The translations under genes and the position numbers were made by a program. Shown here piece by piece: positions 1 through 64,000 of a stretch of 64,000 nucleotides of DNA (position 1 is its first letter; every line of letters begins with the position of its first letter). Origin of the DNA: an uncultured Flavobacteriales bacterium (GTDB lineage: Bacteria; Bacteroidota; Bacteroidia; Flavobacteriales_G; Salibacteraceae); the NCBI GenBank assembly GCA_913020435.1, contig CAJVZZ010000001.1, positions 108,105-172,104 on the forward strand. The letters run 5' to 3'. A model generated the notes under the pieces. That model made no database searches. It was not told where the DNA came from and saw only the letters and a list, made by a program, of their open reading frames with translations.

Positions 1-247
1 CTTTATAATCACCTAATCGATATTTTGCCATTGCCCGGAGGAAATAGGCATCAATTAGATAGGGTTTAGATTTTATTGCAAAATTTAGACGCTGAATAGC
101 CAACGTATAGTTTTGGTTTTGCATATCCCCCCTAGCCATAGAGATATACTTTTCGGCATTAAGTTGCCCAAATGATTCAACATTTAGGAACAAAGCAAAG
201 AAAAGAATAAAGCAATATCGCACGCCCAAAATTAATGCTTTAGTCAT
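1..247 (-). CDS. TPR-like repeat protein, N-terminal fragment (gene continues beyond the window start)
   Basis: Own translation of the minus strand from ATG at 245-247 gives MTKALILGVRYCFILFFALFLNVESFGQ (signal-peptide-like). TPR-like helices follow (AIQRLNFAIKSKPYLIDAYFLRAMAKYRLGDY). The frame is open to the window edge, so it is missing from the ORF track. Confidence 0.4.
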   Translation of the reverse strand, partial: MTKALILGVRYCFILFFALFLNVESFGQLNAEKYISMARGDMQNQNYTLAIQRLNFAIKSKPYLIDAYFLRAMAKYRLGDYK

Positions 248-329
248 ATTTATGACTTTACGATTTTATTTTTTACAAAAAAATTATACCTTAGTTTTTG
301 TAAATTGTTTTGCAAAAGGCGCTGGAAGA

Positions 330-1337
330 ATGAAGGAGTATTTGGATGTATTTATCAATGGTTATACTGGTTATGCAGGTTATCTATGGTATGAAATTAC
401 GCACCCAACTTTGCATAATTATTTCTATTGGCTAATAGCCATCTCGGTATTTTTTATGGTCTTAGAATGGGTGAAGCCTTGGAGAAAAGGTCAACCAAAG
501 TTTCGTAAGGATTTTTGGATAGATGCATTTTATATGTTTTTTAATTTCTTTCTGTTCTCTCTGATTGTCTATAATGGAGTTTCAGATGTAATCGTCAAAT
601 TTCTGAATAACGCACTGCAAAGTTTAACGGGATTAAGCTCCTTCACTTTGGATCCATTGAATGGATTTCCATATTGGTCTATTTTACTAATTGGATTTTT
701 TGTCAGAGATTTTGTGCAGTGGAATACGCACAGATTATTGCATGCAACTCCAAGATTATGGGAATTTCACAAGGTGCATCATTCAGTAAAAGAAATGGGT
801 TTTGCAGCACATCTTCGATACCATTGGATGGAAACGATACTATACAGAACCATTGAATACTTGCCTCTCGCTTTATTAGGAATAGGGTTGTATGACTTCT
901 TTATTATTCATTTATTTAGTCTTGCTATTGGACATCATAATCATGCTAATTTTAAAGCAAAAGGAGCCTACAAAGCAGGTGTTTTGGGATTATTAGTTGC
1001 TTTATTTATAGTAGACCAAACTGGGATGGAGCTAATAAACTCTATTGCATGGATATTAGGGATGCCAATTGTTTTTGGATTTGCAGTTGGTCCTTGGATG
1101 AAGTACATCTTCAATAGTCCAGAAATGCACATATGGCATCATGTATCTGCTTTGCCTACAGGTCGAAATAAAGGAATCAATTTTGCTATTTCCTTATCAA
1201 TTTGGGATTATTTGTTTGGTACCGCTGTAATTCCTGAAGACGGCCGTGATATTGAACTAGGATTTCCTGGAATTGAAGAATTTCCAGAGTCATTTACTGG
1301 TCAATTTACTCATGGAGTAGTTTCTAAGAAGAAATAA
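330..1337 (+). CDS. Fatty acid hydroxylase / sterol desaturase superfamily membrane protein
   Basis: ORF 252..1337, with the start moved to the first ATG (330, MKEYLDV). It has three histidine boxes typical of the superfamily (HRLLH, HKVHH, HIWHH) and several hydrophobic segments. Confidence 0.75.
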   Translation: MKEYLDVFINGYTGYAGYLWYEITHPTLHNYFYWLIAISVFFMVLEWVKPWRKGQPKFRKDFWIDAFYMFFNFFLFSLIVYNGVSDVIVKFLNNALQSLTGLSSFTLDPLNGFPYWSILLIGFFVRDFVQWNTHRLLHATPRLWEFHKVHHSVKEMGFAAHLRYHWMETILYRTIEYLPLALLGIGLYDFFIIHLFSLAIGHHNHANFKAKGAYKAGVLGLLVALFIVDQTGMELINSIAWILGMPIVFGFAVGPWMKYIFNSPEMHIWHHVSALPTGRNKGINFAISLSIWDYLFGTAVIPEDGRDIELGFPGIEEFPESFTGQFTHGVVSKKK

Positions 1338-1340
1338 CTT

Positions 1341-1989
1341 TTAGGCATTTATTCTAAACTGCTTTCGATACTTTTTTCCAACATAAATTAAATATGCTGT
1401 ACCCAATACAGTAGGTAACATCCAATTAAATATTACAATTATTGTTATGTTTTGAATAGCAATAAATGCAATAAATGCAGTTAAAGCAGCAATAAATAAA
1501 ATTGTAAATCGGTTGTAATGTTCAAAAAACCAATATATTTTGTGTTTTACCAAAGGATGTTCATTGAGCCCAAAAAACAAGGCTCAAACATCTTTAAAAG
1601 AATTAATTTGGAATAACAAACCGAACACAATAAAAATAATTGAGAAGCTGTTGTTACCCTTATAGTAAAACCAGCCGGCAAAAAATAGAATAGCAAGCGA
1701 ACAGGTAAAGACTGAGATACTAATAATTTTATTTATAACGTTATTCGGCTGGTTTTTAACTGCTGAAAAACGAATTCCCGTTATTGCGTAATACAATCCA
1801 AATAGACTAGAAATGTAATCATAACTCCACCAATTGCAGCACCATTAATTACAAGAATAAACCAAGTCAAAAAGTAGATTTTTCCAATTGACCTGTCGCG
1901 TTTTCCACCTTTCTTAAGTATGTATTGGATAAGTCCAGTCACGAATATTATGTAACCAGTAAAACCATGTAAAGTGAAATTTCAATCAT
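1341..1989 (-). pseudogene. Polytopic membrane protein gene interrupted by an in-frame TGA and at least one frameshift
   Basis: ORFs 1584..1796 and 1341..1580 share one frame and are separated only by TGA (1584-1586) plus one codon. The downstream piece starts at TTG only. A further hydrophobic frame (HGFTGYIIFVTGLIQYILKKGG...VMITFLVYLDCITQ) continues upstream in another frame. An ATG at 1987-1989 lies 8 nt after the J-protein stop. Confidence 0.4.
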
Positions 1990-1997
1990 ATTTAAAT

Positions 1998-2555
1998 TTA
2001 TTGATCTGCGAAAACATTTTTAAAGTCCTTTTTCCATTCTAAAAAGAAGCCATGCGATTTCCACCAGATGAAAATAAAAAAAGACGCAATAAACCAAAGT
2101 AGAGGGTTGAATATGGATGAAATGGTAAAGCCAGAAATTCCGCAAAGTCCAATAAAGGAATAAATAGCATAAACAAAAATTTTGGAGAAGTAGAATAGGA
2201 GTCGATATTTCCAGAAGTTTTCCTTGTCTGTAAAAGCATTGCTTTCAGTACGATATTTTTTATAACGCATTCTAGCATAACGATTTGCATTATCAGCTGG
2301 ATGTCTGGCACCGCGTCTCTTTTTTTTGGCTTTATAGCTTTTTTTTGTGTGAACGTATTTGGTTAGTCGAGGTCGTTTTAGGCGTTCAATAAGCCGCTCA
2401 TAAGCTTGAGTAACTTCAATAAATCGTTCTCTATCGCTAGTTGGTAAGTTCAGGTCCGGATGGTAGGTTTTGGCAAGCTTTCTATAGGCTCTTTTAACTT
2501 CTTCAATTCCAGCATTAGAATCAATGCCTAGTAAACGATAATAGCGGTTATACAA
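1998..2555 (-). CDS. J-domain (DnaJ-like) protein with C-terminal membrane anchor
   Basis: N-terminal J domain with the HPD tripeptide (YYRLLGIDSNAGIEEVKRAYRKLAKTYHPDLN). A basic linker and two C-terminal hydrophobic helices follow. Confidence 0.8.
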   Translation of the reverse strand: MYNRYYRLLGIDSNAGIEEVKRAYRKLAKTYHPDLNLPTSDRERFIEVTQAYERLIERLKRPRLTKYVHTKKSYKAKKKRRGARHPADNANRYARMRYKKYRTESNAFTDKENFWKYRLLFYFSKIFVYAIYSFIGLCGISGFTISSIFNPLLWFIASFFIFIWWKSHGFFLEWKKDFKNVFADQ

Positions 2556-2743
2556 TTAGCTGTGCAGTTGGATTAATTGAATCAAGTTGAATAATTTACA
2601 CTCCATTTTTTTATTTAAAAAATTACAGTTAAAACAGGCGAAATGCAACAGAGAAAGATAATTATGCAGTCTGAAGGTTCCATTTTTTCAATAATTTATT
2701 TGAATTGGATTTTAGAAAGAGAAAAGTAAGCCAATTTTTGGGC

Positions 2744-2773
2744 AAAAAAAAGCGGGGTACTTTAATACCCCGC
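2744..2773 (-). terminator. Rho-independent terminator downstream of the 2799..4832 gene
   Basis: The minus strand reads GCGGGGTA-loop-TACCCCGC followed by a run of 8 T. It begins about 25 nt after the stop codon at 2799-2801. Confidence 0.6.
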
Positions 2774-2798
2774 TTTAAACATTTATGTGTATTTGTAA

Positions 2799-4832
2799 TT
2801 ACTGTTTTACAAATCGCTCTACTGAGCTATTGCCCTTTGCATCCAAAATACTAATGATATACATTCCGTTTTCAAAATTTGAAACTGGAACATTTAAATC
2901 ACTTTCATTAGGATTGATAGAATAAACTACGTTACCAATTATATCCATTATTACTAATTCTGAAATATCTCTAGGACCAGAAATATTTACAAAATCGTTA
3001 GAAGGGTTAGGATAAACCTTAAAGTTATTTGCATTAAAGTTATCGTCAATTCCTTCAGGAAAACAAGTTTCGCAAGATTCCCAGCAAACTGCAGGAAGTG
3101 TTGTGTCTCCAGCAAGACTTAGAATTCTGTTGATATTAGTCCCTGTTTGTTTGATACAACTTAGAGTTGAATCTAAGGTTTCCTGACCAGTCCAAGCGTC
3201 ATGTGCAAATTTATATTCAGTTTCTGATCCTGTAATAATAACAGTAAGTTCCCAAATATTGTCACCATCAACATCTGTCATGGCGCCACAAGAGCCACAC
3301 CAACCATTAAAGAGTCCGTTCACTTCTGGAGTTGTAAAAGATCCAGTAAACGTGTTCATGTCAACTTGGAAAGTTACACTAGATGTGTCTGGAGGTGTTA
3401 CAATAGAACCACCAGTACTCAAGTAAACATCATCCACATAATAAGTTTTTGCTGCAGCAGGATTGTTTTGGAAATCATAAAAAATAGTAACCTGATTGTA
3501 GGTTTTAGCGAAGTTTATAGTTGCTGTTCCTGCAGCTTGATTTGCAAAATCAAACGTCAATGTATCCCAACCATTAGCAATACTTGTAGTTGCCTCAGTT
3601 TCAACTGAAATTTGGGAGCTATCAGCATCTTCTACCTTAAGTCTTACTTTTATTCCAGCATCTGGAGAATACACGACAGCTTTAATGATAGTTGTTCCTG
3701 CCGCAAAAGGAATTGAATCAGCTAATCCTAAAGGAGTACTTAAAGTAGTTCCTTGCCAAGGCTGACCTGTTGGGCTTTTATCTGTTTTTATAACCAGGTT
3801 ACTTGCATTCATAGGGTCAGCGACTAACATTGAGCTAGTACCATTAAAATCGGTAACAGTATAATCTACATTAGCTGTATCATCCCAATTAATAGGAAGT
3901 TTTATTTGATCTTTAGTTACAGGAGGAGTGCTTCCACAACTGGCACAAGATTCCCAGCACACTGCTGATAAAATAGTATCACTTGAAACTGAAAGAATAC
4001 GATTAGTGTTGGCTCCTGTTGTGATTACACATGGCATTCCTGACATTAGTGATTCTTGAATAGTCCAACTATCAGCAGCGTATTTAAATTCATAATTTCC
4101 AGCAGCTAATTGTACTGTGACATCCCAAATTCCATCGTTATTAGCGTCAGTCATTGAGTTACAGTTTCCACACCATCCATTGAAAGTTCCATTTACCTCT
4201 GGAGTTGTGTAAGATGCCGTAACATCTTTCATATCAACTTGGAAAGTAACGTTATAGCTTGATGAAGCGGCAGGTTCAAAAAACACATTACCTAGGTAAT
4301 AAGTTTTGGCAGCTGCTGGGTTATTCATGAAATCATAGAAGATAGTGACTTTATCATAAATCTTTGCAAAGTTTAAAGCAGCTTTACCACTAGCTTGATT
4401 CGCAAAATTAAATTTTAGAGTGTCCCAACCCTTAACGGTAGTCATAGCTTCAGTTTCAGTTGAAATAGTTGCAGTATCCGAATTTTCTACTTTCAGTCTT
4501 ACCATTATTCCAGAATCTGGTGAATAAATTACAGCTTTAATAATTGTAGCACCGGCAGCAAATGGAATTAAGCTGTCTAGGCCAGTTGAAGTACTTAAAG
4601 TAGTCCCCTGCCATGGCTGTCCCGTTGGGCTTTTAGTTGTTTTTAAGACAAGGTTGGAAGCGTTCATTGGATCTGCCGATAGTGTTGAACTAGTACCATC
4701 AAAATCAGTTACTGTATAATCTACGTTAGCAGTATCGTTCCAAGTAATAGGAAGATTGATTTTACTTTTTTGCGCATTAGCAAAAGGTGCTATTAGCGCA
4801 GTGATTAAAATAATAAGTGCAATTTTTTTCAT
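2799..4832 (-). CDS. T9SS-exported protein with two tandem copies of a beta-sandwich plus CBM-like module (putative beta-glucan binding protein of the PUL)
   Basis: ORF 2799..4886, start moved to MKKIALIILITALIAPFANAQ (ATG 4830-4832, signal peptide). It holds two modules of about 285 aa each that align by eye. Each ends in a starch/glycan-binding-like segment (TFQVDM...TPEVNG.FNGWCG.C..MTD...W...YEFKY). The C-terminus is a T9SS sorting domain (KVYPNPSNDFVNISG...ISILDAKGNSSVERFVKQ). Confidence 0.6.
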   Translation of the reverse strand: MKKIALIILITALIAPFANAQKSKINLPITWNDTANVDYTVTDFDGTSSTLSADPMNASNLVLKTTKSPTGQPWQGTTLSTSTGLDSLIPFAAGATIIKAVIYSPDSGIMVRLKVENSDTATISTETEAMTTVKGWDTLKFNFANQASGKAALNFAKIYDKVTIFYDFMNNPAAAKTYYLGNVFFEPAASSSYNVTFQVDMKDVTASYTTPEVNGTFNGWCGNCNSMTDANNDGIWDVTVQLAAGNYEFKYAADSWTIQESLMSGMPCVITTGANTNRILSVSSDTILSAVCWESCASCGSTPPVTKDQIKLPINWDDTANVDYTVTDFNGTSSMLVADPMNASNLVIKTDKSPTGQPWQGTTLSTPLGLADSIPFAAGTTIIKAVVYSPDAGIKVRLKVEDADSSQISVETEATTSIANGWDTLTFDFANQAAGTATINFAKTYNQVTIFYDFQNNPAAAKTYYVDDVYLSTGGSIVTPPDTSSVTFQVDMNTFTGSFTTPEVNGLFNGWCGSCGAMTDVDGDNIWELTVIITGSETEYKFAHDAWTGQETLDSTLSCIKQTGTNINRILSLAGDTTLPAVCWESCETCFPEGIDDNFNANNFKVYPNPSNDFVNISGPRDISELVIMDIIGNVVYSINPNESDLNVPVSNFENGMYIISILDAKGNSSVERFVKQ

Positions 4833-4987
4833 ATCTATTTTTAGTTTAACATAATGTTGGGATAAAGATATAGTAATTTTTACCACAAGGTAATTTTACC
4901 TAAATTTTTTATTTGGAAAAACAGATTATTAATTAAGGTGATAATCAATAATACGAAAGGCGTTAAAAAAACTTCAGTTAAACTCTG

Positions 4988-6154
4988 CTATTTTTGAAAT
5001 ACTCTGACATAGTCAACATGCAGGTATTGAGGGAATGTAGTATTTGGATTTGGACTACCAGGCCATTTACCGCCTACAGCAACATTAAATATAAAAAAAT
5101 ATTTTTCCCGAAACTCATCAAATTGGCTGTCTTTGGTATCAATAGCATGAAACGACTGGTCATCTATATACCAAGTAATTCCGTTCATGTCCCATATTAT
5201 ACTAAAAACGTGAAAGTTATCGTACAATACGCCATTTGAAATTTTCTTATTACTACTGAATTCTGCATGGGTATTACTTGCATCAGCCCAATGCACGGTT
5301 CCATGAGTAACATTGTCACCTCTAACTGCAGTACTTTCGCCGCCAACCATTTCCATTATATCTATCTCACCACATTGTGGCCAACCAGTTGTAGGGAAAT
5401 TGTTACCGAGCAACCAGAGTGCTGGCCATATTCCTTGACCATATGGTGCAGCTGCACGAATATCAATTCTGCCGTATTTAAAACTTTGAAGTCCTTGAGA
5501 TGAAATTCGAGAAGAAGTGTAAGAGCTTGAATTAAAAATTTGCTTTTCAGCTGTTATGGTTAATACACCATTTTCGACTTTAGTATTTTCTTCTTTGTAA
5601 TACTGAAGTTCAGAATTTCCCCAACCATTATTTCCAGTTCCAATTTCATGTTTCCAATTGGTACCTAAAAGTGTTGTGCCTTCAAATTCGTCTTGCCAAA
5701 CCAATGTGTAGTTTGGATAAGAGAGTGGAGTAGAGTAACCAGCAGTAGGTGATTCGCCAATAACACGAGGTGGCACATTTGAAACGATAGCCACGTTTTC
5801 TATTTTTTCAATGTATTGATTATCCAAAACATGAGCACGAATAATGATAGAATATGAGCCCGCAGATTTGAATGTATAAGACGCTTCACCATTATTTGAT
5901 TGATCAATAATTTCATTGTCGTTTTCTGTGAACCTAATGGTATAGAAATTAGCGTTATTAGCATTAGCCTTTACACTAACAAAACCGAAGTTTGATGTAT
6001 CCTGAGTTACTGAAACAACTAGATTACTCGGTAAAGTTACAGCCTGATTTTCATCAGGCTCATCCTTTTTACAAGCATTAATCATTAGCGCTGTGCACAG
6101 AACTATAGCTACGAATTTTACATATTTATTGAAGCGTGGAATTTCTTTTTTCAT
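4988..6154 (-). CDS. GH16 family beta-1,3(4)-glucanase (laminarinase-type) lipoprotein
   Basis: GH16 ExDxxE catalytic motif GEIDIMEMVG plus WPALWLLG, a lipoprotein-type signal (ALMINACKKD) and an N-terminal Ig-like module. Confidence 0.85.
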   Translation of the reverse strand: MKKEIPRFNKYVKFVAIVLCTALMINACKKDEPDENQAVTLPSNLVVSVTQDTSNFGFVSVKANANNANFYTIRFTENDNEIIDQSNNGEASYTFKSAGSYSIIIRAHVLDNQYIEKIENVAIVSNVPPRVIGESPTAGYSTPLSYPNYTLVWQDEFEGTTLLGTNWKHEIGTGNNGWGNSELQYYKEENTKVENGVLTITAEKQIFNSSSYTSSRISSQGLQSFKYGRIDIRAAAPYGQGIWPALWLLGNNFPTTGWPQCGEIDIMEMVGGESTAVRGDNVTHGTVHWADASNTHAEFSSNKKISNGVLYDNFHVFSIIWDMNGITWYIDDQSFHAIDTKDSQFDEFREKYFFIFNVAVGGKWPGSPNPNTTFPQYLHVDYVRVFQK

Positions 6155-6196
6155 AAGAGGTAGATTAAATTCTATACAAATTAAGAAAAATCAACG

Positions 6197-7564
6197 CTAC
6201 TTTTGTTCAATATCGTCTATGTAGAATGTTCCAGCATTAGAGTCATTCCACGCAGGAATTAGAGTTATCCTATCATATAACCCTGGCGAAGTAGAAGAAA
6301 AATCTGCAGAAATTTCTACCCATTCATTGGCTTTAGTGATTGGAACAATCATTTCTTTAATAATTGTATTTTTACTTGCCTTGTCTTCCAATTTAATCAT
6401 AAAATCGCCAGTTTTTGGCGCATAAACTTTCAGTGAAATCGACTTTTTAGTAGTAAAGTCTAATTTGCCTTTGTGATTGATAAATAGTCCTGCCCATGTT
6501 TCAATCCCCTTTTTTGTTTCTAATACAAAATTACTACTATCAATTCCTGATTTAAAAGGATTAGTAATAATTGAATCAGTACTTTCTCCGAAAGGGGTTA
6601 CTATAGGTTTAATGATTTCAAAATCTATAGGAAGAGCAAAGGTGTTTGTATCTGCTGGCTCAACAGGTCCGCTACCATCACCTGTATCGACTATTCCGGC
6701 ATATCCTAAAGGAACTAAACGGAGATACCATAACAACGTAGCATTTGCATCAACATATACAAGTGAAAGTTCGTTCTCTGATAATTTTAAAATTTGATAG
6801 GTTCTTGTTCCTGCATAAAAACCAATAAAACTTTTACCAGTTGTACTCAAATATTTTATACCGTCTTCTTCAACGATATTCCAGTTTTCATTCAACTGAT
6901 CTTCTAGAGGTGCATTATAGTTATCTGCAGGTGACGGGTAAGAGCCTGGATAATCTCCAACAGCGAGATCATCGATAAATACGACTCCTTTGGTTGTCAT
7001 ATCAAAGCTAAAGCCTTCTAAGTAAAAGGTGTATCTGTCATTATACATATCAACTTCTCTTTGTTCAAACGCTTTAGCGAAATAATATTCTGGTACAAGA
7101 CCCGCTGCACTGGCTGGGTTTGGTCCAACACCAAAATGACCGTCCCGCGATGAATCTATAACCCATGTTTTAAAACCTAACCCAGAGATACCTCCAGTAA
7201 GGTTAACAATATCGGGGCTACCAAGAAGGGTCAAATCATCCTCTGCAATAGTGATTTCCTTATTCATAGTAACACTTCCGCCTTTTGTAAAAACAGTAAT
7301 TTTCACCAAATAGGATCCTTTTAGGGGATAAATTGCTCTAGCAGTTTTTCCTTTAGCTGCAGTTCCGTTTCCAAAATCCCATACGATAATAGATCCTGAT
7401 TTTGCCGCTGTAAATTGAATAATATTAGGGCTTTCCGCAGAAGGAGCATAAGTGAATTCTGCATCTTCAAATGCGGGAGCAACTCCTAATTCTGCCTTTT
7501 TTTTCTTACAGCTTACAGAAAATAATCCAATAAGTACAGCGATAGCTAAAACTTGAATTCTCAT
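6197..7564 (-). CDS. PKD-domain surface lipoprotein (candidate surface glycan-binding protein)
   Basis: Lipobox (LFSVSCKKK), a PKD-like segment (IVWDFGNGTAAKGKTARAIYPLKGSYLVKITVFTKGG) and a C-terminal beta-sandwich-like region. It sits directly downstream of susD, the usual SGBP slot. Confidence 0.6.
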   Translation of the reverse strand: MRIQVLAIAVLIGLFSVSCKKKKAELGVAPAFEDAEFTYAPSAESPNIIQFTAAKSGSIIVWDFGNGTAAKGKTARAIYPLKGSYLVKITVFTKGGSVTMNKEITIAEDDLTLLGSPDIVNLTGGISGLGFKTWVIDSSRDGHFGVGPNPASAAGLVPEYYFAKAFEQREVDMYNDRYTFYLEGFSFDMTTKGVVFIDDLAVGDYPGSYPSPADNYNAPLEDQLNENWNIVEEDGIKYLSTTGKSFIGFYAGTRTYQILKLSENELSLVYVDANATLLWYLRLVPLGYAGIVDTGDGSGPVEPADTNTFALPIDFEIIKPIVTPFGESTDSIITNPFKSGIDSSNFVLETKKGIETWAGLFINHKGKLDFTTKKSISLKVYAPKTGDFMIKLEDKASKNTIIKEMIVPITKANEWVEISADFSSTSPGLYDRITLIPAWNDSNAGTFYIDDIEQK

Positions 7565-7582
7565 AATAATTTTATCTTTTAA

Positions 7583-9052
7583 TTAATACCCAGAGTTTTG
7601 ACTCCACTTGCTTCCCGAAAGCACAATTTCTACTTGTGGGATTGGAAATAAGTTATGTTTTCCATCAATGAAACCTTCGATTTTATTCGCTGCCTCACCA
7701 GTCCTTACCAAGTCGAAAAATCGAAAACCTTCACCGCAGAGTTCAAGTCTTCTTTCATTATAAATGTCTTTAGTTAACTGTTCTCCTGAACTTGATAAAG
7801 CAGGAATTCCAGCTCTAATTCTCACTTCGTTAACATATTGCATTGCTTTGCCTGCACTTCCAATCTCACTATGAGCTTCAGCAGCCATTAATAAAACGTC
7901 AGCGTATCTTATAACACGATAGTTTACTGGACTCGTTAAGTCATTGTCTGGCAAACCAAATTCACCAATTCTTTTAATATATTTATTGTTATAATATCCT
8001 GTATGTCCACCTCCGCCTATTGCATAGGTAATTTCGGAGTTTGATTGTGCCGCAATAAAAGCGTCAATATCAAGTACGCTCGCATCCCTTCTTACATTAT
8101 CATTTGGACCAAATGCACCATATAAATCCTTAGTAGGTAGGTTGTAACTATTTCCATCGCCATATACAGGGCCAGAATATTGTCTTATACCTTGAAATCC
8201 TGGCGCAGCATTACCTTCTAAACAGATCAAACAACTATAGCTTCCACCTTCTAAACCCGAATATTGAACGTCAAAAACAGTTTCAGAGTTTCCTTCTGAA
8301 TTTTCAGCAAAAAGAGTACTGTAGTCCGCTGCTAATTCATATTGACCAGAGTTAATTACTTGATCTAAAACGTCAGCGCATTCAGCGAATTTACTCTGGT
8401 ATAAGTAAACTCTACCTAGAAGTGACTTTGCCGCTCCAGCCGTTGCTTTACCCTTTATAACTGCGATAGCAGGTAAAAGAGCTGAAGCATAAATAAGGTC
8501 CTTTTCAATTTGTTCATATACTAGAGCTTTAGGAGTTCTTTCCTTTTCTTTTAGTTCATCGATTCCAATTCGTTCATCAACTAATAGAGGAATATCGCCG
8601 AAGTATTTAACCAATTGAAAATAATAGTAAGCTCTTAGAAACCTAACCTCGGCAAGTAATTGTTTCTTACCAGTAAAAGAAATATTGTCCTTGTTTTGCA
8701 TTATGTAATTCGTTCTTGTAATTCCGGCATAATTCCACCTAAGAACGTTTCTTAGTTCAATATTTACACCGCCATGACTCATAGTTTCAATATCATGAAG
8801 GCCTTTTGAATCGACTACACTTTCACCACCAGCAATAGAGTTGTCTGAGGCGATTTCTCCAATCCAAAGATTCATAAATGAGCCTTGTAGAAGATCATAT
8901 GCTCCAACAAGGGCAGTGCGATAATGTTCCTCTTCAGTAAAGAAGTTTTCAGCATCTTGACTATAAAGTGGGTCTGTATCTAAATATTTCTTGCATCCTA
9001 CCGATACGATAGAGACTAAAATTACCAACGATAAAATCTTTAGTGTTTTCAT
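7583..9052 (-). CDS. susD: SusD/RagB family outer-membrane glycan-binding lipoprotein
   Basis: Lipobox (VSVGCKKYLDTDP) and typical SusD-like helical sequence. It lies 5 nt downstream of the SusC-like gene. Confidence 0.85.
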   Translation of the reverse strand: MKTLKILSLVILVSIVSVGCKKYLDTDPLYSQDAENFFTEEEHYRTALVGAYDLLQGSFMNLWIGEIASDNSIAGGESVVDSKGLHDIETMSHGGVNIELRNVLRWNYAGITRTNYIMQNKDNISFTGKKQLLAEVRFLRAYYYFQLVKYFGDIPLLVDERIGIDELKEKERTPKALVYEQIEKDLIYASALLPAIAVIKGKATAGAAKSLLGRVYLYQSKFAECADVLDQVINSGQYELAADYSTLFAENSEGNSETVFDVQYSGLEGGSYSCLICLEGNAAPGFQGIRQYSGPVYGDGNSYNLPTKDLYGAFGPNDNVRRDASVLDIDAFIAAQSNSEITYAIGGGGHTGYYNNKYIKRIGEFGLPDNDLTSPVNYRVIRYADVLLMAAEAHSEIGSAGKAMQYVNEVRIRAGIPALSSSGEQLTKDIYNERRLELCGEGFRFFDLVRTGEAANKIEGFIDGKHNLFPIPQVEIVLSGSKWSQNSGY

Positions 9053-9057
9053 TTCTA

Positions 9058-12000
9058 TTAAAATTTGAAATTAGTACCTAACATAAATGTTCTTGCTTGA
9101 GGATAAAAGCCATAATCAACTCCTGCTGATAAAGCTCCACCTGCTGAACCAAATTCCGGATCAAAACCTCTATAACCTGTTATTGTAAATACGTTGTTAA
9201 CAGATCCATAGACTCTAATTGATCTCATTTTTATTTTTTTGACAAATTTCGAGTTGAAGGTATAACCCACTTGAATATTTCTAAGTCTTACAAAGTTCCC
9301 TGATTCAACATAATAATCTGAAAATTCTGAATTTCTATTAGCTTCTGAGGTAACTCTAGGGACTTCGTCAGAAGTACCATCGCCAACCCAACGATCTATA
9401 ACATACGCTTGCTGATTTGCATAGGGTTGAAGCCTTTCATAATTTCGAATGATTTGTTGACCAATAGCAGAATATATGTTTGCAGAAGCGTCAAAGTTTT
9501 TATAGGTAGCATTTAAGCTTAAGCCAAACGTGAAATCTGGGATAGGTGATCCTAATTCTTTTTTATCAGTATCATCATTAAAGTTAATTACACCATCTCC
9601 ATTTTGATCGACATAAATCAAATCACCAGGTTTTGCATCTGGTTGAACTACTGCTGCATTGTCAATTTGTGCTTGATTCTGAAAAATACCATCTGTTTCT
9701 AGTCCGTGGAAGTACCCAATTGCAAATCCTTCTTGAAAACGAGTTGCTACGTTTCCTCCAACACCAAACTCGGCGCCAGGAATAAATTCAACACCATCGG
9801 GAACTTTAGTTACTTTATTACTGAGTAAGGTAGTGTTGAATTGTCCTCCTATTATAAAATCGTTCATTCTATCTGTAGTGTAACCAATTTCTAATTCAAT
9901 TCCTCTGTTAGAAACATCTCCAGCATTAATGAATGGAGGCTGACCGCCTGGACCGTATGAACCTAAAACAGCAGATACATCAGGTTGGAATAGTAAATCC
10001 TGAGTGTTTTTCATAAAGAAGTTTGTAGTAACATCCCACTTTTCCCATAGCTCTAAATCAAATCCAATATTCAACTGGCGAGTAGTTTCCCATCTTAAAT
10101 CTGGATTACCAGCTCTACCTATAGCCACTCCTTGGGTAATAATATCATCAAAGACGTAAACACCTTCTCCATTGAGATCAGCTCTATATGCAAAATTTTG
10201 AATTTGATCGTTTCCTGCAATACCAAAACTTGTTCTCATTTTTCCGAATGTAATAATGTTAGAACCAAAGAACGATTCATCTGAGAAAATCCAAGCACCA
10301 CTTACCGCAGGGAAGGTGCCGTATTTATTGTTGGGACCAAATTTTGTTGAACCATCCCTCCTTACTATAACAGAAACGAGATATCTATGATCATAACCGT
10401 ATTCTAATCTCAAGAAAGTTGATAGTAAACGTTCTTCATATTGAAAAGAACCCGTATTATTTAAAAGCCCCCCATCTGCTTGATTAGCAGAAATATCCGC
10501 AAAATCTAGAGAATTACCTGGAATATTAAATGCAGATCCGCTTAATTGATCTCCAGTTCTTTTGAAAATTGAAGCACCGGCTGTACCTTTAATTTGATGT
10601 TTCTTCTTAAATGTTCTGTCATAATTTAAAAAGGACTCTCCTGAGAGATCTACATAGGTAGTTTTTGCCTCATAAACACTTGCACCTCTTTCAATAAAAG
10701 TGCTGTCACCAATTTCGACCATCGTAGGATCTAAATTTGCATTAAGGGCCGTGTTCTGCGCTTTTCCAGGGCCATACCAAGTAAGTGGAGAGAAACTTTT
10801 TGCATCAACTAATGCGAAATTGTAATTGAATCTATTGGTAAACGTGAAGTGCTTATTGATTTTGAATGCAATTTCTTCTTTACCAACGAATTTGTTTACG
10901 ACAGCTTGATTGTATGTATTCTCCATTTGGGCAATTGGATTAATCACATCACTTACTTCTTCTAAATAGGAATAATTTCCGTTAGGAGTTTGAACAGGCT
11001 TTGTAGGCGAGGCATTGATAGTATTGTATAGCACAGAACCAATTCCGTTCTCAGGTAGAGTTTTTCTTTTTTCTTGGGTATATAGGAAAATGCTTGTAAG
11101 TTTAAACTTGTCATTGAGTTGAGTCACAAAATTTAAACGAGCATTGTAGCGTTCAAAATTTGATTTTTTACCTCCTATAATACCATCTTGGTTAAAGTAT
11201 GATCCCCCTACAGAAAAAGAGTTCTTTTTTGAGCCACCAGTGATAGAAATGTTGTGACTGTGCATCATGGCAGTTTGAAAAACTTCATCTTGCCAATTGG
11301 TCCCTCCACCAAGAGCGGTGTTATTAAAAGGAAGATCTTCACCTGCACTACCAAATATTTCGTTTTTGATTACGGCATATTCTTCAGCATTCAAAAGATT
11401 GAGTTTTCTTGCTGTTTGTTGAATTCCAGCATAAGAGTTAATTTCTATTTTGGTAGGGGAGTTGATTGTTCCTTTTTTGGTTTCGATAATTATTACACCA
11501 TTTGCTGCTCGAACTCCATATATACTAGCTGTTGCATCCTTTAAAATGTTTATTGACTCAATATCAGCTGGATTCAATGAATTTAATCCTTCCGAATCGT
11601 AAACAATACCGTCAACTAAAATTAGAGGATCGTTATCTCCAAAAGTAGAGAGTCCTCTGATTCTAATACTAGATGAGCCTCCCGGAGATCCTGAATTGGT
11701 ATTTATGTTAACTCCAGACACTTGACCTTGAAGAGCCTGGTCCATTCTAGGAATGTTTAATTTTTCCAGAGCGGCTCCTTCTACCTTAGCAGTAGCACCT
11801 GTAACTTCTTTTTTTGTTGTTGTGCCATATCCTACAACCACGACCTCTTCCAGAACACTGGCACTTGCTGCAAAATCAATATTAACTTCTAATCTCCCAG
11901 CAACTGGAACTTCTTGAGTCTCAAAACCAAGAAATGAAAACACAAGAACCGCTGTGTTGGCATCACTAACGGACATTTGAAAATTTCCATCTATATCTGT

Positions 12001-12186
12001 TGTTACTCCATTAGATGTACCTTTTTCTATCACTGTTGCACCAGGGACTGTTTCTCCTGTATCGTCTTTAACTTTTCCTTTAATTTTCGTATTTTGAGCT
12101 AGGGCTGGAATACTCATTAGTGCAACACTCAAGCATATTAGAGCGTATGATTTGAAAGCCTTCTTTAAAGATTTTGTTAACGACAT
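9058..12186 (-). CDS. susC: SusC/RagA family TonB-dependent outer-membrane transporter
   Basis: N-terminal carboxypeptidase-regulatory-like domain (KIKGKVKDDTGETVPGATVIEKGTSNGVTTDIDGNFQM). A VVVGYG TonB-box/plug region, a long beta-barrel and a C-terminal F follow. Start placed at ATG 12184-12186 (MSLTKSLKK). Confidence 0.9.
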   Translation of the reverse strand: MSLTKSLKKAFKSYALICLSVALMSIPALAQNTKIKGKVKDDTGETVPGATVIEKGTSNGVTTDIDGNFQMSVSDANTAVLVFSFLGFETQEVPVAGRLEVNIDFAASASVLEEVVVVGYGTTTKKEVTGATAKVEGAALEKLNIPRMDQALQGQVSGVNINTNSGSPGGSSSIRIRGLSTFGDNDPLILVDGIVYDSEGLNSLNPADIESINILKDATASIYGVRAANGVIIIETKKGTINSPTKIEINSYAGIQQTARKLNLLNAEEYAVIKNEIFGSAGEDLPFNNTALGGGTNWQDEVFQTAMMHSHNISITGGSKKNSFSVGGSYFNQDGIIGGKKSNFERYNARLNFVTQLNDKFKLTSIFLYTQEKRKTLPENGIGSVLYNTINASPTKPVQTPNGNYSYLEEVSDVINPIAQMENTYNQAVVNKFVGKEEIAFKINKHFTFTNRFNYNFALVDAKSFSPLTWYGPGKAQNTALNANLDPTMVEIGDSTFIERGASVYEAKTTYVDLSGESFLNYDRTFKKKHQIKGTAGASIFKRTGDQLSGSAFNIPGNSLDFADISANQADGGLLNNTGSFQYEERLLSTFLRLEYGYDHRYLVSVIVRRDGSTKFGPNNKYGTFPAVSGAWIFSDESFFGSNIITFGKMRTSFGIAGNDQIQNFAYRADLNGEGVYVFDDIITQGVAIGRAGNPDLRWETTRQLNIGFDLELWEKWDVTTNFFMKNTQDLLFQPDVSAVLGSYGPGGQPPFINAGDVSNRGIELEIGYTTDRMNDFIIGGQFNTTLLSNKVTKVPDGVEFIPGAEFGVGGNVATRFQEGFAIGYFHGLETDGIFQNQAQIDNAAVVQPDAKPGDLIYVDQNGDGVINFNDDTDKKELGSPIPDFTFGLSLNATYKNFDASANIYSAIGQQIIRNYERLQPYANQQAYVIDRWVGDGTSDEVPRVTSEANRNSEFSDYYVESGNFVRLRNIQVGYTFNSKFVKKIKMRSIRVYGSVNNVFTITGYRGFDPEFGSAGGALSAGVDYGFYPQARTFMLGTNFKF

Positions 12187-12402
12187 AGTTATAGTTATTT
12201 GTACCATTACTCTTGCAATGTTAATTTATTTTAACGGTTTTTCAAAAGAAAATAATCTTCAAATCATATAATAATGCTTTTTTTCAATATATATTCCTTG
12301 ATAAAAGGTTCAGAAAGCTCATGAATATCTTACTAATATTGAATTAATTTGCAAAAATATTTTAATATAAATTCTTTCTAACTTTTGAAAGATTCAGTTA
12401 TT

Positions 12403-13155
12403 ATGGCAGAAAAAAAAGAGAATTCTTTAGAAAAAGTTCTAGGACATCAGTTTAGTGCATTTTATAAAATTCCTCTCGACAAGTTTTTTCAGTTTGCTTT
12501 ATCTGTTGATTGCGTTATCCTAGGATATGTCGAAGATACTCTAAAACTGCTGGTCATTGAAAGGGGCGCTGAACCTCACAAGGGAAAAATGGCACTTCCC
12601 GGTGATTTAGTTTATCCAAGTGAAGACATGGATCTAGCTGCGAGTAGAGTTTTAAATGAACTAACTAACCTTGAGGAAGTTAATATGACCCAATTTCACA
12701 GCTACGGTCAAGTGGATAGGCACCCTGTAGGCAGAGTAATTACTGTTGGGTATTATTCGTTAATCAGTGTAGATCAATATGATCCATTGGCTAATTCATG
12801 GGCTGATAATGTTTCGTGGTTAGACGTGAAAAGCTTACCGAAATTGGCTTTTGATCATAATGAAATTGTAGATGAAGCTCTCCGAGCCTTAAAGCAAAGA
12901 GTTAGACTTCAACCAATTGGATTTAAGTTACTGCCTAAGGAATTTACATTGGGACAGATGCAAGATTTGTACGAAACAATTCTGGATGTAGCTTTTGATA
13001 AGGCAAATTTTCGGAAGAAAATTTTAGGAATGAATTTATTAAAAGACTCTGGTAAACTCCAGATTGATGTACCCCACAGGCCGGGTAGACTATATTCCTT
13101 TAATAAGTCTGCCTACGAGTCTTTACTGCAAACTGGTTACACCTTTGAGTTATAG
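12403..13155 (+). CDS. NrtR/AraR-like transcriptional regulator (degenerate Nudix domain plus C-terminal winged helix)
   Basis: The Nudix-box region GDLVYPSEDMDLAASRVLNELTNL keeps the G and R but lacks the catalytic REUxEE glutamates. The C-terminal half looks like a winged helix (FTLGQMQDLYETILDVAFDKANFRKKI). It lies between the two divergent PUL arms. Start at ATG 12403. Confidence 0.65.
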   Translation: MAEKKENSLEKVLGHQFSAFYKIPLDKFFQFALSVDCVILGYVEDTLKLLVIERGAEPHKGKMALPGDLVYPSEDMDLAASRVLNELTNLEEVNMTQFHSYGQVDRHPVGRVITVGYYSLISVDQYDPLANSWADNVSWLDVKSLPKLAFDHNEIVDEALRALKQRVRLQPIGFKLLPKEFTLGQMQDLYETILDVAFDKANFRKKILGMNLLKDSGKLQIDVPHRPGRLYSFNKSAYESLLQTGYTFEL

Positions 13156-13226
13156 TAGCTAGCGTTTTTTTAAAATCAGTTAAGTGTTTGGTATAGGTCG
13201 AGTTGTCAATTCAACCTAATTGTCTA

Positions 13227-13250
13227 TATTAGGATATCATTATCCTTATA
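13227..13250. promoter_or_regulatory. Imperfect palindrome, candidate operator upstream of zwf
   Basis: TATTAGGATA-TCAT-TATCCTTATA. The AGGATA (13231-13236) and TATCCT (13241-13246) half sites are perfect inverted repeats. The site lies 24 nt upstream of a -7-type promoter box. Confidence 0.3.
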
Positions 13251-13273
13251 GTAAAATAAACCATAAGTATTTT

Positions 13274-13281
13274 TATATTTG
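13274..13281 (+). promoter_or_regulatory. Bacteroidetes-type -7 promoter box (TAnnTTTG) for the zwf operon
   Basis: TATATTTG is an exact match to TAnnTTTG and ends 18 nt before the GTG start at 13300. Chance matches are common in AT-rich DNA. Confidence 0.3.
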
Positions 13282-13299
13282 ATTTTTTAAAAGCAAAAA

Positions 13300-14772
13300 G
13301 TGACTGAAGAATTTGAACTTATAATTTTTGGTGGAGACGGAGATTTATCATATCGAAAAATCTATCCAGCATTATATCACAGACTGAACGAAGGACAGAT
13401 TTCGAAAAATGTAAGAATTCTTGCTGTTTCTAGAAAACCTTACGAGATAGAAGATTTTCGTCAGAAAGTTAAGTCTGAGATATTGTCTTACGTGAAGGAT
13501 GCTAATATTAAAATTGTTGATCAATTGATTAGCTTGATTTCTAATGGGCGTATTGATACCAATAAGGGTGAAGAATGTGCAGTTACGAAAAGCTGGTTTT
13601 TAGAATCGACTGACTACGTAAGAGTGTTTTATCTAGCTACTCCTGCAGTGGTTTTTGGTTCAATATCAAAGTATCTGGATAAAATGCAGTATATAACTGC
13701 AAAGTCTAGGGTAGTATTGGAAAAACCTCTTGGAAAAAACTTAGAAAGTTCGGAGCAGATAAATGATGAGGTAGCAAAGTATTTTAAAGAAGAACAGATT
13801 TATAGAATTGATCATTATCTTGGAAAAGAGACTGTTCAAAATTTAATGGTCCTTCGATTTGCAAATAACATTTTTGAAAGTTCTTGGAACGCCAAGGATA
13901 TTGATAATGTGCAGATTACAGTGGCAGAATCAATTGGCGTAGGAACTAGGGGAGCTTTTTATGATCAATATGGCGCTTTGCGTGATATGGTTCAAAATCA
14001 TTTGTTGCAACTGCTTTGTTTGATTGCAATGGAGCCTCCAGTTAATTTGGAAGCTGACGAAGTTCGTGATGAAAAATTAAAAGTGCTGAAAGCACTCCGA
14101 TTTTATACTCCGGAAACAATTAATGAAAATACTGTCAGAGGTCAATACACCAGGGGTGGATCAGATACCGATCCATTGCCATCATACTTAGAAGATATTG
14201 AAAAGTTCAGTTCAAAGACTGAAACTTTCGTTGCTTTGAAGGCGAATATTGATAATTGGCGCTGGGGCGGTGTTCCTTTTTATTTGAGGACAGGTAAAAG
14301 AATGCCACATCGGTATTCGGAGATTATTATCAACTTCAAAAAAGTGCCGCATAATATTTTTCCAGATAAAAAAAATGTTGAAAGTAACCGGTTAACAGTG
14401 CGTCTTCAGCCTGATGAGAAAATCGAATTGCTTCAGATGGTTAAAGTTCCAGGTCCAGGAGGGTATCGTTATAAGCCATATGCGCTTGAACTGGATTATG
14501 CGGATCATTTTGAACATAGGTTTCCAGAGGCTTATGAGCGCCTACTTATGGATGTAGTGCGGGGAAATCAAACCTTATTTATGAGACGGGATGAAGTAAA
14601 GGCATCTTGGGAATGGATTGAATCCATTACTAAAAACTGGGAAACCAATAACGTATCTAATGTATTGTATGAAGCTGACTCTTGGGGGCCAGGCGGTGAT
14701 ATATTAGAGGAAGACCATAAGTGGGCAAAATCGCATCATGTAAAGAGGCTAGAAGAAAAACAAAAAGGATAA
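13300..14772 (+). CDS. zwf: Glucose-6-phosphate 1-dehydrogenase
   Basis: Signature RIDHYLGKE, an N-terminal dinucleotide-binding region (IIFGGDGDLSYRKIYPAL) and typical length (490 aa). GTG start. Confidence 0.9.
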   Translation: MTEEFELIIFGGDGDLSYRKIYPALYHRLNEGQISKNVRILAVSRKPYEIEDFRQKVKSEILSYVKDANIKIVDQLISLISNGRIDTNKGEECAVTKSWFLESTDYVRVFYLATPAVVFGSISKYLDKMQYITAKSRVVLEKPLGKNLESSEQINDEVAKYFKEEQIYRIDHYLGKETVQNLMVLRFANNIFESSWNAKDIDNVQITVAESIGVGTRGAFYDQYGALRDMVQNHLLQLLCLIAMEPPVNLEADEVRDEKLKVLKALRFYTPETINENTVRGQYTRGGSDTDPLPSYLEDIEKFSSKTETFVALKANIDNWRWGGVPFYLRTGKRMPHRYSEIIINFKKVPHNIFPDKKNVESNRLTVRLQPDEKIELLQMVKVPGPGGYRYKPYALELDYADHFEHRFPEAYERLLMDVVRGNQTLFMRRDEVKASWEWIESITKNWETNNVSNVLYEADSWGPGGDILEEDHKWAKSHHVKRLEEKQKG

Positions 14773-15464
14773 TGTTAGATAGCGCTAATTACAATAGAGA
14801 AATAGTTGATTCTGAATTACAAGTCTCAATAATTGCGGCTTTGAAGGATGAAATTCGTGCATTTGGTTCGGCTTCTTTATTGGTCTCAGGTGGTTCAACT
14901 CCAAAAAGATTATTTGACCTTTTATCCAACGAGAAATTAGAGTGGGATAAGGTTACACTTTCGCTAGTAGACGAACGATTTCTTCCAAATGGACATACAG
15001 ATCAAAATGGAGAGCTGATAAAGGAACACCTGTTGAAAAATGAAGCGATTAAAGCTAATTTTATCCCTCTCGTATTTGACCCGGCTGATGCAGAAAACAA
15101 CTTAAAGATGGCTGTTAAAGCTTTTGAAAATGTAAGTAGGCCTTTTACTGTTGTAGTTTTAGGGCTGGGTAAAGATGGTCATACAGCATCTCTTTTCCCA
15201 GATTCGCCGATGCTAGATAAGGCTATGGATAAAAACTCTTCAGAAATTCTACTAAACGTAACAACACCGAGTTCACCATATTCTAGAATTACTTTTAGCC
15301 GAAAAGTATTATTAGATGCGAAGAATTTATTTCTGCACTATTATGGCGTAGAGAAAAAAGAAATATTGGACAGTGTTTTAGATTGTACTAATCAAGAAAA
15401 ATACCCAATTTCAGGTTTTGTAAATCAACAAGAAAATATCCTGAAAGTTTATTGGGCAATGTAA
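14772..15464 (+). CDS. pgl: 6-phosphogluconolactonase
   Basis: SGGSTP and GLGKDGHTASLFP motifs. The ATG overlaps the zwf stop (TAATG). Confidence 0.85.
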   Translation: MLDSANYNREIVDSELQVSIIAALKDEIRAFGSASLLVSGGSTPKRLFDLLSNEKLEWDKVTLSLVDERFLPNGHTDQNGELIKEHLLKNEAIKANFIPLVFDPADAENNLKMAVKAFENVSRPFTVVVLGLGKDGHTASLFPDSPMLDKAMDKNSSEILLNVTTPSSPYSRITFSRKVLLDAKNLFLHYYGVEKKEILDSVLDCTNQEKYPISGFVNQQENILKVYWAM

Positions 15465-15467
15465 ATT

Positions 15468-17270
15468 ATGAACGAAACTATAAAGCAAATTACCGAGCGA
15501 ATTAGAGAACGTTCAGCGAAATCAAGAGCAGAATATATGAACTTGATGGAGAATAGCGCGCAAAATTCTGTTACTAGAAGTGGATTGGCATGTGGCAATC
15601 TTGCTCATGCATTTGCGGCTTGTAATGATGATGATAAAATGGATTTGAGTGAAAATATCTCTTGCAATTTTGCTATTATCACTTCCTATAATGATATGCT
15701 AAGTGCGCACAAGACTTATGAGGATTACCCGATCAAATTAAAGGCCTATGCTAATAAATATGGTTCTGTTGCTCAAGTAGCATCAGGAGTTCCTGCCATG
15801 TGTGATGGTGTTACACAAGGACAGGCTGGAATGGAGTTGTCATTATTTAGTAGAGATATAATTGCTTTGTCAACTGCAATAGGACTTTCCCACCAAATGT
15901 TCGACGGAGGCATGTGCTTAGGTATCTGCGATAAAATAGTTCCTGGAATGCTAATAGGGTCTTTAAGGTTTGGTCATTTGCCATTTGCATTTATACCCGG
16001 TGGTCCAATGGAATCTGGAATAACCAATGAAGAAAAAGCTCTTGCAAGAACAGAATATGCTGAAGGTAAAATTGGAAGAAAAGAGCTGTTAGCATCAGAA
16101 TCAGCATCTTATCACTCTGCTGGAACGTGCACATTCTATGGAACTGCTAACAGCAATCAAATGCTAATGGAAATTATGGGCATTCATTTGCCAGGTTCTT
16201 CATTCGTTAATCCAGGAACTCCTCTTCGAGACGCATTGAATGAATTTGCGGTAAAGCGACTTTCCCAAATAACTCATCAATCAAAAGAATATACTCCCCT
16301 TCACAAAGTTGTATCAGAGGAATGTATTGTTAATGCATTAGTCGGATTGGTTGCAACTGGAGGTTCAACGAATCATACGATACATCTTGTTGCAATTGCT
16401 AGAGCTGCAGGAATCATTATAGACTGGAATGATTTTAATGACGTTTCTGAGGTTGTACCCTCCATAACAAGAGTTTATCCAAATGGTTCTGCAGATATCA
16501 ATCATTTTCAAGCATGTGGAGGAATGGGATTCCTTATGAAAACACTTATAGATGGTGGGTATTTAAATGAAAATGTGAGTACTCTGATGGGACGCGGACT
16601 GGACCATTACACTAAGGAACCATTTTTAAATAACGGAAAGTTGGAATGGAGAGCTGCACCTGCTGAGTCGCTTGATGAAACAGTTTTAAGAGGTACTTCA
16701 AATCCATTTGCACCTAATGGTGGAATGAGATTACTAGAAGGGAATTTAGGAAGAGCAGTAATAAAAATTTCTGCAGTAAAAGAACAGCATCAAATTGTGC
16801 AAGCAGAAGCGGAGGTTTTCGAAGATCAAGATGATGTTCTTGTCGCTTTTACTGAGAAAAAACTAAATAAGGATGTTGTGGTCGTTGTGCGAAATCAGTC
16901 TGCTACTGAAAATGGAATGCCTGAACTTCATAAGCTGACTCCAACTCTGAGTATACTGCAACAAAATGGATTTAAAGTTGCTTTGGTGACAGACGGAAGA
17001 ATGTCTGGAGCGTCAGGTAAAGTTCCTGCAGCAATTCATCTTTCTTCAAAGAATGGCAGTAATGCCTTAATTAATAAGTTACAATCTGGTGATCCTATTC
17101 TTCTAAACGCTAAGACCGGTGTTTTGAGTTGTTTGAATGCCGATGAAGTTATTTTAAGAGAAAATTCGGCACAACCTCCAGGTGATGGTCAAGGTGTTGG
17201 TCGTGAGTTGTTCGAACGTCTAAGGCCGCTAGTTTCGGAAAGTGAAAATGGAGCTTCATTTATTATTTAA
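15468..17270 (+). CDS. edd: Phosphogluconate dehydratase (Entner-Doudoroff dehydratase)
   Basis: Collinear by eye with E. coli Edd as I remember it ([81 protein letters not shown]). 600 aa. Confidence 0.92.
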
Positions 17271-17857
17271 TGGATAAAATGAAGAATAATATTAGAGAAA
17301 TATTAGTACTGAATCCGTTGGTTCCTGTAGTCACATTTCATGAGAATGATGACCCTCTTGCATTCATGGAGTTCTTGCTCAAGCAAAATGTTAATTGTAT
17401 TGAAATTACACTAAGAACTAACAGTGGATTATCTGCAATTGAAAGTATAAAAAAGGAATTTGACACCGTAAAAGTTGGAGCAGGAACAGTTATAAATGGG
17501 GATCAAGTAAAAATATTGCGTGATTTAGGCGCAGACTTTATGGTTAGTCCAGGTACTACTAAAAAGTTGATAAAAGAATTTATTAATTCAGAGGTTCCAT
17601 TTATAAATGGAGTTAGTACTGCAAGCGAAATCATTTTAGCAAAAGAGTTAGGCCTAAATACGCTAAAGTTTTTCCCAGCTCATTTATATGGTGGGATAGA
17701 CGCAATAAAAATGTTTGGGCAACTATTTCCTGACGTGAAATTTTGTCCAACAGGTGGAATTAATGAACAAAGCAGCAAAGAATATCTGGAGCAATCCAAC
17801 GTCATTGCTGTTGGTGGGTCATGGTTTCAAAAAGAGTACAAGAATCTAAGAAAATAA
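17270..17857 (+). CDS. eda: 2-keto-3-deoxy-6-phosphogluconate (KDPG) aldolase
   Basis: IEITLRT and LKFFPA (Schiff-base lysine region) motifs. The ATG overlaps the edd stop. Confidence 0.85.
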   Translation: MDKMKNNIREILVLNPLVPVVTFHENDDPLAFMEFLLKQNVNCIEITLRTNSGLSAIESIKKEFDTVKVGAGTVINGDQVKILRDLGADFMVSPGTTKKLIKEFINSEVPFINGVSTASEIILAKELGLNTLKFFPAHLYGGIDAIKMFGQLFPDVKFCPTGGINEQSSKEYLEQSNVIAVGGSWFQKEYKNLRK

Positions 17858-17870
17858 AAAGAATAAAATT

Positions 17871-18764
17871 ATGATTGCAATCGCTGAAAGCGGATCTACT
17901 AAATGCGAATGGGTAATAATTGATGAAAGTTCAATTGAAGTTGCCAGAATTCGCACACAAGGTTTTAACCCTTACTTTCATTCAAGTGAGTTAGTCAAAA
18001 CCAAACTTTTAGGAACTGATGAATTTTCATCGTTTCTTTCTAAAATGAAAGAAGTATATTTTTATGGTGCAGGTTGTTCTAGTTCAGAATTGAATGAAAT
18101 TATTAAAGTAGGATTAAAGGGAGCTTTTCCCAATGCCAAAATATATGTAGATCATGATCTACTAGCTAGTGCATATTCTCTTTATGAAGGTAAGCCTCTG
18201 GTATCTTGTATTTTAGGCACAGGTTCTAATTCATGTTATTACAATGGAGTTGAACTGAAGCAAGTAAATCCTGCTCTTGGGTTTATTTTGGGAGATGAAG
18301 GTGGTGGGGCTTATTTTGGAAAAAAATTACTCAATGATTTCTTCTACAAAAAATTGCCCTTAGAGATTTACGAAGACTTTAATAAGACCTTCAATCTAGA
18401 TTGGGAGGCGGCTAGAAAAAACATCTATTCAAACATTTTTGCGAATGTTTATCTCGCTTCTTTTATGCCATTTATTGCCAAGCACAAGGATAATTACTAC
18501 GTTAAGGAGATGATTAAGCAGGGCTTTGCAAGGTTTATTGATGTACACGTAATGAGTTACCCTGTTTCTAAAGATGTTCAAATAGGTTTCGTAGGTTCAA
18601 TAGCTTCAATTTTTCAAGATATTCTCGAAAAAGAATTGGTGAAAAGAGAACTTGAATTGTATAAAATTGTTCGAAGTCCCATCGATGAATTAGTTAATTA
18701 TCATGTTAAACAATTTAAGTCGAAAATTAGTTCGAATAAAAATAATTCAGTACAGGTTAACTAA
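17871..18764 (+). CDS. BadF/BadG/BcrA/BcrD-type sugar kinase (putative glucokinase / N-acetylglucosamine-kinase-like)
   Basis: N-terminal IAESGSTKCEW and GTGSNS motifs of the ASKHA/BadF-type kinases that are usually annotated as N-acetylglucosamine kinase in Bacteroidetes. The context suggests glucose phosphorylation. Confidence 0.6.
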   Translation: MIAIAESGSTKCEWVIIDESSIEVARIRTQGFNPYFHSSELVKTKLLGTDEFSSFLSKMKEVYFYGAGCSSSELNEIIKVGLKGAFPNAKIYVDHDLLASAYSLYEGKPLVSCILGTGSNSCYYNGVELKQVNPALGFILGDEGGGAYFGKKLLNDFFYKKLPLEIYEDFNKTFNLDWEAARKNIYSNIFANVYLASFMPFIAKHKDNYYVKEMIKQGFARFIDVHVMSYPVSKDVQIGFVGSIASIFQDILEKELVKRELELYKIVRSPIDELVNYHVKQFKSKISSNKNNSVQVN

Positions 18765-20062
18765 TGGCACAATTAGCAAAATGGAAACATCGAATGCTTA
18801 ACCTTGGGTTAAACTTTTTGGTATGCTCTATTTTGTATTGTAGCTTATTTTCTTGCTCTGCTCCTGAAGTTAAAAATCTTGCAGCTTCTGAAATATTAGG
18901 TAATCTGAATTATCCAGCACTTTGCTATGGGGGTTATCGTTCAAATTCACGCAAAATTGAACCTTCTAAGGAGGAGTTAAAAGAAGATTTAATAATCCTT
19001 TCAGCACTCGGAATCAAAATTTTGAGAACTTATCATGCAGCTGAATTTGGGCAAGCAGAAAATCTTTTAAAAGTTATTTCAGAATTAAAAGAGGATAATC
19101 CAAATTTTGAAATGTATGTCATGCTTGGTGCCTGGATTGAGTGCAAGAATGCTTGGACCGATTTACCCGATCATACTTTAGAAAATTTTGAGAAGAATAA
19201 AAATGAGGTTAGAACTGCTATTCGACTCGCAACTTCATATCCCGACATTGTAAAAGTAATTGCTGTTGGTAACGAATCTATGGTGCATTGGGCAGCAAGT
19301 TACTTTGTTCATCCTGAGGTAGTATTACGTTGGGTTAACCTTGTGCAATCACTAAAAAGTAAAGGCAAATTATCTAAAGACTTGTGGGTTACTAGTTCCG
19401 ATAATTTTGCTTCTTGGGGTGGAGTAGATAGCTCTTACCACAATGCAAGTCTGTTAGAATTGATTGATGCCGTGGATTATGTTTCCATACACACTTATCC
19501 ATTTCATGACACTCATTATGATGGTGAATTTTGGATTCAACCAGACAGCAATGATGTATTAATTAAGAAATCTCAAATAGACTTTGGAATGGCTAAGGCA
19601 GTAGAACATGCTCAAAGTCAATTCAGTTCGGTTAAGAGTTTCATGCAGGAAAATGGAATTAAAAAACCAATTCACATTGGAGAAACTGGTTGGGCAACTA
19701 TTTCTACGGATAATTATGGCCATAATGGAACTAATGCAGCCGACGAATACAAGCAAAGAGCTTACTATTTGGGAATGAAAAACTGGATAGATTCCATAGG
19801 TGTAAGTTGCTTCTTTTTCGAAGCATTTGATGAGCCGTGGAAAGATGCCAGAAATACTAGCGGTTCAGAAAATCATTTTGGTTGGATTGATATTGAAGGT
19901 AAGGCCAAATGTATTTTGTGGGATCAAATTGATCAAGGAAAGCTAAACGGTCTAAAACGAAATAATATAGAAATTACTAAAAGCTACAATGGAAATTTAG
20001 ACTCAATGCTGCTTTATAGCTCAGCTCCTCCTATAAAAGTTTTAGAAAACGATACATTATGA
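18764..20062 (+). CDS. GH17 family beta-1,3-glucanase lipoprotein
   Basis: GH17-like acid/base (AVGNESMVHW) and nucleophile (IHIGETGWAT) regions, with a lipoprotein-like signal (SLFSCSAPE). Confidence 0.75.
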   Translation: MAQLAKWKHRMLNLGLNFLVCSILYCSLFSCSAPEVKNLAASEILGNLNYPALCYGGYRSNSRKIEPSKEELKEDLIILSALGIKILRTYHAAEFGQAENLLKVISELKEDNPNFEMYVMLGAWIECKNAWTDLPDHTLENFEKNKNEVRTAIRLATSYPDIVKVIAVGNESMVHWAASYFVHPEVVLRWVNLVQSLKSKGKLSKDLWVTSSDNFASWGGVDSSYHNASLLELIDAVDYVSIHTYPFHDTHYDGEFWIQPDSNDVLIKKSQIDFGMAKAVEHAQSQFSSVKSFMQENGIKKPIHIGETGWATISTDNYGHNGTNAADEYKQRAYYLGMKNWIDSIGVSCFFFEAFDEPWKDARNTSGSENHFGWIDIEGKAKCILWDQIDQGKLNGLKRNNIEITKSYNGNLDSMLLYSSAPPIKVLENDTL

Positions 20063-21618
20063 AACAAAAAAACAGAATTCTAGTTCAAATCGCATTAATT
20101 GTTGCCTTAGGTGGGCTTTTAATGGGTTTTGACGCCTCAGTAATATCAGGTGTGATTCAGTTTATTGAGGTGGAATTTGCGCTTACAAAACTAGAATTAG
20201 GCTGGGCCGTAGCTTCACTTACTCTTACTGCAACTTTAGCGATGATGGTCGCTGGACCTTTGAGTGATCGATTTGGAAGAAGGACTATACTGCGATATGC
20301 CGCCATTTTATACACTCTTTCGGCAATTGGGTCCGCTTTTGCACCTTCATTTATTTGGCTAGTTGTAGCTCGAATGGTTGGCGGTTTTGGTGTTGGAGCT
20401 TCGCTCATATTGGCCCCCATGTATATTGCTGAAATGGCACCGCCTAGAATTAGAGGTAGACTAGTATCATTTAACCAATTGAATATCGTAATTGGAATAT
20501 CCTTGGCATTTTTTACCAATTATCTTATTCTTCAATTTGCAAAATCAGATGCTAGTTGGGCTCAATCTCTTGGTTTTAATCAATACAATTGGCGTTGGAT
20601 GCTTGGCCTTGAAGCTTTACCTGCTATTCTCTATTACTTAGGTTTATTTTTCGTTCCAAAGAGTCCGCGTTGGTTAATTCTTAAAGGAGAATTTGAAAAA
20701 GCGAAAGAAGTAATGTCACGCTTTAATTCTGAAAAAGACACTGAAGAGGTTATTGCTCAAATGATTGAAAAGAACAATAATCCTGGAGTAAAAAAGGAAG
20801 GTAAAATTTCAGATTTATTTAAACCGGCAATGCGGCTTGTTCTTACTATTGGCATTGTGGTGGCAGTGCTCCAGCAAATAACGGGAATCAATTCCGTGTT
20901 TTTCTATGCTCCAATGATTTTTGAGCAATCAGGAATAGGAACAGATGCTTCTTTTATGCAGGCTATATTAGTTGGTATTGTAAACTTAGTTTTTACATTA
21001 TTGGCGATGTACTTTATTGACAGGCTGGGACGTAAACCCTTGTTAAGTGTTGGAGTTGCAGGAATTGCACTTTCTATGTTTTTATTGGCGTTCGAATTTA
21101 ATTCGGCAACCTACCAACTTACTCCAGAAAAAATGAATCAATTATCTTTAAAAATGGAAATTGGTGCATTAGGATCATTGAACAATATTACTTATGAATC
21201 TGAAAGTGAATTCAAAGTTGCGCTTATTGCTAATCTAGGTAAAGAAGAGTTTGAAGCAAATAAAGAGGTGTTATTGAAAACGGCAGTTTCCATGAATTCG
21301 ATGCTAATATTATTTGCGATTTTAGGATTTGTAGCCTCCTTTGCATTTTCAATAGGGCCTGTTATGTGGGTGCTATTTTCAGAATTATTTCCAAATTACA
21401 TACGAGGTATCGCTATTTCGTTTGTTGGTTTAATTAATTCTGGAATTAGCTTCGTTGTTCAGTGGGTTTTCCCTTGGGAATTAGAAGTTCTTGGAAGTGA
21501 TGTGACTTTTTTAATCTATGGAATATTTGCAGCCATCGGATTTGTGTTTATCATCAAGGTAATCCCTGAAACAAAAGGTAAGTCACTAGAAGAAATTGAA
21601 GCTCAACTGGTAAAATAG
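20059..21618 (+). CDS. MFS sugar-porter family transporter with an enlarged loop between TM9 and TM10
   Basis: Sugar-porter motifs (GRR, PKSPRWL, PETKG) and 12 predicted TM segments. An extra hydrophilic segment of about 68 aa is encoded at 21097-21300. The ATGA overlaps the GH17 stop. Confidence 0.85.
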   Translation: MKQKNRILVQIALIVALGGLLMGFDASVISGVIQFIEVEFALTKLELGWAVASLTLTATLAMMVAGPLSDRFGRRTILRYAAILYTLSAIGSAFAPSFIWLVVARMVGGFGVGASLILAPMYIAEMAPPRIRGRLVSFNQLNIVIGISLAFFTNYLILQFAKSDASWAQSLGFNQYNWRWMLGLEALPAILYYLGLFFVPKSPRWLILKGEFEKAKEVMSRFNSEKDTEEVIAQMIEKNNNPGVKKEGKISDLFKPAMRLVLTIGIVVAVLQQITGINSVFFYAPMIFEQSGIGTDASFMQAILVGIVNLVFTLLAMYFIDRLGRKPLLSVGVAGIALSMFLLAFEFNSATYQLTPEKMNQLSLKMEIGALGSLNNITYESESEFKVALIANLGKEEFEANKEVLLKTAVSMNSMLILFAILGFVASFAFSIGPVMWVLFSELFPNYIRGIAISFVGLINSGISFVVQWVFPWELEVLGSDVTFLIYGIFAAIGFVFIIKVIPETKGKSLEEIEAQLVK

Positions 21619-21624
21619 ATAATT

Positions 21625-22821
21625 ATGAAAGAAATAATCTTTGGGTCAATTCTTTGTCTTGCCATGGTCGGATGCAATACGAACCGAGCTATTGAGGCTG
21701 CAGGTCAAGCTGAATCTCTTTCCGAGAAAAGAATAGTGGTGCCCTTTGATAGTTCCAATTTTGAAAGTGAAACGCAAAATTTCACTACAATTATCCAAAC
21801 TACCGGAAGATACAAGATTTCCGTTTTTGGCTCTAAAGGTAGCGGTGAAGTTTGGATCGAAGATTACGTTGAAAATCAAGATCAACGAGAGTACAATATT
21901 ACTGGGAGCCTGAAAATAGCCCAAAATTCAACTGCAAGTATTGAAGGTTCGCCTCTTGCTTCTGGAGAGCACAGCATGCAAGTGCATAAATCAATTAATT
22001 TTCAAGTTGACAGTTTGGTGTTAGAATTAATCCAGAATAACCAAGATACAAAAGACACTTTAGTTCAAAACACTGAAGGGGAGAAATGGGAATTGGTATG
22101 GTCTGATGAATTTGAAAATGCGGGTCTCCCAGATAGTACAAAATGGAGCTATAATATTGGAAATTGGGGATGGGGAAATAATGAACTGCAGTATTATACT
22201 TCCGATAAATTAGAAAATGCTAAAATTGAAGATGGAAACCTTGTAATAACGGCAATCAAAGATCTTAAAGATTCAACATGGACTTCTGCAAGATTGACCA
22301 CACAGGGTAAGGTTGCATTTAAATATGGGAAAATAGAGTTTAGAGCAAAAGTTCCTGCAGTTCGTGGCACTTGGGCAGCTGGTTGGTTGCTTGGAGATGC
22401 ATATCGAGATGAAATCTCTTGGCCATATTGTGGTGAAATTGATGTTCTGGAGTGTGTCGGTTATGAAATAAATGATACTACAGAAAAAGGAATAAATCAT
22501 GCAACTTGTCACACTAGAGCTTATTACTTCAAGCAGAACAATCAAATTGGAAGTGAGATAGAGTTGGATAGTATGCACTCAAAATTTCATACTTATTCTG
22601 TAGAATGGTATCCAAATGAAATCAAAGGTTTTGTAGATGGAATTCATTATTACACGTATGATAAAAACGCAAATGATCAAGAATGGCCATTTCACCAGTC
22701 ACAGAATATTATTCTAAACTTAGCTATTGGTGGTGGTTGGGGAGGATTAAAAGGTGTTGATCAATCTATGATTAGCCAGCAGTACACGATTGATTACGTA
22801 AGAGTTTTTGAAAAAAGATAA
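21625..22821 (+). CDS. GH16 family beta-1,3(4)-glucanase (laminarinase-type) lipoprotein
   Basis: Catalytic motif GEIDVLECVG plus WAAGWLLG, a lipobox (LAMVGCNTN) and an N-terminal module of about 150 aa of unknown type. Confidence 0.85.
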   Translation: MKEIIFGSILCLAMVGCNTNRAIEAAGQAESLSEKRIVVPFDSSNFESETQNFTTIIQTTGRYKISVFGSKGSGEVWIEDYVENQDQREYNITGSLKIAQNSTASIEGSPLASGEHSMQVHKSINFQVDSLVLELIQNNQDTKDTLVQNTEGEKWELVWSDEFENAGLPDSTKWSYNIGNWGWGNNELQYYTSDKLENAKIEDGNLVITAIKDLKDSTWTSARLTTQGKVAFKYGKIEFRAKVPAVRGTWAAGWLLGDAYRDEISWPYCGEIDVLECVGYEINDTTEKGINHATCHTRAYYFKQNNQIGSEIELDSMHSKFHTYSVEWYPNEIKGFVDGIHYYTYDKNANDQEWPFHQSQNIILNLAIGGGWGGLKGVDQSMISQQYTIDYVRVFEKR

Positions 22822-22823
22822 GC

Positions 22824-24332
22824 TTGAACTTTAGATTATTACTCATATTTTTCGTATTTATTGCATGCAATTCAAAGCGCGAACAGCATCTAAGTGTTCG
22901 AGTTTTTCAGACGAGTGCTAGTGGTGACAAACTGACTGAGAAAAGTTTGTCTGAATCGCAAAAATCTCCGGAACATACAGTTCAAATAAATCCAAATAAA
23001 AAATTTCAAGTCATAACAGGTATAGGTGGAGCTTTTACTGAATCTTCAGCATCTATTCTAAATCAATTGAGCAAATCCAATAGGGTTAAAATAATGAAGG
23101 CCTATTTTTCAGATAGCGGGGCTAATTATTCCTTGACTAGAACTCACATAAATTCCTGCGATTTTTCTTTAGGCACCTACTCTTATGATTCCGTCGTAAA
23201 TGATACTCAACTGCAATATTTTGATATTTCACCAGATAAGAACGATCTTATTCCAATGATAAAAGAAGCCCAAGCTATTTCTAACGAGGGGTTTAAAATC
23301 ATTGCTTCTCCTTGGACTGCTCCACCGTGGATGAAGGATAATAATAGCTGGAAAGGAGGGAAGTTACTTCCTAAATATTATACAACTTGGGCAAATTACT
23401 TGGTGAAGTATATTGATGAATACAAAAAAGAAGGAATACCAATTTGGGCATTAACTATAGAAAACGAACCGCTTGGAAATGGGGAGAACTGGGAAAGCAT
23501 GCACTATACACCTCAAGAAATGGCCAGTTTTATAAAAAGTCATTTGGGTCCGACCTTAGACAAGAATAACCTAGAAACTGAATTGTTGGTTTATGATCAA
23601 AATAGAGGAGAAGATTTAAATGCGTGGTCTTCAATTTTACTCACTGATAGTATGTTGGAACCTTACATATATGGAACAGCAGTTCATTGGTATTCTAGCA
23701 CAGTGGATTGGTTTCCGCAGTCTCTGCAGCAAACGCATGCATACGCCCCTCAAAAACATATCATTCAAACAGAGGGCTGTATTGATGCAGAAATTCCTAA
23801 GTGGAAAGACGATGCGTGGTATTGGAAAAAAGAAGCGACTGATTGGGGTTGGGATTGGGCAATTGAAGAAGACAAACCAAATCACCCAAAATATGTTCCT
23901 ACCTATAGGTATGCCCGTGATATAATAGGTTGTATGAATAACTGGGTAGAAGGTTGGATAGATTGGAATATGGTTTTGGATAAGAAAGGGGGCCCCAATT
24001 GGGCAAATAATTGGTGTATTGCTCCAGTAATAGCCGATCCAGAAAAAGATGAAGTTTATTTTACGCCATTGTATTATGTAATGGCTCATTTTAGTAAGTA
24101 TTTTCGGCCCAATTCAAGGAGAATAGAATGTATTTCAACTTCAGATGGTCTGCTAGTTACAGCTGTTGAAAATACTACTGGAAGTATAGCTGTTGCTGTT
24201 TTAAATGAACAGAATGACCCACTTACTTTCAATTTAAAAATAGGGTCACAATCTCAGATAGTAGAAATTGAAGGTAAGGCATTGCAAACTATCATAGTTA
24301 ACGGAAAATCAATACTGAAAAAAGCAAATTAG
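22824..24332 (+). CDS. GH30 family glycosidase (beta-1,6-glucosidase-type) lipoprotein
   Basis: GH30-like acid/base TIENEPLG and nucleophile-region IIQTEGC, with a lipobox (FVFIACNSK). TTG start 2 nt after the GH16 stop. Confidence 0.8.
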   Translation: MNFRLLLIFFVFIACNSKREQHLSVRVFQTSASGDKLTEKSLSESQKSPEHTVQINPNKKFQVITGIGGAFTESSASILNQLSKSNRVKIMKAYFSDSGANYSLTRTHINSCDFSLGTYSYDSVVNDTQLQYFDISPDKNDLIPMIKEAQAISNEGFKIIASPWTAPPWMKDNNSWKGGKLLPKYYTTWANYLVKYIDEYKKEGIPIWALTIENEPLGNGENWESMHYTPQEMASFIKSHLGPTLDKNNLETELLVYDQNRGEDLNAWSSILLTDSMLEPYIYGTAVHWYSSTVDWFPQSLQQTHAYAPQKHIIQTEGCIDAEIPKWKDDAWYWKKEATDWGWDWAIEEDKPNHPKYVPTYRYARDIIGCMNNWVEGWIDWNMVLDKKGGPNWANNWCIAPVIADPEKDEVYFTPLYYVMAHFSKYFRPNSRRIECISTSDGLLVTAVENTTGSIAVAVLNEQNDPLTFNLKIGSQSQIVEIEGKALQTIIVNGKSILKKAN

Positions 24333-24333
24333 A

Positions 24334-27300
24334 ATGGAGGAGTTAAACCCAGAAATAGTAGGTGAATACACTACACTGAGTGACGGAGATTACTTTGTAA
24401 TCAGAAACTTTAATAAAATGCGTGCGTTTTTCATGACGGTTGTAAGCGCAAATAATCATTGGATGTTTATATCGAGCAATGGTGCTCTAACGGCTGGAAG
24501 AATTAACCCCGATAGCGCATTTTTCCCATACTACACAGACGATAAAATAACGGATTCCGCTGGAATTACAGGCTCAAAAACTATCATTCGCGTGCAAACA
24601 GAAGCCGGTATTAAAGTATGGCAGCCCTTTAATGATCAACTAGAGGGTTTTTATAATACAACCAGCAACATATACAAAAACAGAGAAGGTAATAAACTAG
24701 TTTTCGAAGAAGTGAATCACGATTTGGATTTAATTTTTCGATATTCTTGGTCTTTTTCGGAGAAGTATGGAATCGTAAAAAAGTCCGAATTAATCAATAT
24801 TGGAAAAAATGACCAAAATATAAACCTATTGGATGGAATTCAAAATATTCTTCCATTTGGTATAATGCAGGCATTACAAAATGAACGAAGTACACTTGCT
24901 GATGCTTATAAAACAGCAGTTTGGGATGATTCTAAAAAGCTAGGAATTTATTCTTTGAGTTCAATGGTTGTAGATAAAGCGGAGCCAAGTGAGGCTCTGA
25001 AAGCAACGACGGTTTGGACAAATGGAATTGACTGCAAAAATATTTTGCTTTCATCGGTTCAAGTAGCTGAATTTAATAGATCAGGAAAAATTGAGTTTGA
25101 GCATATAGTAAAGGCTGAGAAAGGTGCATTTTTTGTTAATTCTGAATTCATTTTGAAATCAAAAGGAAATAAAGAATGGTCTTTAATTGGAGAGGTAAAC
25201 CAGTCTTCAAGTGATTTGGCTAAGCTTTCGAATGTAATTTCTAATAGGTCAAAAATTCAGCTCGAATTAGAAGCTGATATATGGAAAAACAAACAAGATC
25301 TTAGAAAAAAAATAGGACTAAGTGATGGTATTCAGTTATCAAAAGATAGATTAGGAACAGGCAGACATTTTTCTAACGTGTTATTTAACATCATGCGTGG
25401 TGGAACTTATGAGGATGAATATCAGATAGATACTCAAGACTTATCAGAGCATATTGCTGTAATGAATAAGGCAGCCCATGCTGAGCTTCAGCCAATATTA
25501 ACTGAGCTACCAAATTTTATTTCCTATCACCAGTTGCGTTATTTTTTACAGGCTTCTAAGCATAAGGGAATAATGCGTTATTACTTGGAATACCTTCCAC
25601 TTTCCTTTAGCAGAAGACACGGTGACCCTAGCAGACCATGGAACTACTTTAGTATTAAGCTAAAGAATGAAAAAGGAAAAGGAGTGAAAAATTACGAAGG
25701 GAATTGGCGTGATATTTTTCAGAATTGGGAAGCGCTTGCATACAGTTATCCAGAATATGCACTTGGTATGATTTCCAAATTTGTAAATGCCTCTAGCATA
25801 GATGGCTATAATCCTTATCGAATTACAAAAGATGGAATAGATTGGGAGGTTGTAGATCCTGCTGATCCTTGGTCGCACATTGGATATTGGGGAGATCATC
25901 AGGTTATATACTTAACCAAGCTTTTAGAGTTTTCAGATAATTTCCACCCTATTAGATTAAGGAAACTATTAAATCAACCCATTTTCTCTTATGCTAATGT
26001 ACCGTATCGAATTAAAGGATATGATGCGATAGTAAACGACGCTAAGCACACTATAAATTTCGATTTTGGAGTGGAGAAGTCCATCAAAAAGCAAGTCGAA
26101 AAATTAGGTTCAGATGGTAAATTGGTTCATAGTTCTGCAGGAAATATCGTTCTGGTAAATTTGACTGAGAAATTATTGGTAATGATACTTACCAAGCTTT
26201 ACAACTTTGTTCCGGAAGGTGGAATATGGTTGAATACACAACGTCCTGAATGGAATGATGCCAATAATGCTTTAGTTGGTAATGGAGTTTCAATGGTTAC
26301 ACTGTATTACTTACATCGTCTTCTGAAATTTTCAGAGACATTATTTAGCAATTTAGAAAAAAGCAGTGTTTCTATTAATAAACCTGTTATTGATTTAATG
26401 GATGCAATATCTAGGTCATTTAGTGATTATAATGAGTCTCTTATTAATGGATTTAATGATGTGGATCGAAGAAGCTTTATGGATAGTGTTGGTGTTGCAG
26501 GTGAGCATTATAGAACTACGGCTTATAGCGGTTTTACTGGTGAAAAACGTGAATTGACCTATTCTAAACTCAAAGACTTTTTAGCAACTGCACGGAAATA
26601 TTTGAGTCATTCGATTGCAATTAACAAACGAAAAGATGGATTATTTCATTCTTATAATCTTTTAGATTTTTCCAGTAATAAGGCTAGAATTAGTCATTTG
26701 TATAAAATGTTAGAAGGTCAAGTGTCTGTTCTAAGTGCGAACTACTTATCTCCAAAAGAATCCGTTCACATTCTAGATGCTTTAAAGTCAAGCGACATGT
26801 TTCGAGTAGATCAGTATAGCTATATGCTTTATCCAGATCGTGACTTGTCCTCTTTTGTGAATAAGAACAACATAAATGCTGAAGACTTGGCAAACTCAAG
26901 ATTAGCTGATGCCTTGCTTTCAAATAATAATACTTCAATTATTGAAAAAGACATTAATGGGGTAGCTCATTTCAACGGCGAGTTTCACAATTCGGAAGAT
27001 TTAGAAAATGCATTGGATAAATTGACTGGACCGATTTGGACGCGTCTAGTTAGAAGCGAAAAAAAGAAGTTTATTGCTCTTTTTGAGAAAGTATTTAATC
27101 ACAAATCGTTCACTGGACGTTCGGGTGCATTTTATGGCTATGAAGGACTAGGAAGTATTTATTGGCACATGGTTTCTAAGTTATTGTTGGCAATTCAAGA
27201 AAACATTTATAAGCTCAATGACTCAGACAAAGGAACTGAAACGTATGGAAAACTAGTCGAACATTATTTTGAGGTTAGAGCTGGAATTGGGATCAATAAG

Positions 27301-27765
27301 TCTCCAAAATTGTATGGAGCATTTCCGACAGATGCATATTCGCATACTCCTAAACATGCAGGAGTAAAGCAGCCTGGAATGACAGGACAGGTAAAGGAAG
27401 ACATCATAAACCGTTGGGCAGAATTGGGAGTACAAGCTCATCAAGGAAGACTCTCTTACAAACCGAAATTCTTAAGGAAATCTGAGTTTATCGATCAAGA
27501 AGATTCACTTTCTTGTTACTCATACCTAGGAGAAGTAATTAAGGTTATTGTTCCTAAAAATGGATTAGGATTTACTTACTGCCAAACACCTGTTGTCTAC
27601 AAAATTGAAGATAACAATGATCTCAACATTTTTTATACCGATGGTAGTTCCAAAAAAGTTGAAGGCTGCACGTTGGATCTTGAAGATTCGAAAAGTGTTT
27701 TTAAGAGAAAAGGGAAAATCTTAAGAATTGAATTATCCATTAAGGAAGAAAATCTTTTGCCTTAA
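24334..27765 (+). CDS. Large cytoplasmic protein, putative GH149/GH161-type (GH94-clan) beta-1,3-glucan phosphorylase
   Basis: 1143 aa with no signal peptide. It carries an RPEWNDANNALVGNG motif (WND at 26251-26259) that resembles the catalytic-acid DWND-type motif of GH94-clan phosphorylases. Conserved-looking RRHGDPSRPWN and GYWGDHQVIYL blocks are also present. Size and GH16/GH17/GH30/MFS neighbourhood match what I recall for bacterial GH149. Confidence 0.5.
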   Translation: MEELNPEIVGEYTTLSDGDYFVIRNFNKMRAFFMTVVSANNHWMFISSNGALTAGRINPDSAFFPYYTDDKITDSAGITGSKTIIRVQTEAGIKVWQPFNDQLEGFYNTTSNIYKNREGNKLVFEEVNHDLDLIFRYSWSFSEKYGIVKKSELINIGKNDQNINLLDGIQNILPFGIMQALQNERSTLADAYKTAVWDDSKKLGIYSLSSMVVDKAEPSEALKATTVWTNGIDCKNILLSSVQVAEFNRSGKIEFEHIVKAEKGAFFVNSEFILKSKGNKEWSLIGEVNQSSSDLAKLSNVISNRSKIQLELEADIWKNKQDLRKKIGLSDGIQLSKDRLGTGRHFSNVLFNIMRGGTYEDEYQIDTQDLSEHIAVMNKAAHAELQPILTELPNFISYHQLRYFLQASKHKGIMRYYLEYLPLSFSRRHGDPSRPWNYFSIKLKNEKGKGVKNYEGNWRDIFQNWEALAYSYPEYALGMISKFVNASSIDGYNPYRITKDGIDWEVVDPADPWSHIGYWGDHQVIYLTKLLEFSDNFHPIRLRKLLNQPIFSYANVPYRIKGYDAIVNDAKHTINFDFGVEKSIKKQVEKLGSDGKLVHSSAGNIVLVNLTEKLLVMILTKLYNFVPEGGIWLNTQRPEWNDANNALVGNGVSMVTLYYLHRLLKFSETLFSNLEKSSVSINKPVIDLMDAISRSFSDYNESLINGFNDVDRRSFMDSVGVAGEHYRTTAYSGFTGEKRELTYSKLKDFLATARKYLSHSIAINKRKDGLFHSYNLLDFSSNKARISHLYKMLEGQVSVLSANYLSPKESVHILDALKSSDMFRVDQYSYMLYPDRDLSSFVNKNNINAEDLANSRLADALLSNNNTSIIEKDINGVAHFNGEFHNSEDLENALDKLTGPIWTRLVRSEKKKFIALFEKVFNHKSFTGRSGAFYGYEGLGSIYWHMVSKLLLAIQENIYKLNDSDKGTETYGKLVEHYFEVRAGIGINKSPKLYGAFPTDAYSHTPKHAGVKQPGMTGQVKEDIINRWAELGVQAHQGRLSYKPKFLRKSEFIDQEDSLSCYSYLGEVIKVIVPKNGLGFTYCQTPVVYKIEDNNDLNIFYTDGSSKKVEGCTLDLEDSKSVFKRKGKILRIELSIKEENLLP

Positions 27766-27776
27766 TCAGAGTTATA

Positions 27777-29090
27777 ATGGCACTTTCTAAAAATTACAGA
27801 ATATCCTTTGCGCTCATAACTGTTCTATTCTTTTTTTTAGGATTTATTACTGTGTTGGTTGACTCGTTAATCCCACGATTACGAGAGCTTTTTGATTTAA
27901 GTTATTTTGAAGCTGGGACTGTGCAATTTGCTTTTTTCAGTGCTTATTTTGCCTTATCGATTCCGTCAAGTTATTTTTTGACAAAAATTGGATACAAGGG
28001 AGGAATTATTACTGGATTGCTCGTAATGGCTTTAGGATGTGCTTTGTTCTATCCTGCTGCAGAATATCGGTCATTTGGAATATTTATTTCTGGTTATTTT
28101 ATTCTAGCAGGAGGTATGACGTTATTGCAAGTAGCCATAAATCCTTTTGTAGCTGTTTTAGGAGATGAAAAATCTTCATCAAGTAGATTGACGTTAGCAC
28201 AAGCATTCAACTCATTGGGGACGGCCATAGCGCCTGCTGTTGGAGCTTTTTTTATTCTGTCTGATACCATTAAAACTAAAGCTCAAATAGAGGATTTAAC
28301 CCATTCTATGAAAGAATCATACTTGGCTGCAGAAGCTGCAGCGGTGCAACTTCCATTTGTAACAATTGCTGCTGTTATTGCTTTGGTGGCAGTTGTTTTT
28401 CTTTTTGCAAAACTTCCTAAGCTCATTGAGTCGAATGAAAGAACTTCTTATTGGGATTTATTACAGCATAAAAATTTATTGTATGGAGTTCTAGGTATCT
28501 TCTTTTATGTGGGAGCAGAAGTTGCAATTGGCAGTTATTTGGTCAACTACTTATTAGATATGGACCTAGTGCCCATAATAAAGAATAATGCATACATGAA
28601 ATCCATAGCTGAGGGCATATTGAATGCTGATTTGCTGCAAAAAGATCAAAAAGCTATAGTTGGAGTTTTCGTTACATTTTATTGGTCAGGAGCTATGATT
28701 GGCAGATTTGTAGGAGCTTACCTTACCAAAAGATATAGCCCTGGCAAAGTAATCGGAATATTCGCTTTCTGTGCGATCGTCTTGTCTCTTATTTCAATTT
28801 CAACGACTGGTTTAACAGCCATGTGGAGTGTAATTACAATAGGGTTATTCAATTCTATTATGTTCCCAACAATCTTCAGTCTAGCAATTGGAGGTTTGGG
28901 AGTGCTTAAACCTAAAGCATCTGGCTTACTGTGTATGGCAATTGTTGGAGGTGCGCTAGTCCCGCCAATGTTTGGCTTTTTAGCAGACACGGGTGGATTT
29001 AAAATTGCTCTGTTGCTGGTTGTCTTTTGCTATGCCTATATAGCCTTCTTCGGCTTTAGGAATTATAGAATGAAAAATTCAATACTCTAG
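27777..29090 (+). CDS. MFS transporter of the glucose/galactose (GluP/FucP-like) family
   Basis: 12-TM protein of 437 aa whose N-terminal pattern (FALITVLFFFLGFITVLVDSLIPRLRELF) is typical of GluP/FucP-type importers. Last gene of the operon. Confidence 0.75.
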   Translation: MALSKNYRISFALITVLFFFLGFITVLVDSLIPRLRELFDLSYFEAGTVQFAFFSAYFALSIPSSYFLTKIGYKGGIITGLLVMALGCALFYPAAEYRSFGIFISGYFILAGGMTLLQVAINPFVAVLGDEKSSSSRLTLAQAFNSLGTAIAPAVGAFFILSDTIKTKAQIEDLTHSMKESYLAAEAAAVQLPFVTIAAVIALVAVVFLFAKLPKLIESNERTSYWDLLQHKNLLYGVLGIFFYVGAEVAIGSYLVNYLLDMDLVPIIKNNAYMKSIAEGILNADLLQKDQKAIVGVFVTFYWSGAMIGRFVGAYLTKRYSPGKVIGIFAFCAIVLSLISISTTGLTAMWSVITIGLFNSIMFPTIFSLAIGGLGVLKPKASGLLCMAIVGGALVPPMFGFLADTGGFKIALLLVVFCYAYIAFFGFRNYRMKNSIL

Positions 29091-29293
29091 TTCAACAAGT
29101 TTTTTAATCTTCAGCGATTTTTCAAAGTGATCTAATTTATCGGTATTAATCCTCCATCTGGCTAATTCCAGCAGTAGCTCTGGATTATCGTTTTTATTAG
29201 CGAAAAAGGCATAAAACAAGAGGCCTATGTTAGCGCCTTTTCTGGCGATTTTTTCGTCACAGATTTGAGTGATTTTTAGTTATAGATCTTTCT

Positions 29294-30700
29294 TCATAAG
29301 ATTTGGTAGTGGCAATTCTCTAATATTTCCTTTGCCCTTTCCTCAGTTCTTCCCTCAGCATATGTCCTCAGAACAGGCTCGGTTCCAGAAGGTCGAATCA
29401 TTAACCATTCGTCTGCATTGAAGTAATATTTCCAGCCGTCTAAGTCTTCAATGCGCTCAACTTTCCAATTGCCAAATGAGCTGTATTTCCCTGCTTTGCA
29501 ATTAGATACAACTTCTTGTTTTTTGGCTTGAGAAAGCTTTAAATCAATACGCTGAAATGCAAAGCTGCCAACTAAATCAGTCACTTCCTTCAATAATTCT
29601 GGAAGCGTTTTTTTAGTTTCCATCATGGCTTGAATCAATACCAACCCATTCCATATACCATCACGCTCCGGAATATGTCCCTTCACTGCAATACCACCGG
29701 ACTCTTCGCCGCCAACTAAAATGTCCTCGTTCACCATTAGACTGCAAATATGTTTGAATCCAATAGGTACAACCTCTAATTCTAGATTATGCATTTTGCA
29801 GAATTGAGTAATTTTTACTGTGGAGCTAAAGCCCGTGGCTACTTTTCCTTTCCAGCCTTTGTAATTGCACAAATAGTGGAGTAGCAGTAATATAATATTG
29901 TGTGAATCGATGTAATTGCCTTCTCCGTCAAATAAGCCAATTCGATCGGCGTCGCCATCATTTACCAATCCAAAATCAAGATTTGGAGTATCTTGAAGGT
30001 GATTTTGATAAGCACCTAAATTCTTGAGAACAGGTTCTGGATTTATGCCGAAAAAAGTAGGGTTCCATTCGCAACGAAAAAGGTCAGCATTTGGAAACAG
30101 TTCTTGCATAATGAATTGGCCACTACCATACATAGCGTCGTAGGAAAGGTTTAGTCCAGAGTTTCGGATAGCCTCAATATCGAAGGACATATGAATTTTA
30201 TCCAAGTACAATTTCTTTAAGTCTACTTCTTGAGCTGAATTATTGTCGAATGCTTCAAATTCATAAGAAATATTGTCTGGAATAAGTTCTTCGATTTCTG
30301 AAATAGCCTCGGCCAATAGTGGGCCTCCAAAAGCTCCCTTTAGTTTGTAACCATTGTAGTTTGCCGGATTGTGTGAAGCTGTTAGAATTATTCCTAAATC
30401 ACAATCCAACTCCTTAGCCGCAAGACTAATTGCTGGCGTTGTAATCGGTTGATTGTAGATTATTGTTTCAATACCCTCATGCAATAACACTTTAGAAACC
30501 ACATCCATAAACTGTTTACCGGCAAAGCGACAATCGAAACCGATAACCACTTTGGATTTGGAATTAGTGTTGAGGACAGAGTTCGGCTTGGTCTGCTTTA
30601 ACCAATTAGCTACTCCGTAAGTTATTCGGGCAACATTGTAATTGGTAAATTCTTTTGCAATTATGGCTCTCCAACCATCTGTTCCAAATTTTATTTTCAT
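29294..30700 (-). CDS. Phosphoglucomutase/phosphomannomutase (alpha-D-phosphohexomutase superfamily)
   Basis: Active-site serine loop TASHNPANYNGYK, metal loop NDGDADRIG and sugar-binding GGEESGG. Confidence 0.85.
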   Translation of the reverse strand: MKIKFGTDGWRAIIAKEFTNYNVARITYGVANWLKQTKPNSVLNTNSKSKVVIGFDCRFAGKQFMDVVSKVLLHEGIETIIYNQPITTPAISLAAKELDCDLGIILTASHNPANYNGYKLKGAFGGPLLAEAISEIEELIPDNISYEFEAFDNNSAQEVDLKKLYLDKIHMSFDIEAIRNSGLNLSYDAMYGSGQFIMQELFPNADLFRCEWNPTFFGINPEPVLKNLGAYQNHLQDTPNLDFGLVNDGDADRIGLFDGEGNYIDSHNIILLLLHYLCNYKGWKGKVATGFSSTVKITQFCKMHNLELEVVPIGFKHICSLMVNEDILVGGEESGGIAVKGHIPERDGIWNGLVLIQAMMETKKTLPELLKEVTDLVGSFAFQRIDLKLSQAKKQEVVSNCKAGKYSSFGNWKVERIEDLDGWKYYFNADEWLMIRPSGTEPVLRTYAEGRTEERAKEILENCHYQIL

Positions 30701-30701
30701 C

Positions 30702-31727
30702 TTAATTGTAGATTTTTCGCTGGTTCAAAGCCTTTTGATATCGCCTTGCATTATTAATATGATCTCTATAGTTTGTGGCAAAATTGTGGTATCCTGAAAA
30801 ATCTTCCTTAGCACAGAAATACAAGAACATGTGATTTTGTGGATTTAGAACAGCATCAACAGAGGAAATTTCAGGAATTCTGATAGGGCCAGGAGGCAGG
30901 CCTTTGTACAAATAGGTGTTGTATGGGGAATTGATTTTTTTATGAATGTTCAGGACTCTTCTAATGGAAAAATCACCAATTCCAAAAATTAGAGTAGGGT
31001 CGGCCTGTAGCAGCATGTTTTTTCGCAATCGATTTAAATATACTCCGGCAACTCGCGGTTTTTCATCATTCATTTTAGTTTCTTCCTCAACGATGCTAGC
31101 AAGTGTAACCACCTCACTTTGAGTGAGATTAAGTTTAGTTGCTTTTGCTTTTCGCTTATTATTCCAAAAACTCTTAAATTCTTGAGCCATACGATTTACG
31201 AATTTTTCTGGACTAGTATTCCAGAAAAACTGATAGGTATTAGGAATAAACAAAGCTGGAAATGTTGCCTTGTTAAATCCATATTTGCCAACTGTTTTAT
31301 TATCGATGAAATAGTTGAGAAATTCTGTAGAATCTGGTTCTAAGTATTTAGAAACTGCTCCAGCTAGTTGTGCAATGGTTCTTTGATTATTGAAGGTAAC
31401 TTTTACAGGGATTTGCTCTCCAGATCTAAGTCTATCTATTATTTGAGCATTATTCCAATCGGCTTCAATCTTATATTTACCAGGTTTTACACGGTTTGGA
31501 TAGTTTTTTTGTCGGGCAACCCAATCAAAGTTACTTGCACTCTCTAACCAAACGGAGTCTTTAAGAGCCACTAATAGTTTTTTGTAATCCCAGTTACTAC
31601 TTATATATAGGACCTTAGATTCGGAGCCTATAACTGCAGGTGCATAAATTTTTTGATAATAGTTGTAGCCAATATAGGCTCCAATAGCGATAAATAGAAC
31701 GAGTAGAAATAGTATTGTTTTTTTCAA
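30702..31727 (-). CDS. mltG: Endolytic murein transglycosylase MltG (YceG family)
   Basis: N-terminal TM anchor, a YceG-like sequence with LASIVEEE (catalytic Glu region) and LQADPT. Confidence 0.85.
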   Translation of the reverse strand: MKKTILFLLVLFIAIGAYIGYNYYQKIYAPAVIGSESKVLYISSNWDYKKLLVALKDSVWLESASNFDWVARQKNYPNRVKPGKYKIEADWNNAQIIDRLRSGEQIPVKVTFNNQRTIAQLAGAVSKYLEPDSTEFLNYFIDNKTVGKYGFNKATFPALFIPNTYQFFWNTSPEKFVNRMAQEFKSFWNNKRKAKATKLNLTQSEVVTLASIVEEETKMNDEKPRVAGVYLNRLRKNMLLQADPTLIFGIGDFSIRRVLNIHKKINSPYNTYLYKGLPPGPIRIPEISSVDAVLNPQNHMFLYFCAKEDFSGYHNFATNYRDHINNARRYQKALNQRKIYN

Positions 31728-32246
31728 TTATTCAAATATTTTCTGAAGTAAAACTTCATCATGGATTTCCTTACCAATTCTTATCCAATCTTTTTTAACT
31801 CCAATTGCATGAAATCCAAAATGCTCGAATAGATTCAGACTAATCTCATTGGTAGTGAGCACATTACAATATACTTGGTGACATTCTAAAATGTCTCTAC
31901 AATATTCAAGAATGAGTTCAATAGACTCTTTTCCAAATCCTCGTTTACGCTGTTCAACTTCACTAATCAAAATTCCAACACCAACTCTACGATGATTTGG
32001 TTCAAAATCAAAAAGATCAACACAACCAAGGGCTTTTTGCGTTCCAAGTTCCTCAATAATAAAACGAATTTGCTTTTGAGCATATATATCTTGAACACTA
32101 TTTACGTACTGTTCAAGTGAAAATCGACTATAGGGTTGAATCGTATCTGAGATTTGCCAAATCTCACTGTTATTTTCCCATTCAAATAATAGATCAATAT
32201 CAGATGGTTCTAGGGCGCGAAGTTTTATATGTTTACCATTGAGCAT
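31728..32246 (-). CDS. GNAT family N-acetyltransferase
   Basis: Acetyl-CoA binding motif region RRVGVGILISEVEQRKRGFGKE. 172 aa. Confidence 0.75.
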   Translation of the reverse strand: MLNGKHIKLRALEPSDIDLLFEWENNSEIWQISDTIQPYSRFSLEQYVNSVQDIYAQKQIRFIIEELGTQKALGCVDLFDFEPNHRRVGVGILISEVEQRKRGFGKESIELILEYCRDILECHQVYCNVLTTNEISLNLFEHFGFHAIGVKKDWIRIGKEIHDEVLLQKIFE

Positions 32247-32329
32247 AAAACAAATTTGAAATAAAATATGGATTAATTGTTCTTAAAACTGAATAATACT
32301 AATTTGGCTGATATAAGATTTGAATAATT

Positions 32330-33226
32330 ATGAATACTACTCCAAATAGACAGAGTGAAACTCTTCAAGAAAGCGAATTAGTTTTAAATGATGATGGCAG
32401 CGTTTATCATTTGCATTTGAAACCAGAACATATAGCAGATACAGTGCTATTAGTTGGAGATCAAGGAAGGGTAGAGCAGATTTGCGCGAAATTTGACACT
32501 ATTGAATTCTCTATTCAAAATCGTGAGTTTTATACCCAAACAGGAAGCTTTAATGGAAAACGAATTACCGTTATGTCAACCGGTATTGGAACAGACAACA
32601 TAGATATTGCCATAAATGAATTAGATGCGGCGGTTAATATTGATTTAGTAAACAGGTCAATTAAACCTGAAATAACCTCTTTAAACCTTATTAGAATTGG
32701 AACTTGTGGAGCTTTGCAGCCTGATGTTCCTGTGGATTCCTTTGCAATTTCTTCCTATGGGATAGGTTTTGATGGATTACTGAATTTTTATGAGCATTCA
32801 AAAACAGAGAATGAATCTCAAATACAAACTGATTTTATTGATTTCTATAAAAATAATGGGCACGAAATAGATGTCTATGTTAGCGAAGGAAATAAAGAAC
32901 TAATAGCAATGTTGGAGCCAGGGATGATTAAGGGGATTACTGCAACTGCCAATGGATTCTATGGTCCCCAAGGCAGAGTTTTGCGTTTAAAGGCTCAAAT
33001 TCCAGATCAAAATGAGTTGCTCAGAGATTTCAGATCCGGTGAAAGTCGAATTATCAATTTTGAAATGGAAACTTCGGGTTTATATGGAATTGGGAGTTTA
33101 TTAGGTCACAATTGTTGTACGGTTTGCGCTGTTATTGCTAATCGGTTTAGTAAAACCTATTCAGAAGATTATAAGTTGACAGTAGATAAATTGATTGATA
33201 CAGTTTTAGATAAACTAACAGTTTAG
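32330..33226 (+). CDS. Nucleoside phosphorylase family protein (PNP/UDP type 1)
   Basis: Motifs MSTGIGTDNIDI, RIGTCGAL and FEMETSGLY, typical of uridine/purine nucleoside phosphorylases. Confidence 0.65.
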   Translation: MNTTPNRQSETLQESELVLNDDGSVYHLHLKPEHIADTVLLVGDQGRVEQICAKFDTIEFSIQNREFYTQTGSFNGKRITVMSTGIGTDNIDIAINELDAAVNIDLVNRSIKPEITSLNLIRIGTCGALQPDVPVDSFAISSYGIGFDGLLNFYEHSKTENESQIQTDFIDFYKNNGHEIDVYVSEGNKELIAMLEPGMIKGITATANGFYGPQGRVLRLKAQIPDQNELLRDFRSGESRIINFEMETSGLYGIGSLLGHNCCTVCAVIANRFSKTYSEDYKLTVDKLIDTVLDKLTV

Positions 33227-33286
33227 TATTTATAACTAAAGAAACCACGAAGTTAAGAACGCAATGATGCCTCTACATTTGTTGTA

Positions 33287-34162
33287 ATGGCAACTGTGAA
33301 CGACGAAATTAAAGCCTTAATCTCTTTATTAGATGATCCCGATGAATTGATTTTTGATCAAATTCGATTAAAAATTCAATCTTTAGGAGAAGAAATAATT
33401 CCGGTGCTGGAAGATGCATGGGAACATGAAGCCTATGGGATTTTATTTCAAAGTAGGGTAGAGAACATTATTCATAATATCCAATTTGATAATGTAAAAG
33501 CAGATTTGGGTGCTTGGGCAGCCACTGAAGAAAAAGATTTGTTAGATGGAATGCTGGCACTTGCAAAGTATCAATATCCTGAAATTAATGAGGCTGAAAT
33601 TCGAATTCATATAAATAAGCTTGAAAAAGATATTTGGTTGGAATTTCATGATGGATTAACTGCACTAGAGAAGCTGAAAGTATTCAATCATATAATGTTT
33701 GACGTACATGGTTTTGAGGCAAATAAAAAGCACTATCATTCCCCTGACAACTCATTTATTAATAGAGTTTTAGAGAGTAAAAGAGGCAATCCTATATCGT
33801 TAGCTATCTTATATTTAATTTTATCCGATCGATTAGATTTACCTGTTTATGGAGTTAATCTTCCGCGTCATTTTATCTTAGCTTGGGGTGACTTAATGGA
33901 TATTTCTGTCAATGAAGGGGATGATGCTAAAATCTTGTTTTATATCAATCCTTTTTCAGGCGGAAGTGTTTTCGGTAAAAGCGATATAGATGCTTTTTTG
34001 AAAGAACTGAAGTTAAAGCCCAATCCTATTTTCTTTTTGCCATGCTCTAATTACGATATTATGGTGCGTTCTATGAATAATCTTATTCATTCTTATGATC
34101 AAGAAGGGCATGGGCATAAAGCCGAAGAAATTCGCGAATTACAAAGAATCATTAAGCTATAA
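33287..34162 (+). CDS. SirB1-like transglutaminase-fold protein
   Basis: Segment VLESKRGNPISLAILYLILSDRLDLPVYGVNLPRHFILAW matches the SirB1/YchA-type transglutaminase-like core as I remember it. Confidence 0.55.
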   Translation: MATVNDEIKALISLLDDPDELIFDQIRLKIQSLGEEIIPVLEDAWEHEAYGILFQSRVENIIHNIQFDNVKADLGAWAATEEKDLLDGMLALAKYQYPEINEAEIRIHINKLEKDIWLEFHDGLTALEKLKVFNHIMFDVHGFEANKKHYHSPDNSFINRVLESKRGNPISLAILYLILSDRLDLPVYGVNLPRHFILAWGDLMDISVNEGDDAKILFYINPFSGGSVFGKSDIDAFLKELKLKPNPIFFLPCSNYDIMVRSMNNLIHSYDQEGHGHKAEEIRELQRIIKL

Positions 34163-34195
34163 TAAAGCTTAATATTCAATTATCGAAACGACTAA

Positions 34196-35410
34196 TTACT
34201 GGTAAAAGAAACTATTGAAGAAGTGGAGTATTGCTCTAAGGAATTCTGCTATTGCACTTGATATAGGATCGTTATAGCTTCGTCCAACCACATAAAATAG
34301 AAAGAGAACGTAAAGGCCTAATAGGATGAAAGACTTGATTTTTCCAACGGTTTTTCCAAGATAGAAAATAAAGAACACTACAATAGTTAGTAGGAATAAT
34401 AGAACCCGAAGTTCACCACTCAGCTCATTAATTTCAGGCGTCATTTGAATTGGCCCATGCAACAATGTAAATAGGAACAATGGGAACCCCAGAGCAAAAC
34501 ATATGTCGAACATGTTACTGCCCATTGCATTAGAAACGGCATCATCATAGTTACCCTTTTGGGCATCCTTCATACTAATAATTGTATCAGGAATTGAAGA
34601 GGCCATTGATGCAATTATTAAAGCTACAAATAGAATTGGTATATCTAATCCTTCAAAAGTCCCTATAAGTGGAACGGTGTAAGATTTTGCACCAATCCAT
34701 TCACATGCTAACACTAATAAATAGCAACTTACAGCTATGGTTAGAGTGCTTGTGATAAGCAAAGGCCAAGCATTTGCATTTGTCATTTTCTGACCACCAA
34801 TAAAAATGCCTTCGAAATCTAATGTTATACCTTGTTGAAGTCTAGAGCTGTCTTTTTCTTCACTTTCAACTACTCCTAAAGATTCCGATTGTTTTTGTTC
34901 GTGATAAGTATCGTCGTCAACCTTGTCACCTTTTGTCATTGTAGTGAGCATGTAAGTAATGTATATTACATATATGCCCATTAAGATTGCTCCATGCCAC
35001 CAGTGTAAACTGTTGCCTGAAATAAGAACGATTAATATAGCTTCTGTTAGAATAAGAGCAATACCATCTCTTCGAATAACTTTTTTAGAAACGGTCACCA
35101 CTTTAGTCATCCCAGCATAAATAACAGCTAGAATAGCAATTGCAGGAATTATCATGGCATTAAATATGGCCGATCCAGCAGTAGTTCCGATTCCTCCACT
35201 AAAACCGTCAACGTCATTTAGAAAGAATAAAAAGAAAATGGTAGTGAACAATTCTGGCATTGAACTGGCAATTGCGTTGATTGTAGCACCCTTTACACCA
35301 TCGCTTAAATTACGTCCTAAATAGTCAGACGCAATAGTAAAACCATCAACACTTCTCCAAATAACGATGGAACAAAATGCAACAAGAATAATTGGAATTA
35401 ATAGCCCCAT
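34196..35410 (-). CDS. Ca2+/cation antiporter (CaCA, YrbG-like sodium/calcium exchanger family)
   Basis: Two alpha-repeat signatures (GTTAGSAIFNAMIIPA and SNAMGSNMFDICFALG) separated by an acidic cytoplasmic loop. About 10 TM segments. Confidence 0.75.
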   Translation of the reverse strand: MGLLIPIILVAFCSIVIWRSVDGFTIASDYLGRNLSDGVKGATINAIASSMPELFTTIFFLFFLNDVDGFSGGIGTTAGSAIFNAMIIPAIAILAVIYAGMTKVVTVSKKVIRRDGIALILTEAILIVLISGNSLHWWHGAILMGIYVIYITYMLTTMTKGDKVDDDTYHEQKQSESLGVVESEEKDSSRLQQGITLDFEGIFIGGQKMTNANAWPLLITSTLTIAVSCYLLVLACEWIGAKSYTVPLIGTFEGLDIPILFVALIIASMASSIPDTIISMKDAQKGNYDDAVSNAMGSNMFDICFALGFPLFLFTLLHGPIQMTPEINELSGELRVLLFLLTIVVFFIFYLGKTVGKIKSFILLGLYVLFLFYVVGRSYNDPISSAIAEFLRAILHFFNSFFYQ

Positions 35411-35421
35411 AAAATTAGCGG

Positions 35422-36498
35422 TTAAAATCCGCCCTCCTCAGTTTTAAACATTTCTTCAATTTTTACAGAGGCAGCGCCATTCATAATCATAATTAAATAA
35501 TCACCAGATTCAATAGTAATGTCATAACTCGGGTTTTTGATTAAAGTCCGTTCACCGTCTTTGACTTTGGATAAACCAATTAAAATTACATTAGTGGCCT
35601 TTTTTAGTTGCAAGAATACATCGTTATATGCCATTCCCGTAAGCGGGTTTTCAGAACTAACACGGTATTCTTTTATATCATAATCATCATCACTTTCTGC
35701 AAAGGAGAGAATGTCCTCGCTATAACGCGCTACATCTGGTTCAAAAATGTAGCTAGCCAATAGTTTAGATGAAATTTCATTTTTTGATATAGTGTAAGTG
35801 ACACCGGCACTTAGGAAGGTATTTTTTAAGTTGGAATTGTCTAGTGTAACGATAAATTTAAGATCGTTATAATGTTTCTTGATATTTAAAATTTGAACTA
35901 ATTTCTCTGTATCATTCTCAAAGTTCACGTAAACAACCGCTGAATTAGAAATATTGACTTTTTCCAACATTTCCATTTTGTTATAATCAGCAAGTAAAGT
36001 GAAAACTTGTTTGTCGGAATAACTTTCTCGTATTAAATCGATGTCATCTCTTTTGTTAGTAACTATAGCTGTTTTCTTTCCTACACCTATGAGTTGCTCC
36101 AGCACCTCATAACCAATATTGTTCCAGCCAATAATTACAGCGTGGTTAGTAAAATTTGTACCTTGAAAACCCAGTTTTCGCTCTTCTAAACGTTCTGCCA
36201 TATAGTTGGAAATCTGTCCAATGAGAAAGCCAAAAATACTAAAACTACCCAGTATAAAAATAGCCCCAATTAATTTACCTCCAATAGTATGTGGGTACAT
36301 GTCTCCATATCCAACGGTAGTAAGGGTTACTATTGAATACCATAGTCCATCATAAAAATCTCGGATAGCACTTTCTTGACTTGCACTTTCAAAAAACACA
36401 AGTATAAACAAGAGGACCACATATAATACAACTATGGTTGTTAAGATGAGAATTTTACGTTGCTTGCTGGAGAGTGATTTTAGTTTAGAGAATGCCAC
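35422..36498 (-). CDS. Two-TM potassium channel with C-terminal RCK/TrkA-N domain
   Basis: Selectivity filter TTVGYGD, followed by a Rossmann-like HAVIIGWNNIGYEV region. GTG start. Confidence 0.8.
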   Translation of the reverse strand: MAFSKLKSLSSKQRKILILTTIVVLYVVLLFILVFFESASQESAIRDFYDGLWYSIVTLTTVGYGDMYPHTIGGKLIGAIFILGSFSIFGFLIGQISNYMAERLEERKLGFQGTNFTNHAVIIGWNNIGYEVLEQLIGVGKKTAIVTNKRDDIDLIRESYSDKQVFTLLADYNKMEMLEKVNISNSAVVYVNFENDTEKLVQILNIKKHYNDLKFIVTLDNSNLKNTFLSAGVTYTISKNEISSKLLASYIFEPDVARYSEDILSFAESDDDYDIKEYRVSSENPLTGMAYNDVFLQLKKATNVILIGLSKVKDGERTLIKNPSYDITIESGDYLIMIMNGAASVKIEEMFKTEEGGF

Positions 36499-36577
36499 TA
36501 ATAGTAATTAAATTTTGAGTGTATTCAAAAATATTAAAATTCCAATACAAGAAGTAATTGTAGTAGGAACGAATTTT

Positions 36578-36585
36578 TATATTTG
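36578..36585 (+). promoter_or_regulatory. Candidate -7 promoter box (TAnnTTTG) upstream of tRNA-Arg
   Basis: TATATTTG is an exact consensus match, with a TTG 17 nt upstream. It lies about 120 nt before the tRNA. Confidence 0.25.
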
Positions 36586-36706
36586 CAGCCCGAAACTGAT
36601 TTGGCATTTTTCGAAATTACTTTATCAATTTCATGTTAGCAAGGATTGGAAAATAGAATGAAGTGAAAAGAACTCTTTATTGTATAAAGATTCAAATTCA
36701 AAAAAA

Positions 36707-36780
36707 GGTCGCGTAGCTCAGCTGGATAGAGCATCTGCCTTCTAAGCAGACGGTCCCAGGTTCGAATCCTGGCGCGATCA
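36707..36780 (+). tRNA. tRNA-Arg (anticodon TCT)
   Basis: Cloverleaf folded by hand, 74 nt in total. Acceptor GGTCGCG/CGCGATC, D arm GCTC-AGCTGGATA-GAGC, anticodon arm TCTGC-CTTCTAA-GCAGA, variable CGGTC, T arm CCAGG-TTCGAAT-CCTGG, discriminator A. No encoded CCA. Confidence 0.95.
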
Positions 36781-36784
36781 CTAG

Positions 36785-36815
36785 AAAGCCTCTCACGACA
36801 GTGGGAGGCTTTTTT
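36785..36815 (+). terminator. Rho-independent terminator after tRNA-Arg
   Basis: AAAGCCTCTCAC-GACA-GTGGGAGGCTTT forms a 12-bp stem with one G-U pair and runs into TTTTTT. Confidence 0.7.
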
Positions 36816-37171
36816 ATTTATATAAACCCTGATTTGGATTAAATGTTAATGGTCTAAAAAAGATTTTTATAAGTCACTAAAGTTAATGTGGTTTTGGTTG
36901 TATGAAGCTTTTTATTAGTCTAGGATAACATTTCTGTCGGTTACGAGATTAAAAAATTGAGCTTTTTGATACTTTAAAAGCTTTGAAAAACAAAAACTAA
37001 TACTTATCAGCATTCAAAATAAGAAAATGATATTCTATTTGAGTTAGTTTATCTGCTAATTATTCTATTAATATTCTAGGTTTATTTGTTTTTTTTGAAA
37101 TATTTTTTGAATGCATTTCGTTACGGTTATTTAATTTCAATTAAATAGTTCTCGATATTTATTAAACGTAT

Positions 37172-37179
37172 TAACTTTG
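37172..37179 (+). promoter_or_regulatory. Candidate -7 promoter box (TAnnTTTG) for the 37205 two-gene module
   Basis: TAACTTTG is an exact consensus match ending 25 nt before the ATG at 37205. Confidence 0.3.
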
Positions 37180-37204
37180 GGGTCGTACAATTTCAATTGA
37201 TAAT

Positions 37205-37690
37205 ATGATCAATAAATTTTCTCTATTTTGTTTTACAATCTATTTTGTTTGTAGTATCGATGTATTTGCTCAAAGCGACTTCGTTGTAATGGGCTCAAAT
37301 CAAACTAGTGCAACAGGTTCGGTTTCGCTGACTGTTGGTCAGGTTTCTTACAGCAATGAAGATTCAGCGTCTGGCTCGATAAGTAGTGGTGTTCAACAGG
37401 TTTATAATATTGAAATAATTGATGGTGTCGAACAGAATAATATTAAGCTCAATTTAACGGCGTATCCGAATCCTACAACAGAAAATGTATGGCTTAGAAT
37501 TGATTCTGAGTTCAACGGACCTCTGTCTTGTGTTCTCATAGAAAATTCAGGAAAGATAGTTTCGGAATCTGAAATTTCCGAAATAGAAACAGAAATTATT
37601 ATGGGGGATTTGGCAAGCGGTTCATATTATCTCATTGTAAAAGAGGGACAAATCAATATCAAAACATTTAAAATTCAAAAATCAAATTAA
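37205..37690 (+). CDS. Small secreted protein consisting of a short Ser/Gly-rich module plus a T9SS C-terminal sorting domain
   Basis: Signal peptide (FVCSIDVFAQ) and a module of about 50 aa (GSVSLTVGQVSYSNEDSASGSISSGVQQVYNIEI). A T9SS CTD follows (LTAYPNPTTENVWLRID...GSYYLIVKEGQINIKTFKIQ). Confidence 0.6.
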   Translation: MINKFSLFCFTIYFVCSIDVFAQSDFVVMGSNQTSATGSVSLTVGQVSYSNEDSASGSISSGVQQVYNIEIIDGVEQNNIKLNLTAYPNPTTENVWLRIDSEFNGPLSCVLIENSGKIVSESEISEIETEIIMGDLASGSYYLIVKEGQINIKTFKIQKSN

Positions 37691-37692
37691 GC

Positions 37693-40011
37693 ATGAAAAA
37701 AATTCATCTAATCTTAGGAATGTTTTTGATGGTTGCGACATCGTTTGCGCAAGCGCCAAATAAAATGAGTTATCAAGCTGTTGTTAGAAATGCCTCTGAC
37801 GCACTTTTAATAAGCAAATCAATTAGTGTTCAAATTAGTATCCTCCAAGGGAGTGCTCAGGGGACATCAGTTTATACAGAGACTTTTGCAGCAACTACCA
37901 ATGCTAATGGATTGGTAACATTAGAAATTGGCACTGGAATAGTTTTGTCAGGAGATATCACAACTATTGATTGGAATGATGGACCTTATTTCATGAAAAC
38001 CGAAACTGACCCAGCAGGGGGCATAGCGTATTCTATTTCTGGTACATCTCAATTAATGAGTGTCCCTTATTCTATGCAAGCGCAAAGAGCTGTATTGGCT
38101 GATAGTATAGTAGGTGGGACTGCTGAAAATGATCCGATTTTTATTGCATCACCTGCAGGAAGTATCACAGTAGTTGATAAAACCAATTGGAACAATAAAT
38201 TAGATTCAGAAGTGGATGGATCTGTAACCAATGAAATTCAAATATTGAGTATTTCAAATGATACGGTATATCTTAATAATGGTGGTGGATTCGTAACACT
38301 TACAAATCTTAATACCTGGATAAAAAATTCGAGTGATATCTATTTTGAAACTGGGAATGTTGCAATTGGACATGATACACCAGCGCAGCCACTTCATATA
38401 TATGATAGTATAACGCATGGAAATACAAGTAGCTATGAAAATGGATTGCTGGTCCAATCTAGAGTAATCAATTCAAATGCGAACAGTCATTATTCTGGTA
38501 TATTTTCAGAAGTAAAAGGAACAAATGCAAACAATAAATCTGTAGATGGTACTTCTGATGGAGTATCGACAGGAAATAACTATGGTTTGGGAGGATATGC
38601 AAGAAATGCGGCCACCAATGTTGGCGTTGAAGCATTTGCCGATGGAACAAATCAAAAGAACTCTGGCTTAGATGGATATGCTTGGAACGGCTCTGAAAAT
38701 TATGGTGTAAAAGGATTTGCAAAAGCGAATTCGGATACAGCAAACAAACATGTTGGGGTCCATGCTAGTATTGAAGCGAAGAATGGTCTAGGAACAGCAC
38801 TTTGGGCGAAATCTACAGGAACAAGACCTGGGAATGCAATTTACGCTGAGGCAATCAATGACAGTTCGAATGTTGGAGTTGATGGTTTTGCACGATCGAG
38901 TAGTACAAATAATTCTGATCAATATGGTATTAAAGGAACTGCAGAAGGATCACCTTCTAATGGAACGGGAACGGGTTTGCACTATGGAGTTTATGGTAAT
39001 GCTGCCGGTGGAGGATTTCAAAATTATGGTCTTTATGGTGAAGGAAATGGAATTAGTACTGCGGTTGGTTCCATAAATCGAGGGGTTATGGGACTTGGAA
39101 GTTCAACTTCTGCAACATTTAATCAGGGAGTGTTTGGTTATGCAAACGCAACAGTTAATTCTGCATCAGGACACAATACAGGTGTCTATGGAGAGGCAAT
39201 AGGGCGTAGTAGTACTAATGTTGGCATAATTGGCGTAACTGCAGGAACGGGAACTTCGAATTACGGAATTGCAGCTTACTCTTATGGAAATGTTTCTGGA
39301 AACAAAAAAAACAGTGCTGTTTATACTTACGTTGCAGGGTCTGATACAAATATAGCTGTGCATGCAAATGCACCTGATGGAGCAGCTGTAAACTATGGGA
39401 TTTACTCAGAAACTAGGGGAATAACAGGTTCTTTGGCAGGTCGCTTTTTAGGTAATGTAAGAGTAGAAGGAAATCTTGATGTTACGGGTTCAATTAGTAA
39501 AGGTTCAGGTACCTTTAAAATTGATCATCCAGATGATCCAGAAAATAAATTTCTAGTACATAGTTTTGTTGAGAGTCCTGATATGATGAACATTTATAAT
39601 GGAAATGCTACAACAGATGCTAATGGATTTGTTACCGTTAAATTACCAGACTATGCAAAGAATACTAATAAAGATTATAGATATCAGTTGACTCCAATTG
39701 GCCAGTTTGCTCAATGTATTATTAAGGAAAAAGTAAGTGGAAATAAGTTTGTGATTCAAACTGACAAGCCCAATGTTGAGGTGAGTTGGATGATTACTGG
39801 TATTAGAAATGATCCTTATGCTAATCAAAACAGAATAGTGCCAGTTGTAGACAAAGATCAAAACGAAAAAGGAAAGTATTTACACCCTGAAGCTTATGGA
39901 AAAGACGGTTCTTATAATATGTACAAGCCACTTGACCGCGGAGATACAAAAGAAGAATTGGAAATGCTGAAGAAATCCTCTGCAGCTAGAAAGGTCACAG
40001 GCAGAAAGTAA
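37693..40011 (+). CDS. Secreted fibre/adhesin-like protein with a Gly-rich repeat (beta-solenoid-like) core and a conserved uncharacterised C-terminal domain
   Basis: Signal peptide (MVATSFAQA) and an N-terminal domain (KMSYQAVVRN...QLMSVPYSMQA). About fifteen degenerate N-[YV]-G-[VIL]-x-G-x-A repeats come next. The C-terminus is TFKIDHPDDPENKFLVHSFVESPDMMNIYNG...YRYQLTPIGQFAQ. No T9SS CTD. The ATG lies 2 nt after the previous stop. Confidence 0.55.
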   Translation: MKKIHLILGMFLMVATSFAQAPNKMSYQAVVRNASDALLISKSISVQISILQGSAQGTSVYTETFAATTNANGLVTLEIGTGIVLSGDITTIDWNDGPYFMKTETDPAGGIAYSISGTSQLMSVPYSMQAQRAVLADSIVGGTAENDPIFIASPAGSITVVDKTNWNNKLDSEVDGSVTNEIQILSISNDTVYLNNGGGFVTLTNLNTWIKNSSDIYFETGNVAIGHDTPAQPLHIYDSITHGNTSSYENGLLVQSRVINSNANSHYSGIFSEVKGTNANNKSVDGTSDGVSTGNNYGLGGYARNAATNVGVEAFADGTNQKNSGLDGYAWNGSENYGVKGFAKANSDTANKHVGVHASIEAKNGLGTALWAKSTGTRPGNAIYAEAINDSSNVGVDGFARSSSTNNSDQYGIKGTAEGSPSNGTGTGLHYGVYGNAAGGGFQNYGLYGEGNGISTAVGSINRGVMGLGSSTSATFNQGVFGYANATVNSASGHNTGVYGEAIGRSSTNVGIIGVTAGTGTSNYGIAAYSYGNVSGNKKNSAVYTYVAGSDTNIAVHANAPDGAAVNYGIYSETRGITGSLAGRFLGNVRVEGNLDVTGSISKGSGTFKIDHPDDPENKFLVHSFVESPDMMNIYNGNATTDANGFVTVKLPDYAKNTNKDYRYQLTPIGQFAQCIIKEKVSGNKFVIQTDKPNVEVSWMITGIRNDPYANQNRIVPVVDKDQNEKGKYLHPEAYGKDGSYNMYKPLDRGDTKEELEMLKKSSAARKVTGRK

Positions 40012-40031
40012 ACGCGAGATATGTTAATTTC

Positions 40032-40070
40032 AAAAGTCCCAATTATTATTAATAATTGGGACTTTTTTTT
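40032..40070 (+). terminator. Rho-independent terminator after the fibre-like gene
   Basis: GTCCCAATTATT / AATAATTGGGAC forms a 12-bp stem (40036-40047 and 40051-40062) followed by T8. Confidence 0.75.
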
Positions 40071-40402
40071 ATGATAATTGTGATTAGTGTTTTCATTATT
40101 AAATTGCCGAAAATCCGGTTTATTCCCTCCAGCAGTGACAGCGTCTTCCAGCAATAATTCATTAACTTGCTGAAAATTAATGGTGTTATTTGATTAGTCA
40201 GTGCTTTATCCAGCTTCTCAGTTCTCTTCGTTACATTATTAAGAGGTCTTTAGTATTTATAGTTCACAATAATTTTAATGCTAGGATCCTCTGCCAATAA
40301 AGATTAGCTAGTTTTTTTCTTGTTCGAATAGTTCCGTAGAAGTCGAAAAAGGCTCTATTTATCTGGGCAATCGAGATTTTTCTAAAACTTCTTTTTTGTC
40401 TA

Positions 40403-40891
40403 ATGAATTTCCCCAATTTTTCAATTATTTCATTAAGATATAGAAAGAGTACTCGTATTGGATTACCGGCGTATGTAGGCTCTTATTCTGGGTATAACCT
40501 TGTTCTAATACTGTCGAAGAATCACGTTACACCGCCTGCTACTGGTCAGCCTAATCAGGGTAATGCTAATTTTTCTGACATATTATTGCCTTATGACGTG
40601 AAAGAAAAATATATTGGAATTGAATATGTGGCGGGAAATGCATGGGTTGTTTCCCAAAACATACAGATTGATTTCAGTATGATTTTTGGGTTAAATTACC
40701 GATTTAATGCTAAATCCAGTGCAGCAAGTTCTGACTTAAGTAATCAAATAGACTATGGTGTTCCTTATATGTCGGGTCCTAAGTTTATGCCCGTTAGTTC
40801 TAAAGATTATACCACCACAAATGAAAATGAAATTTTTGATAGAGTATCAGCAACGGTGATGCCTAAATTGAAAGTTAGTTATCTCTTTTAA
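40403..40891 (+). CDS. Beta-barrel-like protein fragment, possibly a 5'-truncated outer-membrane protein gene
   Basis: The C-terminal half has alternating-hydrophobic strands and ends in KLKVSYLF (OMP-type terminal Phe). There is no signal peptide at the annotated N-terminus, and the 5' end overlaps decayed antisense frames. Confidence 0.35.
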   Translation: MNFPNFSIISLRYRKSTRIGLPAYVGSYSGYNLVLILSKNHVTPPATGQPNQGNANFSDILLPYDVKEKYIGIEYVAGNAWVVSQNIQIDFSMIFGLNYRFNAKSSAASSDLSNQIDYGVPYMSGPKFMPVSSKDYTTTNENEIFDRVSATVMPKLKVSYLF

Positions 40892-40931
40892 GTAGCTTAA
40901 TCTAAGCTAGAAATCAATGGGTAGAGTTAGA

Positions 40932-41501
40932 TTACTTACTCTTCTTGCCTTTTGATTTTGATTTAGACTTTGCTTTAACAGGAGATACTTTTTCATTCAA
41001 TTCCGTATTTCCGTATCTAAAACCAATTGACTTATTCTTCTTGGCTACAGCTTCTTCAATTTCTTCGGTCTTTTTTGTCAAATTTTTAAGAGGCTCACAA
41101 TGGTCATCAATCGTTACTATATTAATACCCATTGTTTTGGCTAGCTCATCGTGCAATACTTTTTCGCTTTGCTCGAATATTCCTGTAGAAACTGAGATAT
41201 CTCTTATTTCAGAAAGGATTTTTTTCACCACAATTTCATCAATGGTATCTGTAGTCGCAATTTGATTCGCAATTATTAGCAAATGTTCTTTTTGTTTATT
41301 CTCTTCAATAGTATTGAACCATTGCAAGGATTCGCGCATTATCATTTCGTATTGATCCACATTGCGATAACTCAAATCCAGCCATTCAGCAATTTTCCGT
41401 TTGATAGACATTTCTTGTGCCAGCGGAATTTCATTATTCGATAGCTTAGCAAAGCCTATATATAAGAAGGTGAGAAGGTGAAAGAATGAAGGATTTTCCA
41501 T
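40932..41501 (-). CDS. Hypothetical protein with lysine-rich C-terminal tail
   Basis: 189-aa ORF with a helical-looking N-terminal domain, possibly TerB-like (weak guess). The tail is KAKSKSKSKGKKSK. No motif that I can name confidently. Confidence 0.45.
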   Translation of the reverse strand: MENPSFFHLLTFLYIGFAKLSNNEIPLAQEMSIKRKIAEWLDLSYRNVDQYEMIMRESLQWFNTIEENKQKEHLLIIANQIATTDTIDEIVVKKILSEIRDISVSTGIFEQSEKVLHDELAKTMGINIVTIDDHCEPLKNLTKKTEEIEEAVAKKNKSIGFRYGNTELNEKVSPVKAKSKSKSKGKKSK

Positions 41502-41589
41502 TTTTTGATATTTTCGTCTAGTTGAGATGCAATGTTAATATGATTTACTAAAGTGGTTCACTTTAATATTGATCAATAGAAACTTAATC

Positions 41590-41979
41590 ATGCATAAACT
41601 GACTTTAGGAATACTAGTAATTTGTTCAGGATTGATTAGCTGTAAAAAAGAAGGATGTACAGATTTTGATGCATCGAATTATGAAGCTGGAGTAGTTTTA
41701 TGGTACAATGCCAAAACGAGTAAAAGCATGCAATCTATTGGTATAGATGAACTAACGTATGTTGTTAATGGAATAGATTTTGGCAAGTTTCCAACTACAA
41801 CGTTTTGGCCCAATAATCCAGGATGTAGTTTGTCTAATACAATTAGTGCCAGTCTTGAATTAGGAAGTGAAAAAAGCGGAATAGGGAAAATAGATTACTA
41901 TTTCAAAGGAAATTTTCAAGGAACACAGGATATAAGTTTAAATGCTAATGAATGCACTTCACTTGATATTGGAAGGTAA
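41590..41979 (+). CDS. Hypothetical lipoprotein
   Basis: Start moved to ATG 41590 (MHKLTLGILVICSGLISCKKEGC, lipobox). About 129 aa with no recognisable domain. Confidence 0.5.
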   Translation: MHKLTLGILVICSGLISCKKEGCTDFDASNYEAGVVLWYNAKTSKSMQSIGIDELTYVVNGIDFGKFPTTTFWPNNPGCSLSNTISASLELGSEKSGIGKIDYYFKGNFQGTQDISLNANECTSLDIGR

Positions 41980-42119
41980 ATGAACTTTGAAGGCAATTTT
42001 AAAAACGTTATTTATCGAGTCTCACACTAGGCTATTATTAGTTTGATATTAAAATTTCGTATCAACCAAGAATAATTGAGATGTTGAACTAAATTCAGCA
42101 GGACTCAATTTACTTTATA

Positions 42120-42488
42120 TCACGTCCTCTTTTTTCGCTCCAGCTTTTTACCTTTTTCACCAGCAAATGGTTTACGTTTTGGCTTAAATACAGGCTTTTG
42201 TTCAACAGGGGGAGCTTTAGGCTTTATTGTTCTTCCTGCAGAATTTTCCTCCGGCTTTTTACGTTCCATTATGCCACGTTTTTCAATGACAAGGCCATTC
42301 AAGAAATTCCGTAGAATTTGATCTTGCAGTTCCATGTATTTGGCGTGATCTTCTGAACGAAAAAAGGCACCTAATTCACCTTTGGTAATCTCGTAATCGA
42401 CGTGTCCTAAGATTCGCACGATATCGTCATCTCTTAGTTTAAGAGCAACTCGAATCTTCTTTAGTATATCGTTGTTTGTTAATCCCAT
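42120..42488 (-). CDS. DUF1456 (YehS-like) family protein
   Basis: N-terminus MGLTNNDILKKIRVALKLRDDDIVRIL and a repeat of the same helix pattern, as in YehS/DUF1456. Basic C-terminal tail. Confidence 0.65.
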   Translation of the reverse strand: MGLTNNDILKKIRVALKLRDDDIVRILGHVDYEITKGELGAFFRSEDHAKYMELQDQILRNFLNGLVIEKRGIMERKKPEENSAGRTIKPKAPPVEQKPVFKPKRKPFAGEKGKKLERKKRT

Positions 42489-42489
42489 A

Positions 42490-43782
42490 TTAGTAACCGT
42501 ATTTCGATTTCCATTTTTCCCGCAGGTCTAATTGTATTCCTTGTTCTCTTTTGTTAGTTCCTGGAATGTAAAATGCTTTTCCAGAAATTTCTTCAGGCAA
42601 AAACTCATGTTCTACAAAGTTACCTTCATAATTATGAGCATATTCATAATCTTTTCCATAATCCAATTCCTGCATCAGTTTGGTTGGTGCATTTCTTATG
42701 TTCAAAGGAATGGAAAGATTTCCAGTATCACGCACAAATTTCCGTGTTTCGCGGATAGCTTTATAGGTTGAGTTACTTTTTGGTGAGGTTGCTAAATACA
42801 CGACAGTTTGACTCAGAATAATATCACATTCTGGATAGCCAATTTTTGCAACTGCATCGAAACACGTATTTGCCATAACTAGAGCAGTAGGATTTGCCAT
42901 TCCAATATCTTCAGAAGCAAAAATGAGCATGCGTCTAGCAATGAACTTCGGATCTTCGCCGCCTTCAACCATTCGTGCTAAGTAGTACACCGCAGCATTT
43001 GGGTCAGAACCTCGCATTGATTTTATAAAGGCAGAGATAACATCGTAATGCATTTCTCCGGTCTTATCGTACAACACAGTGTTTTGCTGAATGATTTTAA
43101 TGACCTTTTCGTTATCTATTGTAATTTTCTTCTTGCCATCAGCCAAACTGTTCACCACAATTTCCAAGGTATTCAGCATTTTTCTAGCATCTCCACCGCT
43201 CAACCTGTACAAAGCCTCTTCTTCCTTAACTTCAATTTTCATTGAGCTCAAACGCTCGTCTGTAGTTAAAGCTGATTTCAATAAATCTTGCAGGTCAGAT
43301 TTTTCAAAAGATTTTAAAACATATACCTGACAACGAGAGAGCAGGGCAGAAATCACTTCGAATGAAGGATTCTCAGTAGTAGCTCCAATTAATGTAACCG
43401 TTCCTTTTTCAACAGCTCCAAGCAAGGAGTCTTGTTGCGATTTTGAGAATCGATGAATTTCATCAATAAATAGAATCGGATTATTGGTTCCGAAGAATTG
43501 AGATTTTTCAGCTTTCTGAATAGCCTCACGAACATCTTTAACGCCAGAGTTAATAGCCGATAGAATGTAAAACGGTCGTTTTAAAGTTTGGCTTATAATC
43601 GATGCTAAGGTTGTTTTTCCAACTCCCGGAGGACCCCAAAGAATAATGGAGGGAATGAGTCCCGAATCAATCGAATTGCGCAAAACGGCACCCTTACCAA
43701 CCAGGTGTTGCTGGCCAATATAGGTGTCCAATGATTTTGGGCGCAGCCTTTCAGCTAGAGGAGTTGCAGCTGTTGTAGACAC
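42490..43782 (-). CDS. rarA: Replication-associated recombination protein A (AAA+ ATPase RarA/MgsA)
   Basis: Walker A GPPGVGKTTLA, Walker B LFIDEIHRF, and MgsA C-terminal blocks (HYDVISAFIKSMRGSDPNAAVYYLARM, YEYAHNY). Confidence 0.9.
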   Translation of the reverse strand: MSTTAATPLAERLRPKSLDTYIGQQHLVGKGAVLRNSIDSGLIPSIILWGPPGVGKTTLASIISQTLKRPFYILSAINSGVKDVREAIQKAEKSQFFGTNNPILFIDEIHRFSKSQQDSLLGAVEKGTVTLIGATTENPSFEVISALLSRCQVYVLKSFEKSDLQDLLKSALTTDERLSSMKIEVKEEEALYRLSGGDARKMLNTLEIVVNSLADGKKKITIDNEKVIKIIQQNTVLYDKTGEMHYDVISAFIKSMRGSDPNAAVYYLARMVEGGEDPKFIARRMLIFASEDIGMANPTALVMANTCFDAVAKIGYPECDIILSQTVVYLATSPKSNSTYKAIRETRKFVRDTGNLSIPLNIRNAPTKLMQELDYGKDYEYAHNYEGNFVEHEFLPEEISGKAFYIPGTNKREQGIQLDLREKWKSKYGY

Positions 43783-44882
43783 TAAAACTTTGCTTGAACG
43801 CTAAACAACATATTTGTGTTGCTTGCTATGTAAGAAACTCCGCCAAGATTAGCTTGATTAACACCTTGATCGTATCTGAAAATAGGAGAGGTATTGCTAA
43901 AAGCACGTCCTTCCAATTTGAACTTAATATTATCATTAGCAAAGTATTCCAATCCACCAGAATAGCTCAAGGTTTCAAACTTGCCTACGATTGGAGAAAA
44001 GTAAATGCCATCAGGATCGTTGTATGCTTCAAAACGGCCAGCAATAGCCAACTTGTCAAACACATAATAACGTGCTAAAAAGCTTCCGACAAATAATTCT
44101 GACTGATTGCCGCTTATGCGATTATCAGCGATAGCATAATCAAATCCTGCAACTAAATCCAACTTTTTGAAAGGGCTATACGTTGCGTACAAGTTATTGT
44201 ACAACACAAATAATGATGTGCTATCTGGCGCATCATTACTGTAGAAATTACTGTAGTTAATCGTTAGTTTATCATTTGGGGTAAAGGTGATTTGGGCTCC
44301 AAGTGCTTTGTTGGTATTTGCTTCAGATTCAGTAATGTTTTGATTTCCATTGGCTATAGTTAAGGAGAAATACCATTTTTCGAAGGGCTTGTAACCCAGC
44401 TTAGCTCCAGCTAAGTAGTATGGGGTCCATTCGCTAGACAATGAATGTGAGGTCAATAAATTATCGAATGACAATGCTGATTCAAATCCCATATGAGAAG
44501 AAAACATACCTACAGTAAGTTCCAAATCTTCGGTAAATCTATAATTGATGTTTGCTTCGTACAATGCATTTAAGAGGTCCCGTTCATGTGCCATGTTAGC
44601 CGAAGGGAAATCGCCAAAATTGAATCCGATATTTGCAGACATTTTTCCTTTTACGTAAGAGAAATCTGCCATAGCCATATTGATGCTCATTTGGTTGTGT
44701 TTGTTGTATTGATACAAAAACCATGGACGAGCATGATTGAAAGGCTGATTCAAATCGTAGCTATAGTAGAAGTCTAATGCAAATTGTTTTGAGAACCCTT
44801 CTTTTAAAGAATCGAGTTGTGCAAAACCAGCGAATGAGCAGGTTGAAACTACAATGGCTATGAGTATTGTTTTCATATTCAA
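43782..44882 (-). CDS. Outer-membrane beta-barrel porin-like protein
   Basis: Signal peptide, an alternating beta-strand pattern throughout and a C-terminal F (LFSVQAKF). Confidence 0.55.
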   Translation of the reverse strand: MNMKTILIAIVVSTCSFAGFAQLDSLKEGFSKQFALDFYYSYDLNQPFNHARPWFLYQYNKHNQMSINMAMADFSYVKGKMSANIGFNFGDFPSANMAHERDLLNALYEANINYRFTEDLELTVGMFSSHMGFESALSFDNLLTSHSLSSEWTPYYLAGAKLGYKPFEKWYFSLTIANGNQNITESEANTNKALGAQITFTPNDKLTINYSNFYSNDAPDSTSLFVLYNNLYATYSPFKKLDLVAGFDYAIADNRISGNQSELFVGSFLARYYVFDKLAIAGRFEAYNDPDGIYFSPIVGKFETLSYSGGLEYFANDNIKFKLEGRAFSNTSPIFRYDQGVNQANLGGVSYIASNTNMLFSVQAKF

Positions 44883-44886
44883 TAAT

Positions 44887-46326
44887 TTAAGTCTTTTCGG
44901 CTTTACGTTTTATCTTGATATCAAATGCCGCATAAATGATGGACATAATAGGACTAAGGTAGTTGAAAAAGCAAAAAGGGAGATAGACAAAAGTAGCGAC
45001 TCCGAGCACTGCACTTTGTGTCGCACCACAGGTATTCCAAGGAATTAAAACAGACGTTACAGTTCCACTGTCCTCTAATGTTCTACTTAAGTTAACGGGT
45101 GCTAACCCTTTTGCGTCAAATGCATCTTTGTACATTCTTCCCGGAACAACAATCGCCAAGTATTGATCGCTTGCAGTTAAGTTGATAAACAAACACGAGC
45201 CTACGGTAGTTGCAACCAATCCACCTACAGACTTAACACCAGATATTAACCAACCGGCAATCCGCTGCAGCGCTCCAATTGCTTCCATAGCACCACCAAA
45301 TACCATTGCACAGATAATGAGCCAAACGGTATTCAACATACCAGCCATTCCTCCCGAACTCAGTAAATCAGTTAAGGCTGTATTTCCTGTTTCAATACTA
45401 GTTTCAGATCCAGCTGCTGAAAGCAATACGTAATAACTATTTTGGAAGTAGTCTGGTTTGCCTCCGAGTCTTTCCAGTAATTCGGGTTGAAAGATGACTG
45501 CACAGACCCCTGCGCTTAAAATTCCCACAAACAGAGCAGGAATAGGATCTACTTTTTTGATGATTAGAAACACTACTAATGCCGGAACTAAAAAGAGAAA
45601 TGGAGTGATATTAAAATTTGAAACTAACGCAGTGTTCAATTCCTCTAGTCCAATTGCGCTAGACTCTGGAGTGTAATTAAGTCCGATAATAAAAAAGAGA
45701 ATTAGATTGATAATGTAGGATGGAACTGTAGTTAGGAACATGTAACGAATGTGATCGAACAGTTGTGCGCCACTCACAGCAGCAGCAAGGTTGGTAGTAT
45801 CGCTCAACGGGCTCATTTTATCACCGAAATAAGCGCCAGTAATGATTGCTCCACCAACAACTGCTTCACTAAACCCAAGTGCTTTTCCAATGCCAAGTAA
45901 GGCAATTCCAATAGTAGCTATTGTACTCCATGAGCTTCCTGAAGCAACTGAAATAATGGCGCAAACAACGGATGCCGCTACTAAAAAGTAGGAGGGGTGC
46001 GCTATTTTAAGTCCGTAATAAATCAATGCTGGAATTACTCCAGATATTAGCCAAGTACCCGCCAAAGCGCCAATGAGCAATAGAATAATGATGGCTCCAA
46101 GGGTGGAATTAATTGCGTTTTTTATGTGTTCTAAAATTGCATCAAAAGAGAGCTTTTGACTAAAACCAATCAGTGTTGCAACTGCTGCGGCTAATAAAAG
46201 CGCCAATTGATTTGAGCCTCCTAAACTGTTGTCACCAAAGAAAAAAACATTGGCTGCAAGCAAAGGAATTAGAACGATTATAGGCAGGAAGGACTGGATT
46301 AAACTAATGGGTTTCTTTTGCTGCAT
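44887..46326 (-). CDS. nhaC: Na+/H+ antiporter, NhaC family
   Basis: 479-aa polytopic protein with the length and Gly/Ala-rich helices typical of NhaC (GGSNQLALLLAAAVATLIG, GDKMSPLSDTTNLAA). Confidence 0.7.
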   Translation of the reverse strand: MQQKKPISLIQSFLPIIVLIPLLAANVFFFGDNSLGGSNQLALLLAAAVATLIGFSQKLSFDAILEHIKNAINSTLGAIIILLLIGALAGTWLISGVIPALIYYGLKIAHPSYFLVAASVVCAIISVASGSSWSTIATIGIALLGIGKALGFSEAVVGGAIITGAYFGDKMSPLSDTTNLAAAVSGAQLFDHIRYMFLTTVPSYIINLILFFIIGLNYTPESSAIGLEELNTALVSNFNITPFLFLVPALVVFLIIKKVDPIPALFVGILSAGVCAVIFQPELLERLGGKPDYFQNSYYVLLSAAGSETSIETGNTALTDLLSSGGMAGMLNTVWLIICAMVFGGAMEAIGALQRIAGWLISGVKSVGGLVATTVGSCLFINLTASDQYLAIVVPGRMYKDAFDAKGLAPVNLSRTLEDSGTVTSVLIPWNTCGATQSAVLGVATFVYLPFCFFNYLSPIMSIIYAAFDIKIKRKAEKT

Positions 46327-46344
46327 ACTGACTTCAAATATAGT

Positions 46345-47682
46345 TTAATGAGTTGCAACAGCCTGTTTCTTCCTGCTTCTAAAAAAGTCGATTAATCCCC
46401 ATGTAATTACTACCACATACTCTAAGGCAATTATAAAACTACTCTCTTCATAAGGCAGCGTCCGGTAAGTGAAATAGGTAAGCCCTATGAGGTAGCTCCA
46501 AACTAAAATATACTTGAATTCTTGAAAAATATTTAAGGCTAATAACGTCACCAAGTACCAAGGATGCACAACCGCTGAAAATAAGTAATACAAGGAATGC
46601 ACCCAAAAACTGCGTTGCATTAGGTTTTCGAAATTCGAGTTTTTGAAAGCTAAGCGCAATACTGCAAGTGCAGGGACAAATGCTAAAAGAAAGGCAATCC
46701 ATTTTTTGCTTTGATCGCCTGAAATATCGATTAAAATACTGTAAAAAAATGAGTTAAATCTGAAACTTTGAAAGTATAAATCAACGCTATTGAGCATGTT
46801 TAATGCCAATTCAAGATTCATGAAGGGAATGAATAACAGAGCAGAAACAATTCCAACAATGCTGATATATTTGGTGGTTTTTATAAAACCAAGAAAGGGA
46901 AGGAGTAGCGGTAAGTATAGCAACGGAATCAGCTTGGTGCAAACGCCAAATGCCATGAAAACTGCCGATACGGCCCATCGTTCTGTTTTGAGATAATAGA
47001 AGGCCATAATGAGAAAAGTCGCCATCAGTCCTTCGAAATGCAAGTTGCCTGTTACTTCAATGATTACCAAGGGATTCAAGAAATACAGAGCAATCAGGCC
47101 GGGTTTCTTGTTCAAATGTTTCAATAACTTAACTGCATACTGAAACAATAAAACTTCTCCAATAATAAGGATTAACTTGATGATAAATTGAGCCTTAAAG
47201 AAACCCACCGGAGCTATTAAAGCAGCAATTCCAAAAATGAATTGATTGATAGGCGGATAGATTGCAAAGTATTGCTTTGAATTCAGTTTTGGGTACAGTT
47301 CTTCCAATCCAATGAGATTGCCCGGATGTTCAATGAAAAATTGCGGTATGTGCTGGAAGGGATTTTCTCCCTGAATCCACAATCGGCCGTCCCACAAAAA
47401 CCGATAAATATCATCGCTCAATACTGGTGTAGAAAAAAGAAAGATTACTCGGGCAGTTATGCCAATTATAAAGATAGATTGGATACTCAGTCTGCTTTTG
47501 ACAAGGTAAAAGTATCCAACAAAAAGAGCAGAGTATACTGCAACAAACGATGTGAAATCTATTCTAGGTATAGCTAATGCTATCAATGAATAACTGATTA
47601 TCAATAAGCCAATTTGTAGAATAGACTTTGTTTCGAGTACCTCTTTTATCACTTTGCAAACGTAATGTTTAGGATTGTTCAA
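46345..47682 (-). CDS. Integral-membrane glycosyltransferase-like protein (DUF2029 / GT87-like)
   Basis: An early periplasmic-loop motif SDDIYRFLWDGRLWIQGENPF typical of DUF2029/PMT-fold enzymes. About 11 TM segments. TTG start, so the start is uncertain. Confidence 0.5.
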   Translation of the reverse strand: MNNPKHYVCKVIKEVLETKSILQIGLLIISYSLIALAIPRIDFTSFVAVYSALFVGYFYLVKSRLSIQSIFIIGITARVIFLFSTPVLSDDIYRFLWDGRLWIQGENPFQHIPQFFIEHPGNLIGLEELYPKLNSKQYFAIYPPINQFIFGIAALIAPVGFFKAQFIIKLILIIGEVLLFQYAVKLLKHLNKKPGLIALYFLNPLVIIEVTGNLHFEGLMATFLIMAFYYLKTERWAVSAVFMAFGVCTKLIPLLYLPLLLPFLGFIKTTKYISIVGIVSALLFIPFMNLELALNMLNSVDLYFQSFRFNSFFYSILIDISGDQSKKWIAFLLAFVPALAVLRLAFKNSNFENLMQRSFWVHSLYYLFSAVVHPWYLVTLLALNIFQEFKYILVWSYLIGLTYFTYRTLPYEESSFIIALEYVVVITWGLIDFFRSRKKQAVATH

Positions 47683-47801
47683 AAAATGAAAGGAAAATTA
47701 CTTTTTGTTGTTTTGCTTTTATGCTAGAGCCTCTGGGCTTTCTACCTTGGTAAGACTAGGTAAGTATCACTAATCGCAGAATGCATTGATAGTAGGCTTA
47801 A

Positions 47802-47827
47802 GAGATTCCCATTTTCACGGGAATGAC
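47802..47827. repeat. REP-like palindromic element (GAGATTC ... GAATGAC flanks)
   Basis: GAGATTCCC-ATTTTCAC-GGGAATGAC. The stem is ATTCCC/GGGAAT with an 8-nt loop. The flanks are identical to those of the element at 50156-50182. Confidence 0.5.
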
Positions 47828-47844
47828 GTTACTGATATTATGGA

Positions 47845-48141
47845 CTACTTAACCTTCACCACCTCTTCGGCACTCCAAGCCTCAGGCTTTTCAGAAAATA
47901 GTGTCTTGGTAGCAGGCCAAACAACTCCAAAGGTACCGGAATGACGGTAATTATTGAGGTCTTCTTGGCTATCCCACCAACTGTAGGTCATGAAGATATT
48001 GGTGTTGGTTATGTCGCGAAGTAGCGATAACTTGCTACACCCCGGTTGATCTGCAATTTCCGATTTGTATTTTTCGAATAAAGCTTGAAAATCCTTCACC
48101 GATTCTGGTTTGAAGGTCATTTTTACGATACGTATAATCAT
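47845..48141 (-). CDS. Antibiotic biosynthesis monooxygenase (ABM) domain protein
   Basis: 98-aa ferredoxin-like fold pattern (IVKMTFKPESVKDFQALFEKYKSEIADQPGC...YSWWDSQEDLNNY). Confidence 0.65.
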   Translation of the reverse strand: MIIRIVKMTFKPESVKDFQALFEKYKSEIADQPGCSKLSLLRDITNTNIFMTYSWWDSQEDLNNYRHSGTFGVVWPATKTLFSEKPEAWSAEEVVKVK

Positions 48142-48953
48142 TGTAAGGAAAATTCTACGCGGACAACGTCGTTTACTTTAAGCCCCATAAGATTTGAGGA
48201 ATGACCAAGGTTCATAGCGATTTCTAGATATCCCGAAGAATTAAATAATGCCAATCGTTCGCCTTCTTTGGTAGAGTGGTAGTTGTCACTCAATCGTCGA
48301 ATGTTGTACCCTCGGAGTTTGGTAGAAATTGTAAAATCTCGGCCGCTACTCATTTGGTTGAAATACGATTCGGTAATGTTGGTGATTGCGTTTCCAAATG
48401 CATCTACGTAAATCACTTCGCCGCGAATATTTTCACCCTCAGATCTTGCCTGAACAATATCGCCTTGATTCAAGGAATCTCTAGAAGATCCTAAGACTTC
48501 TAAAGTTCCACCACGAGCTAGATGAGCGGCAGCTTTTGCAAATACATCTTTGGTGGGAAAGGACTCTTTAGCAGTATCTTTTTGAACCGAAAGTGTGAAG
48601 ACTTTATCGGGAGCAAAATCTAGCAAATAGCTAAAAATACCATTGTCTGCACCTATGAAATAGTGACCGTCGTATTTAAGCGCAACGTGATCTACCGCCT
48701 CTAAATTTTTCTCTGTTTCTCTAATTGCATTGCGAGTATGCGTCATTACGCCAACAATATGAATACTGCCTTTGGGGAAATGTCGATAAGCGTTTTTGAG
48801 CACAAAGGCTGCTTCTAGAATGTTATATTTACTAATACCGTGGCTGATGTCTTCGATTTTGATTTCGGGAAACAAAGAATATAAGGTGCCTTTTACGGCA
48901 GCTGCGTAGTAGTCTTTGTATCCAAAATCAGTAGTTAGCGTAACGATTGCCAT
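48138..48953 (-). CDS. SAM hydrolase / SAM-dependent halogenase family protein (DUF62)
   Basis: N-terminal IVTLTTDFGYKDYYAAAVKG and DNG motifs characteristic of the S-adenosyl-L-methionine hydroxide adenosyltransferase family. Its stop overlaps the ABM start (ATGA). Confidence 0.8.
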   Translation of the reverse strand: MAIVTLTTDFGYKDYYAAAVKGTLYSLFPEIKIEDISHGISKYNILEAAFVLKNAYRHFPKGSIHIVGVMTHTRNAIRETEKNLEAVDHVALKYDGHYFIGADNGIFSYLLDFAPDKVFTLSVQKDTAKESFPTKDVFAKAAAHLARGGTLEVLGSSRDSLNQGDIVQARSEGENIRGEVIYVDAFGNAITNITESYFNQMSSGRDFTISTKLRGYNIRRLSDNYHSTKEGERLALFNSSGYLEIAMNLGHSSNLMGLKVNDVVRVEFSLQ

Positions 48954-49095
48954 GAGTAAAAACTAGTAAATGCCTTAAGTTTAAATATCTTTGCTAAGAT
49001 GCAAAAATAAACAAATGCTTCGCCATATATTGTCCTTTTAAAGGCTTTGATTTATGGTTGAAGTAAATTACATAAAATACATATAATCAGGATAT

Positions 49096-50064
49096 TTGCA
49101 AGAAAGAGTAATTGAATTCGAGGCTGTTAATCCAGTAGAAATATTTGGAACAGAAAACAGCAATATAGATTTACTAAAATCGTATTTTCCTAAGCTGAGA
49201 ATAATTGCTCGGGGTAATACGATTAAGATAATGGGTAGCGATGTAGAAATGGATCGTCTGGAATTAATTGTACACAGTATGTACAAGTTTTACCAGAAGT
49301 ACAATCAACTGCATCCCAAAGATATTGAAGCAATGATTGCCGAAGACGGCGGCCAAAAACCCGATGAATTGGACAATGCAGTAATTTTGCATGGCGTTCA
49401 AGGTGAGCAGATAAAAGCACGTACTCCAAACCAATTGGAAATGGTGAAACAAATCGCTACCAATGATATGATGTTTGCGCTAGGACCTGCCGGAACAGGA
49501 AAGACCTATACTGCCGTTGCTTTGGCCGTAAGAGCTTTAAAAGATCGAGAAGTAAAAAAGATAATTCTAACTAGACCTGCAGTTGAAGCTGGAGAGAATT
49601 TAGGTTTCCTTCCAGGAGACTTAAAAGAGAAGTTAGATCCTTATTTACAACCCCTTTACGATGCACTAAGAGACATGGTTCCTTCGGAAAAGCTTGCTGA
49701 ATATGTAGATAAGGGAATTATACAAATTGCGCCACTTGCGTTCATGCGTGGGCGTACATTAGACAAAGCTTTTGTGATACTTGACGAAGCTCAAAATGCT
49801 ACTGAAAGTCAGTTGAAAATGTTCCTTACGCGGATGGGAAAGTCGGCTAAGTTTATCATTACAGGTGACCGTACCCAAATTGATTTACCGCCCAAACAAA
49901 AGAGCGGATTGATCCAAGCTGCCGAGTATTTGGAAGGAGTAGAAGGCATTGCATTTATCCACATGAAAGGAACGGATGTATTGCGTCATCGGTTGGTCCG
50001 AAAAATTATCGATCGCTACCAAAAATTTGAAGAGGATTCTCCGGCTAAGTCAACTAAAAAGTAA
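49096..50064 (+). CDS. phoH: PhoH-like ATPase
   Basis: Walker A GPAGTGKTYTAVA, Walker B FVILDEAQN and ITGDRTQIDLP. TTG start (no nearby ATG). Confidence 0.9.
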   Translation: MQERVIEFEAVNPVEIFGTENSNIDLLKSYFPKLRIIARGNTIKIMGSDVEMDRLELIVHSMYKFYQKYNQLHPKDIEAMIAEDGGQKPDELDNAVILHGVQGEQIKARTPNQLEMVKQIATNDMMFALGPAGTGKTYTAVALAVRALKDREVKKIILTRPAVEAGENLGFLPGDLKEKLDPYLQPLYDALRDMVPSEKLAEYVDKGIIQIAPLAFMRGRTLDKAFVILDEAQNATESQLKMFLTRMGKSAKFIITGDRTQIDLPPKQKSGLIQAAEYLEGVEGIAFIHMKGTDVLRHRLVRKIIDRYQKFEEDSPAKSTKK

Positions 50065-50109
50065 ATGGAAACGGTTAGAACAATTCAGAGTAATGTAAAA
50101 TAGTAGAGT

Positions 50110-50136
50110 GTTACGCTGAATTTATTTCAGCATCTC
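50110..50136. repeat. REP-like palindromic element, copy 1 of an inverted pair
   Basis: GTTACGCTGAATTTATTTCAGCATCTC, with a local hairpin GCTGAA-TTTAT-TTCAGC. Confidence 0.55.
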
Positions 50137-50155
50137 AAACGAGTAGTTCAATAGT

Positions 50156-50182
50156 GAGATTCTGAAATAAATTCAGAATGAC
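50156..50182. repeat. REP-like palindromic element, copy 2 (inverted orientation)
   Basis: GAGATTCTGAAATAAATTCAGAATGAC. Its reverse complement matches copy 1 at 23 of 27 positions. One G-C stem pair is replaced by T-A, a compensatory change. Confidence 0.55.
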
Positions 50183-50245
50183 CTGATTAACAATGAGAAA
50201 AAGAAGCTCCACAATATTTTATAACAACACATAAAACAAAACACA

Positions 50246-51193
50246 ATGAGTAACACACTCGGAACAACCAATTTCAAATTTCCTAGCCAGCTCAATCATT
50301 ATAAAGGTAAGGTGCGGGAAGTGTATACCTTGGAAAATGATTTGGTAGTAATGATAGCCAGCGATCGTATTTCGGCTTTCGATTACATTTTGCCAAAAGG
50401 TATTCCTTACAAGGGGCAAGTGCTAAATCAGATCGCAGAATTGATGTTGAATGCTACTTCTGATATTGTTCCAAATTGGAAAATGGCTACTCCAGACCCA
50501 AGTGTTACCGTAGGTAAAACCTGCAAGGTATTCCCAATTGAAATGGTGATACGTGGTTATTTGGCGGGGCATGCTTGGCGCGAATACAAAGCTGGAAGAC
50601 GCATGCTGTGTGGAGTTACAATGCCGGAAGGCATGCAAGAAAATGATGAATTTCCTGAGCCTATAATTACTCCAGCTACCAAAGCTGAGGAAGGACACGA
50701 TGAGGATATTGCTCGTGAAGAAATAATCAAACAAGGCATTATTTCAGAATCCGATTATTTGATGTTGGAAGATTACACCCGCAAACTGTTCCAACGTGGA
50801 ACGGAGCTAGTCGAAGACCGAGGATTGATTTTGGTGGATACCAAGTACGAATTTGGACGCGCTGAAAATGGCGAGATTTTGTTGATTGACGAGATTCATA
50901 CTCCAGACTCTAGCCGCTTTTTTTATGCAGACGGTTATGCCGAACGACAATCCAACGGTGAAAAGCAAAAGCAACTCTCCAAGGAATTTGTGCGTGAGTG
51001 GCTCATGGAGAACGATTTTCAAGGCCTAGAAGGACAAACAATGCCAGATATGACAGATGCTTTCGTAGAGCTGGTTTCTGAGCGTTATATTGAGTTATTC
51101 GAAAATATTACCGGTAAAGCTTTTGTAAAAGGAGATATTTCTACGATTGAAAGTAGAGTGGAAGCAAATGTTTTGGATTGGTTGCAGAAGTAG
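50246..51193 (+). CDS. purC: Phosphoribosylaminoimidazole-succinocarboxamide (SAICAR) synthase
   Basis: Long-form PurC with motifs [16 protein letters not shown] and LVDTKYEFG. Confidence 0.9.
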
Positions 51194-51315
51194 TTTGAAT
51201 TAGTTCGATACGAACGCGATGCAATCCCTCACGAGCTGTTATACATTAGTGTGTTGGAAAGGGTAAACTGCTCTGAAGCACTGTTTATAGAAGCTTTAAT
51301 TGCTGCTGGGGCATG

Positions 51316-51750
51316 TTATGAAGGAGTTAATATTTGAGAAAGTAGTAGCGCTAATATTACTATTCTAATTGTCCAGCTAATTGTGCGTATCCAATTTGTC
51401 AATATTAGTTTATCGATTAATTGTACACTAGTATTTTTCAATAGTTTTAAATGAATAGGTACTTGAATAAAAGCAGTGCTTGATGCTATAACCCCTAATA
51501 GACCAACATTTAGTGAATGATATAAATTGGGGTTGTGATAAATTAAGTAGAGCCCAGTTGCAAGTTCAATCATCATTGCGGGAGCAGTTATAAATCCTGT
51601 CCGGTAGTTTTTCCTTTCATAATTTGGAAAATCTTCCAGTTTTATTTGGTGAAAAAGTGGGTAATGTACAATTTGAACAAACCAGCATAATCCAGCCATA
51701 AAAATGCTAGAGAATAAGTGAATAATAAAGATAGTGTTCATATAAGTCAT
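51316..51750 (-). CDS. Hypothetical 4-TM membrane protein
   Basis: 144-aa ORF with four hydrophobic helices (VQIVHYPLF motif). Family not recognised. Confidence 0.45.
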   Translation of the reverse strand: MTYMNTIFIIHLFSSIFMAGLCWFVQIVHYPLFHQIKLEDFPNYERKNYRTGFITAPAMMIELATGLYLIYHNPNLYHSLNVGLLGVIASSTAFIQVPIHLKLLKNTSVQLIDKLILTNWIRTISWTIRIVILALLLSQILTPS

Positions 51751-51795
51751 ACACCTTTTAATTGGTTGATTCCTATTATTTTTAAACTAATATGA

Positions 51796-52452
51796 CTAAA
51801 TGCTTATTGGTTGAGGGGATAAAACTAAGGCGGTTTTGTTTTTATTGATTACAATGAGGCACGACCAGACTACCCACCAAGCATCTATTCCAAAAGTAAT
51901 TTTCTGAAGAAATGGAAGGTAGTAGAATCCGATTTTAGTCTCAAAAATAAAGAAGACGATTATACTCAGTGTATAGCATGTGTACACTAGTTTTTTCAGT
52001 CCCTTTATTTTGTAATGTCTAAGTTCTATAAAAAGTGGGATAAGAGCAATTGTACCCAGAATGCCTGTGATAGTTACTATTAGATCATGATACTCGGTAT
52101 ACATGAAAATGAACACCGACATAGTAGCTATTCCGAAAAAGGCAATCAACATCGTATTGCGATTTTTTACATGGAATATTTTAGGAAGGACGCAGAAGAA
52201 GGAGATCATAGTAAAGCTCAGAATTAAGTGTGAAATGATCGCCATGAATCGAGCGTTATTTATGCTTCCACTTTGCGTAGTAGAATGCATGACATCACAC
52301 AAAAAATTGTGAGAAAAACTATAACCAATCGCGTTAGGATAATTAATGGACCCTCCTGGATAATATGAGGCAGCAAAGATGAATACTATGACGTACAGGC
52401 CTAAGCCGACTATTGGGAAATAGGGTAAGTATTTTATTTCAAACTTTTTCAT
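51796..52452 (-). CDS. Hypothetical polytopic membrane protein
   Basis: 218-aa ORF with about 6 TM segments. Family not recognised. Confidence 0.45.
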   Translation of the reverse strand: MKKFEIKYLPYFPIVGLGLYVIVFIFAASYYPGGSINYPNAIGYSFSHNFLCDVMHSTTQSGSINNARFMAIISHLILSFTMISFFCVLPKIFHVKNRNTMLIAFFGIATMSVFIFMYTEYHDLIVTITGILGTIALIPLFIELRHYKIKGLKKLVYTCYTLSIIVFFIFETKIGFYYLPFLQKITFGIDAWWVVWSCLIVINKNKTALVLSPQPISI

Positions 52453-52566
52453 CTATCTCGTTTTAGACATAATGAGACGCATTTGGTTTTAAAAAAGTGC
52501 AAGTTATTATTATTCTTCTAAGGCATAAAGTGCATTCTTAAGAATTGGACTCTATAGTTCTTGCAA

Positions 52567-53472
52567 TTAATTCAAGTTCCGATATTCATTTGGGCTAATA
52601 CCTATTTTTGTTTTGAAGAGTTTGCTAAAATGTTGCGGATATTCAAATCCGAGGCTGTAAGCCATTTGATTAACTGGGCTATTAGAGCTAATAAGCAATT
52701 TTTTAGCTGCATTGATGATATATTTGTGAATATGATCTTTGGCGCTACTTCCGGTCTCTAGGCACAATAAATCGCTTAAATAACCACCAGACATATTCGT
52801 GGTTTCACCACAAGAAGAGATAGTGGGTAAACCATTTTTTTTCAATTTGTCCGAAGTAAAATATTCTTTCATATAAGTCTCGAAACGCGAAATGGTATCT
52901 TTGCTTTGATTGCTACGAGTATAACATTGCCGCTCATAATAGCGCTGGCAATACTTTAATAGTGCATCAATATTTGCAAGGATTAAATTTTGTGAATGTT
53001 TGTCTACGCTGTTTTCCAACTCCAATTCGATATGGTTGACCAAGTTACCCAGCATAATCTTTTCTTTTTCAGAAATATGCAATGCTTCGTTTGAATCATA
53101 ATCAAAAAATGAATAATTCTTGATCGTTTTTGCAAATTCCGATTTACGAATCAAATCGGGATGGAAAAATATATTCCAGCCTCCAATATCATCATTCGGA
53201 TCTGAATTTTCGCAGGAGGTAACATGATTTGGAGCAAGAAAGGCGATACTACCTTCTTTGTAATCATAGGTATTTTGACCACATTTAAACTTTCCTCTTA
53301 TGTTTCCTTTGAGACCAATTACATACAAATCACCCTTCATTTTTAGATTACTGAAATCGACATCAGTTTCGGGCCATTTTCGAATTATAGTAACTAAAGG
53401 GTGCAATGGTTTTTCTAAACCAAAGAGTTGGTGCAATTCGGCAACGCTGTTTAAATGAAAAATACCATTCAT
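52567..53472 (-). CDS. AraC/XylS family transcriptional regulator
   Basis: C-terminal double HTH (YLSDLLCLETGSSAKDHIHKYIINAAKKLL...NQMAYSLGFEYPQHFSKLFKTKIGISPNEYR) and an N-terminal cupin-like sensor. Confidence 0.8.
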   Translation of the reverse strand: MNGIFHLNSVAELHQLFGLEKPLHPLVTIIRKWPETDVDFSNLKMKGDLYVIGLKGNIRGKFKCGQNTYDYKEGSIAFLAPNHVTSCENSDPNDDIGGWNIFFHPDLIRKSEFAKTIKNYSFFDYDSNEALHISEKEKIMLGNLVNHIELELENSVDKHSQNLILANIDALLKYCQRYYERQCYTRSNQSKDTISRFETYMKEYFTSDKLKKNGLPTISSCGETTNMSGGYLSDLLCLETGSSAKDHIHKYIINAAKKLLISSNSPVNQMAYSLGFEYPQHFSKLFKTKIGISPNEYRNLN

Positions 53473-53490
53473 AAGATTTCAATCTTTTTG

Positions 53491-54390
53491 TCAGTATTTT
53501 ATTCCAGTCAATTCTTCAGACACATCCCAAAGCTTTTTTGCTTTTCCAGTATCCTTTGATAATTTGTTCGATGGAACAATAACTGGAAAACCTTTTATTT
53601 CTTGCCAGCCTGATGGGCCATAGTAGTCACCTGCGTTGGCACTTTCGTCAGTTGCAGCTCTTAAAGTAGGTAAAGTACCATTCTCAACTCCTTGACCAAG
53701 TAATGGACTTAAGAAGCTAAATACTAGAGAATGTTGCCCCAAATCTGTATTCGTCCAACCTGGGTGAGCTGCAGTTACTTTAATGTTGTTTCCTTCGACT
53801 TTGCATTTTCTTGCTAATTCATAGGCGAAGTAAAGGTTTGCCAATTTACTATCGCCGTATGCTTTAGTAGTGCTATAGTTTCTATTGGCCCAATTAATAT
53901 CGTCGAAATTGATATTACCTTGTTTGTGTGCCATACTGGAAGTGGCAACTACGCGACCTGCTTTCGATTTTCTGAGCATTGGCATTAGTAAGCCTGTAAG
54001 TGCAAAATGTCCCATGTGATTTACACCCATTTGAATCTCTAAGCCATCTTTGGTTTTAGAAAAAGGACAGGCCATTACACCGGCGTTATTGATTAGGATA
54101 TCAAGTTTTTCAAAGGATTTAGAAAATTCGGTTACAAAAGACGTTACAGATGCTATACTGTTGAGGTCTAATTCCATTACTTCAATTTGAGCATCGGATT
54201 GAGTACTTTTTATTTCTTGAGCAACTTGTTCGCCTTTGATAATATTTCTAACAGCCATGATTACCGTCGCATTTTTGTAGGCCAATACTTTTGTCGCTTG
54301 TTTGCCTAAACCACTGCTAGCACCAGTAATGATGATTACTTTATTCTTTTGATTAGCAATGTTTTTATTGCTCCATTTTGACTTTGCCAT
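53491..54390 (-). CDS. Short-chain dehydrogenase/reductase (SDR)
   Basis: Cofactor motif TGASSGLG, NNAG, and catalytic YGDSK (YxxxK). Confidence 0.85.
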   Translation of the reverse strand: MAKSKWSNKNIANQKNKVIIITGASSGLGKQATKVLAYKNATVIMAVRNIIKGEQVAQEIKSTQSDAQIEVMELDLNSIASVTSFVTEFSKSFEKLDILINNAGVMACPFSKTKDGLEIQMGVNHMGHFALTGLLMPMLRKSKAGRVVATSSMAHKQGNINFDDINWANRNYSTTKAYGDSKLANLYFAYELARKCKVEGNNIKVTAAHPGWTNTDLGQHSLVFSFLSPLLGQGVENGTLPTLRAATDESANAGDYYGPSGWQEIKGFPVIVPSNKLSKDTGKAKKLWDVSEELTGIKY

Positions 54391-54455
54391 AATTCTATTT
54401 TTTAAGTTCTTTAGCAGCCATGAAGACCAATAAAATGGTGATTACACCTCTAATA

Positions 54456-54716
54456 CTATCTCCAAGAAGGGCTTGCAAATCTCCAAATTTGCAGAAATGT
54501 AAGTACTCCGAAAATAGAAAGAAAAGCGCCAATGATAATTCCAAGAGTAAAGCCGGCTTTATTTCTGTTCAATATCCAAATTATACGCAATACCATAAGT
54601 AGAATTAGCAGTAATAAGTACATACCTAGAGCAACTCCTAGAATTTCTATTTCGGGGATAAACGTAACTCCAAAATCTGCTTCTAAAGTAGCGGTTAAGC
54701 TCGTTAACAAGGCCAC
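54456..54716 (-). CDS. Small membrane protein, probably part of a disrupted larger gene
   Basis: 86-aa GTG-initiated ORF with 2-3 TM helices. The hydrophobic frame stays open upstream without a start. A plausible C-terminal continuation (FGDLQALLGDSIRGVITILLVFMAAKELKK) lies in another frame. Confidence 0.3.
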   Translation of the reverse strand: MALLTSLTATLEADFGVTFIPEIEILGVALGMYLLLLILLMVLRIIWILNRNKAGFTLGIIIGAFLSIFGVLTFLQIWRFASPSWR

Positions 54717-54932
54717 ACCAATTCCTAATTCAACTGCTGCTTGAATTCCTGAAAAGACAGAGAAAACTAGTATCTAAGTTATCTTTTACTTCCGATATTA
54801 GTTACTTTTTTTTTCATTTTGAGTGTTTTAAATTTTGATAACTCAGAGGTAGATAAGTGTTTAGAAATGTTCTTTAATCATTTCGCCGAAGATTGAATCT
54901 ATTTCGCAGATGCTGCTTTGGTTATAAGGCAG

Positions 54933-56162
54933 TTAATAACGCATTATGTTGTCTCCCAGTTTAATGAAATACAACGCTTGATTTTGTTGACTCATATAAA
55001 TATTCAATACATACAATCCAGGTGAAAGGTATTCCAGGGTTAATTCATCAATAGAGACATTATCATAAATTTTTTCTCCAATAGAGTTTATTAAAGTGAA
55101 CCGTTCAGTGCCAACAGCACCTTCAATATTCAATTGACCATGAGTTGGATTTGGGTAAATTCTATAGTTTAATGTATGTTGTTCTTTTATGCCTAAAATA
55201 TTTGAACATGAAGCATGAATGGAGTCTTTTGAGAAGAAGTCAGTGCAATTATCACAAATAATACTTCTGAAAAAGCAGCTTGCACGTGAGGCTCGGAATA
55301 CCGTTCCAGAAGTGCTAAAGTAGATCCCATGTCCTCCTTGATTGTCAACTGTAAAGTCAGTACAAATTGTATTCTGTGATAGTAGGTAATGAATCGATCG
55401 TGATCCTAATAACAATGTTGCTGAGTCTATTGTAACGATAGAGTCTAACAACCCATGAAAAGCTATTTGTGGAAGTAATTCATCGATTTTAATCGATTGT
55501 TTTGGAACAGCACCCCAGTTGTTGAAAATAGCTTGAATAGTGAAGGAATTGGTCAATTTATTCGAAGAAGTATCTAAACTACCAAGTGCTCCCTCAATTC
55601 CAGGGTAAATGGATTCCCATGCTCTATGGTCAGAATATGCAACATTATTGGCTGTAACGGCACCTGCACTAGTTCCACCAATAAATATCCAGTTAGGATC
55701 TACCTGATAAATACTTTGATTATTGATAAGATACCTAAGAGCAGCATTTGCATCTTGCTGTGCGCGGTACATCGCCAATAATTGACCATTGGTATTTATA
55801 CTGCTCCAACCTAATCGATAACTGATACTTACGGCTATAAAACCACGTTTTGCAAAAGCAATACATTCTCCCCTTCGTTGTATTTTATTTCCAGAATGGA
55901 ATCCACCACCATGAATCATTAAAACCAATGGCTTTTTTGTCAAGGAATCAACTAGAGGATTGGGATAATACACATCAAAAAGCAAGGTTTCTTTATTTCC
56001 TTGATAATTGAAAGCCGACCCGTAGGTAACATCTTTCAGTATACTAATTTCAGAATTACTAAAATATTCAACTTCAGTAAATCGATCTCCGAGATTACAA
56101 TATTGAGCAGAAACTATACTGTTTAAAAGTAGAAAAAGAAACGTTGATATTGACTTGATCAT
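54933..56162 (-). CDS. Alpha/beta-hydrolase (carboxylesterase/lipase-type) with T9SS C-terminal sorting domain
   Basis: Oxyanion HGGGF, nucleophile elbow GGTSAGA (GxSxG), a signal peptide and a CTD (YRIYPNPTHGQLNIEG...GLYVLNIYM). Confidence 0.7.
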   Translation of the reverse strand: MIKSISTFLFLLLNSIVSAQYCNLGDRFTEVEYFSNSEISILKDVTYGSAFNYQGNKETLLFDVYYPNPLVDSLTKKPLVLMIHGGGFHSGNKIQRRGECIAFAKRGFIAVSISYRLGWSSINTNGQLLAMYRAQQDANAALRYLINNQSIYQVDPNWIFIGGTSAGAVTANNVAYSDHRAWESIYPGIEGALGSLDTSSNKLTNSFTIQAIFNNWGAVPKQSIKIDELLPQIAFHGLLDSIVTIDSATLLLGSRSIHYLLSQNTICTDFTVDNQGGHGIYFSTSGTVFRASRASCFFRSIICDNCTDFFSKDSIHASCSNILGIKEQHTLNYRIYPNPTHGQLNIEGAVGTERFTLINSIGEKIYDNVSIDELTLEYLSPGLYVLNIYMSQQNQALYFIKLGDNIMRY

Positions 56163-56192
56163 TTTTACTTAGATAAAGCTAGAGAAAGGAGA

Positions 56193-57224
56193 TTACTCTT
56201 GCACTATCCTAAATCCGAAATGATTGTTTCCTCTATTTTCAAAATCAGACGCTCTCGCATAAGTTAATAAAGTGGCAGAATGGTAGTTCCAAGAACCTCC
56301 ACGTCTTACTCTTTTAGAATCTGTTCCAGAAGCAGTATTAAGCGGGTCAGAACTAACAGAATAGAATGAAGCATCGTAATAGTCTAGACACCATTCCCAT
56401 ACATTTCCCCCCATATCATATAAACCGTATGGATTCGCAGCATAAGAACCAACTTTAACTGAATGCCCGTCTGCATCATGAACTCCTGGAGTATCTCCAT
56501 TATAGTTTGCTTTGGTATCCGATATAGTTCCGTCGTCTGTAGGATATTCAAATTTTTCCCCACCTCTTGCAGCATATTCCCACTGTGCTTCTGTAGGTAG
56601 TTTTACAGCATAATATTCAGTAAATGCAAAGGCACCATACCATTTTACCCAGTTCACTGGCCAATCTGATTTTTCTGAGTCAAGTAACTCAAAAGTACTA
56701 TTGGAGCTGTTAAATGAAATCCAGCTTTTATTGTCAATATGTTCTGCAGATCCGTCACTGGTGCAACCTCCTGTTTCTCCCAATTGTAAGAATACTTGTC
56801 CTGAATTTGGTGCATCACCAGCTCCTATAACCATGTTTTCGGTAGATGTTCCACAAGGATCTGTTGCTGACTGCGCTGAGACAGTAATCCAGCCATCAGC
56901 ATATGCCTTATTTAAGAAGTCAATATATTCCTGATTGGTAATTTCCTTTACCGATATTTTAAATGCTTTAAGTGTTACTTCAACAGTTGGCGCATCTGAG
57001 GCTTGAGTAGAGCCTCCCATAGCGAAAGTTCCTGCTGGAATATCTTTTAAAATAATTCTTGTCGGGAGTTCGGAGTCTCCAGTTGTTGCTTCAGTAGTGG
57101 TAACTGTGGTAACTGTAGTTGCAGCTTCAGGCTCAACTTCTTCTTCCTTTTTACAAGAAACGAAAATTAGTAATGCACAGATTGTAATAGTGATAGGTGA
57201 GAATGTTTTCATAATCTTAAACAT
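56193..57224 (-). CDS. FGE-sulfatase (SUMF1) fold lipoprotein lacking the FGE catalytic cysteine pair
   Basis: Lipobox (IFVSCKKEEE), a Thr-rich linker, and FGE-fold blocks (GGNVWEWCLDYY, RVRRGGSWNY). The segment after GGSW reads NYHSATLLTYARAS and has no Cys, so it is probably not a true formylglycine-generating enzyme. Confidence 0.7.
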   Translation of the reverse strand: MFKIMKTFSPITITICALLIFVSCKKEEEVEPEAATTVTTVTTTEATTGDSELPTRIILKDIPAGTFAMGGSTQASDAPTVEVTLKAFKISVKEITNQEYIDFLNKAYADGWITVSAQSATDPCGTSTENMVIGAGDAPNSGQVFLQLGETGGCTSDGSAEHIDNKSWISFNSSNSTFELLDSEKSDWPVNWVKWYGAFAFTEYYAVKLPTEAQWEYAARGGEKFEYPTDDGTISDTKANYNGDTPGVHDADGHSVKVGSYAANPYGLYDMGGNVWEWCLDYYDASFYSVSSDPLNTASGTDSKRVRRGGSWNYHSATLLTYARASDFENRGNNHFGFRIVQE

Positions 57225-57572
57225 AGTTTAAACTTCGATTTTGTGTTTTGTTGTGTTTAAGCTTGCTGTGTTTGCATAGAAAATAGGAGTGCTTCTTTTT
57301 CAATAATAGCTGAAGGTATCGATTCATGAAATTAACATTATTTTTATAGTGCTGTACCTGACAAATAACCCAATATTATTTTGGATAAATGAGCCTCTTT
57401 TCAAAAAATTCTATTGAGGGAGTCACTAATAATTATTGTTTTTTTAGCACTGTTCAATTTTATTATCCAATGCTTGCCTTAATTCTTGATGAATCAATTT
57501 CCTATCTTGGAAAAATCTAAAGTACGTCACAAACGAAAATCTGAGATTGCGTTTCCTTAAAAAGGTGCAGAG

Positions 57573-57920
57573 CTATTTTTTCGCCAATGTATAGAAAGTC
57601 ATTCTTTTCCTCGACTTAATCATCTTTCCATCTTTCGATATTTTCCATTTGGAATGAAAAGAAAGCTCAGAATTGTAATCCTTAAGAATTACTTGACCAT
57701 TTTGTAATTCCCAATTGCCTCTAACATTAATCGGTTTATTAGAGTTCGAAAAATCTTGATAACTAAAGGTGCTATCAACATTTAAAACCAATTCAATTTG
57801 TGTTGGATCATTATCCGAAACCCCATAGGTTCCGATAACGTTTACTTCTTGTTTATCGGAGAAGGAGGAAAGTATTAACACTAAACTTAAGATCCATAAA
57901 GTTTGAAGAGTTTTTGTCAT
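57573..57920 (-). CDS. Hypothetical small secreted protein
   Basis: 115-aa ORF with an N-terminal signal-like helix (LWILSLVLILSSFS). No recognisable domain. Confidence 0.4.
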   Translation of the reverse strand: MTKTLQTLWILSLVLILSSFSDKQEVNVIGTYGVSDNDPTQIELVLNVDSTFSYQDFSNSNKPINVRGNWELQNGQVILKDYNSELSFHSKWKISKDGKMIKSRKRMTFYTLAKK

Positions 57921-58400
57921 AATCGTTTGTTTTTATCGTGGTTAATTCTAGTTCATAAAAGTAACCAATACAAATGTCTCAATTATTATTTCTTCACGAA
58001 TTACTTCTTAGCTTTGAGTGATAAATTCGATAAAGAATATTCAATGGAAGTGTTTTCTAAATTCAAATCAAGGGCATTGATGTTAAGATCAATAATTTTT
58101 AAGGTTGGAGACTTACAGTCGATTTATAGGATCAGTTGATTTTGCCATGGCTAGGATTTAATGGAATAGTGAGTTCGTTTCTAAGGTTATTTTCATTAAC
58201 TAAATATTTATAAGTCACTTTTGCTTTCTGTGATAGAAACCTAAATTATAATCCTCACAACAACTTAAACCACAAACTGGATATCCAACACACCCAAAAT
58301 CATCTACTAATTTTCATGGAAATATAAATTTTTCACATTCGATATTTTCAATTACTAAATATTTGTGGTCATTGCAAGCAAATATCTCGTTGCTAGAATT

Positions 58401-58440
58401 GGCAAAAAAAAGCCCTTTAAGGTTTCTCTAAAAGGGCTTT
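58401..58440 (-). terminator. Rho-independent terminator downstream of the YHYH gene
   Basis: The minus strand reads AAAGCCCTTT-12 nt loop-AAAGGGCTTT followed by T8. It begins about 24 nt after the stop at 58464. Confidence 0.7.
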
Positions 58441-58463
58441 TACATTTATGTTGTGGAAGGCTA

Positions 58464-59837
58464 TTACTTCTGAATAACGACTTTTTGAGTGGTTACAGCT
58501 GTGCCAGAATTAATACGCAATACGTAAGTTCCGTTGTACAGGGTTTGTGTGTCTATATACCAAATGGTAGATCCTTGTTTTATTTGAGAAGAACGTACAA
58601 CCGAACCCTCCATATCAATCAAGTCAATATTTATATTTGATTTTACTAGTCCTCCAGCTTGAATAGCAATAAAATTTTGAGCAGGATTTGGAAATACACT
58701 AAAGCTTGGAATTACTGAATTAATATTAATCGAAGTAGTGGTGTCTGTATTATCAGTTACCTCTGTCGAATAAACGTCAGTAGTTTCTGTCACAGCATTC
58801 ACTTTAGAGGCAGTTACATTGCCATAAAAGGTGGGTCCAACAGCATATGGATATGAAGAGTTCCAATTAGCATCAACGGTTGCGAAATAAGCATAAATGC
58901 CATTAGGATATTCTGGAGTAACAGAAAACCGTCCGTTATGCTGATCTAAATCTCCGTTTGCTGAGTTGTATTCGTAATCTTCGCGGTAGTGACCAATTGG
59001 ATATCTAACATTTACGGCAGGACCATCAGTTACATTAGAACCATCTGAATAATGGGTTCGGACGGCAATACTTCTCAATTTATAAGAAGATTCTATTCTT
59101 GCAACTCCACCAGTACCGTCAACATTTGCATAGCCATATGCACCATATATGGGAAAGCCGTCGTATGCAAAACCAATAAGTGGAGAATGACTATTTGCAT
59201 CGATAGCGTATAAACCATCGGCGTCATAAAGGTTACAAATATTAGATATTACGTTTTTATCCAATTTAAATGCTGAAGGGTTTTGGTGATGGTGATAGTT
59301 ACCTCTTGCAGGGTGACCTTTTGAGCAATCAAAACCATCCATTTCTGCTGGTACGGCATCTCTGTTCCAAACACCATCGCCTCGACCGCCAACGGGTCCA
59401 CCTTGATCTGTTGCAGCGCTTAGGCTATACGACACCCCATCTCTGTAGTCAAAAAGAGCAACACCATTAATGAAAACACCTATGTTACCTCCATTTGTTG
59501 AAGTAGATGTACCCATATTCTGAGCTGGGTTCAATGGGAATTTGAAAATTGCATTTTGAGCAGTTGCAAAAGATGGGTTTCTATCTAAAAATGGACCTGT
59601 AGCATATGCTGGAATTCCATTAGTATGGACATAAACACTACTAGCGGAGTATTCTACCTTTTGAACGTTGGCTAAATCATTATCTTGAATTACTGTAGAA
59701 TTCCCAGACACGTAATGGCTACCTTTTATACTGTCATTTTGTAACCATTCAAGGATTGCAGGGTTTGTTTGAGCAAAAAGAAGATTGCCCATTAAAGTGA
59801 TTGTGGTAAAGAATAGTATTTTTTTCATGGTGTTCAT
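58464..59837 (-). CDS. YHYH-domain secreted protein with T9SS C-terminal sorting domain
   Basis: Signal peptide, a YHYH-type motif region (DCSKGHPARGNYHHHQNP) and a T9SS CTD (FSVFPNPAQNFIAIQ...GTYVLRINSGTAVTTQKVVIQK). Confidence 0.65.
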   Translation of the reverse strand: MNTMKKILFFTTITLMGNLLFAQTNPAILEWLQNDSIKGSHYVSGNSTVIQDNDLANVQKVEYSASSVYVHTNGIPAYATGPFLDRNPSFATAQNAIFKFPLNPAQNMGTSTSTNGGNIGVFINGVALFDYRDGVSYSLSAATDQGGPVGGRGDGVWNRDAVPAEMDGFDCSKGHPARGNYHHHQNPSAFKLDKNVISNICNLYDADGLYAIDANSHSPLIGFAYDGFPIYGAYGYANVDGTGGVARIESSYKLRSIAVRTHYSDGSNVTDGPAVNVRYPIGHYREDYEYNSANGDLDQHNGRFSVTPEYPNGIYAYFATVDANWNSSYPYAVGPTFYGNVTASKVNAVTETTDVYSTEVTDNTDTTTSININSVIPSFSVFPNPAQNFIAIQAGGLVKSNINIDLIDMEGSVVRSSQIKQGSTIWYIDTQTLYNGTYVLRINSGTAVTTQKVVIQK

Positions 59838-59888
59838 TGTTTTCCTAATAGACGCTTTGTATTTTTAATTCCTTCTGTCCTTATCAAA

Positions 59889-60905
59889 TTAGTTTCTTGG
59901 GAATCCATAGTCTGGGTTAAACAGAAATTCCCTGTCGGATAAAGTGAGTAGAAATGCAATTAGATCCACCTTTTCATGTTCAGTGATTTGAATAACGGGT
60001 TTGTTCTGCTGGTTTATAACATTTAATTCCTGATCAGCTCGGTAATGATTGAGCACTTCGTTCAAATTGTTGTAGCGACCATCGTGCATATATGGAAAGG
60101 AATATTGAATGTTTCTTAGTGTTGGAACTTTAAATTTGAATAAATCTTTACTCATTCGAGTAACCTGATATCTTCCTGAATCTCTGAGATTTGCATCTGG
60201 TTGCAGTCCGTTGTTCTCGAATTCAGTAGTTGTAAATAAAGGCTCTTTATGGCAGCCGTTGCAATTTTGCTGAAACAACTTATAGCCATTTGCTTCTTGT
60301 TCAGTAAACTTCAAAACACCCGCTTTTACTTTATCGTATTTAGAGTTTGCAGAAACTAGCGTTAATTGAAACTGGGCAAGGGCTAATAATAGTTGTTTCG
60401 AAGTTATTTTTTCTTCACCAAAAGCAGTTTTAAAAAGTGCAGGATAGACATCATGTTCATTAAGCTTTGGAAGCAAAGTAACTAAGTCGTTTCCCATTTC
60501 GGAAGCATGAGAAATAGGAGCAAGGGCCTGAACTTCAATATTATTTACTGCGCCATCCCACATAAATAGTTTGTTCCAAGCTAAATTTATAAGTACCGGA
60601 GCGTTTCGAGTTCCAATACTATCGTTGATTCCATGACTCAGCGCATGATCAACATGGGTAAATGCAGTAAAAGAAAGATGACAACTGGCACACGATACCA
60701 TATCATTTCGTGATAAAATAGGGTCGTAGAAAAGCTTCCGCCCTAACTTTACACGCTCTTTGTACAAAGGTTTTTTCTCAAAATCGTAATTCGGTTTTGG
60801 CCAATTTGATGGATACTTTATCTCGATTTTAGTTTGGCTCAATTCGGCTGCTCCAAATCCAAATAGAAAAATTGAAGGCAAGAGAATGAGTATCCATCTA
60901 TTCAT
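59889..60905 (-). CDS. Di-haem cytochrome c peroxidase (MauG/MbnH-like)
   Basis: Two CxxCH haem-binding motifs (CASCH, CNGCH) at the spacing typical of bacterial CCP/MauG enzymes. Signal peptide. The start overlaps the upstream gene by 8 nt. Confidence 0.8.
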   Translation of the reverse strand: MNRWILILLPSIFLFGFGAAELSQTKIEIKYPSNWPKPNYDFEKKPLYKERVKLGRKLFYDPILSRNDMVSCASCHLSFTAFTHVDHALSHGINDSIGTRNAPVLINLAWNKLFMWDGAVNNIEVQALAPISHASEMGNDLVTLLPKLNEHDVYPALFKTAFGEEKITSKQLLLALAQFQLTLVSANSKYDKVKAGVLKFTEQEANGYKLFQQNCNGCHKEPLFTTTEFENNGLQPDANLRDSGRYQVTRMSKDLFKFKVPTLRNIQYSFPYMHDGRYNNLNEVLNHYRADQELNVINQQNKPVIQITEHEKVDLIAFLLTLSDREFLFNPDYGFPRN

Positions 60906-61578
60906 TTTCTAAGGAGAAAATAGGAACAAGTAATTCGGAAAGTAGTTTAGCATTTTTTCCTGGAGACATTATGTTGTCTGGTAATTCTGCCGGTATACTT
61001 TTTAGGAACTTCTCAAGGTCAATTAAAACTACAATTTTTTTGGAAGTCAAAATATCTAATCGAATTTCTTGAACGGTTTCAAAAGGGTTTAAATAGCCGC
61101 CTAAATGATATTGAAATTCTCGATTCCCATTTTCAGTAGCATAAAAACCTTCCAGTTTAAAATTTATGTACCCACTTTGCCATGTCCAATACATGCCGAG
61201 AGTAGGGTCTAAGTCACCGCCATATGCTCCTGAAACATTAGTAATACTGTCAACTCCAAGTTTAAATCGAAAATCGTTTACTAATAATTCCTCTTGAAAT
61301 TCTAGCTGCAATTTTGTTGATTCGGGCTTAGCCAAGTCTATAAGATGATAGCTGCTGTCGGTTTTAACTTTTTGTTTTTTGTGATTAACTAGATGCAATG
61401 CTCCTGCATAGAATTTGAGATTAGAAATAACAACTTCGTTGCTATTAACAGTATACAAATCCGCTGAATCTAAAAACAGTTTTTGACCATTTAGAATTGG
61501 TTTGAATTCTATTGTATACTGGCAATTGGCTGAGCAGTGCAACAGGCATAAACCGATAGTAATTAGGAAATTATTCAA
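60898..61578 (-). CDS. MbnP-like periplasmic partner protein (tentative)
   Basis: 226-aa secreted beta-rich protein translationally coupled to the di-haem peroxidase. Blocks LKFYAGALHL, YHLIDLA and LGMYWTWQSGYINFKLEG resemble MbnP family proteins as I recall them. It lacks the four-Cys pattern of the originally described family. TTG start. Confidence 0.45.
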   Translation of the reverse strand: MNNFLITIGLCLLHCSANCQYTIEFKPILNGQKLFLDSADLYTVNSNEVVISNLKFYAGALHLVNHKKQKVKTDSSYHLIDLAKPESTKLQLEFQEELLVNDFRFKLGVDSITNVSGAYGGDLDPTLGMYWTWQSGYINFKLEGFYATENGNREFQYHLGGYLNPFETVQEIRLDILTSKKIVVLIDLEKFLKSIPAELPDNIMSPGKNAKLLSELLVPIFSLENE

Positions 61579-61780
61579 GACTTTAAAATTAGGATATTTA
61601 AGTTTGAAAATAGAAGACCAATAATTACTTCAGTTAATTAACGTCCAAATTTGAAAACTTCCTTTTCATTAAGATATCACTTCCAAATTGAATAGGGTAA
61701 ACTCTAAAGGTGAGGTATGGCTTCTTATACGAGCGAAAAGGATCTATATGCTTGAACGAATTAAAACAAATGAACTTACC

Positions 61781-62320
61781 TTATCCAATCATATAATTAT
61801 TCAACTCATCAATCATTCCTGCTAATAAATCTTTATTCTCTGGATCGTCCATTATTGCATCCTTAAGTTGAGTATTTACCTCTACAATTTCCTCATCTGT
61901 GGGTGCATTTTTAAAGGACTCTACAATAGTCAAACACTCTAGGGTTACCATGTAATCTGACTTGATTGCTAGGTTCACAATTTCATCTAAATATGGAAGT
62001 GCATCTAACCTAGATTGCCAGAATGTCTGCAGAATAAAAACACGAATTCCTTCATACTTTTCATCGTTTAAAGCATCTATCAGTGGCCTAGCAGCATCTT
62101 GGTCCTTAAGGTCGTTAAGTAAGCTAACTACTGTACTAAAAACAGTGTCGTTTTCAGTGGCGGATAACAAATCCAATAAAGGAACGATTAACTGAGGGTG
62201 ACCGTTTTCGCGTAGTTTTTTTATGGCTTTAACTGTTTTTTCCTCGTCGTTCGAAGCGAACACTTTTCTTAATGTTTCTTCCTGTTTTGCTAATTGCACC
62301 TTTGATTTTACCACTTTCAT
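61781..62320 (-). CDS. HEAT-repeat-like hypothetical protein
   Basis: 179-aa all-helical ORF with repeated A..AL..L...D.. patterns (AIKKLRENGHPQLIVPLLDLL, AARPLIDALND). Confidence 0.45.
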   Translation of the reverse strand: MKVVKSKVQLAKQEETLRKVFASNDEEKTVKAIKKLRENGHPQLIVPLLDLLSATENDTVFSTVVSLLNDLKDQDAARPLIDALNDEKYEGIRVFILQTFWQSRLDALPYLDEIVNLAIKSDYMVTLECLTIVESFKNAPTDEEIVEVNTQLKDAIMDDPENKDLLAGMIDELNNYMIG

Positions 62321-62979
62321 TAATTATAATTTCTTGAACCAAAAATTGCACTTCCTATACGCACCATATTACTGCCACAAACCATGGCCATAGGATAATC
62401 TCCACTCATACCCATACTTAGTTGTATGAGATTCGAGTTCAATGCTTTTTGTTCGTCAAAAAAGGTTTTGAGTATTGTGAATTCTTCTCTAATTTGTTCT
62501 TGATCTTCTGTGTTAGAGGCCATTCCCATAAGGCCAACAACTCTTACGTTTGGAAATTCGTCAGCTTTCAATGCTGCGAGTAAATCCGTTGCTTCAGGAT
62601 AGGGCAGACCAAATTTGGTTTCTTCCTTTGCTATTCGCAATTGAACCAAAATGTTTATTGTTCTTTCGCATTGGCCTGCTCTTTTCTGAATTTCTTTTGT
62701 CAGTTTTCGACTGTCAACAGCATGAATCAGATTTACAAATGGAGCGATGTATTTTACTTTGTTGGTTTGGAGATGTCCGATTAAATGCCAGTTGATATCT
62801 TGCGGAAGAGCTTCGTATTTATCGCAAAGTTCTTGAACTTTATTTTCACCGAAATCACGATGTCCAATTTCATAAGCTTCTTGAATTGATTCAATAGGCT
62901 TAGTTTTAGAAACTGCTACTAGGGTTACTCGCGTGCTAAGGCTCTTCTGTATTTTTTTGAGGTTATCTGAAATGCTCAT
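62320..62979 (-). CDS. yggS: YggS family pyridoxal-phosphate homeostasis protein
   Basis: LVAVSKTKP (PLP lysine) and RDFGENKVQE motifs. 219 aa. Confidence 0.85.
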   Translation of the reverse strand: MSISDNLKKIQKSLSTRVTLVAVSKTKPIESIQEAYEIGHRDFGENKVQELCDKYEALPQDINWHLIGHLQTNKVKYIAPFVNLIHAVDSRKLTKEIQKRAGQCERTINILVQLRIAKEETKFGLPYPEATDLLAALKADEFPNVRVVGLMGMASNTEDQEQIREEFTILKTFFDEQKALNSNLIQLSMGMSGDYPMAMVCGSNMVRIGSAIFGSRNYN

Positions 62980-62993
62980 ACTACTTTTTATGC

Positions 62994-63467
62994 TTATCGG
63001 ATTCTATTCAAACTTTTAATCAGTTTTTCGTCTTTTTTTATTCCTCGAAGTGCTAATACCAAGAAAACAACTGCAGCTATTGGCAGAAAGCTAGCAAACG
63101 TATAGTTCACCTGTGGTAGAGTTCCCTCAAGAATGCCAGCGGGTAAGGTTGAAATAGCAAAGAATACCAAACCTACACTCGCTAATTGAGCAATTATGGC
63201 TAAGGTTACGAGTTGTATTTGAACACTTCTTTTTTTGAAGTTAAATACTGCGGAAATGGAAAGTAGAATACTAAAGAAGACGACAGCGCTCAAACTCATA
63301 TTCGGTGCTTCAAAAAGTACTTCGCTGGTGTCCTGATAATACAGTCCCATTACCTTCATGAGATAGACATTGTCATTCACCTCAAAATTTGCAAAGCTTA
63401 AAAAAGCAAATAGAAAGGTTAGGATTACGGAAACAAGCAAATAAGCGGATTGAATTCGTTGAATCAT
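62994..63467 (-). CDS. DUF4293-like membrane protein
   Basis: Start moved to ATG 63465-63467 (MIQRIQSAYLLVSVILTFLF), which matches the N-terminus typical of DUF4293 as I remember it. Four TM helices. Confidence 0.55.
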   Translation of the reverse strand: MIQRIQSAYLLVSVILTFLFAFLSFANFEVNDNVYLMKVMGLYYQDTSEVLFEAPNMSLSAVVFFSILLSISAVFNFKKRSVQIQLVTLAIIAQLASVGLVFFAISTLPAGILEGTLPQVNYTFASFLPIAAVVFLVLALRGIKKDEKLIKSLNRIR

Positions 63468-63610
63468 AATAAAATTTTGCTGCAAAAATATACTTCTCGA
63501 TACATTTAGACTTCTTTACTATTCTTAAAACAATAGAAGTGACAGACTATTTTCTCAATTTGAGTGATTCGACTCAAAGAAATGGAAACGAATTTTAGAG
63601 AGAAACTTTG

Positions 63611-63997
63611 TTAAGCTCTTACCTTGCTTGAACGAAAACGATTTTTAACCATTTTAAACCAGCCTAATCGGTCGGAGTTTCTGTAGAATAACCAAACTAT
63701 AATAGGAAGGTAAAACTCATTAAGATTTTGAGGCAGTACCACCCAAAAAAGTAGGCATAAGAGTAAAGTTAAATTAACACCATGCATTATCAAATTCAAA
63801 AACTTGACTTTGGGCGCAATGAGATAGGCAATTCCAAAAGGGAAGTATAATGGCATAGCCCAAAGAATATTCCAGTTTGGACGTGTTCCATTATGATCGG
63901 TAATGAACCATAAAAAGAAAATTAGGCATCCAGTCAGACCAACTATAGTGTAAAGCAAGCCATCAAAAGTACCAATCAAGAAACGAACTTTAGTCAT
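63611..63997 (-). CDS. Hypothetical membrane protein (start at or beyond the window edge)
   Basis: 128-aa ORF with 3-4 TM helices. The ATG at 63995-63997 is 3 nt from the window end, so the true N-terminus cannot be judged. Confidence 0.35.
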   Translation of the reverse strand: MTKVRFLIGTFDGLLYTIVGLTGCLIFFLWFITDHNGTRPNWNILWAMPLYFPFGIAYLIAPKVKFLNLIMHGVNLTLLLCLLFWVVLPQNLNEFYLPIIVWLFYRNSDRLGWFKMVKNRFRSSKVRA

Positions 63998-64000
63998 TAG

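What the first reader, a model, noticed from the sequence alone, without database searches (positions are those of the whole stretch)
58464..61578. MbnP-like / di-haem peroxidase pair coupled to a T9SS-exported YHYH protein
Seen in sequence: three co-directional genes.
- A 226-aa secreted beta-rich protein.
- An 8-nt overlap into a di-haem cytochrome c peroxidase (CASCH, CNGCH).
- Then, 51 nt further on, a 457-aa protein with a YHYH-type His-rich motif (GHPARGNYHHHQNP) and a T9SS sorting domain, ending in a strong terminator.

From memory, MbnH (a MauG-like di-haem enzyme) oxidises a tryptophan of its partner MbnP to kynurenine, which creates a copper site. The pair was earlier called a metallo-mystery pair, and its role outside methanobactin operons remains unclear.

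The partner here lacks the four-Cys signature but keeps Trp-rich blocks (LGMYWTWQSGYINFKLEG). I see no TonB-dependent transporter adjacent.

Linking such a pair to a cell-surface YHYH protein suggests an extracytoplasmic metal-handling or protein-cofactor-maturation system. I cannot match it to anything characterised.
Basis: partly seen in the sequence, partly recalled or inferred. Interest (0 to 1): 0.65.

Follow-up and report, generated by a model that had tools for sequence, protein, structure and literature searches.

The report
MbnP–MbnH copper pair with exported YHYH
A marine Flavobacteriales genome carries a three-gene module, kept together in most of the 84 related Bacteroidota loci examined, that joins a copper-site protein (MbnP-like) and the haem enzyme that matures it (MbnH-like) to a very conserved secreted histidine-rich protein of unknown function (YHYH), giving that orphan family a testable link to metal handling.

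Summary
Three co-directional minus-strand genes encode:
- a 226-aa MbnP-family protein (Pfam E=1.6e-37; predicted fold matches only PDB 7L6G);
- a 338-aa di-haem enzyme of the MauG/MbnH type;
- a 457-aa YHYH protein with a T9SS sorting domain and a strong terminator.

In the di-haem enzyme, invariant Tyr288 sits where ordinary peroxidases have the Met haem ligand. The best solved match is MbnH, 6E1C.

The linkage is not chance. In 63 of 76 informative loci found through YHYH, the pair lies within 6 kb, and in 54 it is directly adjacent. All 4 loci found through MbnP have MbnH and YHYH alongside.

New for this window: the 51-nt MbnH–YHYH gap holds the window's only strong match to an ECF-type promoter (GAAGGAAT-N13-CGTCTAT). 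That motif recurs before YHYH and other module genes in relatives. No sigma gene is nearby, so YHYH probably has its own stress-responsive promoter. Marine RNA assemblies cover YHYH, but none bridges the gap.

The function is inferred: a periplasmic kynurenine–copper MbnP working with an exported metalloprotein. I found no paper describing the trio.

The parts
60898..61578 (-). MbnP-like gene (226 aa, TTG start, signal peptide). It keeps the WxW motif (W131-T-W133) and invariant H158, with M129 nearly invariant. The mature protein has no Cys.
   Evidence: ORF. (PF20243, E=1.6e-37). (TIGR04052, only 28.8 bits against a cut-off of 140). (50-sequence alignment, invariant columns). (AF2 pLDDT 88.5; Foldseek hits only the 7L6G chains, E about 4e-9, TMq 0.56-0.67).
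59889..60905 (-). MbnH-like di-haem enzyme of the MauG type (338 aa, signal peptide). It has two CxxCH motifs, inter-haem Trp116, and invariant Tyr288 at the E-haem distal ligand position. It overlaps the MbnP-like gene by 8 nt.
   Evidence: (best NCBIfam match TIGR04039 MbnH, 205.6 bits, below its 362.85 cut-off; MauG 178 bits). (invariant columns). (profile against PDB: 6E1C is best at 3e-56; Y288 aligns with a Tyr of 6E1C and with Met258 of 1IQC). (the P-H junction overlaps or lies within 2 nt in 57 of 57 loci).
59848..59875 (-). ECF-type promoter motif GAAGGAAT-N13-CGTCTAT in the MbnH-YHYH gap. The -35 box is at 59875-59868 and the -10 box at 59854-59848. I place the transcription start near 59841, assuming it lies a few nt downstream of the -10 box. 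That would favour the second ATG (59828, 'MKKILFF...') as the real YHYH start.
   Evidence: read directly in the sequence. (motif derived from 84 loci; spacer is 13 nt in 33 of 43 instances). (score 21.2, the only hit above 15.3 on either strand of the 64-kb window; in the loci 59 of 63 hits at or above 17 are co-oriented with the module). (CGTCTA lies before YHYH in 18 of 80 loci against about 1.6 expected).
58464..59837 (-). YHYH protein gene (457 aa). It has a signal peptide with invariant Gln23 just after the likely cleavage site. The YHYH domain is aa 98-326 (nt 59546-58860), with invariant H175, Y181-H182-H183-H184, H217, D170, C171, C201, D226, E286, D287 and D298. The T9SS type-A C-terminal domain is aa 381-455 (nt 58697-58473).
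   Evidence: (66 sequences, mean column identity 66%). (Foldseek matches only T9SS CTDs 8qb1 and 8glk_D). (RNA contigs at 99% identity or more cover 58412-59831 in three metatranscriptome runs).
58403..58441 (-). Intrinsic terminator after YHYH (AAAAGCCCUUU...AAAGGGCUUUUUUUU).
   Evidence: sequence. (-15.2 kcal/mol, z = -3.16). One RNA contig ends at 58412, inside the terminator.
61579..61780 (-). Upstream intergenic region, presumed to hold the promoter of the MbnP-MbnH pair. It has no match to the ECF-type motif.
   Evidence: sequence. (no motif hit at or above 12 here). (sigma-70-type consensus hits are no more frequent than in shuffled sequence).

Best explanation
This is the minimal, three-gene form of a conserved Bacteroidota envelope module.

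Shown by sequence and comparison:
- a periplasmic MbnP-family protein;
- a translationally coupled MauG/MbnH-type di-haem enzyme;
- a T9SS-exported YHYH protein.

They are kept together across families and orders of Bacteroidota.

Inferred by homology with Methylosinus MbnP/MbnH:
- The di-haem enzyme uses H2O2 to reach a high-valent state.
- It oxidises one Trp of the invariant WxW motif (W131 or W133) of the MbnP-like protein to kynurenine.
- Kynurenine, together with His158 and Met129, then forms a copper site.

Inferred from linkage:
- YHYH is a metalloprotein with an invariant His cluster (H175, H182-184, H217).
- It folds in the periplasm before T9SS export.
- It depends on the matured MbnP, most likely for copper delivery or exchange while it crosses the periplasm.

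In this window YHYH is additionally driven by its own ECF-sigma-type promoter in the 51-nt gap. The cognate sigma factor is encoded elsewhere in the genome.
For: Identity of the pair:
- Pfam MbnP at 129.7 bits.
- The fold matches only 7L6G.
- WxW and H158 are invariant, and M129 is at least 90% conserved, in 50 orthologues.
- The best solved match of the di-haem profile is MbnH 6E1C, end to end.
- Invariant Y288 replaces the Met ligand of canonical CCPs (ligand rule from PMC11892367).
- The P-H genes overlap or abut in 57 of 57 loci.

Known chemistry: MbnH-dependent Kyn174 lies in the WxW motif of MbnP and forms a His/Met/Kyn copper site (review PMC11951088). Deleting mbnP or mbnH leaves copper-bound methanobactin in the medium (PMC13729199).

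Linkage to YHYH:
- 63 of 76 informative YHYH loci carry the pair within 6 kb.
- 54 are directly adjacent, in either order.
- 9 of 48 H-Y junctions are 10 nt or less, or overlap.
- 4 of 4 loci fetched through MbnP-like proteins have MbnH and YHYH+T9SS next door.

Copper context: T9SS multicopper oxidase genes lie in or beside the module in 9 loci, and AhpC/TSA redoxins in 12 or more.

Regulation: the same GAAGGATT-N13-CGTCTAA motif precedes YHYH, MbnP, anti-sigma and inserted cargo genes. 59 of 63 strong hits are co-oriented with the module, and the motif occurs once in this window, before YHYH.

Expression: YHYH is present in marine metatranscriptome assemblies of three studies.
Against: - No chemistry was tested. 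Kynurenine formation, copper binding and any MbnP-YHYH contact are all inferences.
- The MbnP-like protein is distant from the characterised one: 16% identity, no HMMER hit to 7L6G even with a profile, below the NCBIfam equivalog cut-off, about 60 residues shorter, and without the Cys residues. I could not map His158 and Met129 onto the 7L6G ligands.
- Published predictions for YHYH favour a Zn site and hydrolase activity (PMC7824862; bioRxiv 10.64898/2026.10.18.759936), not copper.
- 13 of 76 YHYH loci lack the pair nearby.
- In this window YHYH has its own promoter, and no RNA contig bridges the gap. Co-regulation with the pair here is therefore not shown.
- The YHYH model is weak around the His motif, with pLDDT below 50.
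Confidence: 0.55

Rival explanations
1. Shared regulon only. MbnP/MbnH and YHYH are independent members of one ECF-controlled envelope-stress or metal-stress response, together with multicopper oxidase, redoxins, sulfatase and arylsulfotransferase. They sit together because they are switched on together, not because one acts on the other.
For: - The same promoter motif precedes several unrelated cargo genes in the loci.
- YHYH keeps the motif even in loci without the pair: L002, L034, L041, L056 and L078.
- YHYH has its own promoter here.
- RNA coverage of YHYH and of the pair differs.
Against: - Only the three genes are kept throughout. Accessory genes occur in at most about a quarter of the loci.
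- H-Y junctions of 10 nt or less, or overlapping, in 9 loci indicate a single operon there.
- Gene order changes (Y-P-H in 5 loci) while adjacency is kept.
Confidence: 0.2
2. YHYH is a second client of the MauG-type enzyme. The di-haem protein installs a protein-derived cofactor or cross-link in YHYH as it passes through the periplasm, as MauG does for methylamine dehydrogenase. The MbnP-like protein would act as adaptor or copper donor.
For: - MauG-type enzymes act on folded partner proteins (PMC11951088).
- YHYH is extremely conserved, at 66% mean column identity against 33% for MbnP. It has invariant Trp157, many invariant Tyr, and the Cys171/Cys201 pair.
- The YHYH gene most often lies directly after the di-haem gene.
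Against: - The MbnP-like protein keeps the WxW target motif, which already accounts for the enzyme.
- No precedent exists, and no residue-level evidence was obtained. The model is poor in the relevant region.
Confidence: 0.1
3. YHYH is a secreted Zn-dependent hydrolase, as predicted for phage tail YHYH domains. Its job (for example cleaving a cell-wall or polymer substrate) has nothing to do with copper. The MbnP/MbnH pair serves general periplasmic copper homeostasis.
For: - A His triad plus Asp was predicted as a Zn site of a hydrolase (PMC7824862).
- A three-His Zn site was predicted from models (bioRxiv 10.64898/2026.10.18.759936).
- T9SS cargo are often hydrolases; an esterase with a T9SS tail lies 2.3 kb away.
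Against: - It does not explain adjacency that is conserved in both search directions.
- Neither prediction has been tested.
Confidence: 0.1
4. The di-haem protein is an ordinary periplasmic cytochrome c peroxidase that removes H2O2, and the two flanking genes are unrelated neighbours.
For: With the single sequence, the best PDB hits are canonical CCPs (3o5c at 1e-38, 1iqc at 8e-37).
Against: - Invariant Tyr288 replaces the Met E-haem ligand.
- With the family profile, MbnH 6E1C is the top hit and is aligned end to end.
- The best NCBIfam models are MbnH and MauG.
- The gene is translationally coupled to an MbnP-family gene in 57 of 57 loci.
Confidence: 0.03

Closest known systems
MbnP/MbnH of Methylosinus trichosporium OB3b (PDB 7L6G and 6E1C), the 'metallo-mystery pair' (NCBIfam TIGR04052 and TIGR04039)
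   Same: - A periplasmic beta-rich protein with a WxW motif is encoded next to, and translationally coupled with, a MauG-type di-haem enzyme.
- The fold matches 7L6G.
- The enzyme aligns with 6E1C end to end, with Tyr at the E-haem ligand position and the inter-haem Trp kept.
   Different: - No methanobactin genes and no TonB-dependent transporter are present.
- The MbnP-like protein is about 60 residues shorter, has no Cys in its mature part, and shares 16% identity. It scores below the NCBIfam equivalog cut-offs.
- The constant third partner is a T9SS-exported YHYH protein.
- Control is by an ECF-type promoter rather than the copper switch of methanotrophs.
MauG and pre-methylamine dehydrogenase (PDB 3L4M)
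   Same: A di-haem enzyme with His-Tyr ligation that oxidises Trp residues of a separate, folded partner protein in the periplasm.
   Different: The partner fold and the product differ: kynurenine in MbnP against a tryptophan tryptophylquinone cross-link. No amine dehydrogenase genes are present here.
YHYH domain family (Pfam PF14240)
   Same: A clear member at 192 bits, with the conserved His cluster. Here the motif reads YHHH.
   Different: - The family has no characterised member.
- Published ideas are a Zn hydrolase in phage tails (PMC7824862) and a 'blank-slate' three-His site (bioRxiv 10.64898/2026.10.18.759936).
- This subfamily carries a T9SS tail and is tied to MbnP/MbnH.
CnrYXH-type ECF sigma, mini anti-sigma and periplasmic metal-sensor circuits
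   Same: In about a quarter of the related loci, an ECF sigma gene, a gene for a roughly 95-aa membrane protein and a gene for a roughly 155-aa periplasmic protein precede the module. An ECF-type -35/-10 motif marks the regulated genes.
   Different: - None of these regulator genes lies in this 64-kb window; only the promoter motif is present.
- The similarity of the 155-aa protein to Spy and to heavy-metal-resistance proteins is below significance.

Membership tests
MbnP family (Pfam PF20243) | Match to the family model above the curated cut-off | tested here: met
   129.7 bits against a cut-off of 27, E=1.6e-37, covering residues 21-197 and profile positions 4-181 of 189.
MbnP family copper-binding protein (NCBIfam TIGR04052, equivalog) | Score above the equivalog cut-off | tested here: not met
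   28.8 bits against a cut-off of 140. It is a distant subfamily, not an equivalog of the methanotroph protein.
MbnP family | Conserved WxW motif that holds the Trp converted to kynurenine (PMC11951088) | tested here: met
   W131 and W133 are invariant in 50 orthologues (GMYWTWQSGY). H158 is invariant and M129 is at least 90% conserved. I could not align these residues with the 7L6G ligands by sequence.
MbnP family | Fold of the solved MbnP (7L6G) | tested here: met
   The AF2 model has pLDDT 88.5. Foldseek finds only the six 7L6G chains at E of 0.001 or less: E 4e-9 to 1e-8, probability 1.00, TMq 0.56-0.67.
   The mature window protein has no Cys. Most orthologues have one.
MbnP family | MbnH-dependent kynurenine formation and copper binding | not testable with these tools
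   This needs mass spectrometry and metal analysis.
MbnH / MauG-type di-haem enzymes | Two CxxCH haem motifs and the CCP_MauG domain | tested here: met
   C72-x2-C75-H76 and C215-x2-C218-H219 are invariant. PF03150 scores 173.7 bits.
MbnH / MauG-type di-haem enzymes | His-Tyr rather than His-Met ligation of the E haem (PMC11892367) | tested here: met
   Invariant Y288 aligns with Met258 of 1IQC and with a Tyr of MbnH 6E1C. This rests on alignment only.
MbnH family di-haem enzyme (NCBIfam TIGR04039) | Score above the family cut-off | tested here: not met
   205.6 bits against a cut-off of 362.85, although it is the best-scoring family.
MbnH / MauG-type di-haem enzymes | Formation of a bis-Fe(IV) state with H2O2 | not testable with these tools
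   This needs spectroscopy.
YHYH family (Pfam PF14240) | Match above the cut-off and the conserved His motif | tested here: met
   192.2 bits against a cut-off of 25. Y181-H182-H183-H184, H175 and H217 are invariant in 66 sequences.
T9SS type-A cargo | C-terminal sorting domain plus an N-terminal signal peptide | tested here: met
   PF18962 scores 50.6 bits and TIGR04183 scores 43.7 bits. The model's C-terminal domain matches the mirolase CTD 8qb1 and the T9SS-bound NucA CTD 8glk_D. Export itself was not tested.

The most novel reading that the evidence does not exclude
MbnP/MbnH is a periplasmic loading station for T9SS cargo. YHYH would be a previously unrecognised class of extracellular copper protein, or a protein with a MauG-installed cofactor. 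Its metallation or maturation would depend on kynurenine-bearing MbnP during transit through the periplasm, and an ECF sigma circuit would tune the supply.
Probability: 0.25. Interest if true: 0.8.

Novelty: new variant of a known kind. Interest (0 to 1): 0.6.

Why it matters
MbnP/MbnH pairs occur in many bacteria outside methanobactin operons, and their role there is open. YHYH (PF14240) is found in bacteria, phages and diatoms and has no characterised member or solved structure.

A conserved three-gene linkage, with a recognisable promoter and evidence of expression in the sea, makes both questions testable with simple experiments: co-expression, mass spectrometry and metal analysis. [quoted passage not shown]

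Tried and rejected
I could not look for the cognate ECF sigma factor, further YHYH or MbnP copies, or T9SS genes in the rest of this genome. I also could not run a family-wide presence/absence survey.
- HMMER against the PDB, with the single MbnP-like sequence and with its 50-sequence profile, found nothing at E of 10 or less. Ligand positions could therefore not be mapped onto 7L6G.
- The YHYH model was only moderate (pLDDT 66.9, below 50 around the His motif). The fold search matched only the T9SS tail, so it gives no clue to the YHYH fold.
- The key papers were not held: Manesis 2021 (PMC8201829), Manesis 2023 (PMC10083075), Kenney & Rosenzweig 2018 (PMC5880147) and Kenney 2019 (PMC6827288). 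I cannot exclude that their neighbourhood tables list YHYH.
- Rfam found nothing in the region.
- The sigma-70 consensus scan gave no more hits than shuffled sequence.
- A weak look-alike of the ECF motif upstream of the MbnP-like gene (AAGGAAGT...CGTTAA) did not reach a score of 12, so I dropped it.
- The roughly 155-aa accessory protein of related loci has only sub-threshold similarity to Spy and Metal_resist.
- No accessory gene of the relatives (sigma factor, multicopper oxidase, redoxin, sulfatase, arylsulfotransferase) occurs in the window. Only T9SS tails cross-match.
Full report
**1. Observation**

The three minus-strand ORFs are exactly as described:
- 61578..60898: 226 aa, TTG start.
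- 60905..59889: 338 aa, overlapping the first gene by 8 nt.
- 59837..58464: 457 aa, after a 51-nt gap.

The quoted motifs are all present: CASCH, CNGCH, GHPARGNYHHHQNP and LGMYWTWQSGYINFKLEG.

A hairpin with an 11-bp stem and a U8 tail follows the last gene. It folds at -15.2 kcal/mol, z = -3.2 against shuffles.

The flanking genes are unrelated to metals:
- Upstream: a HEAT-repeat protein and YggS.
- Downstream: a 115-aa protein, an FGE-domain lipoprotein and a T9SS esterase.

No TonB-dependent transporter is adjacent.

**2. What the three proteins are**

*First protein.* It is a member of Pfam MbnP (129.7 bits against a cut-off of 27). It is distant from the characterised protein:
- It scores 28.8 bits against the NCBIfam equivalog model, whose cut-off is 140.
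- HMMER finds no PDB relative, even with a 50-sequence profile.

The fold settles the matter. An AlphaFold2 model with pLDDT 88.5 matches only the six chains of MbnP 7L6G at E of 0.001 or less. The values are E about 4e-9, probability 1.00 and TMq 0.56-0.67.

Among 50 orthologues, W131 and W133 (the WxW motif), H158, D110 and D124 are invariant. M129 is at least 90% conserved.

In the Methylosinus protein the WxW motif holds the Trp that MbnH turns into kynurenine. The copper ligands there are His, Met, kynurenine and water (PMC11951088). The mature window protein has no Cys.

*Second protein.* It has two invariant CxxCH motifs and the inter-haem Trp (W116). With the single sequence, the best solved hits are canonical peroxidases. 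With the family profile, the best hit is MbnH 6E1C (3e-56), aligned end to end.

Invariant Y288 aligns with a Tyr of 6E1C and with Met258 of the Nitrosomonas peroxidase 1IQC. Canonical enzymes have His-Met ligation at that haem and MauG-type enzymes have His-Tyr (PMC11892367). So this is a MauG/MbnH-type enzyme, not an ordinary H2O2 scavenger.

*Third protein.* It is a clear YHYH-family member (192 bits) with a T9SS type-A sorting domain. The model's C-terminal domain matches solved T9SS CTDs.

It is far more conserved than its partners. Mean column identity is 66%, against 52% for the di-haem enzyme and 33% for the MbnP-like protein.

Invariant residues include H175, Y181-H182-H183-H184, H217, D170, C171, C201, D226, E286, D287 and D298. 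Gln23, just after the likely signal-peptide cleavage site, is also invariant.

The YHYH domain has no solved relative. My model was weak around the His motif.

**3. Is the linkage real?**

A scan of one genome per species returned 80 loci with YHYH orthologues at 57-94% identity. All are in Bacteroidota-type contigs: Flavobacteriales, Crocinitomicaceae, Schleiferiaceae, Saprospiraceae and Chitinophagales.

Of these, 76 have enough flank to judge. The counts below include two corrections that I made by hand to the script's output:

| Arrangement | Loci |
|---|---|
| MbnP and MbnH within 6 kb of YHYH | 63 (83%) |
| of these, P-H-Y directly adjacent | 49 |
| of these, Y-P-H directly adjacent | 5 |
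| of these, one to three genes inserted | 9 |
| Pair absent from the flanks | 13 |

The 13 loci without the pair fall in at least five separate places on the YHYH tree, nested among linked ones. One metagenome-assembled genome has both a linked and an unlinked paralogue (L003 and L002).

In the reverse direction, I fetched four loci through MbnP-like proteins at 39-44% identity. All four carry MbnH and YHYH+T9SS next door.

Junction spacing supports operon structure:
- The P-H junction overlaps or lies within 2 nt in 57 of 57 loci.
- 9 of 48 H-Y junctions are 10 nt or less, or overlap.

Only these three genes are kept throughout. Recurrent extras are:
- an ECF sigma gene with two small genes, in about 20 loci;
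- T9SS multicopper oxidase, in 9 loci;
- AhpC/TSA redoxins;
- T9SS sulfatase;
- T9SS arylsulfotransferase.

None of these extras is in this window. So the window holds the minimal form, as do its near-identical relative L001 and the more distant L081.

**4. Regulation**

The 51-nt gap reads ...GAAGGAATTAAAAATACAAAGCGTCTATTAGGAAAACAATG.

The hexamer CGTCTA lies just before YHYH in 18 of 80 loci, where about 1.6 are expected.

Iterative refinement on the 90 nt upstream of YHYH gave a two-box motif, GAAGGATT-N13-CGTCTAA. The spacer is 13 nt in 33 of 43 instances.

I scanned 1.8 Mb of loci (both strands counted) and found 63 hits at or above 17 bits:
- 29 lie within 70 nt upstream of YHYH.
- 30 of the other 34 are co-oriented with the module. 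Those I checked lie before MbnP, the gene after the sigma factor, or inserted cargo genes.
- Only 4 are on the opposite strand.

In the 64-kb window the single strong hit (21.2 bits; the next best is 15.3) is at 59875-59848 (-), in the gap. None lies upstream of the MbnP-like gene.

YHYH therefore very likely has its own ECF-type promoter here, with the sigma factor encoded elsewhere.

I place the start near 59841, assuming it lies a few nt downstream of the -10 box. That favours the second ATG (59828, MKKILFF...), which is where the orthologues begin.

**5. Expression**

Contigs from marine metatranscriptomes of three studies match the YHYH gene at 99% identity or more, from 58412 (inside the terminator) to 59831. 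One run has a contig in the 3' part of the di-haem gene (59882-60161). One run of uncertain RNA status has pieces of the MbnP-like gene.

No contig bridges the gap. This fits an internal promoter. At such low depth it neither proves one nor excludes read-through.

**6. Mechanism**

*Shown:* the family identities, the periplasmic and exported locations implied by the signals, the conserved linkage and the promoter motif.

*Inferred by homology:* the di-haem enzyme oxidises a WxW Trp of the MbnP-like protein to kynurenine, which creates a copper site.

Genetic work in methanotrophs now ties MbnPH to releasing copper from, or taking up, a copper carrier (PMC13729199).

*Inferred from linkage:* YHYH is a metalloprotein that folds in the periplasm before T9SS export and obtains or exchanges its metal, most likely copper, through MbnP. 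The multicopper oxidases inside the module in relatives support a copper theme.

The rivals are:
- shared regulation without biochemical coupling;
- YHYH as a second client of the MauG-type enzyme;
- YHYH as a Zn hydrolase, as predicted for phage versions (PMC7824862; bioRxiv 10.64898/2026.10.18.759936).

**7. Novelty**

The pair belongs to a known kind. The constant YHYH partner, the short Cys-free MbnP subfamily and the ECF-type control are not described in any paper I could search.

The two papers with MbnPH neighbourhood analyses were not available.

Earlier notes of this scan describe the same module, and the same promoter, in many other genomes. They are unchecked leads. The co-occurrence and the promoter were re-derived here from the sequences. 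Their report of a fused MbnP-MbnH beside YHYH in Verrucomicrobiota was not tested here.

**Verdict**

This is a new variant of a known kind, of moderate to high interest, and its function still has to be shown at the bench.

Noticed in passing
window 59889-60905 (-), residues 84-91 of the di-haem protein: An invariant His/Asp patch, H84-x-D86-H87-x2-S90-H91-G92, lies just after the first haem motif. It is conserved in all 56 orthologues but is absent from the aligned stretch of MbnH 6E1C. It could be a subfamily-specific metal or docking site, or a distal haem ligand.
   Followed up: partly
window 59828-59837 (-): The YHYH ORF has two in-frame ATGs (MNTMKK...). Orthologues start at MKK, and the predicted promoter leaves only about 3 nt before the first ATG. 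The real start is probably 59828, giving 454 aa.
   Followed up: partly
window 54933-57224 (-): Downstream neighbours are an FGE-sulfatase-domain lipoprotein (343 aa; weak, partial similarity to the T9SS ring protein GldK/PorK, 115 bits against a cut-off of 350) and an alpha/beta-hydrolase esterase with a T9SS sorting domain (409 aa).
   Followed up: no
window 61905-62400: An RNA contig of run X4 covers the HEAT-repeat/YggS genes upstream at about four to eight times the word depth of that run's contigs on YHYH and the di-haem gene. The neighbouring housekeeping operon therefore appears to be transcribed separately and more strongly.
   Followed up: no
L050:3499-4998 and L063:372-1871: In two related loci the MbnP-like ORF is 499 aa, about twice the usual length. 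This suggests an N-terminal fusion or extension.
   Followed up: no
L053:1400-4407; L025, L030, L059: L053 has a second di-haem gene (398 aa) directly before the MbnP-MbnH pair. L025, L030 and L059 carry two YHYH paralogues in tandem.
   Followed up: no
L037, L041, L026, L080 (record titles): Several MAG records that hold this Bacteroidota-type module are titled Hydrocarboniphaga, Vulcanococcus or Chitinophaga pinensis. These are probably binning or labelling errors in the public records.
   Followed up: no
L082:5233, L083:5234: In loci with the ECF sigma gene, the promoter motif sits at the very end of the sigma gene, in front of the small membrane-protein gene. I did not systematically test how often it also precedes the sigma gene itself (CGTCTA lies upstream of it in 6 of 20 loci).
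   Followed up: partly
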